From IMG/VR virus record IMGVR_UViG_3300030098_006079: 64,000 nucleotides of DNA; one strand, 5' to 3'. This DNA comes from a virus. Lineage: Duplodnaviria > Caudoviricetes. A program made the translations under genes and the position numbers. Of this stretch, positions 1 to 64,000 are shown one piece after another. Every line of letters starts with the position of its first letter. Position 1 is the first letter of the stretch. Below the pieces are notes generated by a model. It ran no database searches. It saw only the letters and a list, made by a program, of their open reading frames with translations, and was not told the origin of the DNA.

Positions 1-1359
1 GGTCATTATTCCTTACATTGTAACACAACAGCTAACCAGAACGTTGCAGTCGGTGCTTGTACATTAATGAACAACTTAACAGGATCTAATAATACTGCAG
101 TTGGTCATGGTGCTTTACATTCTAATACTACCGCGGCTAATAACGTTGCTGTAGGTCAATGCGCTTTGAGAAATAACTGCTGTAGTGGTGCAAAAGAAAA
201 TGTCGCGGTAGGTGCAACAGCTTTGCTTGCTAACTGTTCTGGTTGTAGAAATAATGCTCTTGGTACATCCGCTTTACAATGTAATACAAGCGGTGTTAGA
301 AACCAAGCATTTGGTGGTTGGGCGTTACGTAGAAATACAACAGGTAGTAACAATACTGCTAGTGGTTATTATTCTCTTAATTGTAATACTGGTGGTAGTC
401 AGAATACAGCTTATGGACATTATACTCTTAGAAGTAATGTTACTGGAAATTGTAACACTGCGATGGGTTCATGTGCTGGTTGTGGTACGACAACAGGATC
501 CGTGGTAGCAATAGGCGCTGCGGCTCTTAAAGACAATACAAGCGGAGTTAACTTGGCGGTCGGTTATTGTGCTGCTGGTAGAACCACCTCAGGTGGTCAG
601 AATACTGTTGTGGGTACTCGCGCCATGGAATTGAATACAACTGGTGGTTGTAACACAGTAATGGGTGACCACGCCATGCATTATAATACAGGTAATTATA
701 ATACAGCCATGGGTCGTTTAGCTGGTTATTGTAGCATTGGTACAGAAAACGTTTATATAGGTTATAAAACTGCATGTATATCTACTAGCGCTAATTACAA
801 CACATTTGTTGGATCAGGAGCTGCTGCTAATAATACTGTTGGAGATTGTCATACTAGTCTTGGAGCAGGTACAGGACCAACTGCTTGTAACTTAACTAAC
901 ACTATTTCAATTGGTTACAATGTAACGGTTGCAGCTAACAACTATACATGCATTGGTAACAGTGCAACGGTCTGCTCAGTTGTCCCGAACATTTCTACTA
1001 ACTGCTTTACGACTGGTGCGTTCATGGAAAGTAACCTCAGCTCCTTTGAGATAAAGGGCAATCCTACAGGAACGGTATTGATATGGAAAGATGGTAAAGC
1101 TATACCTTGTGAAGAAGAATACGATGTAACAGTATTAGGTGTAGCTGCAGATAATAATGAATCTCCTATTATAATTGGAGCAGAGCCAGTGTTAGTAACT
1201 GGACCAATTAACGAAGGAGACTTTATTGTTACATCTGACAAGAGAGGACATGGAAAGAAAGGATTTAGTAACAACTTGTTTGGTAAAGTTATTGCTCAGG
1301 CATTAGAGTCTGGAGATGGTGATAGCTATACTATCAAGGCTATGATTAGGAAAATGTAA
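1..1359 (+). CDS. Cys-rich tail fibre/adhesin-like protein, 5'-truncated; N-T-A-x-G repeats, C-terminal peptidase G2-like chaperone domain
   Basis: Frame open from base 1 (GHYSLHCNTT...); ~14-aa NTAxG repeats of YadA/Hep_Hag type; C-terminus PVLVTGPINEGDFIVTS..GHG..GKVIAQALE. Confidence 0.75.
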   Translation, partial: GHYSLHCNTTANQNVAVGACTLMNNLTGSNNTAVGHGALHSNTTAANNVAVGQCALRNNCCSGAKENVAVGATALLANCSGCRNNALGTSALQCNTSGVRNQAFGGWALRRNTTGSNNTASGYYSLNCNTGGSQNTAYGHYTLRSNVTGNCNTAMGSCAGCGTTTGSVVAIGAAALKDNTSGVNLAVGYCAAGRTTSGGQNTVVGTRAMELNTTGGCNTVMGDHAMHYNTGNYNTAMGRLAGYCSIGTENVYIGYKTACISTSANYNTFVGSGAAANNTVGDCHTSLGAGTGPTACNLTNTISIGYNVTVAANNYTCIGNSATVCSVVPNISTNCFTTGAFMESNLSSFEIKGNPTGTVLIWKDGKAIPCEEEYDVTVLGVAADNNESPIIIGAEPVLVTGPINEGDFIVTSDKRGHGKKGFSNNLFGKVIAQALESGDGDSYTIKAMIRKM

Positions 1360-1380
1360 CTAGAGATCTCGAGAAAAATT

Positions 1381-1394
1381 TTTTTGCAAAACTC
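1381..1394. repeat. TTTTTGCAAAACTC motif, copy 1 of 3
   Basis: Exact 14-mer also at 46364-46377 and 47055-47068; palindromic core TTTTGCAAAA. Confidence 0.7.
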
Positions 1395-1442
1395 GGGGAG
1401 ATTTTACATTAAGGGGTTTAAAAAATAAATAATTAAAGTTAT

Positions 1443-4400
1443 ATGGCGAAAATTGTTATAACTAACGGTACTATTCACTCAGATGATGATTTTAACTTAA
1501 CATCTGGATCGGATGCGAATACACGTAATAACTTCCGGATATGTAAGCAAAAAGATTCACATACCCGATTACGTTCATTATCATCCTTTAGAATAAAAAC
1601 GCACGATTTACTCAATACTGGTAATGCAGAGATTTGTGGAAATCTTACTGTACATGGTACCTGTACTGTTCTTAATACTACCTTATGTTTAACAGATACA
1701 ACTGCGACTGATAACTTTACTCTTGTATCTACTGATGCGGGTGCGTCTGCTGCTCCTGATTTTAAACTGTATAGAAACTCAGCCAGCCCAGCTAATAACG
1801 ATTCTTTAGGCCATATTAAATTTAGTGGTAAGGATGCTGCCGGCAATGAAACTGAGTATGCAAGTATAAAGGGTTGTATCCAATCTGTTGGTTCTGGTAG
1901 TGAGTGTGGCGCAATGTTAGGTAATGTTGTTATTAATGGGTCATCAACTGATATAATCAGAGTTGATTATGCAGGTTTGTGGACTCAAAACAACAAAAAT
2001 TTGTATCTTAATGGAAGTGGTCAACTTCGAAATTACGGGGCTTGTTTAAGACTATCTACAGGAGGAGGAGACTATAAAATAACATTCGAGCCAGACTCTA
2101 CTGTTAAAATGTGTTTACATGGAGGAGAGTTAACAGTTTGTAATAAAGTTTATACACCAATATTAAGAGCTACTGCTTGTACATTTTATGGTGCTTGTGG
2201 TTCTAGTAAATTATCCTCTGATGGAGATAATATGCGCCATACTACACAGTATGGTTGTATTAATTTTGGTCCAGGTAATGCTAGTTATGCTCATATAACA
2301 ACTGATAGAAGTCAATTTTATTTTAATAAACAGCTTGTAGTCGATTCTGGCGTTGTAATGTCTTACAATGAAGATCTTAAACTTTCACGTGCTGGTAATA
2401 GTGTAAATGCTATTTATATATGTAGCGCTCTAACAACTAGTTGTAATCCAACTAAACTATTTTCACAACAAGGACATACCATACCGCAGACTGGTAATGC
2501 TGTGTGTTGGTTGAAATTTGGATCTTTATGTATACCGCAACACGGTTATAAGATGCGCATGAAAGTTGTTGCGAGTAATGGTTACGGTTCTAGTACAACT
2601 GACACTACTCAAGAAACAACACTTTTATTTCAAACTGCAAACACCGGTGAAGCTAGTTCCGGTTCAAGTGTGTGTGCGTGTGTACATTCATTTATAGAAG
2701 GTAGTACGAAACGTGAATCAGATGCTCCTTACTGTTTTATTGTACACGAAGTTAATTCCGCATTATTTGAAATATTTGGTAAATTTAACACTTATACAGG
2801 AACCGGTAGTTATTATACAATAGAATCTGGACCTACTACATGTTGGATTGCATGTAACTCTTTTGTAGATCCTGATTCTTGTTCAGGTTCTTGTATAGTA
2901 TCTATACCTAATAGAGGTACTATATTTTGTACATCTTCCTCTACTACATGTATATGTGGTTCTGCTATTGTTCAGGGCGATATATGCATGAATAACAATT
3001 CGCGTGGTTATAAATTAGGTACTGATACCGGTGGTTCTGGTAGTAGAGCTTTTCTAGCATTAGATTCTGACGGTTCTGATGGTATTGGAGCTGGTTCTGA
3101 TTATTTCTTCGTTGCTAATGATGGTTCTGATACCAGATTTTATAATGAAGGCCCGGAACATATAAGACTATGTGGTAGTTCGTGTGTTGCTTTTTGTAAA
3201 CCGATAGCAGTTCACTGTTGCGCAAGAATAGCTACTATTAGAAACTTTACCAATACTACATACATGTGTCTTTGTGGTGGTTGTTGTTTGATAGGTGGTA
3301 TACAGTTTAAAGACTGTCAAGGTTGTGACCGTGGCTGGGTGTATCATGATGGTGCTGCTAATTTTGGTTTATTATCATGTGCTGGATCTTGGGCTATTAA
3401 AATAACAGGTACTAGTAATATACAAAGCTCTTACACTCATTGTTTTTCCGGAAATATTGGTCTTGCTGGTGGATCTGCTAGTCGGGTGTGTATAGCTGGT
3501 AAGCGCGCTATAGAAGGTAATAGTTGTATATTATCTTTAGGAGAAGATTGGGATTGTATATGTTTACGAGCTACTTGTACATATTCTACAGGAAACATAT
3601 GTACTACTGCATGTTTACAATCATCTGTGGTTTGTTCTACAGGTTGTGTAAAAACTCCGTTGATACAAGCGCAAGGCGGTGGAAGTTGTTTTGGTGCGCC
3701 TGCAGGTTGCGATGACTGGGAATGTAGTCCTATTAGCATTAGAGAAAGAGGAGCAGTTTCTTCTAATCAAAGTCATGATTGTTATGCTCCTAACTTAAAC
3801 TTTCATTGGGCTGGTAGAGTTTCAAACTCTTTGTATATGGCGGCGAACGGTCACTTAAAGTTTGGTTCTTATAATAGCAGCGGTTGTCCTGATGGTCCGA
3901 ACGGTGTTTTCTGGGCTGGTACTCTGTGTGGTAATACTTGTGTAAAATCTCCTATTGTTTGTGGTACAACATGTTTAGCTACTAATGTTATTTCTAGTAG
4001 TGGTAGTGCACCATCTGATTACGGTGCATTGGCGATTGAAGGAGCCAAAGGAGGTTATGGTGGTGTTCATTTCTGTGGGTATACATTTATGGCAGCATCA
4101 GATTGCGGTGGCGGTGGTATTTATAACGATACTCACAATCAATGGGCTATATGGAATGGTGCAAATGCTGCTACTTACATTTATCATGCTGGTAATGCGA
4201 AATTACATACTATCACCAATGGTGTACGAGTATGCAAAGAATCAAACGCCGGGTATATAGACATTTGCCCATCAGGTGGTTGGGGTCATCTTATAACTAG
4301 TAACAATTGTTTCTACATGAACGTACCATTGATGGTCAATGGAGGTAGTATTGGTTCTTATGACGAAGATTTAACGCTACAAAGAGGTTATTCCCTTACT

Positions 4401-5168
4401 GCTGCTGAAAGTATAAAGATTACATCAGGTACTACTCATATATGTCAGCTTACAAAAGTTCATGGTTGTATATGCGCTACCTCTAACATTCAAACTGCAG
4501 GTAAGATTCATATTTGTTCTGCTCATAATTGTCTTCATATGGCGTCTATCTGTGATGCCACGAACTATAACTTTACCATATGCTCAATGTATAATTGGGC
4601 TTGCTCTCTCCGTATTACAAACAGGGGCGTACCCATATTAAAGGTATGCTCTGGAAATTGTATTACTTCACTATGGGGTAATAATACCGAAAGGATTTGC
4701 CTTCATCCTACGGGTACAAAAATAGTTGGAGATTTATGCGTTACAGGTCAGGTTTGTGCAGATGGTATGGAGGGAGATACTCTCACAAGCCAGACTGTAT
4801 GTACAGGTACTATTTGTTTTAATACTAGTTGTGTAACAGGGTTGGATGCGGTATATGATGTGTATGTTTCAGCTAACCCAAATTGTGGTGGTTCAACACT
4901 ATATAGAGATATAGTACATATGTCAGTATATGTTACCACAGGTTGGAGTGGTTCAGCAGTGACTAAGTACATTAACCACGTAAATAATTTTGTTAGAGGA
5001 GCTGTACATGGTTCTGGCGCCGGTTCGGTAACTGCCGTTCCTAAATTATTAGTCGGAACAACAGGTTGTGAGTGTTATGCTGCTGCTTGTGCGACTTGTT
5101 TGCAAATTCAAGTAGCGGGTGGGTCAAATAAATATGACACGTGTGTGAAAATTAAAAGAGTTTTATAA
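1443..5168 (+). CDS. Cys-rich long tail fibre-like protein (1241 aa)
   Basis: G/S/T/N-rich beta-repeat composition, VCxxTCV repeats, about 85 Cys by hand count; preceded by ATAAATA late-type promoter. Confidence 0.7.
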   Translation: MAKIVITNGTIHSDDDFNLTSGSDANTRNNFRICKQKDSHTRLRSLSSFRIKTHDLLNTGNAEICGNLTVHGTCTVLNTTLCLTDTTATDNFTLVSTDAGASAAPDFKLYRNSASPANNDSLGHIKFSGKDAAGNETEYASIKGCIQSVGSGSECGAMLGNVVINGSSTDIIRVDYAGLWTQNNKNLYLNGSGQLRNYGACLRLSTGGGDYKITFEPDSTVKMCLHGGELTVCNKVYTPILRATACTFYGACGSSKLSSDGDNMRHTTQYGCINFGPGNASYAHITTDRSQFYFNKQLVVDSGVVMSYNEDLKLSRAGNSVNAIYICSALTTSCNPTKLFSQQGHTIPQTGNAVCWLKFGSLCIPQHGYKMRMKVVASNGYGSSTTDTTQETTLLFQTANTGEASSGSSVCACVHSFIEGSTKRESDAPYCFIVHEVNSALFEIFGKFNTYTGTGSYYTIESGPTTCWIACNSFVDPDSCSGSCIVSIPNRGTIFCTSSSTTCICGSAIVQGDICMNNNSRGYKLGTDTGGSGSRAFLALDSDGSDGIGAGSDYFFVANDGSDTRFYNEGPEHIRLCGSSCVAFCKPIAVHCCARIATIRNFTNTTYMCLCGGCCLIGGIQFKDCQGCDRGWVYHDGAANFGLLSCAGSWAIKITGTSNIQSSYTHCFSGNIGLAGGSASRVCIAGKRAIEGNSCILSLGEDWDCICLRATCTYSTGNICTTACLQSSVVCSTGCVKTPLIQAQGGGSCFGAPAGCDDWECSPISIRERGAVSSNQSHDCYAPNLNFHWAGRVSNSLYMAANGHLKFGSYNSSGCPDGPNGVFWAGTLCGNTCVKSPIVCGTTCLATNVISSSGSAPSDYGALAIEGAKGGYGGVHFCGYTFMAASDCGGGGIYNDTHNQWAIWNGANAATYIYHAGNAKLHTITNGVRVCKESNAGYIDICPSGGWGHLITSNNCFYMNVPLMVNGGSIGSYDEDLTLQRGYSLTAAESIKITSGTTHICQLTKVHGCICATSNIQTAGKIHICSAHNCLHMASICDATNYNFTICSMYNWACSLRITNRGVPILKVCSGNCITSLWGNNTERICLHPTGTKIVGDLCVTGQVCADGMEGDTLTSQTVCTGTICFNTSCVTGLDAVYDVYVSANPNCGGSTLYRDIVHMSVYVTTGWSGSAVTKYINHVNNFVRGAVHGSGAGSVTAVPKLLVGTTGCECYAAACATCLQIQVAGGSNKYDTCVKIKRVL

Positions 5169-5174
5169 AATACT

Positions 5175-8100
5175 ATGGGATTATTAAGTCAACAATACGG
5201 AAAACTAGTCGAGCTTACTGCAGGAAGTACTTTATGTACCCCTACTATTCGCGCGAATGCGGATAACGGTAGTGGGTGTGTACGGTTTGGTAATATATGT
5301 GTGGGTTCCGAAAACCTGTACAACACAATACAGAGTTGCACTAACCTCCACTTTCGCGCAGCGGGTAACTGTCCTATTATTGTAGGAGACTCTGGCTCTA
5401 CTCATACTAAAATCTGTAATGCAGTATGTTCTCCTATACTTTGTGGTACAACATGTCTATCTACCGCGCAAGTCATTGGTACAAAAGTTTCTGTTGGTTC
5501 TCTTAATACGAATTATGATCTTTACAATAATGGTACGAGTTATTTAAATGGTCATGTCACAATAGATGATAGTTTAGCCATTACAGGCGCGAAGATAATG
5601 AAAACTGGTGGTTATAATAAACCAGGTATTCAAATGTGCGGTACAGGAAATTATAGTTTTTGCGACCTAAACGTTTTTCTTAAAAATACAGGTGCTGCTA
5701 ACTCTGCTATATTCTCTGATTATGAACCACATGGAGAGTGGGGATTATTTCATGATAATAATGATGACGCATTTTATATTACTGCAGGGTCATCATGTCA
5801 TAATGTAGGCAGTTTTAATATGAAAAACTGCGCTGGTACAGTTAGAACAGCGTACATTAAACAAAAATTTGTTCAAGGTAATGGTAATGCGGAGATCGGA
5901 GGGAGTCTTTCTGTAAGCCCTGATTGTTCAAATAATTATAATGGTATGGCGATTGGTTGTACTTATACTAATATTGGTGGTTGGCACACTCAGCTTAGTA
6001 TGTATGGAGGCTCTCATGCAGTTGCAAGATGGAATCATGGCGCTGGTACAGATGGGGCTAATAACTCTCGGCATAACTGTATATATGCACACGTAGACAA
6101 TCCATTTGTAATCTGTAGTTCTGGTAATATTAGGTTAAAACCCGGTACTGGTACGACAGTTTCGTGTGGTATGTTTTGCGCCGGTTGTGTATGTGGTGTT
6201 ACTTGCGTATATTCAAATTGTGTATACGCCAACAAACTTCAGGCTGATACATGTGTTGTAACTGGTGATTTGTGTTTAACCGAAGACTATAGTGGAGACA
6301 TGTCTAACGGAATACAGTTAGGTCGTAGTATTGGTATACCGCAGGCAGCATGGGGAGAGTCTGGTGTGAAAACCGGTAGAATTGAGATTGGGTTACCAAC
6401 TAAAGATGGTGAAGGAGGTAGTAGTCATTTAGGTATGATTCATATGACTGTTGATGTATATGAATACGACGGTAATGATGTCTCGACTTTTATTATCGGT
6501 GGTCACAACTGGAGTTGTCGTTGGTACAATTGCGGTGCTCATATCACGGGAGGCTGCACAAACAAAACTATAAAATTAGCCTATCATGCTTGTGGTGGTA
6601 CTTGTAACGGAAGGTATGTTGTTCTAATTGGAGAGTGTGATAGCTCTTGGAACTATGGTTCGGTACATGTGAGAAGAATTAATAACGGACTGTATTACAA
6701 TGGTAATATGGATATGGGTACTCCTATGTATGTTAAGAGAGTTACTTGCTCTGATAGTTATTATAATTGTACTACTAGTGATTTAAGATCAGATTCAAAA
6801 AGTATGGCAGCATACCAATACGCTACGACCTGTGTTCACACTCCTAGGGTTTGTGCTACTACTTGTGTAAGGTCGTCTTATTTATACTCTACAGGTAATA
6901 TATGTGGTACTGAAATTTGCTCTGGTTCGTGGTTTAGAAATGCTAATTCAGGTCAAGGGTTGTATAATTCAGCTACAGGGTTTCATTTTTATTCCACAGC
7001 AGCAAATATTGTTCGGATTTATGGTGCTAGCGCTGATAATATCGGTCTACAAGGATATAGTTGTGGTGCTGCTCGTGGTTGTTTAAATTGGAATTGTTAT
7101 AATCAACTCAATGTGTACGACTCTGGTGGTAATGTTAGATTTTTAATAAACTCTAATACTGATATTAGACTGTGTAATACAACCTGTTTACATTGTAATA
7201 TATATGTTGGTGGCCGAATATTTGCTTGTACCCAGAGCGAAAGTCTCAACTTTAAAGGAGCTCGTGGTTGTTTTACTAATGAGTATATGCACCTATACAA
7301 TAAAGTAGGTATAGGTCATCCATCTGGCTGGGGGTGTGGTGAAACAAATACTCCTGATAAAGGACTTTCTACATATGGTAAAGCATGTATAGGTTATGGT
7401 GTATCTGCTTCGACTGATACATTGAAGGTTGCAGGAGGAGTTTCAACTCTCGGTGCAAAAGCTTTATATAGTGAGAGTTATGCAAATTCTTTTTATCCTG
7501 ATGCGGTTGGTACATGGAACCTTAAATCTGCATCTGGTCAGACTCACAGTAGCTTAAGATTTAGACGAGGGGATGGGAATATTGATGGTTATGTATATTC
7601 AAGTACAGGTGGGTATATAGGTTTTCTTGATTCAGCATCTTATTGGGCGTATGGTCATCAAACTAACGCGTGTCATTGGTGGAATATAAGCAATACTACG
7701 CATATGAAACTGTGTGGTAATTGTCTTTGTCATTGTCATACTATATGTGCTCAACATTGTTTACGCGCTGATAAAGTAGAAGGCGTTTCGTGCGTGCAAA
7801 GTTGTAGATATCAACATCATTGGCGCACTATAGCTATAGGAGGAGATTATGATAAGTTCTATCCTATTGGATTTACTGTGAAAGGTGGTAATAACTCTGA
7901 AGATATATTAGAAATAGCTCAACCTAGTGTTCACGCTCCGACCACTAGTTGCGGTGCTATGTATCTTAAATTAGGTGTTAATATTACAGGTTGGGGTCAT
8001 ATTAGTAATCATTATATAGTACACAAGTATGCAACTGGTGGTACTAATTCATTAGTATCCAAGGTTAGAGCAATCGACCATTCAACATGTAGAGTTGGTG

Positions 8101-9962
8101 TATGGTTACGAGGTGGTCTCACTTATTACTATAGATCTAGAGAAGGTACTATTGCTTGTAATATTACTGGTGGTACTACTGCGAGTTGTTTATCCTACGA
8201 TAATGCAAATAACGCTTATGATGTATCCGTACAGTATACTAGCTCTGTAGAGGATAACAATTTTGGTAATACAGGTGGTTGTAATGCTGGAAATGCTTAT
8301 TTAACTCACCATAGTAGTCTAGGTACAAGTGTAGTTCTAACTACCGATAACTTACAACAGGCTTTGTGTTGTGGGTGTTGTACAAACACAGTTTGTTTAG
8401 GAAATTGTGGTGTTATAAAAAATACAAACTTTACTACAGGGGTTGTTTGTGGTAATGATTGTGTAAGAGGTGGTAAGTTATGCTCTTCTGCATGGATATG
8501 CGCCAACACAGAAATATATCTCACTAATTGGGTAAGATTTAATACAGCGAATAAAGGTCTTTATTGGGCTGGTGCATGTCAGACACATCTTTACCCGGCG
8601 CAATCTAATTCAACTTTGTATTTGAGATCGTGTCACTCTAATACTAGTTTAGCAATAACTACAAGCAACAATACTACTATACGTGGTTATCTTTATGGTG
8701 ACTCGAGTAATAACTTTGGTTTCTTAGACTCTGATGGACAATGGGCTATAAGACACCTAGGTAATAATTGCACTGAATTTAGAATAGACAATGGAATAAA
8801 AGCAACTATATTCTCTTCATGTTTTTGTAGTAATAATGTTATATGCGCTGCTACATGTGTACATAGCGCAAAAATTTGCGGTACTCATTACGGAGATGGA
8901 TCTAACTTAACTGGTGTTGGTGGTGGTTACTGTACTTGTTGTAATACCACAATAAAAACTGGCGGTACAGATTGTGGTAATATATATTTAGGTAAAGATG
9001 TGTTCGCTTGTGGTGTTGCTCAGGGTAAAACAACAGGGCATTTTAGGAACGTTGCTATAGGTGATTTTGCAATGGGTGCTCTTGGGTGTGACCCACATAG
9101 TAACGTAGTTATTGGATATAGCGCCGGCTCAACTGCTGGAACAACTTGTTGTCGAGGCTGTAACGGCTATTGTTATAATGTATACATAGGTCGTAATGCT
9201 GGGGACGGTACTTTTAATGGATCAATCGGTGGTACCTCTAATACCGGTTCATGTAATGTGTTTGTTGGAGCATATACTGGCGGTGGTCCGCATAATGGGA
9301 AAAATAATGTTCTTATTGGAACTAACTCTGGTTACAATATGCAGTGCGGCGCGTCTTGTAATTTGTTTTTAGGTCATGGATCTGGCGGTCATGTAACTAC
9401 TGGTTGTAAGTGTGTTGTAATTGGTTATGGTAGTGGTCAGTGTTACGACAACGCATCAATTTGCGCTGCGTGTACTCATGTAGCAACGTTAAATAAAAGC
9501 TCTGGTTCTTTTATTATTCCGCATCCTGATCCAGCAAAAACAGCGACAACTGACTTACGACATAGTTATGTCGAATCTCCTACGAGAGGTGATAATATTT
9601 ATAGATGGCAAGTGGATGTTACTAATTGTTGTAACGTTATTACGTTGCCAAGCTATTATCAATTTTTAAATGAAAATGATATGGTATGGGTATCACCTGT
9701 AGAGCATTTCGGTTCAGCATATGGCAAAGTCACAGAAGATCAATGTTGTGCAATTATATGTACAAATGCTGACGGTAAATATAATGTTTTATTAGTAGGT
9801 ACAAGATGTGACTGTATGGCTTTAAATCATTGGAAGGGTGTTGAACCACCAATGGAGAGTACATCTCCAGCACTTAGCGCTATTACTGAAGAAAATCCTA
9901 ATGGGCCAGATTTTCCTCGTAGATTTGTATGTAATGTCAGAAAGCCAATGTCTGAATGGTAA
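5175..9962 (+). CDS. Cys-rich long tail fibre-like protein (1595 aa) with C-terminal chaperone-like domain
   Basis: GSWFR/NWVR fibre motifs, NxAIG repeats, C-terminal SGSFIIPHP..LRHSYVESP..ITLPSYY..LN domain typical of fibre ends. Confidence 0.75.
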   Translation: MGLLSQQYGKLVELTAGSTLCTPTIRANADNGSGCVRFGNICVGSENLYNTIQSCTNLHFRAAGNCPIIVGDSGSTHTKICNAVCSPILCGTTCLSTAQVIGTKVSVGSLNTNYDLYNNGTSYLNGHVTIDDSLAITGAKIMKTGGYNKPGIQMCGTGNYSFCDLNVFLKNTGAANSAIFSDYEPHGEWGLFHDNNDDAFYITAGSSCHNVGSFNMKNCAGTVRTAYIKQKFVQGNGNAEIGGSLSVSPDCSNNYNGMAIGCTYTNIGGWHTQLSMYGGSHAVARWNHGAGTDGANNSRHNCIYAHVDNPFVICSSGNIRLKPGTGTTVSCGMFCAGCVCGVTCVYSNCVYANKLQADTCVVTGDLCLTEDYSGDMSNGIQLGRSIGIPQAAWGESGVKTGRIEIGLPTKDGEGGSSHLGMIHMTVDVYEYDGNDVSTFIIGGHNWSCRWYNCGAHITGGCTNKTIKLAYHACGGTCNGRYVVLIGECDSSWNYGSVHVRRINNGLYYNGNMDMGTPMYVKRVTCSDSYYNCTTSDLRSDSKSMAAYQYATTCVHTPRVCATTCVRSSYLYSTGNICGTEICSGSWFRNANSGQGLYNSATGFHFYSTAANIVRIYGASADNIGLQGYSCGAARGCLNWNCYNQLNVYDSGGNVRFLINSNTDIRLCNTTCLHCNIYVGGRIFACTQSESLNFKGARGCFTNEYMHLYNKVGIGHPSGWGCGETNTPDKGLSTYGKACIGYGVSASTDTLKVAGGVSTLGAKALYSESYANSFYPDAVGTWNLKSASGQTHSSLRFRRGDGNIDGYVYSSTGGYIGFLDSASYWAYGHQTNACHWWNISNTTHMKLCGNCLCHCHTICAQHCLRADKVEGVSCVQSCRYQHHWRTIAIGGDYDKFYPIGFTVKGGNNSEDILEIAQPSVHAPTTSCGAMYLKLGVNITGWGHISNHYIVHKYATGGTNSLVSKVRAIDHSTCRVGVWLRGGLTYYYRSREGTIACNITGGTTASCLSYDNANNAYDVSVQYTSSVEDNNFGNTGGCNAGNAYLTHHSSLGTSVVLTTDNLQQALCCGCCTNTVCLGNCGVIKNTNFTTGVVCGNDCVRGGKLCSSAWICANTEIYLTNWVRFNTANKGLYWAGACQTHLYPAQSNSTLYLRSCHSNTSLAITTSNNTTIRGYLYGDSSNNFGFLDSDGQWAIRHLGNNCTEFRIDNGIKATIFSSCFCSNNVICAATCVHSAKICGTHYGDGSNLTGVGGGYCTCCNTTIKTGGTDCGNIYLGKDVFACGVAQGKTTGHFRNVAIGDFAMGALGCDPHSNVVIGYSAGSTAGTTCCRGCNGYCYNVYIGRNAGDGTFNGSIGGTSNTGSCNVFVGAYTGGGPHNGKNNVLIGTNSGYNMQCGASCNLFLGHGSGGHVTTGCKCVVIGYGSGQCYDNASICAACTHVATLNKSSGSFIIPHPDPAKTATTDLRHSYVESPTRGDNIYRWQVDVTNCCNVITLPSYYQFLNENDMVWVSPVEHFGSAYGKVTEDQCCAIICTNADGKYNVLLVGTRCDCMALNHWKGVEPPMESTSPALSAITEENPNGPDFPRRFVCNVRKPMSEW

Positions 9963-9998
9963 TACTTGAATTTTATCTATAACTAGATAAATTTTTAC

Positions 9999-11066
9999 GT
10001 GGACAAACATATTATCTTTCACGTAGAAGGCGGTATCGGTAAGAACATTATGGCTACGGCCGTAGCTGAAGCTATATCAAAAGCACATCCTGATAGAAAA
10101 TTAATCGTAGTAGCTGCATGGGCAGCAGTATGGGTAAATAATCCTCATATTGAACGTTTTTATATGCTGGGCGCTACTCCATACTTTTTTGAAGATTTTA
10201 TTAAAGGTAAAGATACTTGGATCTTTAAGTCTGAACCATACCACCATCATGACTTTTTAAACGGTAAGAGATACCTTGCAGATATTTGGTGTGAGCAACT
10301 AGGCGTACCATACAACGGAGAATTACCCACAATAGTTCTATCTAAAAATGAGAAAGATAATATGGATAGAAAGCTCCGTGGTTTTGGTAAGCCTATATTT
10401 GCTCTACAAACTAACGGAGGTGGTCCACAAGACTACCCAGTATCATGGGTAAGAGATGTACCTCTATCTAATCTTAAAGAAGTACTAAACGAAGTTAATA
10501 AAGAATATAAGATTATTCATATTAGGAGGAAAGATCAGTTAGAGATTAAAGGTATTGATTATATCGAAACTCCAAATGTAAGAGACCTATTTGCTCTTGT
10601 AGAATATTCTCATAACAGATTATTAATTGATAGCTTTGCTCAACACGCAGCAGTTGCATTAGATAGACCATCTACTGTATTATGGCCTATTGATAACGTT
10701 AAGACATTAGGTTATCCTGATTTTCATAACAATATTGTATCTAATGCTGATACTCGTAAAGTACATTTAATTGATAGTTACTTAGGTGCTCATCCGATCA
10801 ATGGAGAGTTCTTACATGAGTGTCCATTTGATAATGACAATATATTTGAATCCCAACCAATCTTCGACAGTCTCGAAGAATTAGAAGAGAAAGAATTTTA
10901 CGAAGCTCCTGCAGGGGTGAGAGTAAGTAACAAGCAAGAGAAGAACTTATTTGATACCGCTAAGCCGTTACCTCCAGAGCCTATGTTAGCTCAAATGAAC
11001 AATCCATTCCCTCCTGCACCAGGTAAACGTACTAATAGACAAAAACCTAAGAAACGTAGAAAGTAA
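9999..11066 (+). CDS. Glycosyltransferase, GT9 (heptosyltransferase)-like
   Basis: EGGIGKNIMATA, NNPHI, IDSFAQHAAVAL motifs of GT9-like fold; GTG start after ATAAAT. Confidence 0.65.
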   Translation: MDKHIIFHVEGGIGKNIMATAVAEAISKAHPDRKLIVVAAWAAVWVNNPHIERFYMLGATPYFFEDFIKGKDTWIFKSEPYHHHDFLNGKRYLADIWCEQLGVPYNGELPTIVLSKNEKDNMDRKLRGFGKPIFALQTNGGGPQDYPVSWVRDVPLSNLKEVLNEVNKEYKIIHIRRKDQLEIKGIDYIETPNVRDLFALVEYSHNRLLIDSFAQHAAVALDRPSTVLWPIDNVKTLGYPDFHNNIVSNADTRKVHLIDSYLGAHPINGEFLHECPFDNDNIFESQPIFDSLEELEEKEFYEAPAGVRVSNKQEKNLFDTAKPLPPEPMLAQMNNPFPPAPGKRTNRQKPKKRRK

Positions 11067-11884
11067 TGTCAACAATCTTTTTTCAGTCCTCTATGCCGAG
11101 GGCAGGTAGTACATTATTACAAAATGTACTTGCTCAAAATCCTGACATATATGCTACACCTACCTCAGGTGTATTAGAGTTAACATTCGCGGCTCGTCAT
11201 ATGTTTAACGAATCTAATGAGTTTAAAGCTCAAGACTCTAAAACTATGGAGGAAGGTCTTATTGGTTTCCTCAATGAAGGTATACATGGTTGGTATGATA
11301 ATATTACTGACAAACCATATGTAGTGGATAAGAGTAGAGGTTGGGGTATACATTATGACTTCTTAGATGCTTTCTTAGAATATGAACCTAAGATTATCTG
11401 TATGGTAAGAGATCTTAGACAGATTATTGCCTCTATGGAAAAGAAATTTAGAGAGAATCCTCTCGACCATGACCCTATAGTTAATTGGTCAGAAATGTCG
11501 GGCACAACTGTTGAGAAAAGAGCGGACGTATGGTTACAAACACAGCCTGTAGGCTTAGCATTAGAGCGTTTTGGTGAGATAATTAAACGCGGGTGGGATA
11601 AACATATGTTGTTTGTAAAGTTTGAGGACTTCACAAAGTATCCAGATGAAGAAATGGATAGGATATATGACTATCTAGAACTTGATTCTTATACTGGACA
11701 CGACTTCAATAAGGTAGAACAGACTACAAAAGAAGATGACACCATATACGGAATATACGGTGATCATAAAATTAATCCTGTAGTAAGCGAGTTACCACAG
11801 GATTATATCGACGTACTTGGTGTTAAAACTTGCGACCATATAAAAGATGTCGGTCAGTTTTATTTCAAGTATTTTAATTATTAA
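11066..11884 (+). CDS. Sulfotransferase family protein
   Basis: PAPS-binding SMPRAGSTLLQ, DKSRGW, CMVRDLRQIIASM, FVKFEDF. Confidence 0.85.
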   Translation: MSTIFFQSSMPRAGSTLLQNVLAQNPDIYATPTSGVLELTFAARHMFNESNEFKAQDSKTMEEGLIGFLNEGIHGWYDNITDKPYVVDKSRGWGIHYDFLDAFLEYEPKIICMVRDLRQIIASMEKKFRENPLDHDPIVNWSEMSGTTVEKRADVWLQTQPVGLALERFGEIIKRGWDKHMLFVKFEDFTKYPDEEMDRIYDYLELDSYTGHDFNKVEQTTKEDDTIYGIYGDHKINPVVSELPQDYIDVLGVKTCDHIKDVGQFYFKYFNY

Positions 11885-12165
11885 GCAGCGCTGTTAGACT
11901 GATAATAAGTCCTACCCTCTGTAATAGCGGTATTGAACTTACTCTTCTGAGCTGTTGTAGCAGTTCCAGTAAACCAATCTTTATCCATCATAAGTTCGAT
12001 GTGTCGATAGTTTCTGTCTGCATCATCAGCTTTCTCAGCTGTAGTTTGTCCTGCTACTGCTTCTGTATTATCTACGATATTATCAATAACTGTAACAGAA
12101 TCTAACGCGGCTGTTACTGCTGCCTGCGCTTCCGTCGAATTTGCTGTTGGATCACCTTCTGGCAT
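11881..12165 (-). CDS. Small fibre-associated phage protein
   Basis: AALDSV..RNYRHIELMMDKDWF pattern recalled from small marine phage proteins near fibre genes. Confidence 0.6.
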   Translation of the reverse strand: MPEGDPTANSTEAQAAVTAALDSVTVIDNIVDNTEAVAGQTTAEKADDADRNYRHIELMMDKDWFTGTATTAQKSKFNTAITEGRTYYQSNSAA

Positions 12166-12220
12166 GTAAGTATTTAATCAAAGTTGACTAAATTCCACAT
12201 AGGTATAAATAATTTTCGTT

Positions 12221-12466
12221 ATGGATCCGATACAAGCATTAGATATGTTAAATCAGGTTGTAAAAGGTATCAAGCTACCTTACAATGAACACGTCTTACT
12301 TGAAAGATCTGTAGATGTTCTTAAAGACGCACTACAAAGTGGTGGTGGTCAAGAACCTGCAGAGCTTCTAGACACAGATGAACCTGTTGTACTAGAAGAT
12401 GAAGCCCCTAAAGCAACGAAGGCGAAGGCTAAAACCCCTCGTCGTGGCGGAAGGAGGAAGAAGTAG
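12221..12466 (+). CDS. Hypothetical protein (paralog of 12468-12701)
   Basis: TATAAATA late promoter at 12204; shares QA..Y.EHV.LE. Confidence 0.7.
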   Translation: MDPIQALDMLNQVVKGIKLPYNEHVLLERSVDVLKDALQSGGGQEPAELLDTDEPVVLEDEAPKATKAKAKTPRRGGRRKK

Positions 12467-12467
12467 T

Positions 12468-12701
12468 ATGGCGAACATTAGTCAAGGTACCAAAGCACCC
12501 GCTGAAGCCCAAGCACAACCTCAGCAAGAAGGTGGGCAAGAGATTAATCTAGATGAGCTCAGTACTGAGCAAGCATTTGGGTTTATTACAAGCGCTGTAA
12601 GATCACAGCCGTTCACATATATGGAGCATGTTCAATTAGAGCAAGCTAGAGCGGCAGTAGGAACAGCAATTGGACTCACTCAACCCGCTGGACAAGTTTA
12701 A
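12468..12701 (+). CDS. Hypothetical protein (paralog of 12221-12466)
   Basis: ATG directly after upstream stop (MANISQG...). Confidence 0.65.
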   Translation: MANISQGTKAPAEAQAQPQQEGGQEINLDELSTEQAFGFITSAVRSQPFTYMEHVQLEQARAAVGTAIGLTQPAGQV

Positions 12702-12724
12702 CATAGATTAAACATAATAAATCA

Positions 12725-12749
12725 AAGGCTCCGAAAGGAGTCTTTTTTT
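12725..12749. terminator. Rho-independent terminator between convergent genes
   Basis: aaggctcc-GAAA-ggagtctt followed by T tract. Confidence 0.8.
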
Positions 12750-13737
12750 ATGCTTCTTGATAAATTTCACTCGCTTCAAACTCAGTCATAAATGTTTTGA
12801 TATCGAGTCTAGACTTATCCATATTTTTAAGATATAGATGAGTCTCTTTTATTAGCTCAATATCATTTATTTTTTTATTAGCAGTCTCTAGCGAGTTATA
12901 ATAGAAGGGATAATCTTCCCCTAGGTATTGTACTACAGCTGGGTGACAATTAACTAGAAGTGGAATGTTTCTTGATATACAATCAGTAACACCATTATTA
13001 GCGCTTGTGTCTATTAGATATAAGAAACCAATTGTGTCAGTCATAAACTTATCAAACTCTTTATTCTCTAAATGCTTATGTACTATAACATTACCTTTAA
13101 TTTGTTCACCAGTATACTCTTGCTTACGCTTAAACTCTTTCATTTGCTCATCATATATTTGATGTGCATAAGGTAATCTGCCTAACAAAACATTCTTAGG
13201 CATTTGAGTATCTAACAGCCAATACTTTTCAAAGTCTCTCAACCAGTAACCTAAACAAGTAACTTGAGGTTTCGCTAAGAACGCATTCAAATTAAATTCA
13301 TCTACATCTAATGGTGTTGGGTGTAGTAAATTTTCTACTAAAATATGATCAAATCCGTATTGTGTAAAAATGTATCTTATATGATCTTCTAAATCATCTG
13401 ATAAGGTGAATATACCTTTACAGTTTCGCATAGCTAATACAAACGGTAACCGGGCACACATATTAATAGGTGTTTGTTTGATGTCAAACGGTTTTGGTAT
13501 AATCATTGGATTGTGAATAAAACCAATCCAATCTTTTTTATGGTGAGGGAGTACTTGAGGCTTGTCGTTGTTAAAGCAATAGTCCCAATCAAACGTTCTT
13601 TCTATAAATTCATCTATTAGTATATCTGCGTTATCATTATGGTATCGTTTTACCATACACGCATTGACCCAATTCCAGCCCGCTCGATGTATTTCTTCTT
13701 TAAATGTTTTTTTCCTTAGAAAGTTAAATTGCTTCAC
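12748..13737 (-). CDS. Putative glycosyltransferase-like protein
   Basis: HRAGWNWV, WIGFIHNP, SANNGVTDCISRNIPLLVNCHPAVVQYLGEDYPFYY resembles GT-B C-terminal region. Confidence 0.5.
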   Translation of the reverse strand: MKQFNFLRKKTFKEEIHRAGWNWVNACMVKRYHNDNADILIDEFIERTFDWDYCFNNDKPQVLPHHKKDWIGFIHNPMIIPKPFDIKQTPINMCARLPFVLAMRNCKGIFTLSDDLEDHIRYIFTQYGFDHILVENLLHPTPLDVDEFNLNAFLAKPQVTCLGYWLRDFEKYWLLDTQMPKNVLLGRLPYAHQIYDEQMKEFKRKQEYTGEQIKGNVIVHKHLENKEFDKFMTDTIGFLYLIDTSANNGVTDCISRNIPLLVNCHPAVVQYLGEDYPFYYNSLETANKKINDIELIKETHLYLKNMDKSRLDIKTFMTEFEASEIYQEA

Positions 13738-14126
13738 AATAACTCTTTATCGCGTCTTACACAATAATATGTATCTTTTTTTGTTTTATTAACAAGTGAA
13801 CAATTATAATATAAACGCTCGATTTTCTTCCACACTGCAGTACTATTTTCGTTGAGTAGATGAGAAGATCTAAATTCAGTAGCGCCAAGATCTAAACATT
13901 TTGATATTGTAGCAGTATAAAATTGGAAGCCAAGATTTAATCCATGCAGCGCTGCATGTACATCAGAGTTAGTAACTGTAAATATTCTCCGACCATCTAT
14001 TTTTTCAATATCTCCTTTTAGCTCTCCTTGTTCTTTTCCGCCTATTATTTCTATCAATTTTGATTCAAATGTCTGGTCATGTAGTTCGACATAAACTTCA
14101 AACTTAATTGTGGCTTGAATTATCAT
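13734..14126 (-). CDS. Hypothetical protein, GNAT-like
   Basis: HGLNLGFQFY..SSHLLNENSTAVWKKI resembles GNAT motifs A/B. Confidence 0.4.
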   Translation of the reverse strand: MIIQATIKFEVYVELHDQTFESKLIEIIGGKEQGELKGDIEKIDGRRIFTVTNSDVHAALHGLNLGFQFYTATISKCLDLGATEFRSSHLLNENSTAVWKKIERLYYNCSLVNKTKKDTYYCVRRDKELL

Positions 14127-14148
14127 CGGCTGATACTAAAATTATTTA

Positions 14149-14379
14149 ATGATTCATTCCGACATACTCAACTCTTTATCTGACGAAGAAAAGGCTATGC
14201 TATTAGCTTGTGTCAATCACCATACAGGCAAAGAGTATGATTATCCAGACTTGCAATATTTTAGGAGAAATGTTTTTAAAGAAATCCTGCAAAGCTATTA
14301 CAAGATTATAAACGAGAAGTTTAAACCAGAATATAAAAAAATGGTTGATAATATTAACACAGCATTTAAATCATTATAA
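14149..14379 (+). CDS. Hypothetical protein
   Basis: 76-aa ORF, coupled to next gene. Confidence 0.6.
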   Translation: MIHSDILNSLSDEEKAMLLACVNHHTGKEYDYPDLQYFRRNVFKEILQSYYKIINEKFKPEYKKMVDNINTAFKSL

Positions 14380-14894
14380 TGGCTTTTAGATTATTTGTTC
14401 TATTGGTATTATTGTTGTGTGGGTGTCAATCTAGTGATATTAATCAAGGTAAGGTTATACATCATGATGATTATAAACATTATTATGTTGTAAAAGAAGA
14501 AGGCCCAGATAAGGATATAGGTGAAAAGGTTGATACTGTTGCAGATAAAATAAAGAAGGTATTTAAAAAAGATCCTCCTGTTAAGTCAGCTACACCTACT
14601 AAGCCTAAAACAATTACCACAAATAAACCTAAAGCTGTTAAACCTATACAATTACCGAAAAGAAGAGTTAGAGAAGTTCAAGAAGTAACTAAACTACCTA
14701 TTATTGTAGATGATACCAAACTTATGCCTATGACAGAAGAGCAAGTTGAGATAGTTGATCTAAAGAATAATTTTGTTACTTCTGTTGCATATATTCAAGC
14801 AATTTTTATATTAGGGTTAGCTGGTTTTATATTTTATATCTATCATAAGAATAAAAAGAAGAAAATAGTTTCCGACAAAGTGTTGAAATTATAA
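14379..14894 (+). CDS. Lipoprotein-like membrane protein
   Basis: Lipobox LLLCGC; K/P/T-rich linker; C-terminal TM helix. Confidence 0.65.
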   Translation: MAFRLFVLLVLLLCGCQSSDINQGKVIHHDDYKHYYVVKEEGPDKDIGEKVDTVADKIKKVFKKDPPVKSATPTKPKTITTNKPKAVKPIQLPKRRVREVQEVTKLPIIVDDTKLMPMTEEQVEIVDLKNNFVTSVAYIQAIFILGLAGFIFYIYHKNKKKKIVSDKVLKL

Positions 14895-14920
14895 CCTAAC
14901 TTTATCAATAAGAATATTAT

Positions 14921-15079
14921 ATGACCTACCTTGATCTTTTAGAGAAACTTCAAGCCTTAGACGAAGACCAGCTAGAACAAGACGTTGAAGTAGTTGGCGA
15001 CTGTATTAGAGATGAATATTACGACATCGATGTCCGGTTAGATGATGATGGATACACTGTCCAGATAAGCCTCACCTAA
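14921..15079 (+). CDS. Small acidic hypothetical protein (52 aa, below ORF-track cutoff)
   Basis: MTYLDLLEKLQALDEDQLEQDVEVVGDC... fills the intergenic gap. Confidence 0.55.
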   Translation: MTYLDLLEKLQALDEDQLEQDVEVVGDCIRDEYYDIDVRLDDDGYTVQISLT

Positions 15080-15117
15080 GTTCTTGCATACCTCTGCAGA
15101 TAAATTATTATATGCGT

Positions 15118-15345
15118 ATGAATGAATTCGAGTCCCTTGATGATATGTTAAATTATGTTTCTGATAATGCAGACACAATTCTTAAAAATGTTGATTACGA
15201 CTCAGATGATCCAGAAGGTATGAAAAAAGCACTAGAAATAAAAGCAATGCAAGAATTGCTAGATGAAATGGTTGCCGAAGGTTTGCTTAAAATCGTTGGT
15301 AAGAATGAGAATGGTGATGATCTGTATCAATGCGCTGACGAATAA
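15118..15345 (+). CDS. Hypothetical early protein
   Basis: TTGCAT-16-TATTAT promoter ends 6 nt before this ATG. Confidence 0.6.
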   Translation: MNEFESLDDMLNYVSDNADTILKNVDYDSDDPEGMKKALEIKAMQELLDEMVAEGLLKIVGKNENGDDLYQCADE

Positions 15346-15581
15346 TGTACGTTGAATCTATTCTAATAAAAGATAAAGAACAACTCATCCCATTTGTAAA
15401 TCTAATAAATGAAATTTGCGCGACGGGGCTAATAGAAGATGAATACGTTAGTGATTGGATAACTACTCATCACAACTTCTTAAATAAAACCCCTTTGGAA
15501 GAGTTTAATGATAATGGTATGGATAGAGTTTTAGATTTATTATCCCTAATTCATCTCGATGAAGCAGATGTAATTGATTAA
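15345..15581 (+). CDS. Hypothetical protein
   Basis: Coupled ORF; WITTHHNFLNKTPLE resembles antitoxin Xre/MbcA C-terminal motif. Confidence 0.55.
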   Translation: MYVESILIKDKEQLIPFVNLINEICATGLIEDEYVSDWITTHHNFLNKTPLEEFNDNGMDRVLDLLSLIHLDEADVID

Positions 15582-15582
15582 T

Positions 15583-16008
15583 ATGGAAGTAGAAACGTTA
15601 AATAAAACATGGTTCGTAGATGTAGATGGAACAATCCTACATCATCACACAAATGATAGCTTGGATAAACTTATCGAGGAGTATGGAGAAGATAGTTTTA
15701 AATATGAACAGCCTATTGTTAGTGCTGTAGAGTTTTTTCAAGATCTACCGGAAACAGATATCATTGTTATTGCAACTGCTCGCGAAAAGAGACACACCGA
15801 TCATACATTAAATGTATTAGAATATATTGGTATGCCTTTTGATCAATGGATATTCGAGTTAGGTGCTGGTCCTAGAGTTGTGGTAAACGACATCAAACCA
15901 CCGGGCGCGGCTGGCAATAAAAGAGCTCTCAAGACAGCTTACGGAATTAATCTAGATCGAGATGGAGGAATTACATCAAAGCATCGTGCGATTGCAGCAA
16001 AAATTTAA
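15583..16008 (+). CDS. HAD-superfamily phosphatase-like protein
   Basis: FVDVDGTI motif I, IATAR motif II. Confidence 0.75.
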
Positions 16009-16009
16009 A

Positions 16010-17191
16010 ATGGTAACAAAAATAGGAACCCCGTTTACGAAGACTTCTACTTTAGTAATGCTATGTGGAAGTGGAGAGTTAGGTAAAGAAGTTGTAATTG
16101 AATTGCAGCGTTTAGGTGCTGAAGTAGTTGCAGTAGACTCATATGAGAACGCTCCAGCGCATCAAGTAGCAGATCATTCGGCTGTTATTGATATGCTCGA
16201 CGAAAAACAATTGAGGGATGTCATCGTTAAATACAATCCTAATATTATTGTTCCAGAGATTGAAGCTATTGCTACAAATGTCCTGAAAGAAGCAGAAGAA
16301 TGTGATCGTACAGTCATACCAAATGCTAGAGCAGTTCAACTTACTATGAACCGAGAAGGTATTCGGTCTCTTGTAGCTGAAGAGCTAGGTTTAAAGACTT
16401 CTAATTATAAATTCGCTTCTACTAAAGAAGAGTTCACCGCAGCTGTTGAAGAAATCTCTTTACCTTGTGTAGTTAAGCCTATTATGTCTTCTAGCGGTAA
16501 AGGACAGAGTGTAATTAGATCGTTTGACGATGTACATACTGCCTGGGAATACGCTCAAACTGGAGGTCGAGCTGGAGCTGGTCGAGTTATTGTAGAAGAG
16601 TTTATTGAATTTGATTATGAAATTACTTTACTCACAGTAAAGCATAACGACGGTATCTCTTTTTGTGAACCTATCGGGCATGAGCAAGTAGATGGAGATT
16701 ATATTAAATCCTGGCAACCTCATCCAATGTCTGGTACCGCGAGACAAAAAGCTGAAGATATTGCTAGAAGCGTAGTAAGCAATCTTGGTGGGTATGGTGT
16801 GTTTGGAGTAGAGTTATTTGTAAAGGGTGATGAAGTTTATTTTTCTGAAGTATCTCCACGCCCACATGATACTGGTTTAGTGACTATGATCTCTCAAGAT
16901 CTATCAGAATTTGCTCTACATGCAAGAGCTATATTAGGTTTACCAATCCCTAATATTCTACAGCTAGGTTTTGGAGCATCTCATGTTATTAAGCTAGAAG
17001 GTAAGAGTGATAATGTAACATTCTCTGGCTTCGACGGTTTAAAAGAAACAGGTACTCAAGTGAGACTGTTTGGAAAACCTGGAGTAAATGGTTCGCGTCG
17101 TATGGGTGTTGCTTTAGCAATTGATAATGGTTTAGGATATGCAAAAGAAAAAGCCGAACGAGTCGCACTCAGCGTTAAGTCCGAATTGTAA
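16010..17191 (+). CDS. purT: Formate-dependent phosphoribosylglycinamide formyltransferase
   Basis: [55 protein letters not shown]. Confidence 0.97.
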
Positions 17192-17342
17192 GATTATAGC
17201 AATTACTTGGAAAGACGAGAGATGGTCTGCATCCCTAAAAGAGCTACAAGAAATAAACAAGCTGCTAAGAAAAAACGGCGAGCTAAAACGACCATCTCTC
17301 TTTCGTCGAATTATCAATATGATATCCTCCCTGAAGAAGTAG
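17139..17342 (+). CDS. Hypothetical basic protein
   Basis: Short ORF overlapping purT end; start uncertain. Confidence 0.4.
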
Positions 17343-17409
17343 ATGGTCAAGATTATTTCGTATGGTTTTGGTAGTTGCTATATTCTCTAGAATCCTTATT
17401 ATTTAAACA

Positions 17410-17853
17410 ATGACTTGGTACGCAAATTCAGAAGGCCGACACGGAGCAAATGGTCGTAAAGGAGATCAAGGTGAAAAACTAGTAGAAGAATATTTTCTGC
17501 ATAATAGTATAACTTATGAACATAAAACTGATATTGAAAGTCAAGTCCATAAAAAGATTGACTTTAGTGTTGGAGATAGAACCATTGATGTAAAGAACAA
17601 TGTTTATAAAGGTTGGCATTGTGTCGAAGTAGGTAAGAAAAATGGATCTCCAGGTTGGTTATTTACATCGAGTGCTGATAGTATTTACGCAGTAGATTAT
17701 GAGAACAAAAACATCTACTCATATGATCTACTTGAGATGCGTAATCATATTAACGTAATTCGATGGGAGAAGAAGTCAGCTAAAATTACGAAGAATGGAG
17801 ATCAAGTTATTTGGGTTAGCGTAAATGAACCTTTCTTTACTAAGCTACAATAG
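17410..17853 (+). CDS. PD-(D/E)XK nuclease-like protein
   Basis: GDQGEKLV..IDF..IDVK; TTGCTA-16-TATTAT promoter 7 nt upstream. Confidence 0.55.
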   Translation: MTWYANSEGRHGANGRKGDQGEKLVEEYFLHNSITYEHKTDIESQVHKKIDFSVGDRTIDVKNNVYKGWHCVEVGKKNGSPGWLFTSSADSIYAVDYENKNIYSYDLLEMRNHINVIRWEKKSAKITKNGDQVIWVSVNEPFFTKLQ

Positions 17854-17854
17854 A

Positions 17855-17941
17855 GCCAGTGTGGTGAAATTGGCAAACACAACAGACTTAAAATCTGTCG
17901 CCCTTTTGGGCTTGTCGGTTCGAGTCCGACCACTGGTACCA
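17855..17941 (+). tRNA. trnL: tRNA-Leu(TAA)
   Basis: GCCAGTG/CACTGGT acceptor stem, acaga-CTTAAAA-tctgt anticodon arm, long variable arm, GTTCGA, encoded CCA. Confidence 0.97.
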
Positions 17942-17945
17942 TTTT

Positions 17946-18035
17946 ATGACAAAGAAACAATTAGTAGGAGTTTGGATATTAATACTATTAATAGTGATAC
18001 TTAATTGCGTACTAGCAGCAAAGTATTTAGTATAA
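17946..18035 (+). CDS. Single-TM peptide (29 aa)
   Basis: MTKKQLVGVWILILLIVILNCVLAAKYLV fills the gap. Confidence 0.35.
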   Translation: MTKKQLVGVWILILLIVILNCVLAAKYLV

Positions 18036-18044
18036 CAAATAATT

Positions 18045-18989
18045 ATGGAACTAGTAACAATATGGATGGCGATAGGCTTCTTTCTAGCAGCTTATTCGGT
18101 AATAGCAAACGATTCAGTACAAACACTCGGAACTTGGATAGCATCTAATAACGAGAAGTTTAAATGGACTACAATGTGGGCTGGAGCCTCTATTGTCCTT
18201 CTATTCACTCTGTGGTATGGTTGGGCAGTTAATGGAGGAGATATCTCATATGGTAGGTTAACTAAGATACCTTTTGTAGATATACAATGGTATCATGCAT
18301 TAGCACCAGCAATACTAGTATTACTTACTCGTATAGGTGTGCCTGTTAGTACTTCATTTTTAGTATTATCGGCATTCGCTTCTACGGTTGTATTAGAGAA
18401 GATGCTTTTAAAATCTATTGCTGGTTATGCAGTAGCTGCAGTAGCTGCTTATTCTATTTGGCTTGTGTTGTCTAAGCTTCTTGATGAGAGTAAAGATGTT
18501 AACATTAAACATGAAACATTTTGGAGAGTAGCTCAATGGGCTACAACTGGCTTTTTATGGTTTACTTGGCTGTCTCATGATATGGCTAACATTGCAGTAT
18601 TTCTACCTAGAGAAGTACCCGCTGATCTAATGATCCTTATTTCCATTATCTTTGTAGCAGGGTTAGCATTTATGTTCAAAGAGAAGGGTGGTAAGATTCA
18701 AGAGATTGTTCTTAACAAAAGCAGTACGAAGTTTATTAGGTCAGCTTGTATTATTGATACAGTTTATTGGATCATATTATTCATCTTTAAAGAAATTAAT
18801 AATATACCGATGAGTACTACATGGGTGTTTGTTGGTTTGTTGACTGGAAGAGAGTTAGCGATTGCAGCTGCATCTAAAAAGAGAAAAGCAAAACAAGTCT
18901 TTCCTCTTGTAGCAAAAGACTTCGGTAGAATGATGATTGGTTTATGCGCATCCGTAGTTGTAGTTATTGTTGTGCATCATTTGAAATAA
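18045..18989 (+). CDS. PiT/PHO4-like inorganic phosphate transporter homolog
   Basis: Multi-TM; ANDS, GVPVSTS, HDMAN, IPMSTT match the two PiT signature repeats. Confidence 0.7.
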   Translation: MELVTIWMAIGFFLAAYSVIANDSVQTLGTWIASNNEKFKWTTMWAGASIVLLFTLWYGWAVNGGDISYGRLTKIPFVDIQWYHALAPAILVLLTRIGVPVSTSFLVLSAFASTVVLEKMLLKSIAGYAVAAVAAYSIWLVLSKLLDESKDVNIKHETFWRVAQWATTGFLWFTWLSHDMANIAVFLPREVPADLMILISIIFVAGLAFMFKEKGGKIQEIVLNKSSTKFIRSACIIDTVYWIILFIFKEINNIPMSTTWVFVGLLTGRELAIAAASKKRKAKQVFPLVAKDFGRMMIGLCASVVVVIVVHHLK

Positions 18990-19014
18990 AAGACAACGTA
19001 CATAATTAATTAAA

Positions 19015-19386
19015 ATGAAAGTAAGACATAAGAGATATGGAGCTGTAACAAATAAAAATTGGGGTAATGTTATTAAGATTGTTGATAATGAAGAAAATAA
19101 TTACAGCGGTAGAATTATAAATTTGAATCAAAATCAAATGACCTCTACTCATTTTCATTCTAAGAAACATAAAACAATATATGTCTTGCAAGGTACTCTT
19201 ACAATTGAAATTATTGAACCTACAAACGGAGAAACTATTTCATTTGATGTAGACTCGGAAGAGTGTTTTGATATTGAACAAAATGTTGCGCATCGTTTAA
19301 TGGCTAAAGATGGTGGAGTTACCGCCATTGAAATTAGTACTTTTCATCATGATGAAGATGTATACAGAGTATCTCCTGCACTGTAA
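19015..19386 (+). CDS. Cupin (mannose-6-P isomerase-like)
   Basis: KNWG..STHFHSKKHKTIYVLQG..HRL..EIST. Confidence 0.8.
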   Translation: MKVRHKRYGAVTNKNWGNVIKIVDNEENNYSGRIINLNQNQMTSTHFHSKKHKTIYVLQGTLTIEIIEPTNGETISFDVDSEECFDIEQNVAHRLMAKDGGVTAIEISTFHHDEDVYRVSPAL

Positions 19387-19391
19387 TACAG

Positions 19392-19467
19392 GCCAGTTTA
19401 GCTCAGTTGGTAGAGCACTCGATTTGTAATCGAACGGTCGTCAGTTCGAATCTGACAACTGGCTCCA
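19392..19467 (+). tRNA. trnT: tRNA-Thr(TGT)
   Basis: 76-nt cloverleaf GCCAGTT/AACTGGC, loop TTTGTAA, GTTCGAA, CCA; C27-A43 mismatch. Confidence 0.95.
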
Positions 19468-19486
19468 TTAAATAATTAAAATTAAT

Positions 19487-19801
19487 ATGGAAGTATTGTT
19501 ACCGTATTCTTTTGGTGTTGTGTTTGGTTGCTTCTTTATGTGGTCCTGGTTTAAGTGTCGAAAAAAACCAGCCATACCAAACCTCACCCATGTTGGTCAC
19601 ACATCGAAATTAAAACAGTTATGGCTAATATGGTGCCGAACTGTTGATCATCGGATAGGTAAAACAGATGATGATGAGCCTCAAATACCTATCTTATCCC
19701 TAGAACAAGCTAACGTTAGTTTAATATTCCGCACGACTATTATCCTAATTAATGTTATAACTTGTATTTTTATTGTAGCTAATATAATACACAAATGGTA
19801 A
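19487..19801 (+). CDS. Two-TM membrane protein
   Basis: Hydrophobic N- and C-terminal helices. Confidence 0.6.
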   Translation: MEVLLPYSFGVVFGCFFMWSWFKCRKKPAIPNLTHVGHTSKLKQLWLIWCRTVDHRIGKTDDDEPQIPILSLEQANVSLIFRTTIILINVITCIFIVANIIHKW

Positions 19802-19807
19802 AAATTT

Positions 19808-19945
19808 ATGGCAAAGAAAACTAATCCTACTAAACTAAGATTAAATGAAAAGAAAAGAATGAATGGTCGCCATTCTAAAAATAAAACTAGCAACCAAAAG
19901 AGCTCTAAACTTTATGTAAAGAAATATAGAGGGCAAGGGCGTTAA
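19808..19945 (+). CDS. Small basic phage protein ending KKYRGQGR (45 aa)
   Basis: C-terminal YRGQG motif recalled from many marine phages. Confidence 0.7.
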   Translation: MAKKTNPTKLRLNEKKRMNGRHSKNKTSNQKSSKLYVKKYRGQGR

Positions 19946-19947
19946 TA

Positions 19948-20148
19948 ATGATAACCCGTCATAATCAAAAGCATATGAAAGTAAAACCAGTAGAAGAACT
20001 AAGACAATATGTAATCGAAAAGATGAGATCCGCAGACGATACATCTCTCGTTTGTAAAGCATATGAATCCTTATCCGGAAACATTGTAACAGATGAAGCT
20101 GAAGTCGAAGGAACTGGAGAGGATTGGGTTTATGTTTACGAGTCATAG
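19948..20148 (+). CDS. Hypothetical protein (paralog of 23259-23459)
   Basis: VEELRQYVIEKM / LEELKKHIIDRL similarity. Confidence 0.55.
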   Translation: MITRHNQKHMKVKPVEELRQYVIEKMRSADDTSLVCKAYESLSGNIVTDEAEVEGTGEDWVYVYES

Positions 20149-20160
20149 TCGAGTTTAGAC

Positions 20161-20204
20161 TTGACTAGCTCTCTGGCTACGCTATAATCTTGGTGTTGTC
20201 AGAG
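20161..20204 (+). promoter_or_regulatory. Sigma70-like early promoter with conserved 16-nt downstream element
   Basis: TTGACT-16-TATAAT-cttggtgttgtcagag-ATG. Confidence 0.8.
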
Positions 20205-21128
20205 ATGAAACTAAACATAAACAAAACTAAGTTCGAAAAGATATCGAATATCGATGTCCCTGATATCTTTTACAATCGTCTAAAGTCTGGAATCGACGTA
20301 GTAGATAATGCTTTTGGTGATGGGTTTCTCCCTTCTAGCACTGTTGTTATGAGCGGGGAACCTGGCACCGGTAAGACTACATTCCTGTTACAAGTACTCG
20401 AGGAGCTCGCCATTCGGAAATACAATGTAGGTTATGTTTCTGGAGAAGAATGCATAGAGCTGCTTAAGGTCAATTGTGACCGGATTGGTGTCAAGAATGT
20501 TCTGGCTTGTAATGAGACTAACCTCAACTCCATCCTCAAACATATCCCGAGCTTCGATGCATTAGTCATAGATAGCTTCCAGTCACTGAATACAAACAAG
20601 CGCGGCTTGGCTCATGAGAAAGAATGTGTCGAGAAGATTTGCGCTGCAGCTAAGAAGCATCAGACTACTGTATTCATTATCTCTCATATTACTAAGACTG
20701 GTAAGATGAAGGGTAGTACGTTGTTGCCTCACTCTGTGGATGTGGTGTGTCATTTGACTCGTCATGATGACTTCGACGAGATGGAAGATAAGTCAGTGGT
20801 GCTAAATATTACTAAGAATAGATTCGGCCCTACATTAGTTCGAGAGCTAAACTTCACTGCGCGCGGTTATGATTGGACTACAGTCAAGGAAGTAAAAGCA
20901 GAGAATACAGCAGCACCGAAGAGTCAGCGTATCAAGTCTGAGACAACTACGATCAAGCAACTTGCAGAAAAGATTAAGGATGGTAAGTTTAGCATTGACG
21001 AAGTGACCAAGAAGATCAAAAACAAACCTCGCGCATATTATGTGTTGAAAAAACTTCGGGATGATGGTATAATTGTTGAAGCTAATAAAGCTGGTAAGAG
21101 TAAGACTCACTACACATTCAAGAAGTAA
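20205..21128 (+). CDS. RadA/Sms-like AAA ATPase (no Lon domain)
   Basis: GEPGTGKTT Walker A, YVSGEE, VIDSFQ, SHITKTG, LPHSVD, KNRFGP. Confidence 0.85.
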   Translation: MKLNINKTKFEKISNIDVPDIFYNRLKSGIDVVDNAFGDGFLPSSTVVMSGEPGTGKTTFLLQVLEELAIRKYNVGYVSGEECIELLKVNCDRIGVKNVLACNETNLNSILKHIPSFDALVIDSFQSLNTNKRGLAHEKECVEKICAAAKKHQTTVFIISHITKTGKMKGSTLLPHSVDVVCHLTRHDDFDEMEDKSVVLNITKNRFGPTLVRELNFTARGYDWTTVKEVKAENTAAPKSQRIKSETTTIKQLAEKIKDGKFSIDEVTKKIKNKPRAYYVLKKLRDDGIIVEANKAGKSKTHYTFKK

Positions 21129-21571
21129 TGCAAACGTTTCTACCATATAACAATTTCTATCAGAGTGCAAAAGTACTAGACCAGAAGCGTCTAGGGAAGC
21201 AGAGAGTAGAAGTACTTCAATTGCTTAACTCTATCAAAGCATCGAAAGAAGATAGACCGTATAGAGGTTGGAAGAATCATCCATGTCGCAATATGTGGTA
21301 CCTCAAAGGTAAACATGACTACGCTAACGCATTAGTCTACTACGGCCAAGCAGTATGTAAAGCTTGGAAAGAGCGCGGGTATAAAGATACTTGCTATGAG
21401 AAAATATCTGCTCTTTATGATCATTCGAAAAAGTTAGTATTTCCTCCGTGGTTAGGTGTTCATAAACTTCATGAGTCCCATCGTAGTATGTTGACTCAGA
21501 AAGATAGTAGCTGGTACAGAAAGTTATGGCCTTCTACTCCAGATAATCTAGAATATTACTGGCCCGTATGA
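21128..21571 (+). CDS. Pyrimidine-dimer DNA glycosylase-like (MSMEG_6728 family)
   Basis: MQTFLP..LDQKRLGKQRVE, GWKNHP, HRSML..KD, YYWPV. Confidence 0.85.
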   Translation: MQTFLPYNNFYQSAKVLDQKRLGKQRVEVLQLLNSIKASKEDRPYRGWKNHPCRNMWYLKGKHDYANALVYYGQAVCKAWKERGYKDTCYEKISALYDHSKKLVFPPWLGVHKLHESHRSMLTQKDSSWYRKLWPSTPDNLEYYWPV

Positions 21572-21582
21572 TAAAGAATTTA

Positions 21583-21734
21583 AAAGTCGGTGAGTGTAAC
21601 GCCTCCATAGCCTCCTCTCGAATCTAGATACAGAGATGCGATGTTATACCGCAATGGACAAGGATGGTAAGACATCTTACACTTGATAACCAACTAGAGG
21701 GTTATCGTATCGCAGGTGGCGCTGCGACGACTTT
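21583..21734 (+). ncRNA. Candidate structured RNA (unidentified)
   Basis: ORF-free, GC-richer interval closed by AAAGTCG/CGACTTT with several internal helices. Confidence 0.45.
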
Positions 21735-21766
21735 AATTTATGTTAATAATAAACGTTACAGGAATA

Positions 21767-22546
21767 ATGAAAGTATTAATACGTGTTGCAATAATAGGTA
21801 GTTTAGCTTATTTTGCTGGGTATGCGGTAGGTGCACCAATGACACCTTCTCCAACTATACAAAAATACAATGGCTTATTCATGCCAATATCAGAAAAAAA
21901 ACCTCATTTATTTTATTTTTTAATGAGAGGAGAGGTCGTCGTTGGAGATGACAAAAAAATTCAACTAGATGATGATGCATTTATTCAAGCAGTTAAAGAA
22001 ACAGAAGGTCATAAAATATATCAATTGAGGATAAGAGGTAGCGCAGTTAGTCATATAGGTATTGAAGCTCTTAAAGGACAAAATGAATTACGATATTTAG
22101 ATTTATCTAACAACAAACTTATAACAGATGTTGCTTGTAAAAAAATAGCAGAATATTTTCCACGACTAGAACGGCTTAATTTATTTAACACCTTTGTATC
22201 TGATAAAGGGTTATCTCATCTCATTAATCTACAGGAACTTAGACAACTACATATAGGAGAGACTAATGTGACATGGGATGCTGCAAATAAGTTTAGAGGT
22301 AAAATGGAAGCTATAGGTGGTAACGACGACTTAGAAATTACAACAGGGTATCATGCCCAACCGCTTGGAAGTATTAAACGCAATAAGTGGCTAAGATCTA
22401 ATTATCAAAAAAATGCAGAGTTAAGTATTATAGATGAAGAAGCTATACTCAAAAAACACTTGCTTATATCTCCAGATAGTATAAAATCTAACAAGACGTA
22501 TGAGGACGATACAAAAAAAGAAGCAGACGGTCCAATTTTAGAATAA
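21767..22546 (+). CDS. Secreted leucine-rich repeat protein (PVC type)
   Basis: Signal peptide; LRYLDLSNN, LERLNLFNTFVSDKGL, LRQLHIGETNVT. Confidence 0.8.
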   Translation: MKVLIRVAIIGSLAYFAGYAVGAPMTPSPTIQKYNGLFMPISEKKPHLFYFLMRGEVVVGDDKKIQLDDDAFIQAVKETEGHKIYQLRIRGSAVSHIGIEALKGQNELRYLDLSNNKLITDVACKKIAEYFPRLERLNLFNTFVSDKGLSHLINLQELRQLHIGETNVTWDAANKFRGKMEAIGGNDDLEITTGYHAQPLGSIKRNKWLRSNYQKNAELSIIDEEAILKKHLLISPDSIKSNKTYEDDTKKEADGPILE

Positions 22547-23262
22547 TGAAACTTACATTAGCCCTATTACTGGCAGTTGGGTCTGTTGTAGCAGATGAAA
22601 CTGATGGCATAAAGATCAGAGAAGATATATTCAATCAAAAAACTAATATAGATTATTATATCATAAATGATTTCTTCAGCGAAAAAACAATTTTTGTTCC
22701 GCAAAAAAAAGCAAATGAATATTTTTTGAAATCTTTAAATTATTATAACCGTAATCTTTCTACCGTAACAAAAAAAGCGATTGGTAAGGCAAAAGAAGAA
22801 AATAAAACAATCTTTGTTAATATAGTAGCAGGGGATAACATTCCAGCTCATGCATGGAAAGGAAGAAAACCTACTTACAAAGTAGATGAATACACAAACG
22901 GTCAATGGACTATTTTTAAGATAGATCCAAAAGGTAATATAGATATGGATCATTATACTGCTGGACAATACGGTCAAGTAGGTAGAGATGGAGTCTCATA
23001 CGAACATGCAGTAAAGGTGTTTGGTGGTGTTAGTATTCGTAACGCTATAGAGCGTGCTAAGAAAAATGATAAAGAGTATGATTGGTTTATAACTGTTAAG
23101 CTTCCCGATATACCTCCAAGTTATATACAATTAGATACGTTTGTTGAGTATGAAGCTTGGTATAATTCTACAAGATTTCAACCTCAGCATTATACGGTTG
23201 AGAAAGTTAAACGAGAAAGATCTTTACCTACTCTCCCTACTTTACAAAATAATAACAAATGA
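22546..23262 (+). CDS. Secreted hypothetical protein
   Basis: Signal peptide MKLTLALLLAVGSVVA. Confidence 0.65.
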   Translation: MKLTLALLLAVGSVVADETDGIKIREDIFNQKTNIDYYIINDFFSEKTIFVPQKKANEYFLKSLNYYNRNLSTVTKKAIGKAKEENKTIFVNIVAGDNIPAHAWKGRKPTYKVDEYTNGQWTIFKIDPKGNIDMDHYTAGQYGQVGRDGVSYEHAVKVFGGVSIRNAIERAKKNDKEYDWFITVKLPDIPPSYIQLDTFVEYEAWYNSTRFQPQHYTVEKVKRERSLPTLPTLQNNNK

Positions 23263-23459
23263 AAAATCAGATCGCGTATAGAACGTTAGAGGAGCTAAAG
23301 AAGCATATTATAGACAGGTTAAACGACCCTAAAGGTAATCCATTAAGTGTAACGAGAGCGCACGAAGCTATGTTTGGAACTCTAATACCGCGCGCAGTTG
23401 GAGAAGATGCTCCAGAGGGAAAATATAAAGTGGTACTTAGTACTCCTTTACCTAATTAA
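23259..23459 (+). CDS. Hypothetical protein (paralog of 19948-20148)
   Basis: Coupled ORF with helical similarity to its paralog. Confidence 0.55.
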   Translation: MKNQIAYRTLEELKKHIIDRLNDPKGNPLSVTRAHEAMFGTLIPRAVGEDAPEGKYKVVLSTPLPN

Positions 23460-23464
23460 TTAAT

Positions 23465-24031
23465 ATGGGAATGTTCGACGATATTAAAGTACCGGTAGCT
23501 TATTTAAGAGGTATCTTAGATAAGAAAACAGAAAAACTATTTGATGATGACGTAGTCTTTCAAACTAAAAGCTTAGAGAACGCGATGTTTACTTATAAAG
23601 TCCATCGAAGACAATTATATAAAGCATCAGTGCTAAGCGAAGACAAATGGGAGAAGGACACCCATACAGGTACGATTGATTTTTATACATCTGTAAAAGA
23701 TGAGAAGGAGACTGAGCATTGGTTTGATTTTAGATTTGTTTTTAAACATGGTAAGTTAGACTCAAAAGAGTTTGTAGGTACTCATGTTCTTGAGACAAAG
23801 AAAGAGAAGCAAGAGAGAGAAACTATGTTCAAGATTGAGCAACAATATTTTGATGAGCATAGAAACAAACCTCTCGTTAAAATGTGGGATAAGTTAGCTT
23901 GTTTATTTTCTCGCTTATCAAGTTACGCGCAATTAAAAACTCAAATACCATACAAGGTAAGAGAACAAGCATACAAAGTTTCAGAGCGTTTAAAGAAAGA
24001 TCCATCCGCTCTAGATCAATATAAAAAATAA
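23465..24031 (+). CDS. Conserved phage hypothetical protein
   Basis: MGMFDDI..FQTKSL pattern common in phages. Confidence 0.7.
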   Translation: MGMFDDIKVPVAYLRGILDKKTEKLFDDDVVFQTKSLENAMFTYKVHRRQLYKASVLSEDKWEKDTHTGTIDFYTSVKDEKETEHWFDFRFVFKHGKLDSKEFVGTHVLETKKEKQERETMFKIEQQYFDEHRNKPLVKMWDKLACLFSRLSSYAQLKTQIPYKVREQAYKVSERLKKDPSALDQYKK

Positions 24032-24240
24032 TGGCACACTTCATTAAACTACACGGCTCAGATAATGCTGAGATGTTATTCAATCTTGATACTGTTGTAA
24101 GTATTGATCCAATGCCTGAAGGTACAGTCATTTGTACCAGATGGGGCAGCACTAAAGTAAAAGAAGACTTAGACACAATATTAAGACTGTCTAACTCTCC
24201 TTCTGGTGCAAGTCCGAACGAAATGCTTATTACTGAGTAA
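24031..24240 (+). CDS. FlbD-like small protein
   Basis: FIKL..FNLDTVVSI..VKEDLDTI fits FlbD pattern. Confidence 0.6.
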   Translation: MAHFIKLHGSDNAEMLFNLDTVVSIDPMPEGTVICTRWGSTKVKEDLDTILRLSNSPSGASPNEMLITE

Positions 24241-24659
24241 TGCCGTCTCAATTAGAATTAGATAAAACCTATTTGAGGATGGCTGCTGTGTGGGCTAATC
24301 TATCAAAAGCTACTCGTAAGAAGGTAGGTTGTCTAGTTGTTAAAGACGGTCAAATTATTTCCGACGGGTATAATGGTACTCCTTCTGGTTTTGATAATGA
24401 GTGTGAACATTTTGTATCGGGTACTCTAACGACAAAGCGAGAGGTATTACACGCTGAGTCTAATGCTCTAATGAAACTAGCTAAAGGCACTAACAGTAGT
24501 AAAGGAAGCACAATCTATCTAACTTTGAGCCCATGCTTTGATTGTGCTAAGTTAATTGTTCAAGCAGAGATAGAGAGAGTTGTATGTGCTGAAGCATATA
24601 GAATTACCGATGGTATCGACTTTCTACGTAAAAATAATATCCAAGTGGATATAATCTAA
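24240..24659 (+). CDS. dCMP deaminase
   Basis: HAESNA and PCFDC zinc motifs, GYNGTPSG. Confidence 0.95.
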   Translation: MPSQLELDKTYLRMAAVWANLSKATRKKVGCLVVKDGQIISDGYNGTPSGFDNECEHFVSGTLTTKREVLHAESNALMKLAKGTNSSKGSTIYLTLSPCFDCAKLIVQAEIERVVCAEAYRITDGIDFLRKNNIQVDII

Positions 24660-24838
24660 TCATGGCACCCACATCCGCTACCGCAACATTCGTCTTGTTC
24701 AGTATTTTGTTCTTGTATCTGTGGCTCCTGAGCCGAAGTCGCTCCAGTAAATGAAGTATTCAAATAATTATGTCCAAGTTCGTTTTCCATATGATTAAGC
24801 ACTTCACTATTCAAAGGCCATTGTGGTTTGTCAACCAT
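24656..24838 (-). CDS. Small protein with C-terminal CCGSGCGCH
   Basis: Preceded on - strand by ATAAATA; metallothionein-like tail. Confidence 0.5.
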   Translation of the reverse strand: MVDKPQWPLNSEVLNHMENELGHNYLNTSFTGATSAQEPQIQEQNTEQDECCGSGCGCHD

Positions 24839-24841
24839 CGT

Positions 24842-24855
24842 ATAAATATATTTAT
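24842..24855. promoter_or_regulatory. Palindromic bidirectional late-type promoter
   Basis: Perfect palindrome ATAAATATATTTAT giving ATAAATA on both strands between divergent starts. Confidence 0.6.
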
Positions 24856-25534
24856 GAAATACCTATTGTTCTTCTTACTGTGTAGTTCCGTTGTTGCTCA
24901 AGATCGTTATAAAGCCATTACTGATAGAAATGCTTTTGCATTATTAGATGCAGTTCCTACACGAACTACTACTCCTCCTATTATTGTTCAATCCCCTATC
25001 AAATTAAACTTAACAGGTATTATTGCTCGCCGTGGAGTTACTAATGTGTATTTGTTTACAAAAGATATACCTAAAAGGTTTCTTACTCTTTCTACTTTAC
25101 GTAGAACTGATAGTGGTGTTACATTACTGAGTGTAGAAAAGGGTTTAGTTGAAGTTAATAACAATGGTACAGTAGAATTGCTTTCGTTCGAGACTCACAA
25201 ACTGCCTAACGTAGTAACCTTACCTGCTCTCAAAGCAACACCTACAATAGTTAAAAAGAAAGAGAAGAAAGACAGTAAAGGTAAAGAGATTAAAATTCTA
25301 CCAGCAGCTCCTAAACCAAATATAGTTACTGTCCCGTCTAGAATGCCTAAAGTTGATCCTAGAATAATTCAAAAAGGATTAGAGTATATAGACAGAATAG
25401 AAGATAAAGAAAAGAGAGAATATATTCTTCAGCGACTTGAAAGACTTCAATCTGGGCAACAAAAGCTTGATAGTAAAATAGATAATAATGAGCGTCGTCG
25501 CCAATATGATGAGCGTCGCCGACGCGATGACTAA
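24854..25534 (+). CDS. Exported GspC/PilP-like protein of Verrucomicrobia type
   Basis: Signal/TM; YKAITDRNAF.L..PP..LNLTGI..VEVNNNG..LSF recalled from verrucomicrobial pilus/T2SS-linked proteins. Confidence 0.5.
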   Translation: MKYLLFFLLCSSVVAQDRYKAITDRNAFALLDAVPTRTTTPPIIVQSPIKLNLTGIIARRGVTNVYLFTKDIPKRFLTLSTLRRTDSGVTLLSVEKGLVEVNNNGTVELLSFETHKLPNVVTLPALKATPTIVKKKEKKDSKGKEIKILPAAPKPNIVTVPSRMPKVDPRIIQKGLEYIDRIEDKEKREYILQRLERLQSGQQKLDSKIDNNERRRQYDERRRRDD

Positions 25535-25539
25535 AAACA

Positions 25540-26193
25540 ATGAGTAACAAAGTTAAACTTATATCCCTCACCCAGCCGTTCGATCATGAAGCAACTGAAT
25601 CTCCAGAAGACTTAATTGCATATTGTGCTCGAGTAAGTAATCCTGAAAATCAAAACAATACTCAAACAGCTCCTAGACTACTTAAGTTTCTAATAAAGCA
25701 CAAACATTGGTCACCATTTGAAATGGTTGACATGTGTGTAGAGATTAAAACATCAAGAGCTATTGCAGCTCAAATATTAAGACACAGAAGCTTTTCTTTT
25801 CAAGAATTCTCTCAACGTTATAGTGCTGCTACAGATATAGAGCCAATCGAATTAAGATCTAAAGCAGAGACTAATAGACAGAGTAGTTCGGATGTAATAG
25901 ATGATCCTGTACTTAAAAATGTCGTCCAGCATTCTATAGATACAGCAATGATGACTTATGATAAACTTATTACACAAGGTGTTGCTAAAGAGCAGGCTCG
26001 TATGGTGTTGCCATTAACAACTCAAACTACTATGTATATGAAAGGAAGTATTAGAAGCTGGATACATTATATTGATTTGAGAACAGAAGAAAACACACAG
26101 AAAGAGCATAGAGATATAGCAGAGGAGTGTAAGAGTATTCTTAAAGATCATTTCCCTAATGTTGCCGAAGCTCTCTGGAGTAAGGATGATTGA
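25540..26193 (+). CDS. thyX: Flavin-dependent thymidylate synthase
   Basis: ARVS, HWSPFE, QILRHRSFSFQEFSQRY, EQARMVLP, TQKEHR. Confidence 0.97.
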   Translation: MSNKVKLISLTQPFDHEATESPEDLIAYCARVSNPENQNNTQTAPRLLKFLIKHKHWSPFEMVDMCVEIKTSRAIAAQILRHRSFSFQEFSQRYSAATDIEPIELRSKAETNRQSSSDVIDDPVLKNVVQHSIDTAMMTYDKLITQGVAKEQARMVLPLTTQTTMYMKGSIRSWIHYIDLRTEENTQKEHRDIAEECKSILKDHFPNVAEALWSKDD

Positions 26194-26311
26194 ACTAGTA
26201 TTACAAGTTGCATCGGGATTAATAATCTTTATAGCATTCATGTTCGCTTGGTCGTCTACCAGACTAGTAGAAGAGAAAAAGAAGAGACAAAGAGAGAGAA
26301 AGAATAAATAG
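26186..26311 (+). CDS. Single-TM small protein (41 aa)
   Basis: MIELVLQVASGLIIFIAFMFAWS plus basic tail; overlaps thyX stop. Confidence 0.5.
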   Translation: MIELVLQVASGLIIFIAFMFAWSSTRLVEEKKKRQRERKNK

Positions 26312-26315
26312 TTTT

Positions 26316-26786
26316 ATGAAACGTATTATATTAATACTAGGGTTGGTTTTCTCTATGGTTGCTGTTGATGCTAAACCACAGAAAGGACCAAAGGGCAAAG
26401 GCAAGGCACTCAAAGAGCGGTTCGAAGCTGCTAAGAAGAAGCGAGATGCTAAACGCGGTGATGCTAAAAAGAAAGGTCACAAGCATAAAGGACCTCGAGG
26501 TGAATTCGGAAAGCTAGTTCGTAATGATGAAAAGATTAAAGAACTAAAAAAAGAATTCGCTGCAGCTAGTGAAAAGCTTAAAGGCAAATTTGATCGTAAG
26601 AAGTTCAAAGATGCTACTGACGAAGAGAAAGCTGCATTGAGAGATAAGCTTAGAGCTTCTCGCAAAGAGTGGGAAACAGCTATGAAAGCTCATAGAGTCG
26701 AAGTTGGTAAACGTATCAAAGAGATTCGAGAAGAGTTTAAAAACAATCGCGATAAGGTGATTGAAGGTAATAAACCTGGCGAATAA
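26316..26786 (+). CDS. Exported basic helical protein (Spy/CpxP-like character)
   Basis: Signal peptide, K/E/R-rich coiled coil. Confidence 0.6.
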   Translation: MKRIILILGLVFSMVAVDAKPQKGPKGKGKALKERFEAAKKKRDAKRGDAKKKGHKHKGPRGEFGKLVRNDEKIKELKKEFAAASEKLKGKFDRKKFKDATDEEKAALRDKLRASRKEWETAMKAHRVEVGKRIKEIREEFKNNRDKVIEGNKPGE

Positions 26787-26810
26787 TCTACCGTGTGAAG
26801 ATAGTGTGCT

Positions 26811-26836
26811 AAAGGTGGCTTCGGCCACCTTTTTTT
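26811..26836 (+). terminator. Rho-independent terminator
   Basis: aaaggtggc-TTCG-gccaccttt plus T tract. Confidence 0.9.
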
Positions 26837-26874
26837 ATAGTTGCATATTATTCGGCTTATGTTAAAATAACGTT

Positions 26875-27372
26875 GTGCCAAAATATTCATACGGTAAAGA
26901 TGGTGATGAGAGTAGTGTTGGTTTTGGAGGAACAAAACCTAAGCAAACTAAATCTAAAGCTGCAAAGACGTTTAATCAGTTAGTACGTTCTATCTATCGC
27001 TCGACTATTATGGCGCAGCGTAAAGTAGACGAGCAGGTTGTAGAGCATTTTCTAGAAAGATTCTTTGATAAAGATGGTCATCCTAATTTGTTTAGGTTAA
27101 GTCTCCCGACACACGACGGAGCACCTGTAGAAGTAGATGTACCTCTTATTACATTAACTCATGGTAATCATCTCAATATCAAAGAATTAGAGATTGATTT
27201 TGAAGTTGAGCTAGGTCACTTAGAAGATATTGACAATGATGATATTAGTGCTGCAGTTACATCAGTTAATGGTAAGCGGATGGCTAAAGTCCGAATGAAA
27301 CTTGACTCTACAGAGCCGCCTGAGGGTATAGCTCGCATACGACAAGAGATGATTAAACAGCTCCCATCTTAA
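26875..27372 (+). CDS. DUF2589 family protein
   Basis: FNQLVRSI..AQR..VDVPLITL..LNIKELEIDFEV; GTG start 6 nt after TTGCAT-16-TAAAAT. Confidence 0.75.
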   Translation: MPKYSYGKDGDESSVGFGGTKPKQTKSKAAKTFNQLVRSIYRSTIMAQRKVDEQVVEHFLERFFDKDGHPNLFRLSLPTHDGAPVEVDVPLITLTHGNHLNIKELEIDFEVELGHLEDIDNDDISAAVTSVNGKRMAKVRMKLDSTEPPEGIARIRQEMIKQLPS

Positions 27373-27422
27373 TTGCTCTGGATACATAGATTAAAATAAT
27401 ATCGTAGATAAATAATTTCGTT

Positions 27423-28091
27423 ATGGCAGGTATCGCAGATCAATTTAAAGGACTTCCAATGTCCGACCTTATTAGTCAACCCCTTATTGCTGCAGCAAAA
27501 GCACAAGGTCAACTATCAAACATTACGCAACAGTTCATTAAAGACGTAGGTCTTCAAGAAACTGGAGAAAAAGACGCAAGTGGTAATCCGAAATACTCAG
27601 CTCGTTCTGTTGATTTTGGATTTAAATCACCTGTTACCGATGGTAAAGGTAAAACAGAGCTTAAAGATGATAATCTTTCAGTTCCATTACTGTCTATTGT
27701 AAATGTTCCTAACCTTTCAGTTAAGAAAGCTACAGTAGATTTTTCTATGGAAGTAAAGGCTTCAAGCTCTGATACATCTTCATCTAAAACTGATGCTAAC
27801 ATCAGCACTAGTGCTAAGTATTCAGCATGGTGGTCACCAGTTAGTGTTGAGATGAAAGCATCAGTAAGTACTAGTAACAAGCACGAGAGTGTACGTAAAA
27901 CAGATAACTCTGCTAAGTATGATGTTCATGTTGAAGCTAGAGATGATGGTGCTCCTGAAGGTTTAATGAAAGTGTTAGATATTCTTAACGCAGCAATTAT
28001 TCCAAATGGTGAATCGACTCCTGCACCAGCTGCGGCTCCAGCAGGTGGTGGTAGTGGTGGTAGTGGTGGTAGTGGTAATAGTGGAGGTTAA
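27423..28091 (+). CDS. DUF2589 family protein
   Basis: FKGLPMSDLISQPLIAAAKAQ..VPLLSIVNVPNL..SAKYDVHVEA..PEGLMKVLDIL; ATAAATA late promoter. Confidence 0.85.
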   Translation: MAGIADQFKGLPMSDLISQPLIAAAKAQGQLSNITQQFIKDVGLQETGEKDASGNPKYSARSVDFGFKSPVTDGKGKTELKDDNLSVPLLSIVNVPNLSVKKATVDFSMEVKASSSDTSSSKTDANISTSAKYSAWWSPVSVEMKASVSTSNKHESVRKTDNSAKYDVHVEARDDGAPEGLMKVLDILNAAIIPNGESTPAPAAAPAGGGSGGSGGSGNSGG

Positions 28092-28111
28092 TCCGGAATT
28101 ACATATTAAAG

Positions 28112-28138
28112 AAAAGGTGGCTTCGGTCACCTTTTTTT
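28112..28138 (+). terminator. Rho-independent terminator
   Basis: aaaaggtggc-TTCG-gtcacctttt; near-identical to 26811. Confidence 0.9.
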
Positions 28139-28153
28139 ATAAATACTTTTGTT

Positions 28154-28606
28154 ATGAGTATTCCCCGTAGACGAAGAAGATCAATTAGGACAGTTATTGC
28201 TGATTTACAGAGTGCAATTGCTGATTTAGATGCACGTGTAGATGCATTAGAAGAAGAAGATGAATGGCTTTTAGAAGCTCCAACTGGAACAACATTCACA
28301 CAACCAGATACCACAGTAGATGGTGGACAATCTATTGGTGTTGGAAGTACTGCTCCGACAGTTACTATCCCGGCCGCTACATTAGTTAATTTAATCCAGG
28401 CTCAGCCTATAAATACTTCTATGAGTGATAATGTAGGTATTGGAAGTTCTGCTCCACCCGTTGGAGTTGGAAGTACAAGTGATGGTGTTGGAGTTGGAAG
28501 TACTGCTCCAACAGGAACAACATTCACCCAACCTGACACTACTGTTGACGGTGGACAAGTTGGTATTGGTAGCACGACAGATGTCGGTATTGGAACTTCT
28601 TCTTAA
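28154..28606 (+). CDS. Late protein with coiled coil and G(V/I)GST repeats
   Basis: TATAAATA upstream; two APTGTTFTQPDTTVDGGQ repeats. Confidence 0.7.
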   Translation: MSIPRRRRRSIRTVIADLQSAIADLDARVDALEEEDEWLLEAPTGTTFTQPDTTVDGGQSIGVGSTAPTVTIPAATLVNLIQAQPINTSMSDNVGIGSSAPPVGVGSTSDGVGVGSTAPTGTTFTQPDTTVDGGQVGIGSTTDVGIGTSS

Positions 28607-28626
28607 TTAAAAAAGAGTCAACACAC

Positions 28627-28654
28627 AAAAGCCTCCTAACGGAGGCTTTTTTTT
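28627..28654. terminator. Bidirectional terminator
   Basis: aaaagcctcc-TAAC-ggaggctttt between convergent genes. Confidence 0.85.
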
Positions 28655-28989
28655 CCCCAAAATTTATGCTCGTAGTCTGGGGTATTTTCTTCTATCAAAG
28701 CATCTCTCCATTCTGTCTTAGAGGCATCAGATAATAATATGTGATTGGTGGTGTTAGTATCAGGAGATGGTTCCCATCTCCTTGCTAGCTCATGCAATTG
28801 AGCTTCTTCGTAACTTAACATATGAGTCAAGTTAGCAAAGCGTTTAAGTAATGAACGTTTAGGAGGAGGATTAATACCTCTTTCCACTTTACGCCACATT
28901 CTCTTTTCTACTCCAAGTATCTTACTAAACTTAGTTAAGTCTTTGAAGTATTTTAATCTTATTTCTTTTATGTAAGTATTAAATTTCAT
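28636..28989 (-). CDS. XRE-type HTH protein
   Basis: IKEIR..LTKFSKILGV..WRKVERGINPPP. Confidence 0.75.
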   Translation of the reverse strand: MKFNTYIKEIRLKYFKDLTKFSKILGVEKRMWRKVERGINPPPKRSLLKRFANLTHMLSYEEAQLHELARRWEPSPDTNTTNHILLSDASKTEWRDALIEENTPDYEHKFWGKKSLR

Positions 28990-28991
28990 TT

Positions 28992-29198
28992 TTACCAACT
29001 GCTCCCAACTCCAACATTACCGAAGCTATTAAATTCTGTTATTTCATTTACACTATAGAAGTCAAAATACGAATAATGATAACTATCTAATGATATAATA
29101 TCAAGAGGATCTGGCGCGACTACATTAGTGTTTGTTTGAGTACTGCTTGTTGCTGTATTATAATTAACTGGTCCGGTAAATGAAAACTGACCAGGCAT
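28992..29198 (-). CDS. Hypothetical protein
   Basis: Coupled ORF in minus-strand module. Confidence 0.55.
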   Translation of the reverse strand: MPGQFSFTGPVNYNTATSSTQTNTNVVAPDPLDIISLDSYHYSYFDFYSVNEITEFNSFGNVGVGSSW

Positions 29199-29444
29199 TT
29201 ATTCTTCCTTTTTTATTTTTATTGGTACATGTTGTTGAGTTGACCATGCGTGATGTAGACTATCATACGCTTCATCATAGTTCCATCGCGGACACTTAAA
29301 AGACATTGTTCTATGCTTAGGATAGTCTTCTTGCCATACCCATGTTCCTGAACACCCGCATAGAGTTATCACAATACAGCTATACAGTAAAGTAAAAACA
29401 AACCTACGAAAGGCGCTACGGCCACAATTAAATATTCTTTCCAT
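29199..29444 (-). CDS. Lipoprotein-like protein
   Basis: Lipobox TLCGC. Confidence 0.55.
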   Translation of the reverse strand: MERIFNCGRSAFRRFVFTLLYSCIVITLCGCSGTWVWQEDYPKHRTMSFKCPRWNYDEAYDSLHHAWSTQQHVPIKIKKEE

Positions 29445-29526
29445 TGTTTTTTAAAATCGTATCTACATATATTATAGACGCAAATTATATGCTCTTTAAA
29501 AGTTAGCTTCTTGAGTAATCGCGCCA

Positions 29527-29682
29527 TTACCTAACTCCTGACCCAACTCTTATTGGGAAGTATTGTTTTTTAACCTCTAAGTCACCTCTACCTTCGCAAG
29601 ATGAAACTGCTATTGCTATCATAAAAACTGTTAGCAATACCGTTATAAAAAATTCTTTTCTTTTTTGACTCATTCTACTCAT
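29527..29682 (-). CDS. Small lipoprotein-like protein
   Basis: MSRMSQKRKEFF..IAVSSC; start overlaps the cyclase stop. Confidence 0.5.
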   Translation of the reverse strand: MSRMSQKRKEFFITVLLTVFMIAIAVSSCEGRGDLEVKKQYFPIRVGSGVR

Positions 29683-31252
29683 CAGTTTTAAACTCCGCTT
29701 TTTTTGTTCCTCGCCAATGAGGAAATTCTCTTCTACCAAAATTGTTACCATATGCGGTCCACATATGAACAGTAGTTCCGTGTTTAACTATAACAGGTCC
29801 CCAATCATCAAACTGTAAGCCAGGTATATCCATTTCACATACATACTGGTGTACATCGTTTGATATTAATAAGTGATCATTATCCCCTGCATCCATACAA
29901 CGTTGAGCCATATTAATACCTGTACCGCTTACGTTAGGGTTATCATTTATATCTTTTACAGGGACTACTGGACCAGAATACAATCCATTCCTTAAACCAA
30001 TACTAGAATGTTTATAAGTCATACGCCCTACATCGACCATACACTTAAATGCAGCATTAACGCTATTAAAAAATACTAACGCCATACCATCTCCAGTAGG
30101 TAATATAATTAATTTACCTTGTCTGTCTGCTTGTTGATATCCTTGTGTACCTTTAACACAATCAATTAACTCATCTGTAACTTTCTTTTGCTCAGCTGTA
30201 GTCTTTTTAGAATAACCTACTATATCCATAAAGTAGGTATGAGCTCGACATGGAGAGTCGTATTGAATTCCTTCTCCTTTTAACTTAAATGGATCTTGTC
30301 CCCACTTCCATTTTATAACTCTTTGTTTCTTTTTATCTTCTTCTTCTTTTTGTATTTTCTCAGCTGCTTCTCTTCTTGCTTTAGCTTGTTCGCCTGCTAT
30401 TCTATTCTTTACAGCTTCTCTTTTCTCTTTTTTATCTTTTGATTCAAATAGTTTACCTAACAGCGTATCAGGTTCTTGTAATGCTTTTCTATCTTCATCT
30501 TGTTCTCTACGTTCTTTTCTTATGCGATCTAAAGCTTCGTCGGCAGCTTTATTATCAAAAACTTGATTATTGACTCTTGGTTTGTATTTAGGATTATCCC
30601 TACTAGGGTGTTTACATGCTCCTCTTTTAACTAAGTAGTCAAGCATTACATTACTATTATTAGCATTAGCTATTTCCCAGGCATTATAATGGAATTGATC
30701 ATTAGGATTGTAAGTTGATCCGTTTATGTTCGCTTTAGCATCTAATAAAATTTTAACTATATTAATATTGTTAATATCTACTGCGTAGTGTAAGGCCATC
30801 CACCCTCTATGGTCTCTTGCATTAATTTTTAAACTATCATCTTCTAATAGACCTTCTATTTCATCTATATCTTCTAACTGTACGCATTGATGTAAAGTAA
30901 GTTCTTTATTATAAAACATACCCCCTGCGTCTCTTAATGAACCTACAATTTTATGACGATTAGGTCCATCAGCTACATCCATAGCGGTAACTATAGGACA
31001 TTCTTTGTCCTCCATTATCGCTAAGTTCCAACTACTCTGTCTAACACTTACTGGTTTACTTGGAGTGTTTGGATCTACTCCAGCTTCAAGAATAACGCTT
31101 ACTATTTTTACTTTACTTTTATTAGACGCGTAGTGAAGTGGAGTCCATCCGTTATCTTCATCTGTAGAATAAAATAAATTAGGAGTTTCTAAAGCCCTTT
31201 TTATACATCTTAAGTTCCCCGTCGCAGCTAATTGATGCAAACTCTCATCCAT
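29675..31252 (-). CDS. Ankyrin-repeat / coiled-coil / class III nucleotide cyclase fusion
   Basis: GWTPLHYA and GWMALHYAV ankyrin repeats; FMDIVGYS, PTGDGMALVF, GLYSGPV, GINMAQR cyclase motifs. Confidence 0.9.
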   Translation of the reverse strand: MDESLHQLAATGNLRCIKRALETPNLFYSTDEDNGWTPLHYASNKSKVKIVSVILEAGVDPNTPSKPVSVRQSSWNLAIMEDKECPIVTAMDVADGPNRHKIVGSLRDAGGMFYNKELTLHQCVQLEDIDEIEGLLEDDSLKINARDHRGWMALHYAVDINNINIVKILLDAKANINGSTYNPNDQFHYNAWEIANANNSNVMLDYLVKRGACKHPSRDNPKYKPRVNNQVFDNKAADEALDRIRKERREQDEDRKALQEPDTLLGKLFESKDKKEKREAVKNRIAGEQAKARREAAEKIQKEEEDKKKQRVIKWKWGQDPFKLKGEGIQYDSPCRAHTYFMDIVGYSKKTTAEQKKVTDELIDCVKGTQGYQQADRQGKLIILPTGDGMALVFFNSVNAAFKCMVDVGRMTYKHSSIGLRNGLYSGPVVPVKDINDNPNVSGTGINMAQRCMDAGDNDHLLISNDVHQYVCEMDIPGLQFDDWGPVIVKHGTTVHMWTAYGNNFGRREFPHWRGTKKAEFKTDE

Positions 31253-31260
31253 ATAATTAT

Positions 31261-31545
31261 TTATTCAGCATAGTAGAAGGGAATACTAGCCGAAGCGTGA
31301 CATTCATAACACCTATCATAAGTTTTTACCAATAATTGTATATCATCTGCATGAATATTAACTGAATTATATTCAGGCATAGCCTTTAGTATGTCAACTT
31401 GTCTTTTATATGTTTGACAGGCAGCTATTTGAGCTCTTCTCTTAGCGTTACTGTAGGATTGAACGGCGAGAGCTGTCAATAGCGCTATAATTGTTATAGT
31501 GAGTAATAATTCTAGTAGAGTATATCCTTTATTCCCATGCGTCAT
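31261..31545 (-). CDS. Short type IV prepilin-like protein with C-terminal CxxCH
   Basis: G/YTLLELLLTITIIALL N-methylation motif; RCYECH at 31297-31311. Confidence 0.8.
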   Translation of the reverse strand: MTHGNKGYTLLELLLTITIIALLTALAVQSYSNAKRRAQIAACQTYKRQVDILKAMPEYNSVNIHADDIQLLVKTYDRCYECHASASIPFYYAE

Positions 31546-32509
31546 CCCAATACCATCCCCATGAGTCGAAAGTTTTTCCTGATATATCTCTTAAATTCCA
31601 CTCTCTTACATATCGTCCAATACCTCCACCCATCCAACCTTTCCATGGATGATTGTTAGGATAAGGGACAATAGCTCTTTCTTGTAACCACTGCAAATCT
31701 CTATTACCCGGGCTTACTACTTGTTCTAGACTAGTGTTAGGGTTCTTTACATGTTCTGGTATGTTTTTAGTGAGCTCTTCTAACCATCTTCTAAACTCAA
31801 CATGCCCATCAGTAAATGATACCACTGATCCATTTATATGATATATACCAGGCCAATCCATAGAAAATATAGACTCCTTATCTTTTAGTACAGGAACTAC
31901 TCTAAAGTTACCTGCGTTAATTGATTCTGCTGGCATCTCAATAAATGTAAACATGTTACTCGGGTCAGTTATATCTGCATATTTGTGATGTACTTTATAT
32001 TGATTGTCATATAAAAAAGGCCATCCTGACCATCCACCTACAAATATATTCATACTGTATGATCTTGCTCGTTGTACAGTAGTAACTTTATTTGTACCAG
32101 AAGAGGGAGGAGGGACCATTCCCCATCTTCCACCATCCCAAGTTACAGTAGACTTATCTTGAGGACAACGATAGATACCTTTACCGGCATACTGGAACAA
32201 AGGAGACCAAATTAAAGACCTTTCCGTTTGAGCCCATTTGCTCCACTTACTACCACCTGACATACTATCAGCTACCCAGGCTCTTGGTGCAGTAGGTTCG
32301 TTGTGCCAAGCAGATGCGTATGCTATTTTATCATCAGAGTCTAATGCTAGCTGACTCATAGCATAGTTTAGTTGCTTATGATTAGAAATACAAAGAGCTT
32401 TAGATGCAGACTGCTTTGACTTAGATAAAGCAGGTAATAATAAGGCAGCAAGTATAGCTATTATAGCTATTACTACAAGTAGTTCTATTAAAGAAAAGGC
32501 TTTTTTCAT
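31529..32509 (-). CDS. Prepilin-type cleavage/methylation protein, DUF1559-like with H-X9-DG C-terminus
   Basis: AFSLIELLVVIAIIAILAALLLPAL, CISNHKQL, YRCPQD, SYSMN, H-INGSVVSFT-DG-H. Confidence 0.92.
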   Translation of the reverse strand: MKKAFSLIELLVVIAIIAILAALLLPALSKSKQSASKALCISNHKQLNYAMSQLALDSDDKIAYASAWHNEPTAPRAWVADSMSGGSKWSKWAQTERSLIWSPLFQYAGKGIYRCPQDKSTVTWDGGRWGMVPPPSSGTNKVTTVQRARSYSMNIFVGGWSGWPFLYDNQYKVHHKYADITDPSNMFTFIEMPAESINAGNFRVVPVLKDKESIFSMDWPGIYHINGSVVSFTDGHVEFRRWLEELTKNIPEHVKNPNTSLEQVVSPGNRDLQWLQERAIVPYPNNHPWKGWMGGGIGRYVREWNLRDISGKTFDSWGWYWDDAWE

Positions 32510-32534
32510 CTCTTTAACTATTTAGAGTTAAATA

Positions 32535-32765
32535 TTACTTACTCAAATAAGATGATAATAAAGAAGTTGCGAAACCAATCACAGAAGCTCCTATAGCACC
32601 ATACATAATTATTTTAGTACTTAGTGTAGCTAATTGCACTTCTATTTTCTTTTGGTTCTTTTGAAGCTCTTCGATATCTGAGTTTAGACGACTTAACTCA
32701 CTGAGTACCAAACGTCTCCACTCAGCCCAGGAACCGTTCTCTAATTTATTTGGATCATTACTCAT
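32535..32765 (-). CDS. Small coiled-coil + C-terminal TM protein (holin/XhlA-like)
   Basis: Heptad region followed by IIMYGAIGASVIGFATSLL. Confidence 0.55.
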   Translation of the reverse strand: MSNDPNKLENGSWAEWRRLVLSELSRLNSDIEELQKNQKKIEVQLATLSTKIIMYGAIGASVIGFATSLLSSYLSK

Positions 32766-33099
32766 GCGGGACAAGGGTTACTTTTTTATGTATTAATTTG
32801 CCATTTCTGTTTAGATCTCTTATCTTTACTGTGTGAGTGGCACCATTGATATCTACTGTGACTGTCTTTCTAGACCATTTTGAAATATCTACACCAATAA
32901 TACTTTTTAGACCCTTGTTGTGGATTTCTGTACTATCCACTTCAAATGACTGTTGAAAGAATTCATTGCACCATTTAATTCTGCCTGCTTCGGATACCAG
33001 CACGATGGAATAATCCGCTTCAGTAACATAATTAATAAAGTCGTTTTCATGCAGCTCTAGCTGATGTGTCAACTTTTCTAATTTCTTCAAATTAGTCAC
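32758..33099 (-). CDS. Stand-alone PAS-fold protein
   Basis: SIVLVSEAGRIKWCNEFFQQSFEVDSTEIHNK fits the PAS signature; ATAAATA upstream on - strand. Confidence 0.6.
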   Translation of the reverse strand: MTNLKKLEKLTHQLELHENDFINYVTEADYSIVLVSEAGRIKWCNEFFQQSFEVDSTEIHNKGLKSIIGVDISKWSRKTVTVDINGATHTVKIRDLNRNGKLIHKKVTLVPHE

Positions 33100-33133
33100 T
33101 TGTAATTATTTATGGAAAAGCTACAATAAAAGT

Positions 33134-33895
33134 ATGAAATTTGATAAGCCAAGAATTTTGGTCATTGGTGATAAGTGCGCTGATCAGTACGTTTATGGTA
33201 ATGTGACGCGTCTTTGCCCGGATGTTCCTGCGCCTGTCTTCAAACCTGTTAAGACTGTCCAGACAGATGGTATGGCTGGAAACGTAGCCCGACAGTTAAG
33301 AGAGTGGGACTGTTATGTTGATACTAAGTTTAACGAGGAATTTATTTGTAAGAGAAAATACATCGATGAGAAGACTAATCATACTATCATTAGAGTAGAT
33401 ACTGAAAAACCTGTTAGTCGGATACAATCTGATAATTTAAATGAATTATTACATAATGCTAACGAAAAATGGGATGGTATTATTGTATCAGATTATGGTA
33501 AAGGATTCTTACATCAACAAGATATTAGAAAGATTTGTGAGGCACACCCATTAGTGTTTGTTGATACTAAAAAGACTTTAGATCATAATTTTAAGTCATG
33601 TGCTTTTATTAAGATAAACGAACCCGAATGGAACGCTACAAAAGATAATGTATCATCTGAAGTAAAAAATAAAGTTATTGTGACGCTAGGGGGTAAAGGT
33701 TGTATGTATAATGGTAAGACATATCCTGTTAACCCTGTAGACGTTTTCGACTTATCTGGAGCTGGTGATACCTTTATGTGCGGATTAGTCACATCTTATA
33801 TTCACGAACAAGATATTGATACAGCTTTATTTTGCGCTAATGATTGCGCTGTTCGTGTAGTCCAGAAAAAAGGTGTTGCAACAATCGAGATTTGA
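33134..33895 (+). CDS. rfaE: PfkB-family kinase, RfaE/HldE heptose-7-P kinase domain
   Basis: ILVIGD..YVYG..R, GMAGNVA, VSDYGKG, FVDTK, DLSGAGDTF. Confidence 0.85.
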   Translation: MKFDKPRILVIGDKCADQYVYGNVTRLCPDVPAPVFKPVKTVQTDGMAGNVARQLREWDCYVDTKFNEEFICKRKYIDEKTNHTIIRVDTEKPVSRIQSDNLNELLHNANEKWDGIIVSDYGKGFLHQQDIRKICEAHPLVFVDTKKTLDHNFKSCAFIKINEPEWNATKDNVSSEVKNKVIVTLGGKGCMYNGKTYPVNPVDVFDLSGAGDTFMCGLVTSYIHEQDIDTALFCANDCAVRVVQKKGVATIEI

Positions 33896-33909
33896 TATAT
33901 AATAATGAT

Positions 33910-34161
33910 ATGGGTTATCAAGACTTAAAACTACTCAAGCGGCCTAAAGGTACAACTCATGCACGGATTGTAACTGATCAAGGTAAGAAAGCTAAATGTC
34001 CTATCAAAGACTTCGAAGTATTTGAAGGTGTTGAAGGTGAAGTAACATTCTTAAAAGAAGAACGTAAAGGTAGTGTACGAAAATATAAAGAATTAGGTAA
34101 GATGCATTTTGATGGCGTATGGCCCATTAGGGTCGATGAAGAGGAAACTGTAGGAAATTGA
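33910..34161 (+). CDS. Hypothetical protein
   Basis: ORF with ATG at 33910. Confidence 0.55.
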   Translation: MGYQDLKLLKRPKGTTHARIVTDQGKKAKCPIKDFEVFEGVEGEVTFLKEERKGSVRKYKELGKMHFDGVWPIRVDEEETVGN

Positions 34162-34180
34162 ATAAATTATAATAAATATT

Positions 34181-34543
34181 ATGAGTATGAAGAAAATCAT
34201 ATTGACAGTAGCCTTAATCGGCTTAATGAGTAGTCCAGTCCAAGCGGGCTGGTTCGGTGCGAAGTTCGGAGAAACATCTAGTGTTACTCTTTTCGGTCAA
34301 ACACTTCAAGTGTCTGTTCCAAGTGTAACATTGGGGAGCGCAGCTGGTACGAAAGTATCTGCATCAGCAGATTCTGGTAGTGCTAGTGTTTCACTTCCGT
34401 TCATCAAAATAGGAGCTAAAACTCCTAAACTGACTGTAGGAGTACCTGGTACCCAAAAGGTATCTGTTTCTACAGAAGGTATCAAAACAGTAGGAGCTAA
34501 AAAGGCGGGTCCAGCTAAGAAGAAAGCTGGTAAAAAGAAGTAA
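34181..34543 (+). CDS. Exported beta-rich protein with basic tail
   Basis: Signal peptide ending VQA; ATAAATA upstream. Confidence 0.65.
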   Translation: MSMKKIILTVALIGLMSSPVQAGWFGAKFGETSSVTLFGQTLQVSVPSVTLGSAAGTKVSASADSGSASVSLPFIKIGAKTPKLTVGVPGTQKVSVSTEGIKTVGAKKAGPAKKKAGKKK

Positions 34544-34569
34544 GCTTCTATCTTAAAAATGGGGATTGA

Positions 34570-34600
34570 AGAGTCAGTCTTTCGAGGCTGGCTCTTTTTT
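34570..34600 (+). terminator. Rho-independent terminator
   Basis: agagtcagtct-TTCG-aggctggctct plus T tract. Confidence 0.85.
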
Positions 34601-34650
34601 CTCTAAAATAAAAGGTTGAAATTTAAATTTCGTATGCTATAAATAATGTT

Positions 34651-34884
34651 ATGAAAGCATTCTTAAATTATGAGTACATGATTACTCCTGGTGTTCTTAA
34701 GATTCTATCTTATATCGGAATGGTGTTAGCAATTATTGCTGGCTTGTTTACCGCGTTCACAGCTGACTTATGGACTGGACTCGGTACAGCAGTACTTGGA
34801 CCAATCATTGTACGTATCTACGCTGAGCTGATGCTCATCATCTTTGAACTACATAAAGAGTTAAAGAAGATATCATCTAAGTAG
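34651..34884 (+). CDS. DUF4282 membrane protein
   Basis: FLNYEYMITP..IIVRIYAEL..IFEL. Confidence 0.8.
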   Translation: MKAFLNYEYMITPGVLKILSYIGMVLAIIAGLFTAFTADLWTGLGTAVLGPIIVRIYAELMLIIFELHKELKKISSK

Positions 34885-35254
34885 ATAACAAATATATAAT
34901 CTGTTGAAGATTATCTAGAGAGACCCTGTCAAATATAAGGCAGGGTCTCTTCATTATCTCATCTCCGATTCTTAGTCCATATACTTCTTCCTCGACTTCG
35001 ACTAGATCAGTTATAAAGTCAGTTAGATACAATTGCTTTATCCATTTGTAATAGATGTCCTTATTGTGTTTGTGCGTTTCTAAAAGGAACTCAGCGTCTT
35101 TCTTAACAAAAGTAGATATGTACAAACAAACTGATCGAATAGCGAGAGGCTCAGAAGGTGGACACACAATCCCTTCTCTGAATATTATTGGCTTAGTGCT
35201 TGCCATCCCTCTGGAAATATTTATAATCTTTGGTATGGGAATGATAGATAACAT
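34877..35254 (-). CDS. Hypothetical protein (true start probably near 35120)
   Basis: 3' half looks protein-like; 5' half overlaps a + strand promoter. Confidence 0.35.
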   Translation of the reverse strand: MLSIIPIPKIINISRGMASTKPIIFREGIVCPPSEPLAIRSVCLYISTFVKKDAEFLLETHKHNKDIYYKWIKQLYLTDFITDLVEVEEEVYGLRIGDEIMKRPCLIFDRVSLDNLQQIIYLLST

Positions 35255-35426
35255 TCGATCAGCTAAAGACGTAAAGAGCGCTCAAGAGTTCTTAGATGCA
35301 TTAAAAGGCTACGGACAAGCTTCTGAGAAGACATTGCGCCGAGCTCAAAGAGCTCTTTCTTCAAAGGAACAGGAACTTAACGCTCCGAAGAAAGAGAAGA
35401 AATCAAAGAAGACGAAGAAGAAATAG
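35235..35426 (+). CDS. Small basic early protein
   Basis: TTGCCA-16-TATAAT 7 nt before ATG. Confidence 0.6.
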   Translation: MGMIDNIRSAKDVKSAQEFLDALKGYGQASEKTLRRAQRALSSKEQELNAPKKEKKSKKTKKK

Positions 35427-35535
35427 TTTCTTCTTCACGACAATTGTCACACAATAGTTTGAGTGTGTGGTTAATATTCGTCCATGTTAGCTCTTGTTCT
35501 TTGTATCTTTGCTTACAATTTTCACACTCACACAT
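35377..35535 (-). CDS. Zinc-ribbon-like peptide (52 aa, below ORF-track cutoff)
   Basis: MCECENCKQRYKEQ..LLCDNCREEE; CxxC..CxxC. Confidence 0.5.
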   Translation of the reverse strand: MCECENCKQRYKEQELTWTNINHTLKLLCDNCREEETISSSSSLISSLSSER

Positions 35536-35545
35536 ATAAATACTT

Positions 35546-36163
35546 ATGAACATGCAGTCATTTAAAAAGTTCTTCGAAGATCAGGAAACAGCGTTAGTTC
35601 CTTCTGCTGGTGAACCTCTCTCTTCTTTCTTACAGAAGCTTGAAGGGTCAACTATCAAACAAATACTCGACAAGACTTCTTTCCTTAATTTGTATTTCAT
35701 GAACAAGCATGGCCTTGGAGGAGCAGCTCAAGGTTCTGATAAAGCTATACAAGACTTCTCTGAAGATTTAACTCGATTTGTCAACAGAGATGAAAAGGGT
35801 AGAGGACCTAGTTCGTTTAGACCTAGAGTGTATGAGACAGATGAGTTCAAAGCTAAGCATAATTACGATGAGTATAAAGAGTTAGATAGACAATATCGAC
35901 AAGCATTTAAGAAAGTGTTTATGGCTCGTCGAGAGGATGATAAGAAAGCGCTTGCTGCTGCTGAGAAAGAAAAAGAACAATTCTCTGCTGCAATGGCAAA
36001 TTCAGAGTTCGGTAAAGCTGAAAAGGCTGCTCGTAATGCAGAAGATGAGTATGTAGAAACTTTACACAATACTCCATTAAGTTCCGAACAACTATCTGAT
36101 GATGGTAGTGAAGAATATAAAGAGCTAGAACAATCTTACAATAGAGTACTTGAGTACTTATAA
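35546..36163 (+). CDS. Late hypothetical helical protein
   Basis: TATAAATA directly upstream; M.SFKKFFE start typical of T4-like late small proteins. Confidence 0.7.
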   Translation: MNMQSFKKFFEDQETALVPSAGEPLSSFLQKLEGSTIKQILDKTSFLNLYFMNKHGLGGAAQGSDKAIQDFSEDLTRFVNRDEKGRGPSSFRPRVYETDEFKAKHNYDEYKELDRQYRQAFKKVFMARREDDKKALAAAEKEKEQFSAAMANSEFGKAEKAARNAEDEYVETLHNTPLSSEQLSDDGSEEYKELEQSYNRVLEYL

Positions 36164-36175
36164 TATAATAACAAC

Positions 36176-36358
36176 ATGAGTCCTGATACATTACCTAAGA
36201 GGATCTTTTTTTGCTTACTAATCATAATATTAGTATTTGGCGCGATGGGTTGTAGCACAACCAAGTATGAATGGTTACCAGAAGACCAACCACCGTTACA
36301 TATTCACGAAAAAGAAACTGGTGTAATAAAAGGTACAATTGTAAAGTTATCCTTTTAA
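36176..36358 (+). CDS. Small lipoprotein
   Basis: Lipobox AMGC. Confidence 0.6.
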   Translation: MSPDTLPKRIFFCLLIIILVFGAMGCSTTKYEWLPEDQPPLHIHEKETGVIKGTIVKLSF

Positions 36359-36359
36359 T

Positions 36360-36746
36360 ATGGATGTATTTGAACAAATAACTCATAAGTGGTTCATTAG
36401 ATGGTGGGCTACTATTTGTTTCTTTCTTGGTATAGGAGTAGTATTTGTTGCTCATTCAGCTCCTATGAAACCAATTGATGCTGACATGGAAGTAAAGATA
36501 CCTGGCTTAGTTTGCTCATCATGTGCAATTGGTATTAAAAACTATTTCAAAAAAGAAATCAATGTAAAAGATATTACATTTGATATTAAAAAAGAACTTG
36601 CGCTCATTGACTTTGTAGAGTCGAATGGGATAGTTCAGTTCCTGAGAAATAGCAAAGTTGTTGAGCTAGTAAAAAAAGCTGGCTATGAGGTGAAAAGTAT
36701 CAAAAGACTTGACAAAAGTTCTCCAAATCGATACAATAAACCATAA
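36360..36746 (+). CDS. Exported heavy-metal-associated (HMA) domain protein
   Basis: TM/signal; IPGLVCSSCAIGI..KKAGY. Confidence 0.85.
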   Translation: MDVFEQITHKWFIRWWATICFFLGIGVVFVAHSAPMKPIDADMEVKIPGLVCSSCAIGIKNYFKKEINVKDITFDIKKELALIDFVESNGIVQFLRNSKVVELVKKAGYEVKSIKRLDKSSPNRYNKP

Positions 36747-36757
36747 ATAATTTTAGT

Positions 36758-37135
36758 ATGTCACACAAAACAGAACTTAGAAATTACTTATCAGCCGCTG
36801 GCGATGATGGTTTCGGTAGCCCGGGAAATAATAGTAACACACCATTCCGCGCTATTGAACAGGCTAAGTGGAAGCTAGAACAGACTGAGCAGGCGGCTCG
36901 CGACTTATTTAAATTTTTAGATGAGACATGTGAGATTGATGGTCTTGATGTTGCTCGTACAACAGCAGCTACTCAAGTCAAAAAGGTTACTGATTCATTA
37001 ACCGCAGCTAAATCTGCTGTTGCAGCTCTTTCATGGACTGATTTAGATGATCATTGGCCAACCGCAAAAGCAGCTGTCTCAGATTTAACTGATTACGTCG
37101 AACCAGAAGAATCTCCAGCAAGCCCTGCTGAGTAA
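36758..37135 (+). CDS. Hypothetical late protein
   Basis: ATAAATA upstream. Confidence 0.65.
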   Translation: MSHKTELRNYLSAAGDDGFGSPGNNSNTPFRAIEQAKWKLEQTEQAARDLFKFLDETCEIDGLDVARTTAATQVKKVTDSLTAAKSAVAALSWTDLDDHWPTAKAAVSDLTDYVEPEESPASPAE

Positions 37136-37139
37136 TTTT

Positions 37140-37328
37140 TTGAATAAAAAGTTTAATTTAAGAGAAAGCATACGGTCTCGTAATGAGAAACTGTATGCTT
37201 TCTCTATATTATTCCCTATTGCTTTTATACTTCACGAGCAACCTTCCGACTTCCCTTTAGATAAATACGCTTCTCCAATAACTGAAGAGCAAGAACACGA
37301 ATATCGCAAATCTTTATCGGTAAAGTAA
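37140..37328 (+). CDS. Hypothetical protein
   Basis: 62-aa ORF. Confidence 0.45.
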   Translation: MNKKFNLRESIRSRNEKLYAFSILFPIAFILHEQPSDFPLDKYASPITEEQEHEYRKSLSVK

Positions 37329-37372
37329 TCCTACCTTTACTGAGTAAAGATAAAAATATCCCGAGAAAGTAG

Positions 37373-37417
37373 TTGACGTTTAGCTTCGGATACGCTATAA
37401 TATTGGCGTTGTTAGAG
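37373..37417 (+). promoter_or_regulatory. Sigma70-like early promoter with conserved 16-nt element
   Basis: TTGACG-17-TATAAT-attggcgttgttagag-ATG. Confidence 0.85.
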
Positions 37418-37792
37418 ATGATAGCGAATGACTACAAAAACCTCGCGGCTGAGAGCACAAGCTCCAGATTTGCTTCAGTAAGTTCAGAAGAAGCTTTTAT
37501 GAAAGATCCAGTTGAAAAGAAAGGACTCCTTAAATGGGGTGATCGTAAATTCATCGAGCATAAGAATTTTGCTTACGGAGATGTGACAGTTTATTCTGTT
37601 CCTGTTAAAGGTAAAATTGACAAGGATAGGATTAGAAAAGCTCTTGATAAGAAGTTCCCTCGTCAATCTTCATATGGTAAATTGAGATGGTTTACTGGTC
37701 ATGCAGTTCTTAATGAAGGTGATATTGGATTTAAGAAAACCAATATAAAGAATACAGTTACTGTTGAGCAGCATTTCGGAATTGCAGACTAA
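37418..37792 (+). CDS. Hypothetical early protein
   Basis: ATG after conserved promoter element. Confidence 0.65.
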   Translation: MIANDYKNLAAESTSSRFASVSSEEAFMKDPVEKKGLLKWGDRKFIEHKNFAYGDVTVYSVPVKGKIDKDRIRKALDKKFPRQSSYGKLRWFTGHAVLNEGDIGFKKTNIKNTVTVEQHFGIAD

Positions 37793-37793
37793 T

Positions 37794-38045
37794 ATGAAAT
37801 TAGAATACGATAATACTCTCGACCGTCGCAGAGATCCAAGAGGTCCTCTTGCAAAGAAAAAAGTTTATGTGCATGGTATTGCTGAACCAGTTGAACTTAA
37901 GTTCGAAGAATGGGAAAAACTTCCTAGTGATATTAAATTAACTAGAGGTGAGTGCAATCAGCTTTATAATATTCTCACTTATAATCTAACCAGCCCTACA
38001 GCTAGCGTCAAGCAATTGATCGCTAAGCTCGAGAAGCAAATCTAA
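37794..38045 (+). CDS. Hypothetical protein
   Basis: Follows upstream stop directly. Confidence 0.6.
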   Translation: MKLEYDNTLDRRRDPRGPLAKKKVYVHGIAEPVELKFEEWEKLPSDIKLTRGECNQLYNILTYNLTSPTASVKQLIAKLEKQI

Positions 38046-38047
38046 GC

Positions 38048-38091
38048 TTGACGTTCTCTCCAGATAAGATATAATTATTGTGTTGTTAGAG
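38048..38091 (+). promoter_or_regulatory. Sigma70-like early promoter with conserved 16-nt element
   Basis: TTGACG-16-TATAAT-tattgtgttgttagag-ATG. Confidence 0.85.
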
Positions 38092-38319
38092 ATGAAAGTT
38101 AAAACTGAAAGAACTGATAGGGGGCATGGAAGCCCATATGATCGAGGAACAGCTGATAGTTGGTATAGCCGTACTCCAAAACCTCATTACTTCGAAGGTG
38201 ATACATATTACTCTCCTAAAGTAGAAGAGAAGGATATGAGTAAAAAGCAGATTTCTGAGTACTGGGCTGGTTATGATGATAACGAAGCTGATACTTCTAT
38301 GAGAAAGGATTGGGAATAA
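38092..38319 (+). CDS. Conserved phage hypothetical protein
   Basis: HGSPYDRG.ADSWY.R..PHY..Y.AGY pattern recalled from many phages. Confidence 0.7.
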   Translation: MKVKTERTDRGHGSPYDRGTADSWYSRTPKPHYFEGDTYYSPKVEEKDMSKKQISEYWAGYDDNEADTSMRKDWE

Positions 38320-38528
38320 TGCACAGTAATATATTAAATTTCATAAACACTATTTCGATCTCAGGTGATTCTGAGTATGCTAATATCATCGAGATTAAGC
38401 GTGAGATCAAAGAAAGCCCATTAGCAAATAGCGGTAGAGTTAGGGTGACGGATAATAATAACGAAATTGGTTTTGTTTTTGATAACGATACTGGTGAATT
38501 GTTATACATGCATAATTACAAACAATAA
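38319..38528 (+). CDS. Hypothetical protein
   Basis: Coupled ORF. Confidence 0.55.
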   Translation: MHSNILNFINTISISGDSEYANIIEIKREIKESPLANSGRVRVTDNNNEIGFVFDNDTGELLYMHNYKQ

Positions 38529-38710
38529 TGTGTTTATGTGTGTTAACAGACAATAATAGAGAATATATTGAAACAAGAATGAGTTCAAGTCAATTTATAG
38601 AGCAAGAGCGAAAGAAGCTAAAGCGTGAATGGGAAAGCTTACAAGAGCCAAAACCATCCTGGGAAGCGTGGAAGCGGATGACTTCTAAAAAACGAAATAC
38701 TTTCAAATGA
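38528..38710 (+). CDS. Hypothetical protein
   Basis: Coupled ORF. Confidence 0.5.
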   Translation: MCLCVLTDNNREYIETRMSSSQFIEQERKKLKREWESLQEPKPSWEAWKRMTSKKRNTFK

Positions 38711-38862
38711 GAGCAAGAAACGCAGCGCAAGGCGGTAATAGTTTCAGTAAAAGACCTCCAATGGAGGAGTGGAAACTAGCTAGAATAATTAATGACCCAG
38801 ATAAAAGCTGGGTCGCGAACTCAATAGATCATTATTTGTACAAACCTAAAAAAAAACAATGA
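38707..38862 (+). CDS. Hypothetical protein (51 aa)
   Basis: ATGA overlaps at both ends. Confidence 0.5.
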   Translation: MRARNAAQGGNSFSKRPPMEEWKLARIINDPDKSWVANSIDHYLYKPKKKQ

Positions 38863-39092
38863 CAAGTCCTTATTATAATTATCCATCAATGGCAGCTGAA
38901 CGTGCAGCTGAGGAGTTACGAGTAACAGAGCTTACTGCTCCTATACCGTATGACGCGTGTGACGAATGCGGTAAAGTAGGTCGATCTGGTAATCCAGTAA
39001 CTGGAGCTATGTTCGGTAATACAGTATTGTTTCAATGTCAAGAATGTTCTCTTCACGAAATCTATACTGAGCTTGATAAAGAGAACGGATAA
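38859..39092 (+). CDS. Zinc-finger protein
   Basis: CDEC..CQEC. Confidence 0.6.
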   Translation: MTSPYYNYPSMAAERAAEELRVTELTAPIPYDACDECGKVGRSGNPVTGAMFGNTVLFQCQECSLHEIYTELDKENG

Positions 39093-39106
39093 GCTATAAT
39101 AGACAT

Positions 39107-39463
39107 ATGAGCTTTAAAGCAGAGAAAGTAGATAAGAGTTGGGGTTACGAACTCATACGAGTTAATAATAAAGAAGAAGATTATTGTAGTAAGATTCTTT
39201 TTATTGAGAAGGGTAAAGCGACTTCTATGCATTATCATCTCAAGAAGCATGAAACGTTTTATGTTAGAGAAGGAATATTATGTATTACTACAATTGATCC
39301 TCAAACTACCGAAACAAATACAACTGCTTTACTACCTGGCGAATGTATGGAAATATCTCGCGGTACGGCTCATCGATTAAGCGCTCCAGATGATGAAGAT
39401 GTAGAGTTCGACGAGACGAGCACTTATTCTGACCCGTTAGATAGTTTAAGGATTTGGACATGA
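39107..39463 (+). CDS. Cupin (mannose-6-P isomerase-like), second copy
   Basis: VDKSWGYE..SMHYHLKKHETFYV..AHRL..ETST. Confidence 0.85.
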   Translation: MSFKAEKVDKSWGYELIRVNNKEEDYCSKILFIEKGKATSMHYHLKKHETFYVREGILCITTIDPQTTETNTTALLPGECMEISRGTAHRLSAPDDEDVEFDETSTYSDPLDSLRIWT

Positions 39464-39675
39464 CACAAGAAGATCAAATAAGTTATCATAAGAGCGTACG
39501 AAATAAGTTACGTACAGCCCAGCATAGAGTAGAAGAGTACTTAGACTTTATGGTAGAGATCAAAAGATTTCTAGATGTGAGAGAAGATAGGTTTGATGAC
39601 CTACGTGATATTGAGCTACTTGCTGATAAATTATTAAAAGTATTGTATGAGTTTGACAATAACGAGGAAGAATAA
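39460..39675 (+). CDS. Hypothetical protein
   Basis: Coupled helical ORF. Confidence 0.55.
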   Translation: MTQEDQISYHKSVRNKLRTAQHRVEEYLDFMVEIKRFLDVREDRFDDLRDIELLADKLLKVLYEFDNNEEE

Positions 39676-39866
39676 TGTTTATTGAACTAACAGAAGTAAT
39701 CACTGCAGGTATTACTGCAGGACATAAACGACAAGTATCTATCAACACCAATAGAATTATTAGCTTTACGCCAGCTGAGTCTGGAGATGGAACTAATATC
39801 GAAGTTAAGCGCGGAGTTATTAGAGTGAAACAAACCTATGAAGAGGTAAAGGAATTAATAGCATGA
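39675..39866 (+). CDS. FlbD-like small protein, second copy
   Basis: MFIELT..INTNRIISF..VKQTYEEV. Confidence 0.6.
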   Translation: MFIELTEVITAGITAGHKRQVSINTNRIISFTPAESGDGTNIEVKRGVIRVKQTYEEVKELIA

Positions 39867-40399
39867 GTGTATTATCAATTACTGGACAAGAACTATTAGA
39901 TATCGTTCACAAAGATGTTGATGACTTTTCATTAGATGCAGGTTATTATATAACCGACTCATCATATGCTGTACCTGATATTACTCATATGATAACAGAG
40001 GTATATAATGGCTTTACTAAATGGTTAAAGTTTATTGGATTAGATAGAAAGACAGGTCAAAAGCAATTCTGGCATCGTAAGTTTGACTGTGAGAACTTAG
40101 CATCATTGTATAAAAGTTATTGTGACTTGTTACATTATAAGACTAACCCGTTAACATTTACAGAGAATTCTAAAGCAAAGAAGAAAAACAAAAGCGATTC
40201 AGAAGGGTTAGCTGTAGGTACAATCTGGTATGATAATAGTAAAGCACCGAATTCACAGAACTTGCATGCTATTAACGCTATTATAACTCAGAAGCCTGGA
40301 CAAAAACAGTTGTCAGTTGTTTACATTGAACCAAATAACGGTTCGCAATTAACTTTAACCAAGAAACAAAAGGAGAGTATATGGTACGCAAAATTCTAA
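39863..40399 (+). CDS. Hypothetical protein (transglutaminase/peptidase-like motifs)
   Basis: FDCENLA..HAINA..YIEP suggests a Cys-His catalytic pair. Confidence 0.5.
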   Translation: MSVLSITGQELLDIVHKDVDDFSLDAGYYITDSSYAVPDITHMITEVYNGFTKWLKFIGLDRKTGQKQFWHRKFDCENLASLYKSYCDLLHYKTNPLTFTENSKAKKKNKSDSEGLAVGTIWYDNSKAPNSQNLHAINAIITQKPGQKQLSVVYIEPNNGSQLTLTKKQKESIWYAKF

Positions 40400-40508
40400 A
40401 GAAGCTATTTAAGTTTAAAGATATAGAAGATTATCATGCTGAACTATATCCTAAAATGAAATATATTGAGGACTTACGACCTAAAAAGAAATATAAAAGA
40501 AAAAAGAA

Positions 40509-40700
40509 ATGATAATTAGCATTCCATACGATTTTGATAGAGAAGCACAGAAAGAATTATGTGCTCGATTAGTTATTAAGGATGATGCAGTCAAAGATAT
40601 TGTTCTCAAACATCTATACAGTTTAGATTATCATGAACGTCAAGCATGGATCAAAGATAACGCTAAGCATAGAGAAGAAATAACAGAAGATCAATTATGA
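40509..40700 (+). CDS. Hypothetical protein
   Basis: 63-aa ORF. Confidence 0.5.
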   Translation: MIISIPYDFDREAQKELCARLVIKDDAVKDIVLKHLYSLDYHERQAWIKDNAKHREEITEDQL

Positions 40701-40881
40701 AAGAAGTAAGTTTAGAAGATATACTGTACACTATTGCTACATGGAAGATTGAAGCAGACTCTGGTCACAATGATGGTTTTACTAGAGAGAACTATACAAG
40801 TAAAATATATAAAGTAGAAGAAGCTGTTAATCGTATAAAAGAGCCTAAACTCGTCACGTAAAGAATAAATAATTCTATACA

Positions 40882-41196
40882 ATGAAACAGTTCCACTCTA
40901 AACTCGACGATCTCTACGAAGGTCTTCATCTCAAGAAAACATATAATGAAGAGAGTAAGAGACCTAACTTCAAGATAGAAGACTTTATCCTTGCTAGCGT
41001 ATACGATCACATTGATAAGAATATACTCGGCTTTGATTGGGACTTCTCTGATAAAGAGATTGTAAGTGATCTCATGGGCCAGTTCAAACAAATTAAAAAT
41101 ATGATTGAAACTCGCTATGAGACTATGAACCGTACCAACATCGGAGATAAAGAGCGATTTCATCAACAAATGGCCCAACAACAAGCCAACTCATGA
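40882..41196 (+). CDS. Hypothetical late protein
   Basis: ATAAATA upstream. Confidence 0.6.
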   Translation: MKQFHSKLDDLYEGLHLKKTYNEESKRPNFKIEDFILASVYDHIDKNILGFDWDFSDKEIVSDLMGQFKQIKNMIETRYETMNRTNIGDKERFHQQMAQQQANS

Positions 41197-41930
41197 GTAC
41201 GTTCTATCCAACACAAGAGGGCTGGTTATCTTCTACAAAGCATATGAGCTTTATAGATTACTGTAAGCTAACAGAAGCATTCGATAATCCATATAACTTT
41301 AATATCGATAGTACCAATAGGAATCTCATACTATATAAATTTAACGTAGACGACGCAGACGAACCATATAGGGTAGAGGCAGCATTCGCTAGTGACGATA
41401 CCTTAGATCAATTCATAGAACCAGAGAGAGATAGTGCTGGTATCGCAAAGCAAAACCACCGGCAAGCGGTACAGGCCGCGGACCAATATGTAGCATCTAA
41501 ATATCCTAATGCAGTTAAACCCGAGTACGCTAACGTTATTGAGTATGGATTCTCTGATGCCGATGAAGGTACTGTCATTAAAACAGGTAAAGGTGGTCAT
41601 AGAGCTACTCGTGTTATAGGCACTATCATACATATTGCGCAACACTATATCATTACTAGACAACCTAATGTATTACTCTTCACTGGTGCTAAAGATGAGA
41701 ATAGAGGTCCAATCTATACTAAACTAACTCACTTGGCTTTCAAATCATTAAGAGGCTCCTCTCTAGAAGGTTACGGTTACTTTATAGATAATAGTGATCG
41801 CAATAATGTTAGATTCTGGATCTATAAAGAAGATGCTCTTCCATACCTCGGAGACGAGAACTTCCAGAAATTCTTAGCTAATAGATGGCAGCAACAAAAC
41901 CCTGGTCTTGATAACGTATACGAACAATAA
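41193..41930 (+). CDS. Hypothetical protein of large phages
   Basis: 245-aa ORF; TGKG..RVIGTI..LLFTGAK..R..IY. Confidence 0.65.
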   Translation: MSTFYPTQEGWLSSTKHMSFIDYCKLTEAFDNPYNFNIDSTNRNLILYKFNVDDADEPYRVEAAFASDDTLDQFIEPERDSAGIAKQNHRQAVQAADQYVASKYPNAVKPEYANVIEYGFSDADEGTVIKTGKGGHRATRVIGTIIHIAQHYIITRQPNVLLFTGAKDENRGPIYTKLTHLAFKSLRGSSLEGYGYFIDNSDRNNVRFWIYKEDALPYLGDENFQKFLANRWQQQNPGLDNVYEQ

Positions 41931-41958
41931 GTCTCGACTCCTTCGACATAATTAACCC

Positions 41959-42002
41959 TTGACGTTCTCTCTAGCTATACTATAATATTGTCTTTGTAAG
42001 AA
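41959..42002 (+). promoter_or_regulatory. Sigma70-like early promoter
   Basis: TTGACG-16-TATAAT-16 nt-ATG. Confidence 0.8.
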
Positions 42003-42365
42003 ATGAATTCTTCAATAGAAACACAAGCACCGGCTCATCGTTCTGCATATGATAAAGCTATGTATTATACGATGGGGTTATGTTCTAATAAAGGTATTGT
42101 TAAGGATGGTACCAATTTCATCGATGATGTAGAAGAGACAGTTAATGGTCTCAAGCAACTTCATGAAGATAGTTATGGTACAGAAACAAGTAAGCTTACA
42201 GTTATGTATGGTGATCATTTAGAAGAAAAAGGTCACAAATCATACCATGCAAGATACTTGTTTAGTTGTCCACACGGTACACGTTTACGCGAACTAGTAC
42301 AGCAAACATTCAAAAAAGCTATTTTAGATAGAAGCTTCTTTAATGGTTGTGCTGCTACAGCTTAA
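42003..42365 (+). CDS. Hypothetical early protein
   Basis: Follows the promoter. Confidence 0.65.
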   Translation: MNSSIETQAPAHRSAYDKAMYYTMGLCSNKGIVKDGTNFIDDVEETVNGLKQLHEDSYGTETSKLTVMYGDHLEEKGHKSYHARYLFSCPHGTRLRELVQQTFKKAILDRSFFNGCAATA

Positions 42366-42426
42366 CAATAACTAACCAACAACCTTAAGAGCACAGTAAT
42401 TGTGCTCTTTTTTTATAAATACTTAC

Positions 42427-42618
42427 ATGAGATCTGATATATATGGAACAGAGATTGATAAGGGTTTAGAAACTATAGTTGAGAGCATGAACACTCATGT
42501 TGATACCGATACCGTAGATGAAACCGGCTGTAATACTAAAAGAGAAGGAGCTGCTGATCCTGATAAATTTGAATGCCCTAAATGTGGTGAGTTGATTCAA
42601 GCCGCACATTGTAACTAA
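42427..42618 (+). CDS. Small late protein with CPKC
   Basis: TATAAATA-CTTAC-ATG. Confidence 0.6.
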   Translation: MRSDIYGTEIDKGLETIVESMNTHVDTDTVDETGCNTKREGAADPDKFECPKCGELIQAAHCN

Positions 42619-42619
42619 T

Positions 42620-43111
42620 ATGAAAAAATTTAAAGGACCTAAAACACAAAACGAAGTCCACAACGACGATAAGTTGATGTGGGAATCATTTATATCTAGA
42701 GAAGATAGCGAAGATACTGGTCGTATACCTCATGACGTAGATAGCTTCGGCACTAGTACAGATCAGAGTAATGACTTCATGAACGATCAAGAGCTACTTA
42801 ATCCTCTGCATAAAGCCGCACAAGCTACTGGCGCAGATGACATTGTTGATTATATGATTAAACAGATCAAAGCTCAAGGTGACAATTGGATAGAATGGTT
42901 CATTGATACTGTTATAGGTGATGAAGAAGATTACGACGAATCTACTGATGTACAAGAAGCAGACACTGATAAGGATGTAAAAGACTTACAAGCGCTTCAT
43001 GATAATCCCGATGAAGAGTTCGCGAAAAAGAACTATGGCAGTGTTCAAGCGTATAAAGATATGCTGAAAAAGAAGATAGATAAGCTATTAAATGCATCTA
43101 ATTGTACCTAA
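42620..43111 (+). CDS. Acidic hypothetical protein
   Basis: 163-aa D/E-rich ORF. Confidence 0.6.
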   Translation: MKKFKGPKTQNEVHNDDKLMWESFISREDSEDTGRIPHDVDSFGTSTDQSNDFMNDQELLNPLHKAAQATGADDIVDYMIKQIKAQGDNWIEWFIDTVIGDEEDYDESTDVQEADTDKDVKDLQALHDNPDEEFAKKNYGSVQAYKDMLKKKIDKLLNASNCT

Positions 43112-43267
43112 AAACATATAGATCTCAGATAAAAACATATAGTTTCTCCTCAAAAGTGCATTATTCTAACGAATAGTGCATTTTTTTATTGTATAATAGC
43201 CATATAAGAATACCAATAAACCTTACAGAACTTCCAAGATAGCTCAGTTTTTCTCAAGATAGCTCAG
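43109..43267. repeat. Two pairs of 13-bp direct repeats
   Basis: TAAAAACATATAG at 43109 and 43130; CAAGATAGCTCAG at 43235 and 43255. Confidence 0.75.
43152..43187 (+). terminator. Rho-independent terminator
   Basis: gtgcattattc-TAAC-gaatagtgca plus T tract. Confidence 0.75.
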
Positions 43268-43404
43268 GATCTGACATATGTGTAATACATATATACGTAA
43301 CCATAGAGGATTTACTAACGGCCCCTCAGACAATTCGACTCGACTTCTCCCAATAAAAAAGTAGTGGAATACTGCTCGGGATTTCCTATAATAAGAGGGT
43401 AGTT

Positions 43405-43647
43405 ATGACAGCACAAACATATGCTCAGTCTCAGCTAGAGACAACTGATGGTAAGCGCGCAAGTTGGTTTAAGGACAACGCTCGAGCGCGTCGTGTGACG
43501 GTCGAGATGACCCGAGCAGAGAACGGCGACTATTATGTTCATTCGGCGAAGGCCAATTACAAGGTCGGCGGAAAGACTCAGAAGGTCGGGATCAACAACC
43601 GCTTCTTCTCTCGGGAATTGCAGACTTCTCGCATTACCACTCACTAA
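43405..43647 (+). CDS. Hypothetical early protein
   Basis: TGGAAT..TATAAT promoter upstream. Confidence 0.65.
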   Translation: MTAQTYAQSQLETTDGKRASWFKDNARARRVTVEMTRAENGDYYVHSAKANYKVGGKTQKVGINNRFFSRELQTSRITTH

Positions 43648-43675
43648 TTATCCTCTCAGGATAATTTAATAATCA

Positions 43676-43706
43676 AGCTGGAGGGATATACTCTCCAGCT
43701 CTTTTT
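43676..43706 (+). terminator. Rho-independent terminator
   Basis: agctggag-ggatatact-ctccagct plus T tract. Confidence 0.75.
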
Positions 43707-43781
43707 ATAATCTCTACTATGATTCTACTTTACCCGGAGAGTTAGTAAAGAAAAAAAGTTTAATAAATCCGCAGAAAGCTG

Positions 43782-43826
43782 TTGACGTTTTCAGCTCGAG
43801 CTCTTATAATATTCGTGTTGTTAGAG
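43782..43826 (+). promoter_or_regulatory. Sigma70-like early promoter with conserved 16-nt element
   Basis: TTGACG-17-TATAAT-attcgtgttgttagag-ATG. Confidence 0.85.
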
Positions 43827-44129
43827 ATGATAGAGATCAAAGAAAAAATCGCTCGGGAAGCATATCAAGCTGGTAAGCAAGAAGGTGTGCGGATAGGTAT
43901 TGAAATGGGATTAGCTCATACCATAGAAGTTCTGAGCGCTGAGTTGCATCGTTATAAATTCCCAGAGGGTCATGAAAAGCGCTGGAATTATAAAATCGAT
44001 CAGCATCGTCCAGATGACAATTCGATGTTCGAGTTCAAGTATCAAAGGTATGAGGATCTTGTAAAAGAGCGCGAAGCTAATGAGCGCAGAGCACGAAAAA
44101 ATCGCGCGAGATCCAGAGATCGGCGATAA
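43827..44129 (+). CDS. Hypothetical early protein
   Basis: ATG after conserved element. Confidence 0.65.
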   Translation: MIEIKEKIAREAYQAGKQEGVRIGIEMGLAHTIEVLSAELHRYKFPEGHEKRWNYKIDQHRPDDNSMFEFKYQRYEDLVKEREANERRARKNRARSRDRR

Positions 44130-44230
44130 ACTGTTGTAGCTGCAACGGAAAAAAATCCGAAAAAACAGTTGCCGAAACCAGAGCGAGCCGCCATAATATT
44201 GGTGTTGTTGATAGAACGATAGAGAGAGAT

Positions 44231-44413
44231 ATGAAAGAAATCACATTTAATAAACGAGAAGCTAAAGCGCTTGAAGCGTTGGTTGAAATGCAAATTGAAA
44301 TGATTGAATCTGAAGGTGAGGATGTCATTGTTCAAGAGCCCGATTTGAGAAATGAATTAGAAGAGTTGCGGATGGTTCATTATAAAATGTTGAAATTCTT
44401 CCGTTTTAAATAA
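44231..44413 (+). CDS. Hypothetical early protein
   Basis: TTGCCG-17-CATAAT-attggtgttgtt promoter at 44169. Confidence 0.6.
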   Translation: MKEITFNKREAKALEALVEMQIEMIESEGEDVIVQEPDLRNELEELRMVHYKMLKFFRFK

Positions 44414-44461
44414 AGCGAAATAACAGTTGCACATCTCCGGAAAGCCACTATAATTACTTGT

Positions 44462-44617
44462 ATGAACGCTGATTGCGCCATGAAAATGACAGAGAAAGAG
44501 ATCGATAATCTAAAAGCTTGGAAGCGCTGGGGCGCATTAATGAAAATGCTCCGTGCTATCCATCGTGAAATTGAGCCGCTTCGTAAGGAGCGTCGTGAAG
44601 CAGAAGCTAGTCTTTAA
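44462..44617 (+). CDS. Hypothetical early peptide (51 aa)
   Basis: TTGCAC-16-TATAAT-7 nt-ATG. Confidence 0.55.
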   Translation: MNADCAMKMTEKEIDNLKAWKRWGALMKMLRAIHREIEPLRKERREAEASL

Positions 44618-44652
44618 ACCAATAACCATAACAGAAAGGAATTAATAATAAT

Positions 44653-45117
44653 ATGTCTAAGAAGAACCCAGCCCCAGTATTGAAATGTCTTATCTCTGGT
44701 CAATCCAGAAAGACTTCGCACAACTATCTCGCATCTAAAGCAACGCGCTTAGGTGTTACTAGTGAATGGTTGCTTAATAACTATGTAAGCAAGTATGTAT
44801 GTTCTCAACTTCGAGCTGGTCGTAACGTAAGCGATCTTGCTACTGATGGATGGTCTGGTACCGATGAGCAATTGAAAGAGCTCGTTCAGAAGAATAGTAA
44901 GAGCCGTGTAACTGACTTCTGGTTTGAGGCTGGTGTGTACAAGACCGCTAAGCCTACTCCTAAGAAGAAAGAAGAGAAGGTACAAACTCTTGATGATGTT
45001 GTACAAGTAACCGCTAGCGAGAGCGCGTTAGAGTCGATCGCTAAATCTACTCCAGAACCAGAACCAGAGCCAGCAACGTTCGATGAAGCGTTGGCTGAAT
45101 TACAAGAGCTTAACTAG
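44653..45117 (+). CDS. Hypothetical early protein
   Basis: 154-aa ORF ending before a terminator. Confidence 0.7.
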   Translation: MSKKNPAPVLKCLISGQSRKTSHNYLASKATRLGVTSEWLLNNYVSKYVCSQLRAGRNVSDLATDGWSGTDEQLKELVQKNSKSRVTDFWFEAGVYKTAKPTPKKKEEKVQTLDDVVQVTASESALESIAKSTPEPEPEPATFDEALAELQELN

Positions 45118-45137
45118 TTCATAATCACAACAACACG

Positions 45138-45162
45138 AAGCGCCCTACGGGGCGCTTTTTTT
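45138..45162 (+). terminator. Rho-independent terminator insulating the C-free cassette
   Basis: aagcgccc-TACG-gggcgctt plus T tract. Confidence 0.9.
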
Positions 45163-45199
45163 ATTAATAAAAAAAAGTTCAATAAAATGCATTTTTTTA

Positions 45200-45336
45200 T
45201 TGCATTTTTTCTCTCCAGATATTATAATATATTTTTGCATTTGAAAAACTGCAAATTTAAAATGAAAAATATGATAAAAAAAATAAAAAATAAAATGAAA
45301 AAAGTTCTGGAAATATTTTTGAATTTGATTTATAAT
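45200..45336 (+). promoter_or_regulatory. Three tandem sigma70-like promoters
   Basis: TTGCAT(45200)-17-TATAAT; TTGCAT(45235)-17-TAAAAT; TGGAAA(45308)-17-TATAAT(45331). Confidence 0.75.
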
Positions 45337-45381
45337 ATTTGTGTTTGTGAGAGAGTTAGAGTGAATAATAAAAATAATAAT

Positions 45382-45828
45382 ATGAAAAATAAAAAGTATG
45401 TTGTTGTGAGTGTTGGAGGAATGAATAGTGAGAATGAGAAATGGTTATGTGAATTTAGTAATTTAGATAATTGTTTTGATTATATTAATGAAAAAGTTAA
45501 TGAAGGTGAGATGTATAATAATGATGAAGAATTAGATAGAAATAATATATATTGGGATAGTAAAGAAGAATTAGATATATTTATAAATGATGAGTGGTAT
45601 GAATTATATAGAAAAGATGTTAAGTTAAATAAGGATGATGTTATTATTAATATGTGGTGTATAGGTGAGAGTAATATAGTATATGAAGTTGAGTATGATA
45701 TTAATAAGGGAGATGTAATTGATGGTAATGGTGAAGAAGGATGTGTAGTTGGATTTGATAATGATGAAGTATTATTATGGAATGATGGTGAGGGTTGGAG
45801 TAGTAAGTTGAGTGATTGTATAAAATAA
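45382..45828 (+). CDS. Acidic protein encoded with zero cytosines (148 aa)
   Basis: No P/A/T/H/Q; 36 D+E vs 14 K+R by hand count; leader AATAATAAAAATAATAAT. Confidence 0.8.
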   Translation: MKNKKYVVVSVGGMNSENEKWLCEFSNLDNCFDYINEKVNEGEMYNNDEELDRNNIYWDSKEELDIFINDEWYELYRKDVKLNKDDVIINMWCIGESNIVYEVEYDINKGDVIDGNGEEGCVVGFDNDEVLLWNDGEGWSSKLSDCIK

Positions 45829-45859
45829 AAGTATAGTATAGTATAATAATAAAAATAAT

Positions 45860-46228
45860 ATGAGTAATAGTTATAAAATAGTTAAGGTAGAATATAGTTT
45901 AGAAGAATATGGTATTAATAATATTGATGTTGTTAAGAGTGAGTTTGGTGTAGATGATGTTGTTAAAGGTGTATTTAAATATAAAGATGAATTGTATTAT
46001 GAAATTAAAATTATAGATGAGGAGAATGATATAGGAGTTTTAAGTTATGAAGATGAAAGTATATTATTAGTAATAGGTGATAAGAGTGAATGGTATAATA
46101 AAGTAGAGCAGTTTAATTTAGATAGTATAGAAAAGGAGGTTGATTTTAGTAATGGAGATTATAATGAAGAAGATTGGGATGATTGGGTAGAGTTTGTTTA
46201 TAGTATAATGATAAGAATAAAAGGATAG
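45860..46228 (+). CDS. Acidic protein encoded with one cytosine (122 aa)
   Basis: No P/A/T/H, one Q (CAG at 46109); 31 D+E vs 12 K+R; same A/T leader. Confidence 0.8.
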   Translation: MSNSYKIVKVEYSLEEYGINNIDVVKSEFGVDDVVKGVFKYKDELYYEIKIIDEENDIGVLSYEDESILLVIGDKSEWYNKVEQFNLDSIEKEVDFSNGDYNEEDWDDWVEFVYSIMIRIKG

Positions 46229-46241
46229 TATAGTATAGTTT

Positions 46242-46327
46242 GAGAGTATAGTATAGATATATATAGTATACTCTCTAGCTCTCTCTATATATAGGACTTA
46301 AGTACGAGAATCCGTTATATATAGAGA
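46242..46327. repeat. Two adjacent inverted repeats ending the C-free tract
   Basis: GAGAGTATA(46242)/TATACTCTC(46267); TCTCTATATATA(46282)/TATATATAGAGA(46316). Confidence 0.7.
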
Positions 46328-46363
46328 ACCCTGTAACCCGGGTCAGAAGGGCATGCAAAATTA

Positions 46364-46377
46364 TTTTTGCAAAACTC
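46364..46377. repeat. TTTTTGCAAAACTC motif, copy 2
   Basis: Left flank of the kinase-like gene. Confidence 0.7.
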
Positions 46378-46401
46378 TGATATAAATATCTATAAGGAAT
46401 T

Positions 46402-47052
46402 ATGAAATTTTTTGAAGAAGAATTGTCATCTACTGGGAAAAAAATACATTATAAAAAACATGTGCAACGCGGTTGGGGTAATGTAGTTACAGAAGTAGAG
46501 ATGTTACAAAACTTAGAAAAGTCATTTATCAACGAGCCAGAAATTAATCATTATCCTTTCCCTAAATACATCGATACTACAATATGTACAGAACATTTAG
46601 ATTATAATAATGGAGCTCATTCTACGTCTAACAAAAAAGAAGAACAAGGCCCGTGTTATATAATTACTATGAGTCATTGCGGTTATGATGCATATAAAAA
46701 TACAAAATATAATATCAAACCTATAAATTTGTATAACACTGTAAAATGTATTATCAATAATCTATATAATGTTGGTATAAAGCATACTAGTATAAAACCA
46801 CAAAATACTTGTATAAATGAATCCGGTGAAGTATCTTTAATAGATTTTGATTATTTTGATTATAAAAAGCAAAGTAAATTAGATATTATTTACAAAGAAC
46901 GTAGTATAGAAGAATTAAAGGAGATATTATTTACTAATAACGGTAATACATTTAAGGAAGAATTAAAAATAGTTCGAGAGTGTAAAGAATTACGAGATTT
47001 TGATCGGCGATTTAAGAAAGCCGGACCGTGGAGTATTTTATGTATGTTTTAA
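46402..47052 (+). CDS. Protein/LPS kinase-fold protein with degenerate catalytic loop
   Basis: K..E, FPK, HTSIKPQN (HxD Asp replaced by Ser), LIDFD. Confidence 0.65.
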   Translation: MKFFEEELSSTGKKIHYKKHVQRGWGNVVTEVEMLQNLEKSFINEPEINHYPFPKYIDTTICTEHLDYNNGAHSTSNKKEEQGPCYIITMSHCGYDAYKNTKYNIKPINLYNTVKCIINNLYNVGIKHTSIKPQNTCINESGEVSLIDFDYFDYKKQSKLDIIYKERSIEELKEILFTNNGNTFKEELKIVRECKELRDFDRRFKKAGPWSILCMF

Positions 47053-47054
47053 TT

Positions 47055-47068
47055 TTTTTGCAAAACTC
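47055..47068. repeat. TTTTTGCAAAACTC motif, copy 3
   Basis: Right flank of the kinase-like gene; flanks resemble copy 1 (AATTTTTTTGCAAAACTC..GGAG). Confidence 0.7.
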
Positions 47069-47190
47069 TGCGGAGTTCTTATAATAGGTTTTAATGCACG
47101 TCGACCGAGCAAGTGAACGGAGTGGTCTGCAAAACCATCTATGCAGGGGGCGGTACCCTGGGCGTGCTCCAATTTCTTATAAATACTTAC

Positions 47191-47418
47191 ATGGCTGATC
47201 GTGATGAAAAGAACAAAGAGAATGTAGAAGGTAAGTATTATGTAGATGAGCAGTGTATTGACTGTGATTTATGTAGAGAGGAGGCTCCGAATAATTTTAC
47301 TAGAGAAGATAATGAAGGTTATTCCTATGTATATAAGCAGCCAGAGAATGATCTAGAGGAAGAGATGTGTCAGAGTGCATTAGACAATTGTCCCGTTGAA
47401 GCTATAGGTAATGACTGA
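47191..47418 (+). CDS. Single-cluster 4Fe-4S ferredoxin
   Basis: CIDCDLC..APNNF..CPVEAI; TATAAATA-CTTAC-ATG. Confidence 0.92.
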   Translation: MADRDEKNKENVEGKYYVDEQCIDCDLCREEAPNNFTREDNEGYSYVYKQPENDLEEEMCQSALDNCPVEAIGND

Positions 47419-47593
47419 GATATTAAATTGTGAAGAAGAAGATTGTCCTAAGGATTTTTATGAGCTAGAGAGCTGTGGAGAGACCCATTTAAAGACATGT
47501 ATGAATTGTTTTAAGCGTGTAATGTTAGTAGCTACAAAAGACATGGCGAATGCTTTGATAGAAGAAGGAGAAAGGTGTGCATTAGACCAATGA
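47411..47593 (+). CDS. Small Cys-rich protein
   Basis: Five or more Cys including CMNC; coupled to the ferredoxin. Confidence 0.55.
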   Translation: MTEILNCEEEDCPKDFYELESCGETHLKTCMNCFKRVMLVATKDMANALIEEGERCALDQ

Positions 47594-47698
47594 AGCCTCC
47601 TAGTCCAGATAAGCCAGTAAGTCCATTTGTTATATTAATAGCATTACCAATAGCGTTAATATGTACGTTATTTATGTATTTGAGTAATTTAAAATTTT

Positions 47699-47932
47699 AT
47701 GGTACGAGTGTTAAAAGAGACGAGTAAGTTACTTACTATAATGATAGTTATAGTATTCTTTTCTATCTTATTATCTGAAGAGCCAATAGAGGCTAGAGCT
47801 AATAAGATAGTAGAAGATAAGTTAAGTTTACATAACACCCTTACGAGAGAAGAGAGAGATGAATACATGTTATATTTGCGTAGCTTAAACGCAGAGACAA
47901 AGGATTCAATCTATAGTATAGAGTTACCGTGA
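47699..47932 (+). CDS. Single-TM protein
   Basis: LLTIMIVIVFFSILL. Confidence 0.5.
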   Translation: MVRVLKETSKLLTIMIVIVFFSILLSEEPIEARANKIVEDKLSLHNTLTREERDEYMLYLRSLNAETKDSIYSIELP

Positions 47933-48046
47933 ACTTATTCGTACAATTAGCTATTAATAGGTGGAGGTTTAGGAAAAAAAATTGGAGATTGTATATTAGT
48001 TATTATTATCGTTGGATTAAGAATCGACGAACGATTAAATATTTAC

Positions 48047-48550
48047 GTGACCTTCGAAGAAAAGATTCTCAAAGAGTCGAAGAGTAAAGAAGCCAAGCTC
48101 TTAAGAGCAGCTAAGAAAGCTGCAAAAGAACCCGATACAGGAGTTAAGATACTCAAAAAGTCCGCTTATTACGTTATTCGTGATTGCGCCAAGATTGCGG
48201 AACTTTATTTACCTCACTTAATATATTCACAGATTAAGAACCCCATACAGATGTTAGAGGGTGTGTTTACTAGGTCAGAGGTTTCAGGATTTGTATCCAG
48301 AGCCAAGAAGGATTTAGTTACTAATCAATTATTAAATCTAATAGTATTAGATATAAAGAAGCAAAATTTACTAGAGTCTGCCACTACTGCTCCTCCACAG
48401 ATTCTAGAGTTCGAAGATGTAGATGAAGATGATATATATGGTGACTACGACTCTGAGACGGTATCGGGTGATATCGAAACTGATGTTGTAGTTGAAGTTG
48501 AAAAAGATACACTACAATTATTGCTCGATGCCTTCAAAGTCACTCAATAA
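48047..48550 (+). CDS. Hypothetical late protein
   Basis: TAAATA upstream of GTG; acidic tail. Confidence 0.65.
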   Translation: MTFEEKILKESKSKEAKLLRAAKKAAKEPDTGVKILKKSAYYVIRDCAKIAELYLPHLIYSQIKNPIQMLEGVFTRSEVSGFVSRAKKDLVTNQLLNLIVLDIKKQNLLESATTAPPQILEFEDVDEDDIYGDYDSETVSGDIETDVVVEVEKDTLQLLLDAFKVTQ

Positions 48551-48572
48551 GTACGATTACAAATGTCATTAT

Positions 48573-48752
48573 ATGACCTTAGCAAACATGCTAATATATC
48601 ACGGTTCAGAACTATGCCGCGCTGAAGGGCCGGAAGCTGTCCGGAAGTTAAACGAGCAAGCTATTGCGCGGGCTAGGGAGTTTATAAATAAGTTAGAGCC
48701 GCCTAAATCTCCGCCGGATTTATCAAATGTCAAAGAATACAGATCAGCCTAA
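48573..48752 (+). CDS. Hypothetical protein
   Basis: Helical ORF. Confidence 0.5.
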   Translation: MTLANMLIYHGSELCRAEGPEAVRKLNEQAIARAREFINKLEPPKSPPDLSNVKEYRSA

Positions 48753-48927
48753 AATATGTAAAAACCCCTATTGCTTTGACGATACTTGTCGAGGTGAATG
48801 TCTAGAATGTGTACCTGTAACAAGAACTGAGACATGTTTATCCGAAGACGGAGAATTCACACAATACATAGAGCATAGTCCTCTCCGGTCTAAGTACTTC
48901 TATGAAACGACTATTGGTGCAAGCTAG
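48727..48927 (+). CDS. Small Cys-rich protein
   Basis: CKNPYC..CRGECLEC. Confidence 0.5.
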   Translation: MSKNTDQPKICKNPYCFDDTCRGECLECVPVTRTETCLSEDGEFTQYIEHSPLRSKYFYETTIGAS

Positions 48928-49035
48928 AGAAAAAGCTTGACTGTTTCTCATAAATAGCTATAATGATTGAAGTTATGGCAGTCAAAATGCGAATAATGGT
49001 TAATCGGAACAAATTCGAGATTAAAGTGAGAAACT

Positions 49036-49152
49036 ATGAAAAATCTAAAACCAAGAGTTTTAATAAAATTCAACACCGGGACACGGGTTCACAATCCGCG
49101 AAAGGGTAAAGGATCATATAAAAGAAAGGAAAAATATGGCAGCAAAAACTAG
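49036..49152 (+). CDS. ArfA-like (alternative ribosome rescue) peptide, 38 aa
   Basis: RVHNPRKGKGSYKRKEKY matches the ArfA KKGKGSYxRK motif. Confidence 0.6.
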   Translation: MKNLKPRVLIKFNTGTRVHNPRKGKGSYKRKEKYGSKN

Positions 49153-49246
49153 ACGCACGACAGTCAGAGAAACCACACGAAAAGGTATCAAGACTCGTAA
49201 GACAGTGACTATCACTAAACAGCGTGTATCCCGAAAGAAAAAGTAG
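49136..49246 (+). CDS. Very basic peptide (36 aa)
   Basis: MAAKTRRTTVRETTRKGIKTRKT... Confidence 0.4.
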   Translation: MAAKTRRTTVRETTRKGIKTRKTVTITKQRVSRKKK

Positions 49247-49284
49247 TTGATTAAAAATCTTAGACAGTCTATAATAAACGAGTT

Positions 49285-50310
49285 ATGAGAATAAACGATA
49301 AAAACGTAGCCCTCCAAGACATTAACGAACACTCAGCAATTGCAGTAGAAGGTGTTCATCAGATTTCGAGCAAAGATGAGCTTTATACAAAGGCTGGTCT
49401 AGATTTCGAAGTAGAGCAGGTCAATCTCGGTGAAGCAACCGGTGATGATAACTTTGATAGGTTTTACGGGCTACGTAATAATAAGACTGGTCAAGTCTAT
49501 GCAGTTACAGGTCGTAAGTATGCACCAATTCAGAATCATGAATTGATTGATGCATTTGATGAAGTTCGCAAAATGTATGGCGCAGATTATAAAGCTGCCG
49601 GAGTTATGCGAGGAGGTAGTCGAATTTGGGTTCAAGCTGAGCTTCCAAAGGACTATACGTTTGAGATCCCTAATCGTAAGGGTGATAAGATCAATTCAAT
49701 GCTCACTATGTTGATTGGTCAAGATGGTATTGTGTCTAATTGTATCTTCCCGACGTCGATGCGAGGTGCATGTAATAATCAGTTTGTAGCTATGACTAAA
49801 GAGTCTACTCGTGATTATCGAATCCAGCATTTTTCAAATTGGGGTAAACGCTTGGATACTGTTAAGGCAATCTTCGCTAAGAATATTGACAGCTTGAAGA
49901 ACATGTATACCGATTTCGCGAAACTTGATAGTAGGGCGATTTCAAAAGAAGAGTTATATAACTTTCTTGGTCATTTATACCCGATGCGTGATACTGAAGA
50001 TGAGAAGACTACTCGAGTGCATAACGATGTTGCAGCTCTCTTTTCACGCGGTGCTGGTAATCTTGGTAAGTCGCGATGGGATGCGTTTAACGCGGTGACT
50101 GAGTATGTTGATCATCATCAGCATGCAACTCGGATGGCTAATGCGATTGAGAATAAGAATCATGAATACATCCAGAACCGGATTGGTAGTTTGAATACTC
50201 CAGGTGGTCAGATGGATCGCTTCAAGCGTAAAGCGTTAAACCTGCTAACTGGTACTGTAATGTTCGATAAGCCAGTTGTAAAAGAGCCTGAAATCGTGCT
50301 AGTAGGTTAA
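49285..50310 (+). CDS. DUF932 (TIGR03299-like phage/plasmid) protein
   Basis: AGLDFEV, YAPIQN, AGVMRGGSRIW, RGACNN, WDAFNAVTEYVDH. Confidence 0.9.
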   Translation: MRINDKNVALQDINEHSAIAVEGVHQISSKDELYTKAGLDFEVEQVNLGEATGDDNFDRFYGLRNNKTGQVYAVTGRKYAPIQNHELIDAFDEVRKMYGADYKAAGVMRGGSRIWVQAELPKDYTFEIPNRKGDKINSMLTMLIGQDGIVSNCIFPTSMRGACNNQFVAMTKESTRDYRIQHFSNWGKRLDTVKAIFAKNIDSLKNMYTDFAKLDSRAISKEELYNFLGHLYPMRDTEDEKTTRVHNDVAALFSRGAGNLGKSRWDAFNAVTEYVDHHQHATRMANAIENKNHEYIQNRIGSLNTPGGQMDRFKRKALNLLTGTVMFDKPVVKEPEIVLVG

Positions 50311-50334
50311 TTTCTCCTCATCCAACAACAACAT

Positions 50335-50364
50335 AGAGAACCCATGGGAAACCATGGGTTTTTC
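50335..50364 (+). terminator. Rho-independent terminator
   Basis: gaacccatgg-GAAA-ccatgggttt. Confidence 0.85.
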
Positions 50365-50468
50365 TATCACCAAATCTTATATTCCTTGTATGAACAAATA
50401 GGAGAGAACCGTTCGGATAAGCTGTCTTTTTATGTTCCTTCGTGTGATTGACTCGACTAAATAATTAT

Positions 50469-50960
50469 ATGCTATCGATACAATTGCATGCAAAACAAAC
50501 CGTGAAAAAATGGTTGCGTGATAATGAAATCGATATTCGTATCATCCAAAAATGTACAAACATAATTCTCAATCAAATTCGGCGACACAACAAGTGGGTC
50601 TTTCCTGAGATTGAGATTAAGAGATATAAGAACGCAAACAGCAGTGGATATTATTTTGGTTTCGACGAGCTTTACTTGACTGGAAATCTAGATCAGAATG
50701 GTTGGAGTAAAGAGAAGAGGTTTGATACATTTGTAAGTCATTATCTTCATGAGCTTAGACATTGGATACAGGATAACATGCTGGGGGTATCTGAAGAGAA
50801 GTTGAACTACACAGATGAAGATGTTGATAAAGAGAGACCTACATACTGTCAAAATAAATGGGAAGTAGATGCTCGACGATTCGAAAGACGATATAAGAAA
50901 GAATTCATTCAACTGTATCACATTCTAGAGAAGTTATCCGAGAAAAAAGATTTGCGTTAA
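50469..50960 (+). CDS. Zincin-like metallopeptidase motif protein
   Basis: HELRHWIQ (HExxH) and downstream WEVDA. Confidence 0.7.
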   Translation: MLSIQLHAKQTVKKWLRDNEIDIRIIQKCTNIILNQIRRHNKWVFPEIEIKRYKNANSSGYYFGFDELYLTGNLDQNGWSKEKRFDTFVSHYLHELRHWIQDNMLGVSEEKLNYTDEDVDKERPTYCQNKWEVDARRFERRYKKEFIQLYHILEKLSEKKDLR

Positions 50961-51006
50961 TTTCAATTATACTATTGCTCTAATTTTTATAAGGGTAAAT
51001 AATATT

Positions 51007-51357
51007 ATGAGATTCAATCAACAAGTACTTTTAAAGCATGAGCATGGAATTACTGCTCAATGGATGGCGTCAGATTATTCTAACATGGCGATTGCAACCT
51101 ATCAACAAGAAAAAGGGACAGGGACAGATATTGATGGTAACCAAGTAGTGACGAATAAATGGGTGATGGTAAATTGCTCTGGACCTTGGACAGGTTTAAG
51201 TGAGGATGGAAAGTCGTTAATTATTAATGAGATGTTTGAGGCAGAGAGAAAAAATATTTCGGGGGAAGCGACTGTTATTCTTACCTGTCTTAATGCTACG
51301 TTAGGTGGAGAAAAAGCTCTAGATGGTTTTTGGCAGGCCCAAAAGATAGGTTTTTAA
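51007..51357 (+). CDS. Hypothetical protein
   Basis: 116-aa ORF. Confidence 0.6.
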   Translation: MRFNQQVLLKHEHGITAQWMASDYSNMAIATYQQEKGTGTDIDGNQVVTNKWVMVNCSGPWTGLSEDGKSLIINEMFEAERKNISGEATVILTCLNATLGGEKALDGFWQAQKIGF

Positions 51358-51394
51358 ACTTGACGTTTTCTCTCGCTTTCCTATTATATTGAAT

Positions 51395-51646
51395 ATGGAT
51401 TGCATTTGTGGTAATACTATCGAACCTGCAAGGGTTGAATTCGGTTTTAAGATCTGTAAGTCATGTGCCTTTAATGGGCGAGGTCCTTCTCGTAAGAAAG
51501 GTATTATGGTATTTGGTCATAAGACTGGCGGTGATTGTCAGATTGTGAGTCAAGAGAACTTCGCTGATTATCGCCGCCTCAACCCTTATGGTAAGTTATC
51601 CGGTCGTGGTTCTGGCGTGCATGTTGTATCACCTAAAGCTAAATAA
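51395..51646 (+). CDS. Zinc-finger (DksA/TraR-like) protein
   Basis: CICG..IEPAR..ICKSC; TTGACG-16-TATTAT-7 nt-ATG. Confidence 0.65.
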   Translation: MDCICGNTIEPARVEFGFKICKSCAFNGRGPSRKKGIMVFGHKTGGDCQIVSQENFADYRRLNPYGKLSGRGSGVHVVSPKAK

Positions 51647-51650
51647 TTAT

Positions 51651-51863
51651 ATGAACCCATCAGAATTCGAAAGAACAAAACCAAGAGAAACTTACGCAGC
51701 ATTAGATAGTATGATTAGTAAGTATCGACGTATTGTAAATGAGCACACCTATAACGGTCAATCGTTAATTATGGAAGGTACAGATAGTGCTCAATTACAT
51801 TTAGCTCAACAAGTTGTCGCAGAGTTAGAAAATGTTAAAGCGTTGTTTGTTTCTGGTAGATGA
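51651..51863 (+). CDS. Hypothetical protein
   Basis: Helical ORF. Confidence 0.55.
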   Translation: MNPSEFERTKPRETYAALDSMISKYRRIVNEHTYNGQSLIMEGTDSAQLHLAQQVVAELENVKALFVSGR

Positions 51864-51957
51864 GAAATATATATGTTTATATGACCCTAGGTTTAATTAG
51901 CTGGGGAGTTATATTTGTTTTTGTATATGCTTTTATATGGCTTCTTAGACAATATCT

Positions 51958-54900
51958 CTAGTCGATAATTATATTTTCTAATTCATCATAATAAGGAGTA
52001 ATTTTTTTCAATTCTAAAGTTACTCTTTCTTTTATTTTCTCTTTTAACTTATTATCTTCAATACCTGTGTTTTTTATCTCGACTCGATACTTATTACTAA
52101 TCTTTTCAGGATAATTAAACTTAGTTAATTTATCAATTGTCTCTACATATGTGCGTTGGCCAATTGGGTAAGACCATATAACATTTTTCTCAGGGTAGTG
52201 ATATTTTAAATGCGCTTGTATGTCATAGTATGACATAGTTTTATTATATAATTTAAACCCTTTTATCTTCGCGTTATTGATAAAGTATTTTGTTGGTTGT
52301 AACAGTCTATTAGCTAATGTGAGATAGAATGGAGTACTTACAGCTCCTAAGTAAGAACCAGTACCTAAAATATTATCATGCACATATTTTCCTGCTCGGA
52401 ATATTTGACGACCAGCTTTACGACCATTGACAAATAATTCCATATACCCATGACGTACAGATACATTAACAAAGAAATGATTATAACCTGGTGTTAAATC
52501 TTTTACGTCAAATGACAATGTAGTCTTATCTCTTGGTATAACACCACTAGAAGAAAACTTAGGTTTCGTCTTAAGGAATATTTTAAATCTATTTTTTTCT
52601 GCGCCTGTCTTTTTCAAATAAGAATAAGACGTAACTGATTTTGTTAATTTTAAATCTAATAAATCTTCTCCATGGAACTTCTTCGAAGATATAATTTTTA
52701 AATTGTTGTTTAATTTTGTTAATCTAAAACCGTCGTTAAATTCTTGTATTAATAGAATGTATTTTTTATACACCCCTTCTTCAAAGTCACAAATAATATC
52801 TATATATGATGTATGTATTTTAATAGCATTATCTAAATTACAAAACTGTCTAGTGCGAATTAATTTACGATCAGTATCTAGTATTGATATAATATTGTTA
52901 TCATGTAGCACTATTAATTGTTCTATATCATCTACAAGCACACCGTTAATAACCGAATCTTTATCTAAGCCCGAAATTACTTTTTCATTTTGATCACTAC
53001 GTAAGCCTTTCTGTAAGTAGTTTTTAATAATAGATTTATTGTTAGGAAAATCTTGTTTAATTATATATGGGGTGTTGTTTTTATCTAATGCTATTTCATT
53101 ACCGAACCCATTATAATCATCAACCTCATATACTGTTATCTCATTATTAACGTCTAATATTTTACCTTTTATACCTTTTGTCTCTGATGATAAGACGGTA
53201 GTAAAGTTAGTATTTTTTGGTCTTACAACATTATTTTTAAAGTTATAAGTAAATCGTCTTTTCTGATGCGCAGGATTGAATAAAACATGAACAGCTTCTT
53301 CACCAACCTCCAAGTCTTCTATTATTGCGTTAGAATCTTTTAAATCTTCAATCTTACTTATTAAGTTATTATTTGAATTATAAACGTATATAATATTGTT
53401 TGCACCTAACACATAAAACTCAGAGAAGTTATCTTTACGTGCAATGCCTTTGATCGTAACTGGTTCGTTACCTTCTAACACTAACACTTCATCATAAACT
53501 TCAAAATCATTATTTAAAAATAACAATCTATTTAAGTGACCAGTGAGTGGGTTTGCTGTTGGTAAAATTATATTTGGTGTTACTAAATCAGTATTAAATA
53601 TACCAAACCCTTCTTCGAAATAATTACCAAATATTTGATACCCTAAAGGCTGAGTATAATCATTATTGTGAAGCCAAAAACCAACACTAAAGTCTCCTGT
53701 TACATCGGTTTTTAATCTACCGAAATTCTCTCCATTTAAAATTAACTCATCATCATTGTTAACTTTATTAACAGTAATAGGTACGCCTTTGAAATTTATA
53801 TATTCAATATCTTTACCTATATTATATTTTGAATACGCAATAAATAAATTTTCATAGTCTTGATGACCTACATGATAATAAATATAATCATTATTAGGTT
53901 CGAATGTTAAGCTTGACGACACATCAAATGTTTCTGTAGTTTGAGCACCTGCACCTGTTACTACTTTATAATATGATGTACCGGTCAACGCAGTTACAAA
54001 ATTTGAAACAAGAGGATTATAATATCTGTCTACCCATTTAGTAGTACCATCACTACTACCCGACAACCAACTACACAAATAAACTGGATCGGTATTATCA
54101 GAGTATGAATTATTTTTTACTTTCTCTCTACGTTTGAAAACCTTATCTGACATTAACGGGTTATCTCCTGGTACAGCACCAAGGTTTTCAATCTTAGAAT
54201 CTGCAATGTTTAATTTCGTATACGGTGCTATTGAATTAGGAGTCGTAAAATAGGTAAGCTTATTTGGTTTAAATTCTAAATCGTATGTACCTATATTATA
54301 TGATAAGTTAATTTTATCATAGCCTCCTTGCTGGTGAGTACCTGCATTTATTTTTTCGTATATTCTATTTAAGTAACCTGGTTCAGCATTAAAGTGATTA
54401 TTCTCTGCATAGTACTCATGTAATGTTGCTTGGTTCTTTAACGGAAAAATATCTAAATGAGCTTTTAATTTATTCTCCTCATTACGGTGTAAAAAGTTAT
54501 AGTTGTTACTAAACAAAAAGTAATTGTTACTTATATGTTCCGTTACTGTTGTTGTATTGAGATCTACAGTATCTAAGTTATAAGCTGAAACATATTTTGT
54601 GTAATTGTTGGGTATATTTTTTTGATCTTTTGTTAGTTCGTGTCTAGTAACTTCAAAAAAGGTTGTTGACAGTGCAGACAAATATGTAGTATAATTTGAC
54701 GACCCTGATAAACTTAATTGTAAGTCATTACCATGTACTCCAATGCGAGAGTTGTCATCAGGGCTTAGTAGAGAAATTCTACCATCGTTGAGCGTATACT
54801 TAAACCAAGTTGGGCCTGCTGATGTCCATACTGCTTGACAATCTGTAATAGGTACTTGCCCAGCACCTGCACCTACACCACCACTCGACAAATAATAAGT

Positions 54901-55401
54901 AATAAACTTTGCCCCAGTAGGTTTAAGTACTTCATATTCTGTACTTACAGATATTCTATCTTCCATACCTGGTACAAGTTCAGATTTATGATCTGCAGAT
55001 ACACTACTTACATTAAACGTATAAACATATCTTGATGATAAAGAGCAAAGTTCAGAAACAAATGAACTAGTTAAACTACCTGCTGATACACTTGTATTTA
55101 GTATAGTTGTTTTCAAATACTTACCGTCTTGTTTTATTGTACTTGAAAACGAACTAACCGCTTGAGTTGTATACGGAGTAGATAACTCAATAATTGAGGA
55201 TAATGGATATAAATTAGTTAACGTATACTGGGTGTTAAAGTTAGTTTTTTTATCTTTTGGTACTTCGTCAAAGTAATATTGATTAACAGATAATCCGAAA
55301 GCAAAGTTTTCACGATACCGTTTGTATTTTATTTTGGAATCGTGTACATGACTATAATCTACCGGTAAGATAGACGAATTATCTATTTCTATTACCCTCA
55401 T
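51958..55401 (-). CDS. Large virion (baseplate/tail) protein with split LamG-like domain
   Basis: 1147 aa; DFSVGFWL and HFFVNV..ELFVNG..IKGFKLYN LamG-like halves. Confidence 0.6.
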   Translation of the reverse strand: MRVIEIDNSSILPVDYSHVHDSKIKYKRYRENFAFGLSVNQYYFDEVPKDKKTNFNTQYTLTNLYPLSSIIELSTPYTTQAVSSFSSTIKQDGKYLKTTILNTSVSAGSLTSSFVSELCSLSSRYVYTFNVSSVSADHKSELVPGMEDRISVSTEYEVLKPTGAKFITYYLSSGGVGAGAGQVPITDCQAVWTSAGPTWFKYTLNDGRISLLSPDDNSRIGVHGNDLQLSLSGSSNYTTYLSALSTTFFEVTRHELTKDQKNIPNNYTKYVSAYNLDTVDLNTTTVTEHISNNYFLFSNNYNFLHRNEENKLKAHLDIFPLKNQATLHEYYAENNHFNAEPGYLNRIYEKINAGTHQQGGYDKINLSYNIGTYDLEFKPNKLTYFTTPNSIAPYTKLNIADSKIENLGAVPGDNPLMSDKVFKRREKVKNNSYSDNTDPVYLCSWLSGSSDGTTKWVDRYYNPLVSNFVTALTGTSYYKVVTGAGAQTTETFDVSSSLTFEPNNDYIYYHVGHQDYENLFIAYSKYNIGKDIEYINFKGVPITVNKVNNDDELILNGENFGRLKTDVTGDFSVGFWLHNNDYTQPLGYQIFGNYFEEGFGIFNTDLVTPNIILPTANPLTGHLNRLLFLNNDFEVYDEVLVLEGNEPVTIKGIARKDNFSEFYVLGANNIIYVYNSNNNLISKIEDLKDSNAIIEDLEVGEEAVHVLFNPAHQKRRFTYNFKNNVVRPKNTNFTTVLSSETKGIKGKILDVNNEITVYEVDDYNGFGNEIALDKNNTPYIIKQDFPNNKSIIKNYLQKGLRSDQNEKVISGLDKDSVINGVLVDDIEQLIVLHDNNIISILDTDRKLIRTRQFCNLDNAIKIHTSYIDIICDFEEGVYKKYILLIQEFNDGFRLTKLNNNLKIISSKKFHGEDLLDLKLTKSVTSYSYLKKTGAEKNRFKIFLKTKPKFSSSGVIPRDKTTLSFDVKDLTPGYNHFFVNVSVRHGYMELFVNGRKAGRQIFRAGKYVHDNILGTGSYLGAVSTPFYLTLANRLLQPTKYFINNAKIKGFKLYNKTMSYYDIQAHLKYHYPEKNVIWSYPIGQRTYVETIDKLTKFNYPEKISNKYRVEIKNTGIEDNKLKEKIKERVTLELKKITPYYDELENIIID

Positions 55402-56342
55402 ACGCCATTCATTTTTATACCAGCAAATGATGTTCCTTTATCAAATATTGTGTCACCTGGCGCAAATATTTGTAGTCTATCTCCTGGATTAATAAGCTGT
55501 ATAGTATTCAAACTAAAAACTGAAAAGTCATAATACTGTGTCCCACCTTCTCTAGTTAAATCATAGTTTGTCGGAAAGCATTCGTGAACTATGTTACTGT
55601 TTATTGCAATTTGTATTGGTTGTTTATGTTTATTCATGAAAGGTTCATTCTTTCCATAACTAACTTTAAAATCCCCCATTAACAAATATAAACTTTTTAC
55701 AAACGATCCATCACCCGTACTCGGGAATGTCATATCAAAATTTTCTCCTGCATTACTAAACGTAACATCTTTATTAGTATCAGTAGGATTAACTAAAATA
55801 TGTGAAAATGGTATTAAACCGGTATTCCTATCTATACGAGGACTGCCTCCTCCGCTAAACGCGACTTTAAAGTTAGCAGCTGAGACTTTTTTTGTAACTG
55901 TCTTTAATGCTTCATTACCAGTATTGTTTAATGTATCGTATATACCGGCAATACCAGTTTGTAAGCCTAAAAGAGCACTTTCATTAGATGCGATTTTACC
56001 CGAAACAGTTGCAAGTTCAGTAACCGCAGAATTATTTACTTTAGTAAGTTCAATTGCCCCGCTTATATGTTCGTAATTAGTTTTGTAGCCTGCATTAGTA
56101 CCAGGTGATAATAAACTAAAACCACTGATGGTTTGGTATTGCGCTGCGCCTGTAATATTATCTCCTAAGAACGCTGACGATATAACGTTGTAGAAGCTTA
56201 TGTTATCAGTACCGATGACAAAATCTTTGAACTCAACAAGCTTGGTACCGTTATTAGTCTCAACAAGCAACTTATCAGTCCTTAATATTTCTGTCCCTAT
56301 ATCTATGTCAGATATGTTTATAATTTCGTCTTCTATTGCCAT
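55398..56342 (-). CDS. Virion structural protein with short coiled coil
   Basis: In the structural operon; N-terminus resembles fibre-attachment segments. Confidence 0.55.
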   Translation of the reverse strand: MAIEDEIINISDIDIGTEILRTDKLLVETNNGTKLVEFKDFVIGTDNISFYNVISSAFLGDNITGAAQYQTISGFSLLSPGTNAGYKTNYEHISGAIELTKVNNSAVTELATVSGKIASNESALLGLQTGIAGIYDTLNNTGNEALKTVTKKVSAANFKVAFSGGGSPRIDRNTGLIPFSHILVNPTDTNKDVTFSNAGENFDMTFPSTGDGSFVKSLYLLMGDFKVSYGKNEPFMNKHKQPIQIAINSNIVHECFPTNYDLTREGGTQYYDFSVFSLNTIQLINPGDRLQIFAPGDTIFDKGTSFAGIKMNGV

Positions 56343-56358
56343 ATAATTATTTAATTTG

Positions 56359-57471
56359 TTAGTAATTTACAAACGCAGTTATTGTGCTAGTAGTTGTAGT
56401 TACTGTATCACAACTATTAACATCATACAAATCAACAAGAAAATACCCACCGGATATAGCGCCTGTCACTGCAGTACCTACCCCAACGTTTACATTTGTA
56501 AAATAATAGTAATTTGAATCTTGCAAATTAGTACGTGTTCCAACAATATCTACGAGAGGTATTGTTATTGTCTTTGTAGATAAATCTACATCATTTAAAA
56601 TATCATTACAGTTCCATGAAAGGAAACCACTTAAATGTAAAAACGAAGAGTTAGCTGTCAGCGGTATATAAAATATACTCGGATTAGACGGTAATGGTGT
56701 CGCGCCTTCATTATTTGGATCTGCAGCTCGTGTTCTATATTTTAATTTAATTGAACCATTCTGTTTTAATAGACCTGTATTTGGATTTACTATATTACCT
56801 ATGGAGACTCCAATACTTGCTCCTGTGTTACCATATGCCGCGTATGTTTGTACGTATGGTTTATCATTAGTAAACCCAACTGTAAATTCATTTGTATTAC
56901 TATTTTGATTTTGTAAATTAGGAGTATAGCCTTGATCCGCTGGCGTATCTAAATCAATTAGATTCAAACCAAGTACTTCTGGATTCTTATTAATAAAGGT
57001 TAAGAGTAATTTTTCATTCTCTTCATCGGTATTAAAATAATCTGTCTTTAATAAATTTACATTTTCATATTCAGTAATAGATGGTTTATGCATTGTAAAT
57101 GTAACACTAACTACATCCACTTCTCCATCGTCTCTATAAATCGTAAAATAAACATTACGTTTTATTTTATCTGTAAAGTCTGTTTGTAATACTGTATAGA
57201 ACGTTTCTGAGGAAAGAGATTCAATTAAAGTACCAGGATTATTATCAGTACCTGATAATGTTTGAGATCTATTTAAAGTTAATTCATCTGCATGATCATC
57301 AAAGTCAACAATTATCTTATTAATTCTTTTTGTTGACGCAACAGCGTCATATGCAGACAATTGTTGTAAGTTAAATTGTACTTTTGTAGTACCAGTGAGA
57401 GACTGAGACCTAGTAATAGTACGTCCGTTAGAAAACGGTATAGCTGAAACGTTGTATGTAGTAGTCTTCAT
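56359..57471 (-). CDS. Virion structural protein
   Basis: Beta-rich 370 aa in the structural operon. Confidence 0.55.
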   Translation of the reverse strand: MKTTTYNVSAIPFSNGRTITRSQSLTGTTKVQFNLQQLSAYDAVASTKRINKIIVDFDDHADELTLNRSQTLSGTDNNPGTLIESLSSETFYTVLQTDFTDKIKRNVYFTIYRDDGEVDVVSVTFTMHKPSITEYENVNLLKTDYFNTDEENEKLLLTFINKNPEVLGLNLIDLDTPADQGYTPNLQNQNSNTNEFTVGFTNDKPYVQTYAAYGNTGASIGVSIGNIVNPNTGLLKQNGSIKLKYRTRAADPNNEGATPLPSNPSIFYIPLTANSSFLHLSGFLSWNCNDILNDVDLSTKTITIPLVDIVGTRTNLQDSNYYYFTNVNVGVGTAVTGAISGGYFLVDLYDVNSCDTVTTTTSTITAFVNY

Positions 57472-57474
57472 CTA

Positions 57475-60222
57475 TTATTCTCCCCCTCCTGATGTCTCTA
57501 TTTTTTTAACATCAAATGGCATACCTGTTTCACGATTGATAATGAACGCTGTTACATCTACACCATTTACTACTACCTTCTCACTTTCATTTACAGCTTC
57601 GTATCCTTGGTAGTCTCTAGGCAAATTGATTAATTTATTTCCTGGGTTAGGCTTTGTATCGTCTAAATCTCCTTCTACTGGACAATTTAACGTAAAGTCC
57701 CATGCAGTATCGTCATCAGCGCCCCAAACAACAACATCTACAAATGGGTCATTTCTATCATCTTTAATAAAATATGCATTCCCGTTTATCCCGACGTTGT
57801 CTACTGCTTTTTCATATTGATCCGGTGTATACTTTTGAGCCATTAAAAATGTCTTTAATGTACTTTTATAACCCGAATGATCAGCCGCACCAACCCACCC
57901 AGTATCGATAACTGGCTTGTCCTTCCAATAAACTACGAATCGATCAAAGATTGAATTTGCATTAAACCGTAAAATAACTTTACCGAGAACTGTACCTAAT
58001 GATATTCTTTGATATCCAAGCTCGACTTTTCTTTTTCCGGACTCGTCTTCGATTTCCTGAGTAAATGTACATGGCCAACCTAATCCACCTTCGGCAAATA
58101 CCTCACCGCCACATTGTATAGATGGCGGTTCCCATATTACAGGTTCAGCTGGTTCAATAATCTCTGGTTGGTCAAATACTTTACTTGTTGTTTTTATATT
58201 AGGAGTAAATACTGTCTCTGGTATATCTCCACGAGATACTTTATCTATTACACCAACAATTTCTTCTGGGGGTATTCCTGTATATTTAACTTCTATCTCT
58301 TCTAAAATATCTTCTTCTTGAGGTACATCACATAATGTAGATTTATCAGCTAACGTGCGTTTAACCCGTTGCGCTGTTGCTTTACGAGCTGGGACAACTA
58401 ATTCTACATCAACAGCGTCGTCATCCACTTTTACGTTGACAAGCTTTTCTCGAAGGTTCTTAGATGACTCTTCAAGATAGTCTGTTGGCTCGTCATAATT
58501 ACTTGTAGTAACTGGTGGTTTGATTGCGCATGGTTTATTTACTTTTACACCTTTAGCTTCAAAAGATTTTAACTCGAAAAAGCTACAATAGGTGGATGAT
58601 GTAAATGTCAACCCGACATTCATAACTGGTAAAGTATCGTCTTCAATATCAAACCCTTCCCATGGATCATATTTTTTATTCCCATGAACTGGTCTGTTTA
58701 ATCTAAATTCTGCGATAGTGTTATAATCAGTATCTCCTGTTAGTTTATTATAAATAGTAACTTTCGATCCTCGATTAGATAAATCTACTCTATAATCTAC
58801 CCATGGGTTTTTAGTATCATTAGTTACATCTGCAAATGTATCTAACATTCTATGCATTGGGACTGCGGAAGCAGCTGCAACATCAGTCATAGGTATACAA
58901 GTTAAAACTTGTGTGTTATGAAACTTACTGCCTCTTATACCGACTGAGCATGGAGTTTGAGTATGTGAACCAACAGATGTACCACCATGTTGGTACCAAC
59001 CTGACATATCGTCACTCTTTAAGCAAAATTTACCAGTAATATCAAAACCTACACCTAAGAAACTATCTGCTGGGTAACCGTAATCTAATGGGTCATACTC
59101 TAGACCAGCAGCTTGATACAGATGGGAAGTCCCAACACCAACTTGTAAACTAGTCATACCTATACCGACATTAACAGGCTTTTGAGGGTTCTTAATAAAG
59201 ATACCATCTACAGGGTGATATGTACCTGCTACTTCAACACCTTGTGTTTCTGCTTGCGCGTAACCTAAACTATCTCCAATACCATTAGGTACACCTTGGC
59301 CTTTGCAATCATTTTTATAAAAATAAACACAAAAACCAGCTCCGCCAGATACATCAGCGCTTGAGGCAGGTGTATATTGAGAGTACCATCTTGTAGCATC
59401 TAAACTTGCGTTCTGATTTGACCCATAAGCTGTCATAGTTGGAACATTAAATGCACGTGCTCGAAAATCGACACGTATATTTTGTTCAGGGTCAAAACCT
59501 ACATAATTAGATTTGTAACCAATATATCCGCCTGTATGCATTACCGGGAAAATAGCATTCCCAGTAAGGGAGTCAATTGTGGTATTAGTTTGTTGTAAAG
59601 ATACATTAAACGTTAATGTATCATGTAATTTAGTTCTCGAAATATGAATAGGTGTTAACAAAGGATCAGGCGATCTTTCAAACTCTCCAAAGAACGAATC
59701 CTTTCCGTTCCTTATCATATTACCACCAATAACTAAATTACTGTTTAACGAACCATCAACAAATGTATAAGGACTGTCATTAAATTTTTCATTTGGTATT
59801 AACGTTTTTGTATCTATTAAATACAACTCAGTATCTACATTCTGAAAAAGAAAATTCGTTATTGCTAAACCTTCTGATTCAGTTTCATACTTACCTAAAA
59901 AAGTTACTGAATACCTATCTGTATCTTTATTGTAATTTATTGTCGGTTTAGTTATTGTATTAAAATTTGTACCTTCAGGACATGTAGGTGTTACTGCAAA
60001 TAAATCTGAATAGTCATCAGTAGAAAACGTTGATAAGTTTGGAGGGTATGCAATAGACTTATAATTTGTATCTTTATCAATTTTATAAACTAAAGGTACA
60101 GCGCCATATAATATTTCATCAGCGCCATCGCATTTATCAGCTGTAACAGAACTAACAACACAGACAAACATTTCCTTTGTCTCGTCGTTATAAAAAACAT
60201 CTGATTGTTTTGCAGTGAACAT
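57475..60222 (-). CDS. Virion protein with legume (L-type) lectin-like domain
   Basis: GAGFCVYF..GDSLGY..FLGVGFD..YRVDL..VGLTF. Confidence 0.65.
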   Translation of the reverse strand: MFTAKQSDVFYNDETKEMFVCVVSSVTADKCDGADEILYGAVPLVYKIDKDTNYKSIAYPPNLSTFSTDDYSDLFAVTPTCPEGTNFNTITKPTINYNKDTDRYSVTFLGKYETESEGLAITNFLFQNVDTELYLIDTKTLIPNEKFNDSPYTFVDGSLNSNLVIGGNMIRNGKDSFFGEFERSPDPLLTPIHISRTKLHDTLTFNVSLQQTNTTIDSLTGNAIFPVMHTGGYIGYKSNYVGFDPEQNIRVDFRARAFNVPTMTAYGSNQNASLDATRWYSQYTPASSADVSGGAGFCVYFYKNDCKGQGVPNGIGDSLGYAQAETQGVEVAGTYHPVDGIFIKNPQKPVNVGIGMTSLQVGVGTSHLYQAAGLEYDPLDYGYPADSFLGVGFDITGKFCLKSDDMSGWYQHGGTSVGSHTQTPCSVGIRGSKFHNTQVLTCIPMTDVAAASAVPMHRMLDTFADVTNDTKNPWVDYRVDLSNRGSKVTIYNKLTGDTDYNTIAEFRLNRPVHGNKKYDPWEGFDIEDDTLPVMNVGLTFTSSTYCSFFELKSFEAKGVKVNKPCAIKPPVTTSNYDEPTDYLEESSKNLREKLVNVKVDDDAVDVELVVPARKATAQRVKRTLADKSTLCDVPQEEDILEEIEVKYTGIPPEEIVGVIDKVSRGDIPETVFTPNIKTTSKVFDQPEIIEPAEPVIWEPPSIQCGGEVFAEGGLGWPCTFTQEIEDESGKRKVELGYQRISLGTVLGKVILRFNANSIFDRFVVYWKDKPVIDTGWVGAADHSGYKSTLKTFLMAQKYTPDQYEKAVDNVGINGNAYFIKDDRNDPFVDVVVWGADDDTAWDFTLNCPVEGDLDDTKPNPGNKLINLPRDYQGYEAVNESEKVVVNGVDVTAFIINRETGMPFDVKKIETSGGGE

Positions 60223-60268
60223 ATTAATTATTTACTCAATAAATTTGATAAAGACACAAATTATTAAC

Positions 60269-62665
60269 CTATTCATAACCTCCATCATAGCACACGTATA
60301 ATTGATTTGGGTGACCTGTTATAGAGTCAGTTGTAGAGCTAACAGCACAAGATACTATAGCTTTCGAACTAGCTCCATTCTTAAATTTACCACCTTCAAA
60401 TTTATATAGCTCTGTAACGGTTTCAGCTGATGTTTGTACAACTATTGTGCTTTCAATAATATCAAAATAAATGATATTACTTGTGGAAAGTATATTAGAT
60501 TTAGTACTACCTGTGTTGTGTTTATTAAACACACTTACAAAAGCTGTAGATAAAGGCTCTATTATCTGACTTTCTACATTTCTCACATACACTTCTCCAG
60601 CTGAGACGTGTTGTTGTTCAAATAAATGTGTATCACTATCAGCAAAATTGTTTAAAGAGGATGATTCATATGTTGTACCAGTACTATAAATTGTAGATGT
60701 ATCTATTGTAAAATAAGGTACTGTTGTATCAACAAAGTAATTTGCTACTAAATCAGTTGAATTACCTGGATGGTTTACAAACTCCCCACAATCAACAACT
60801 TCATCAGCTGATACAGAACCACATGACAAACCTTGTGTTGTTATATCTGAGCAGCTTGCAGTCGAAAGAGGAGCAAAAAATGCACATTTTTCACCATCTG
60901 TAATTAAACCTGGGGTTGTTGCTGTACCATTAGCTGATGTAGAATGGCTCGTTAAAAATGTATCATACACACCTGTAATTGAATCGTATAAAGTACCAGA
61001 GCTTTCATAATATGCGCTAGATACTGCTTCTAGCAATGTACTAAAATATAAACCATCATAGTATTCAGCAGCTGTAACACATTCAGTTGATGAAGAAGCA
61101 GCTGGTGAGCTTATATATGACGTACCTGCTTTTCTTTTTGGATAAACAGGTTTGATATGGAAAAATTCATTACCGTATATATCACTCTTTATAGTTATAC
61201 CGGTTTTGTTATTAATAAGTAAATCATTTAGTCTGTCTTGTTCTGGGTATGTGTTTAGTACACTTATCGGATATGTATCAGTATTACGCCAATTTATTTG
61301 ATCTGGAGCATCTTCCCAAAAACTTATATTATCCTCTCTTCTGTTTATACCTGTAAATGTATAATCAAGACTGTTCTCCTTACTCTGATATCCATAGTTA
61401 CGAGGTACTCTATTATTATAAATATCGATTGAACTATTATCAGTAGGATTTTTTAATGTATCAGTTTTAGATTTAAAAACAAAAGGTACAGTAGGTTTGA
61501 ACTTAATATTACGAATTATATCACCAGTTTTTCTACTTTTTATATAACCTATACTTTTAACTCCAGGTTGGTATTTGTTTGGGTTAGGTATTAAGTAACC
61601 ATTATCCGTTATAGCAGATAAAACGACGTTAAATGTTATATTATAAGAATTAAAATTTGTTACACCTGTATTACTAAAAGATAGCTGTTTAGGATAGATT
61701 TCTTTATGTTTTATATCAACAAGATTACTAAACAAGCTAGGTGCATGTCTTTGAGATAAATTATTTGTTGTATTTACGTTATCAAATAATTTTTTAATTT
61801 CTGCTTTTTCTTTGGTACCAGAAACATAATATAAATCATTAGCAAGATATTTCTCAACAATACCTTTCTCGTATGTGAATATTAAATTTTCTAATCTCTT
61901 ATTTTCTTGTCTAAAATATCTTGACGGCAATCTATCAAAATTATCAAACGGGTCATTTATTCCTAACATACTATTAGGGGTTGACACATTATTAAGCCGT
62001 ACTTTTAATTTTTTATTTCCCTTATTGATAGTGAATAATTGAATTATATTCGGAGCTTCATTTAGTACTTTTCTTTTTAGATCTAAAATTAAATTCTTAT
62101 CAACTGCATGTGTTTTATATACTGCAGTATCTGATACATATGTATTTAAATTAATACTGACTTTGTTTGATATAAGTGGAACATTTATATCTTGTACTTT
62201 AGTGTCTGTTCGCTCGGTAACAAATTCTTTATTAAATAGTAACCGAGTTAATAAATTATGTAAATAGTTCTTTATACCTGTTCTAGAATTTTTAAGCTTG
62301 TTTTTCTCAGGTAAAAATTTTGCCTCTTCTCTTATAGATCTTATATTTTCTAATTGAGATTTAATTATTTCAACATAGTAATGAACACTAAGTTCTAATT
62401 CATATATATCGTCCGTATCTATTTTAGATAAAAATTCTCTAGCACTAGGTTCTATAGTACTGAGGTTAATATTTTTTAAAAATTGTATATATGTATTTCT
62501 ATTATAATCAGTATTAAGTTCTGCTAATCGTTCTTTTTCCTCTTTCCATTCAATAAGGTAATTATTGTAAAGAGCTGGTAACTCTGTCGCAGTAGATATG
62601 TCATTATAATATCGCCTCCACTCTGCATACTTATATGGTGTAGTAGTGTTTAAATCTACATTCAT
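60269..62665 (-). CDS. Large virion/baseplate protein
   Basis: 798 aa, coupled to the upstream gene. Confidence 0.55.
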   Translation of the reverse strand: MNVDLNTTTPYKYAEWRRYYNDISTATELPALYNNYLIEWKEEKERLAELNTDYNRNTYIQFLKNINLSTIEPSAREFLSKIDTDDIYELELSVHYYVEIIKSQLENIRSIREEAKFLPEKNKLKNSRTGIKNYLHNLLTRLLFNKEFVTERTDTKVQDINVPLISNKVSINLNTYVSDTAVYKTHAVDKNLILDLKRKVLNEAPNIIQLFTINKGNKKLKVRLNNVSTPNSMLGINDPFDNFDRLPSRYFRQENKRLENLIFTYEKGIVEKYLANDLYYVSGTKEKAEIKKLFDNVNTTNNLSQRHAPSLFSNLVDIKHKEIYPKQLSFSNTGVTNFNSYNITFNVVLSAITDNGYLIPNPNKYQPGVKSIGYIKSRKTGDIIRNIKFKPTVPFVFKSKTDTLKNPTDNSSIDIYNNRVPRNYGYQSKENSLDYTFTGINRREDNISFWEDAPDQINWRNTDTYPISVLNTYPEQDRLNDLLINNKTGITIKSDIYGNEFFHIKPVYPKRKAGTSYISSPAASSSTECVTAAEYYDGLYFSTLLEAVSSAYYESSGTLYDSITGVYDTFLTSHSTSANGTATTPGLITDGEKCAFFAPLSTASCSDITTQGLSCGSVSADEVVDCGEFVNHPGNSTDLVANYFVDTTVPYFTIDTSTIYSTGTTYESSSLNNFADSDTHLFEQQHVSAGEVYVRNVESQIIEPLSTAFVSVFNKHNTGSTKSNILSTSNIIYFDIIESTIVVQTSAETVTELYKFEGGKFKNGASSKAIVSCAVSSTTDSITGHPNQLYVCYDGGYE

Positions 62666-63999
62666 AGTTTAAGACCTTTCCGAATTTGATAATCTAAGTT
62701 TTTGTAAACGACACCACCTGTATTTTGCCAACTACCACTCAAAGAAGAGATGTTGCGAGATACGGTATTGTAACTGTTATTATAATCTATAATATTATTT
62801 TGTATATTTTCAGCTGACAAAGTTGTGTCGTAATTTTTATATTCGTAAAATTCATATATGTCATTTAATCCTGCTGAACCAGAAACTGATGTATCTAATG
62901 GCCAACCCCAGTTACTATATATATTGTAAGCTGAAAGTGGATATTGATTTGAAATTACTTCTTGTATAACAATGTTATCTATACTACCGTTGAAGTCTTG
63001 ACTTACCTCAAATGTGAGTGTTTTATAAATCCCGGCGTTTGTTATAGTTACAGAATGAGTACCATTGTCTGTTACGCTATTAGTTTGAGGTAATGCAACA
63101 CCATTACTTTGTTGCCCTATTATTACATTCAACGTACCTGCTGTACAGTTTGCCACGGTCACAGTAACCTTATAGCTAGAATCCGGTTTAGCATTTATAG
63201 TTTGAAATAAATTATTTGTTGATTGTTCACCAGTATACGGGTTATGTCCTGCAACATTTCCAGTGAGTACCCAACCACTTAACGGGGTATTACCCGTTCC
63301 ATTTATTTGATCTGATACAGTAGCTGACCAGCCAGTTGTAGTCGAGAAGTCTAAATTTGTAGTAGTTAAATCCCAAAGTTCGTTTGCTGGTTGGAAATAT
63401 AAGCTAGCAATTTTTTGAGGTTTAATAGTTATATACTCGTCATTAAATTTTTGTTTTGCAACGAATTTCGTGTCTGCTGTTACTGTATATGTTAAAGTAT
63501 CTATGGGGCTGCTAAAGTCTATATTGCGACTGTCAGCTGATGATGTGTAAAAATTTGTATCATAACTCTCATCAAATCTTGTATAATCTCCTATGAGTTT
63601 AGATACTTTAATACTAAACAAATCATACAATCGTTTTAAACCTGGTGGTGGGTTAGGAGTAATAAAGTCAATATCTTCATTTAAGAAATCATAAAATGAT
63701 TGTATGTTGTTTACATTACAATAGTCAATATCATTATTGTTTGAAACAAAATTAGCTGTACGTTCAAATATAGTTTTACCGAATGTTGTTGGGCTAGAAC
63801 TCGCTTCACCAACAAAGGAAGTAAATACCCCATCAAACAGTTTATCATAATCATGCATGAAGGATTGAAATCTATAACTTTTAATTACATCTGCATAATC
63901 GATACCTTCATTTACTTTATAAATTTCTGAATCATTTGTACTTGGTGCGATAGTAAATGTAAATGAACTAGAGATAATAGAAAGATCTTCTCCTCCATC
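62662..63999 (-). CDS. Baseplate-wedge-like protein with CBM-like insert, 5'-truncated
   Basis: Frame open to the window edge (DGGEDLSII...); TTGW..FQTI..YKVTVTV CBM-like segment. Confidence 0.55.
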   Translation of the reverse strand, partial: DGGEDLSIISSSFTFTIAPSTNDSEIYKVNEGIDYADVIKSYRFQSFMHDYDKLFDGVFTSFVGEASSSPTTFGKTIFERTANFVSNNNDIDYCNVNNIQSFYDFLNEDIDFITPNPPPGLKRLYDLFSIKVSKLIGDYTRFDESYDTNFYTSSADSRNIDFSSPIDTLTYTVTADTKFVAKQKFNDEYITIKPQKIASLYFQPANELWDLTTTNLDFSTTTGWSATVSDQINGTGNTPLSGWVLTGNVAGHNPYTGEQSTNNLFQTINAKPDSSYKVTVTVANCTAGTLNVIIGQQSNGVALPQTNSVTDNGTHSVTITNAGIYKTLTFEVSQDFNGSIDNIVIQEVISNQYPLSAYNIYSNWGWPLDTSVSGSAGLNDIYEFYEYKNYDTTLSAENIQNNIIDYNNSYNTVSRNISSLSGSWQNTGGVVYKNLDYQIRKGLKL

Positions 64000-64000
64000 T

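What the first reader, a model, noticed from the sequence alone, without database searches (positions are those of the whole stretch)
45200..46228. The C-free genes encode very acidic, reduced-alphabet proteins behind three tandem promoters (Ocr-like layout)
Seen: the 148-aa protein has 36 D/E vs 14 K/R (net about -22) and uses 15 amino acids. The 122-aa protein has 31 D/E vs 12 K/R (net about -19). Both are rich in Y, W, V and I and share the leader AATAATAAAAATAATA(A)TATG. Upstream are three sigma70-like promoters (45200, 45235, 45308), insulated by a strong terminator (45138). Established: T7 places the acidic DNA mimic Ocr directly behind its three tandem early promoters A1-A3, and ArdA and other DNA mimics are similarly acidic. 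Inference: these are immediate-early DNA-mimic or anti-defence proteins, and the C-free coding lets them be made before the defence they block takes effect.
Basis: partly seen in the sequence, partly recalled or inferred. Interest (0 to 1): 0.82.

Follow-up and report, generated by a model that had tools for sequence, protein, structure and literature searches.

The report
Cytosine-free operon encoding acidic phage proteins
An uncultured marine T4-like phage carries a small early operon whose message has almost no cytosine, so its two folded, very acidic proteins use only 15 amino acids; hundreds of ocean relatives keep this property, I found no description of it in print, and the proteins show no detectable likeness to known DNA mimics.

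Summary
g1 (45382-45828, 148 aa) has 36 D/E against 14 K/R. g2 (45860-46228, 122 aa) has 31 against 12. Both lack A, P, H and T, and Q occurs once, because positions 45253-46270 hold only 2 C in 1018 nt.

The acidity is selected, not a codon by-product. Random C-free ORFs of the same base composition average net +10/+11, and remote normal-alphabet g2 homologues are acidic too.

C-exclusion acts at the nucleotide level:
- About 49 C-containing synonymous codons are expected and 1 is seen.
- The non-coding parts are also C-free.
- Of 48 metagenome loci, 34 have C-free runs of 395-1396 nt.
- Genes are shuffled within the cassette, and extra small acidic genes that join it are also C-free.
- The tract runs from a covarying hairpin behind one conserved promoter to a 3' hairpin.
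- C-depletion follows the g2 family into unrelated phage backgrounds.

Only one of the three promoters is conserved. The g2 model (pLDDT 81) is a small alpha/beta fold with no significant match, so it is not Ocr- or ArdA-like. DNA mimicry is unsupported but not excluded.

My best reading is that the message is built to escape a factor that reads unpaired C in RNA, and that its products bind basic proteins. The mechanism is inferred. This scan has noted cytosine-free genes in other viral genomes before.

The parts
45137..45166 (+). Intrinsic terminator of the upstream 154-aa gene. It insulates the cassette.
   Evidence: 9-bp, GC-rich stem followed by a T run. The same element precedes the cassette in relatives.
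45200..45228 (+). P1, the conserved promoter of the cassette (TTGCAT-17-TATAAT).
   Evidence: Kept as CTTGCA-17-TATAAT in essentially all related loci. The pattern TTGCA-N17-19-TAWAAT occurs 8 times in the window against 0.9 expected.
45234..45255 (+). Conserved hairpin just downstream of the P1 -10 box. The C-free tract starts right after its last C.
Evidence: It folds in all 16 distinct lineages (-2.4 to -8.0 kcal/mol) with four different stem sequences. These include a C-G to A-U double change (L046) and a G.U pair (L024).
45262..45381 (+). C-poor leader containing P3 (45308-45336). It is in frame with g1 and homologous to a separate 33-aa basic, hydrophobic mini-ORF in relatives.
   Evidence: P3 and this roughly 110-nt segment are absent from L009- and L014-type relatives. 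It holds one C (45307).
45382..45828 (+). g1: 148-aa acidic protein (net -22) with a 15-letter alphabet.
   Evidence: There are 78 homologues down to about 30% identity, with 54 A/P/H/Q/T among 11,956 residues. The AF2 model is poor overall (pLDDT 57) but has a C-terminal beta domain at about 80. That domain also occurs as a stand-alone gene of 62-68 aa in relatives.
45829..45859 (+). Intergenic spacer with an AGTATAGTATA repeat (TAG in all three frames) and an AAUAAU leader.
   Evidence: The motif follows each cassette gene in relatives.
45860..46228 (+). g2: 122-aa acidic protein (net -19). It holds the single C of the coding part, at 46109 (Gln84).
   Evidence: 330 homologues. Of the 120 listed, 67 have no A/P/H/Q/T and 48 have one. 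The AF2 model has pLDDT 81 and pTM 0.77. Remote homologues with a normal alphabet exist.
46237..46327 (+). Two 3' hairpins. The first C residues after the tract lie in the descending arm of the first hairpin.
   Evidence: MFE -39.4 kcal/mol, z -3.3 against shuffles. The same GAGAGTATA...TATACTCTC arms occur in relatives. There is no U tract, so termination is inferred.

Best explanation
This is a self-contained operon of an uncultured marine T4-like phage clade, probably expressed early. Its sense strand is kept free of cytosine by selection acting on the transcript or on its synthesis. Neither protein needs nor tRNA supply explains the pattern.

The operon works as a modular slot. g2 is always present. 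It comes with g1 or only the C-terminal domain of g1. Sometimes a 33-aa mini-ORF and up to three further small acidic genes are added. All of them are written without C.

The g2 family is older than this habit. It has members with ordinary alphabets, and it became C-poor or C-free in several phage backgrounds. The 15-letter alphabet is therefore a side effect of the nucleotide constraint. The strong negative charge is a selected property of the proteins themselves.

The mechanism I think most likely is inferred, not shown. The message is made unreadable to a factor that needs unpaired C in RNA, so it is still completed and translated when ordinary messages are not. The acidic products then bind basic, nucleic-acid-binding host or defence proteins.

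My odds for the C-reading factor are:
- About 35%: a C-dependent attack on RNA. This could be sequence-specific endoribonuclease toxins of the MazF type, which cut single-stranded RNA, or a chain-terminating CTP analogue.
- About 20%: transcription terminator Rho, which loads on YC dinucleotides.
For: Shown:
- Only 2 C in 1018 nt, against 16% C in the window.
- Given the amino-acid sequences, 26.9 + 22.5 C-containing synonymous codons are expected and 1 is seen. The 202 non-coding nt hold 1 C.
- Of 48 metagenome loci, 34 have strict C-free runs of 395-1396 nt, always on the sense strand.
- Gene order is swapped between lineages, and extra unrelated genes in the cassette are also C-free.
- The tract begins right after the last C of a covarying hairpin behind the conserved promoter and ends in the loop of a 3' hairpin. 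The C residues left at the two ends are therefore mostly base-paired.
- g2 relatives form a graded series. C is 17%, 13.5% and 12.5% in normal members. It is 2.7% in L068, where neighbouring genes have 12-21% C and each gene has its own promoter. It is 1.5-2.3% in L018 and L061, and 0% in L067 and the main clade.
- Acidity: random C-free ORFs average net +10/+11, and 0 of 5000 reach the observed charge. Normal-alphabet homologues have net -7 to -15.
- g2 folds with confidence.
- In run X4 the deepest contig of the stretch (depth 164) lies on g1, further contigs lie on g1 and g2, and none lies on 43650-45300. Three other RNA runs also have pieces on the cassette.

From the literature:
- Rho reads up to six YC dinucleotides, and sense strands avoid C>G to escape it (PMC13323073).
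- MazF-type toxins cut only single-stranded RNA at short motifs. ACA-less messages escape E. coli MazF (PMC5408214, PMC9102682).
Against: - No C-directed factor was identified. The host is unknown and the whole phage genome is not held.
- Other early-type units of the same phage have ordinary C.
- Isolated C residues are tolerated in many contexts, including one ACA, so no single motif is being avoided.
- If P1 is the start point, the RNA begins with 2-4 C. Strictly CTP-free synthesis is then excluded in most lineages.
- Rho should not need total exclusion of C. It is also unlikely to act on the roughly 370-nt single-gene unit of L068.
- C is the only base an ORF can lack entirely, because start and stop codons need A, G and T. 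The choice of C therefore does not prove a C-specific cause.
- Timing and the transcription start are inferred from motifs only. The RNA evidence comes from assembled contigs, not reads.
- An earlier case of this kind in the scan (e1-895147) was later priced low for the defence reading.
Confidence: 0.5

Rival explanations
1. g1 and g2 are immediate-early DNA mimics of the Ocr or ArdA type. They block DNA-targeting defences such as type I restriction or BREX, and sit behind tandem promoters as T7 gene 0.3 does.
For: - Net charge per residue is -0.15/-0.16, the most acidic in the window. From memory this is in the range of known mimics.
- The proteins are small and lie in a promoter-proximal unit.
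- One weak language-model lead points to a cluster in which some members carry the T7 Gp5.9 family, at rank 36 with score 0.81.
Against: - No Pfam, PHROG or PDB sequence match.
- The g2 model is a compact alpha/beta fold with no significant neighbour. Ocr and ArdA do not appear among the hits.
- Atlas scores under 0.9 are at chance level.
- Only one promoter is conserved.
- DNA mimics share no common fold, so absence of a match does not exclude mimicry.
Confidence: 0.12
2. C-exclusion serves expression as such. A three-letter A/G/U message can form only A-U and G-U pairs, so it is almost free of structure. All its start sites stay open in a host that initiates without Shine-Dalgarno pairing, and it does not draw on CTP, usually the scarcest NTP. 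For the most heavily expressed early genes, each C carries a small cost, and the very large populations of marine phages let selection remove them all.
For: - Predicted folding energy is -0.097 kcal/mol per nt in the cassette, against -0.193 +/- 0.042 in 81 other windows of the region. Changing half the G to C raises it to -0.134.
- The phage hardly uses SD sites.
- C is the only base that can be dropped from an ORF.
- The graded series among relatives fits a cost per C.
- A high-depth RNA contig lies on g1.
Against: - Open start sites need only local lack of structure, not about 1 kb without C.
- Other early genes are not depleted.
- G is raised to 26%, so structure is not minimised in every way.
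- Stable hairpins are kept at both ends.
Confidence: 0.2
3. The constraint lies in the DNA. A strand without C cannot carry any recognition site that has both G and C on one strand, which covers almost all restriction and many modification sites. Alternatively, the G-free template strand carries none of the phage's modified guanine. First-stage notes report queC and queD genes elsewhere in this genome.
For: - Any palindromic site containing G or C is impossible in the tract. This follows from the sequence.
- Unchecked first-stage notes on deazaguanine genes.
Against: - Protecting 1 kb does not save a 200-kb genome from restriction.
- The missing base is always on the sense strand, and the tract ends at transcript landmarks.
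- All other genes are transcribed from G-containing templates.
- The deazaguanine genes were not checked here.
Confidence: 0.08

Closest known systems
T7 Ocr (gene 0.3) behind early promoters A1-A3, and other acidic DNA mimics (ArdA, T4 Arn, T7 Gp5.9)
   Same: Small, very acidic, promoter-proximal phage proteins with no enzymatic motifs.
   Different: No sequence or fold likeness was found. Only one promoter is conserved. From general knowledge, a T4-like genome has no fixed leading end. None of the known mimics is reported to be encoded without C (own knowledge).
Purine (G>C) bias of sense strands that protects nascent RNA from Rho (PMC13323073)
   Same: Strand-specific removal of C from the message. 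Rho loads on YC dinucleotides, and there are none in the unpaired body of this RNA.
   Different: The known case is a genome-wide quantitative bias. Here a single operon is taken to zero C at the price of five amino acids, while neighbouring units are ordinary. The message is still 34% U.
ACA-less messages that survive MazF (single-protein-production system; PMC9102682, PMC5408214)
   Same: A message is made immune to a single-strand-specific endoribonuclease by removing its recognition motif. The C residues that remain here are mostly in stems.
   Different: The known case is engineered and removes one trinucleotide. Here a natural operon removes a whole base, and no toxin has been identified.
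G-less and C-less cassettes used for in vitro transcription (own knowledge)
   Same: A transcription unit that can be completed with three NTPs. From P3 this lineage's RNA would be C-free up to 46109.
   Different: Those are artificial and non-coding. In most relatives the RNA would start with a hairpin that contains C.
Cytosine-free genes noted earlier in this scan in other viral genomes (e1-895147, e1-3262486, e1-1999131, e1-1968689)
   Same: Sense-strand C-exclusion in viral early or accessory genes. It is maintained in relatives, and those follow-ups also found it undescribed in the searchable literature.
   Different: These are unrelated proteins and hosts. Here the trait can be followed through one protein family, from normal to zero C, and through a modular multi-gene cassette.

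Membership tests
Ocr (T7 gene 0.3 protein, DNA mimic) | Sequence membership in the Ocr family | tested here: not met
   No Pfam hit for g1 or g2, or for 21 g2-family members at E up to 1. No PDB sequence hit with profiles A2 and A3.
Ocr (T7 gene 0.3 protein, DNA mimic) | All-helical fold whose dimer imitates bent B-DNA | tested here: not met
   The g2 model (pLDDT 81) is a beta-beta-alpha-beta-beta-beta fold plus a helix. Ocr does not appear among the PDB matches. The g1 model is too poor to judge.
Ocr (T7 gene 0.3 protein, DNA mimic) | Binds and blocks type I restriction enzymes or BREX | not testable with these tools
   Needs biochemistry or plating assays.
ArdA anti-restriction proteins | ArdA family sequence and three-domain elongated fold | tested here: not met
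   No Pfam or PDB match. No structural match.
T7 Gp5.9 (RecBCD inhibitor) | Match to the Phage_T7_Gp5_9 family | tested here: not met
   The only lead is a feature hit at rank 36 with score 0.81, which is chance level. Pfam scans did not report the family.
Sigma70-type early transcription unit of a T4-like phage | Conserved -35/-10 promoter, own terminator upstream, no T4-late TATAAATA box | tested here: met
   P1 is conserved in relatives and belongs to a motif enriched 8 against 0.9 in the window. The terminator is at 45137. The nearest TATAAATA box lies downstream, in front of the next gene. Timing itself was not measured.
Rho-avoiding sense strand (purine or G>C bias) | C below G on the sense strand and no run of YC dinucleotides | tested here: met
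   GC skew is about +1 across the tract, with 0-2 C.
Rho-avoiding sense strand (purine or G>C bias) | Expression depends on the bias only when the host Rho is active | not testable with these tools
   The host is unknown. Needs reporter assays with and without bicyclomycin or a rho mutant.
Endoribonuclease-resistant (motif-less) message | Absence of toxin recognition motifs in single-stranded parts | tested here: met
   There is no ACA, ACY, GCU or UAC in the window's cassette because it has no C apart from one GCA at 46109. End C residues are mostly paired. One relative tolerates an ACA.
Endoribonuclease-resistant (motif-less) message | Message survives an identified toxin of the host | not testable with these tools
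   No host or toxin is known.

The most novel reading that the evidence does not exclude
The cassette is a protected expression platform for counter-defence. Its RNA cannot be cut or chain-terminated by immunity that works through cytosine, such as C-requiring endoribonuclease toxins or viperin-made ddhCTP. Its acidic products, above all the g2 family, neutralise that immunity by mimicking nucleic acid or an antitoxin. Phages have repeatedly recoded this gene family, and moved further small inhibitors into the same slot, for that reason.
Probability: 0.25. Interest if true: 0.92.

Novelty: new variant of a known kind. Interest (0 to 1): 0.78.

Why it matters
- It would be a natural case in which selection on the nucleic acid overrides the protein alphabet. 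Two folded proteins, and further small ones in relatives, get by without Ala, Pro, His, Gln and Thr across hundreds of variants. That is a ready-made data set for reduced-alphabet protein evolution and design.
- Total exclusion of one base from an operon points to a cellular or viral activity that reads cytosine in RNA. It could be Rho, ribonuclease toxins, nucleotide-analogue immunity or something unknown. Such an activity would have to be strong enough in the ocean to shape abundant phages.
- The trait can be followed from 17% to 0% C within one gene family. The cassette is only 1 kb. The question can therefore be tested directly by recoding.
- The cassette may also mark unknown counter-defence proteins.

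Tried and rejected
- Cultured phages. No DNA match (blastn, megablast) and no tblastn match for g1, g2 or a 915-aa structural protein in 50,697 phage records. A DUF932 neighbour gave only distant hits under 27% identity.
- Whole genome. It is not held, and the record behind L001 cannot be searched. I could not check for psbA, modification genes, or whether the host has Rho.
- g1 against g2. Profile comparison shows they are not paralogues (probability 0.3%).
- Complex of g1 with g2. Complex prediction scored 0.00 and gave no verdict, so it counts neither for nor against binding.
- g1 structure. The model is too poor (pLDDT 57) to search, and both fold jobs are used.
- Fold searches for g2. PDB, BFVD, AFDB clusters, the Atlas and VIA wide gave only chance-level rows. 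These included AcrIE2 at Z 3.4 and phi29 p6 at Z 3.5.
- IMG/VR. The scan returned one partial locus.
- RNAalifold. It found no consensus for the 5' hairpin because the stems are shifted between lineages in the alignment. Single-sequence folds show the hairpin.
- Literature. Searches for cytosine-free or cytosine-less phage genes and for anti-viperin found nothing relevant.
- Rejected: acidity as a codon artefact.
- Rejected: an explanation by tRNA supply or amino-acid preference, because non-coding parts and synonymous sites are equally C-free.
- Rejected: an assembly artefact, because the same tract appears in independent ENA, JGI, Tara and Logan assemblies.

Full report
**What is there.** The window is part of a contig of about 202 kb. 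The contig was assembled independently from Tara and other ocean metagenomes. First-stage notes describe it as T4-like, and T4-late TATAAATA boxes are visible, for example in front of the gene at 46402. Nothing like it is in 50,697 cultured-phage records. On the + strand, 45308-46270 contains one C (46109). From 45253 there are two C in 1018 nt. C is 16% of the window, and the next longest C-free run is 60 nt. The tract holds two ORFs: g1 (45382-45828, 148 aa) and g2 (45860-46228, 122 aa).

**Check of the observation.** g1 has 36 D/E against 14 K/R, and g2 has 31 against 12. Each uses 15 residue types, and V, I, Y and W are enriched. The 15-letter alphabet follows from the coding, because A, P, H, Q and T have only codons that contain C. 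The single Gln of g2 is the single C.

The shared AAUAAU-rich leader is real. It is an extended form of the A/T-rich leader without a Shine-Dalgarno site that this phage uses almost everywhere (7 of 38 genes have a loose SD). The terminator at 45137 is found.

The three promoter-like sites exist. A generic promoter scan is not above chance here (17 against 12.5 +/- 3.3). What does stand out is the phage's own motif, TTGCA-N17-19-TAWAAT, with 8 copies against 0.9 expected. P1 and P2 are two of those copies.

**Is acidity a by-product?** No. Random C-free ORFs with the same base composition have a mean net charge of +11.2 (sd 6.7) for g1 and +10.2 (sd 6.0) for g2. None of 5000 reaches -22 or -19. 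g1 and g2 are the most acidic ORFs of the window. Remote g2 homologues that use all 20 amino acids are acidic as well, at net -7 to -15.

**Is C-exclusion selected, and at which level?** Given the amino-acid sequences and the phage's codon usage elsewhere, 26.9 and 22.5 C-containing synonymous codons are expected in g1 and g2. The observed numbers are 0 and 1 (log10 P about -15 and -13). The 202 non-coding nt of the tract hold one C. The constraint therefore acts on nucleotides, not on amino acids or tRNAs.

- g2 has 330 homologues. Of the 120 listed, 67 have no A/P/H/Q/T and 48 have exactly one.
- g1 has 78 homologues down to about 30% identity, with 54 such residues in 11,956.
- At the DNA level, 34 of 48 metagenome loci have strict C-free runs of 395-1396 nt, always on the sense strand.

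**The cassette is modular.** The order is g1-g2 in the window and L014, and g2-g1 in L009-L013. Longer versions add a 33-aa basic, hydrophobic mini-ORF. In the window's lineage this is fused in frame to g1 as a possible N-terminal extension. They also add a helical acidic gene of about 65 aa, a 49-aa gene and a 55-aa gene, all written with 0-3 C. Shorter versions keep g2 plus only the C-terminal beta domain of g1, as a separate gene of 62-68 aa. g1 and g2 are not paralogues.

**Boundaries.** In every lineage the tract starts directly after the last C of a hairpin that follows the -10 box of one conserved promoter (CTTGCA-17-TATAAT, P1 in the window). The hairpin is kept with four different stem sequences. 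These include a C-G to A-U double change and a G.U pair, which favours an RNA structure. RNAalifold failed only because the stems are shifted in the alignment. P3 lies in an insertion of about 110 nt restricted to this sub-lineage. From P3 the RNA would be C-free from its first base. At the 3' end the first C residues lie in the descending arm of the first of two strong hairpins. In some relatives the tract instead fades into a further C-poor gene. So the C residues that remain at the ends are mostly base-paired. Isolated C residues inside the tract are tolerated in several contexts (GCA five times; ACA, UCU, ACU, ACG and GCU), near either end.

**Evolution of the trait.** An exhaustive profile search found remote g2 homologues with ordinary alphabets. 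Their genes have ordinary C: 13.5%, 12.5% and 17%.

- In the L018/L061 group the g2-like gene has 1.5-2.3% C and the small g1C-like gene 2.9-3.6%. Flanking genes have 12-17%.
- In L068 the phage background is different. Each small gene has its own promoter placed about 6 nt before the ATG. There the g2-like gene has 2.7% C and its neighbours 12-21%.
- In L067 a 28-35% identical homologue sits in another C-free tract with 35% G.

The family is thus older than the habit, and C-depletion follows this gene family across backgrounds. Both points argue that the reason is tied to when or how these genes must be expressed.

**Expression.** Contigs from four marine RNA libraries lie on g1 and g2. In run X4 the deepest contig of the 4.5-kb stretch (depth 164) is on g1, and none lies on 43650-45300. 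Contigs cannot show starts or levels, so this is only consistent with strong transcription.

**The proteins.** The g2 model is confident (pLDDT 81, pTM 0.77). It has two strands, a helix, three strands, an acidic low-confidence loop and a long C-terminal amphipathic helix. No library gives a significant neighbour:
- PDB Foldseek best E 0.14.
- VIA wide best Z 4.2, below the usual noise.
- BFVD E 2e-3 with TM under 0.5, to small unnamed phage proteins.
- AFDB clusters and the Atlas likewise.

Pfam, PHROGs and PDB profile searches are empty. A feature search gave only sub-threshold leads, one of them to a cluster partly annotated as T7 Gp5.9. The g1 model is poor apart from its C-terminal beta domain. 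A g1+g2 complex prediction gave no verdict. Nothing links the proteins to Ocr, ArdA or any other known mimic. Mimics share no fold, so mimicry is unsupported rather than refuted.

**How it most likely works.** The cause acts on the sense strand of a transcription unit. It spares paired positions, has a cost per C (graded series, tolerated singles), and is specific to this gene set.

1. I put about 55% on escape from a factor that must read unpaired C in RNA.
   - About 35% of this goes to a C-dependent attack. One form is endoribonuclease toxins of the MazF type, which cut only single-stranded RNA at short motifs that I recall mostly contain C (PMC5408214). ACA-less messages escape E. coli MazF (PMC9102682). 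The other form is a chain-terminating CTP analogue.
   - About 20% goes to Rho, which loads on YC dinucleotides. Rho already explains milder sense-strand C avoidance (PMC13323073).
   - Rho fits the strand and the pairing rule. It does not fit the need for zero C, the ordinary neighbouring early units, or the 370-nt single-gene unit of L068.
2. A structure-free, CTP-sparing message for very high expression gets about 20%. The cassette is the least structured RNA of the region (-0.097 against -0.193 kcal/mol per nt).
3. DNA-level explanations get about 8%.

One caution applies to all of these. C is the only base an ORF can lack, because start and stop codons need A, G and T. The choice of C is therefore not in itself evidence for a C-specific agent.

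The acidic products most plausibly bind basic, nucleic-acid-binding proteins. That is an inference from charge alone.

**Novelty.** I found no description of natural genes or operons that exclude a base in the searchable literature. This scan has noted cytosine-free genes in other viral genomes before, and one defence reading was later priced low. What this case adds is a whole modular cassette, hundreds of variants, and one protein family in which the transition from normal to zero C can be followed.

Noticed in passing
window 46340-47090: The 216-aa gene (46402-47052, weak protein-kinase hit, E 6e-4) is an optional insert. It is absent from L003 and L014, carries a T4-late TATAAATA box at about 46381, and is flanked by two copies of a TGCAAAA...TTTTGCAAAACTCTG element. 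The second copy forms the promoter of the ferredoxin gene.
   Followed up: partly
window 26841, 33876, 44427, 45200, 45235, 47058 (+) and 47063, 50493 (-): TTGCA-N17-19-TAWAAT occurs 8 times against 0.9 expected. It is probably this phage's early promoter type.
   Followed up: partly
whole window, 38 gene starts: Only 7 of 38 genes have even a loose Shine-Dalgarno match. The leaders are A/T-rich (AAATAATTAT-like). This suggests a host that initiates translation without SD pairing.
   Followed up: no
window 45830-45845, 46227-46255, and after each cassette gene in L009, L014, L042: The AGTATAGTATA repeat follows the stop codon of each cassette gene. It puts TAG in all three frames and forms part of the 3' hairpin arm.
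   Followed up: no
promoter region of L027, L031, L050 and others; window 45206-45255: A short element inside the promoter spacer is repeated downstream of the -10 box as the 3' arm of the hairpin. Both copies change together between lineages (GCAAT, AAATGCAT, GGAAAAGCA). This may be an operator for a phage regulator, in addition to the RNA hairpin.
   Followed up: no
window 44653-45117; L042 1402-1851; L018 10428-10874: A protein of about 150 aa with a basic N-terminus and an acidic tail always neighbours the cassette, upstream or downstream. It has no family match and could be the cassette's regulator.
   Followed up: no
L068 4960-5570: In this unrelated phage contig each small gene has its own CTTG...-17-TATACT or CATAAT box about 6 nt before the ATG. 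These look like leaderless single-gene units.
   Followed up: partly
window 45262-45381; L042 2012-2113: A 33-aa mini-ORF (MSKVKSKVK plus a hydrophobic stretch) opens the cassette in many relatives. In the window's lineage its remnant is in frame with g1, so gene callers predict 188-216 aa products.
   Followed up: partly
window 17855-17941, 19392-19467, 25540-26193, 47113-47418: tRNA-Leu(TAA) and tRNA-Thr(TGT) genes, a ThyX thymidylate synthase and a single-cluster 4Fe-4S ferredoxin lie in the window.
   Followed up: no
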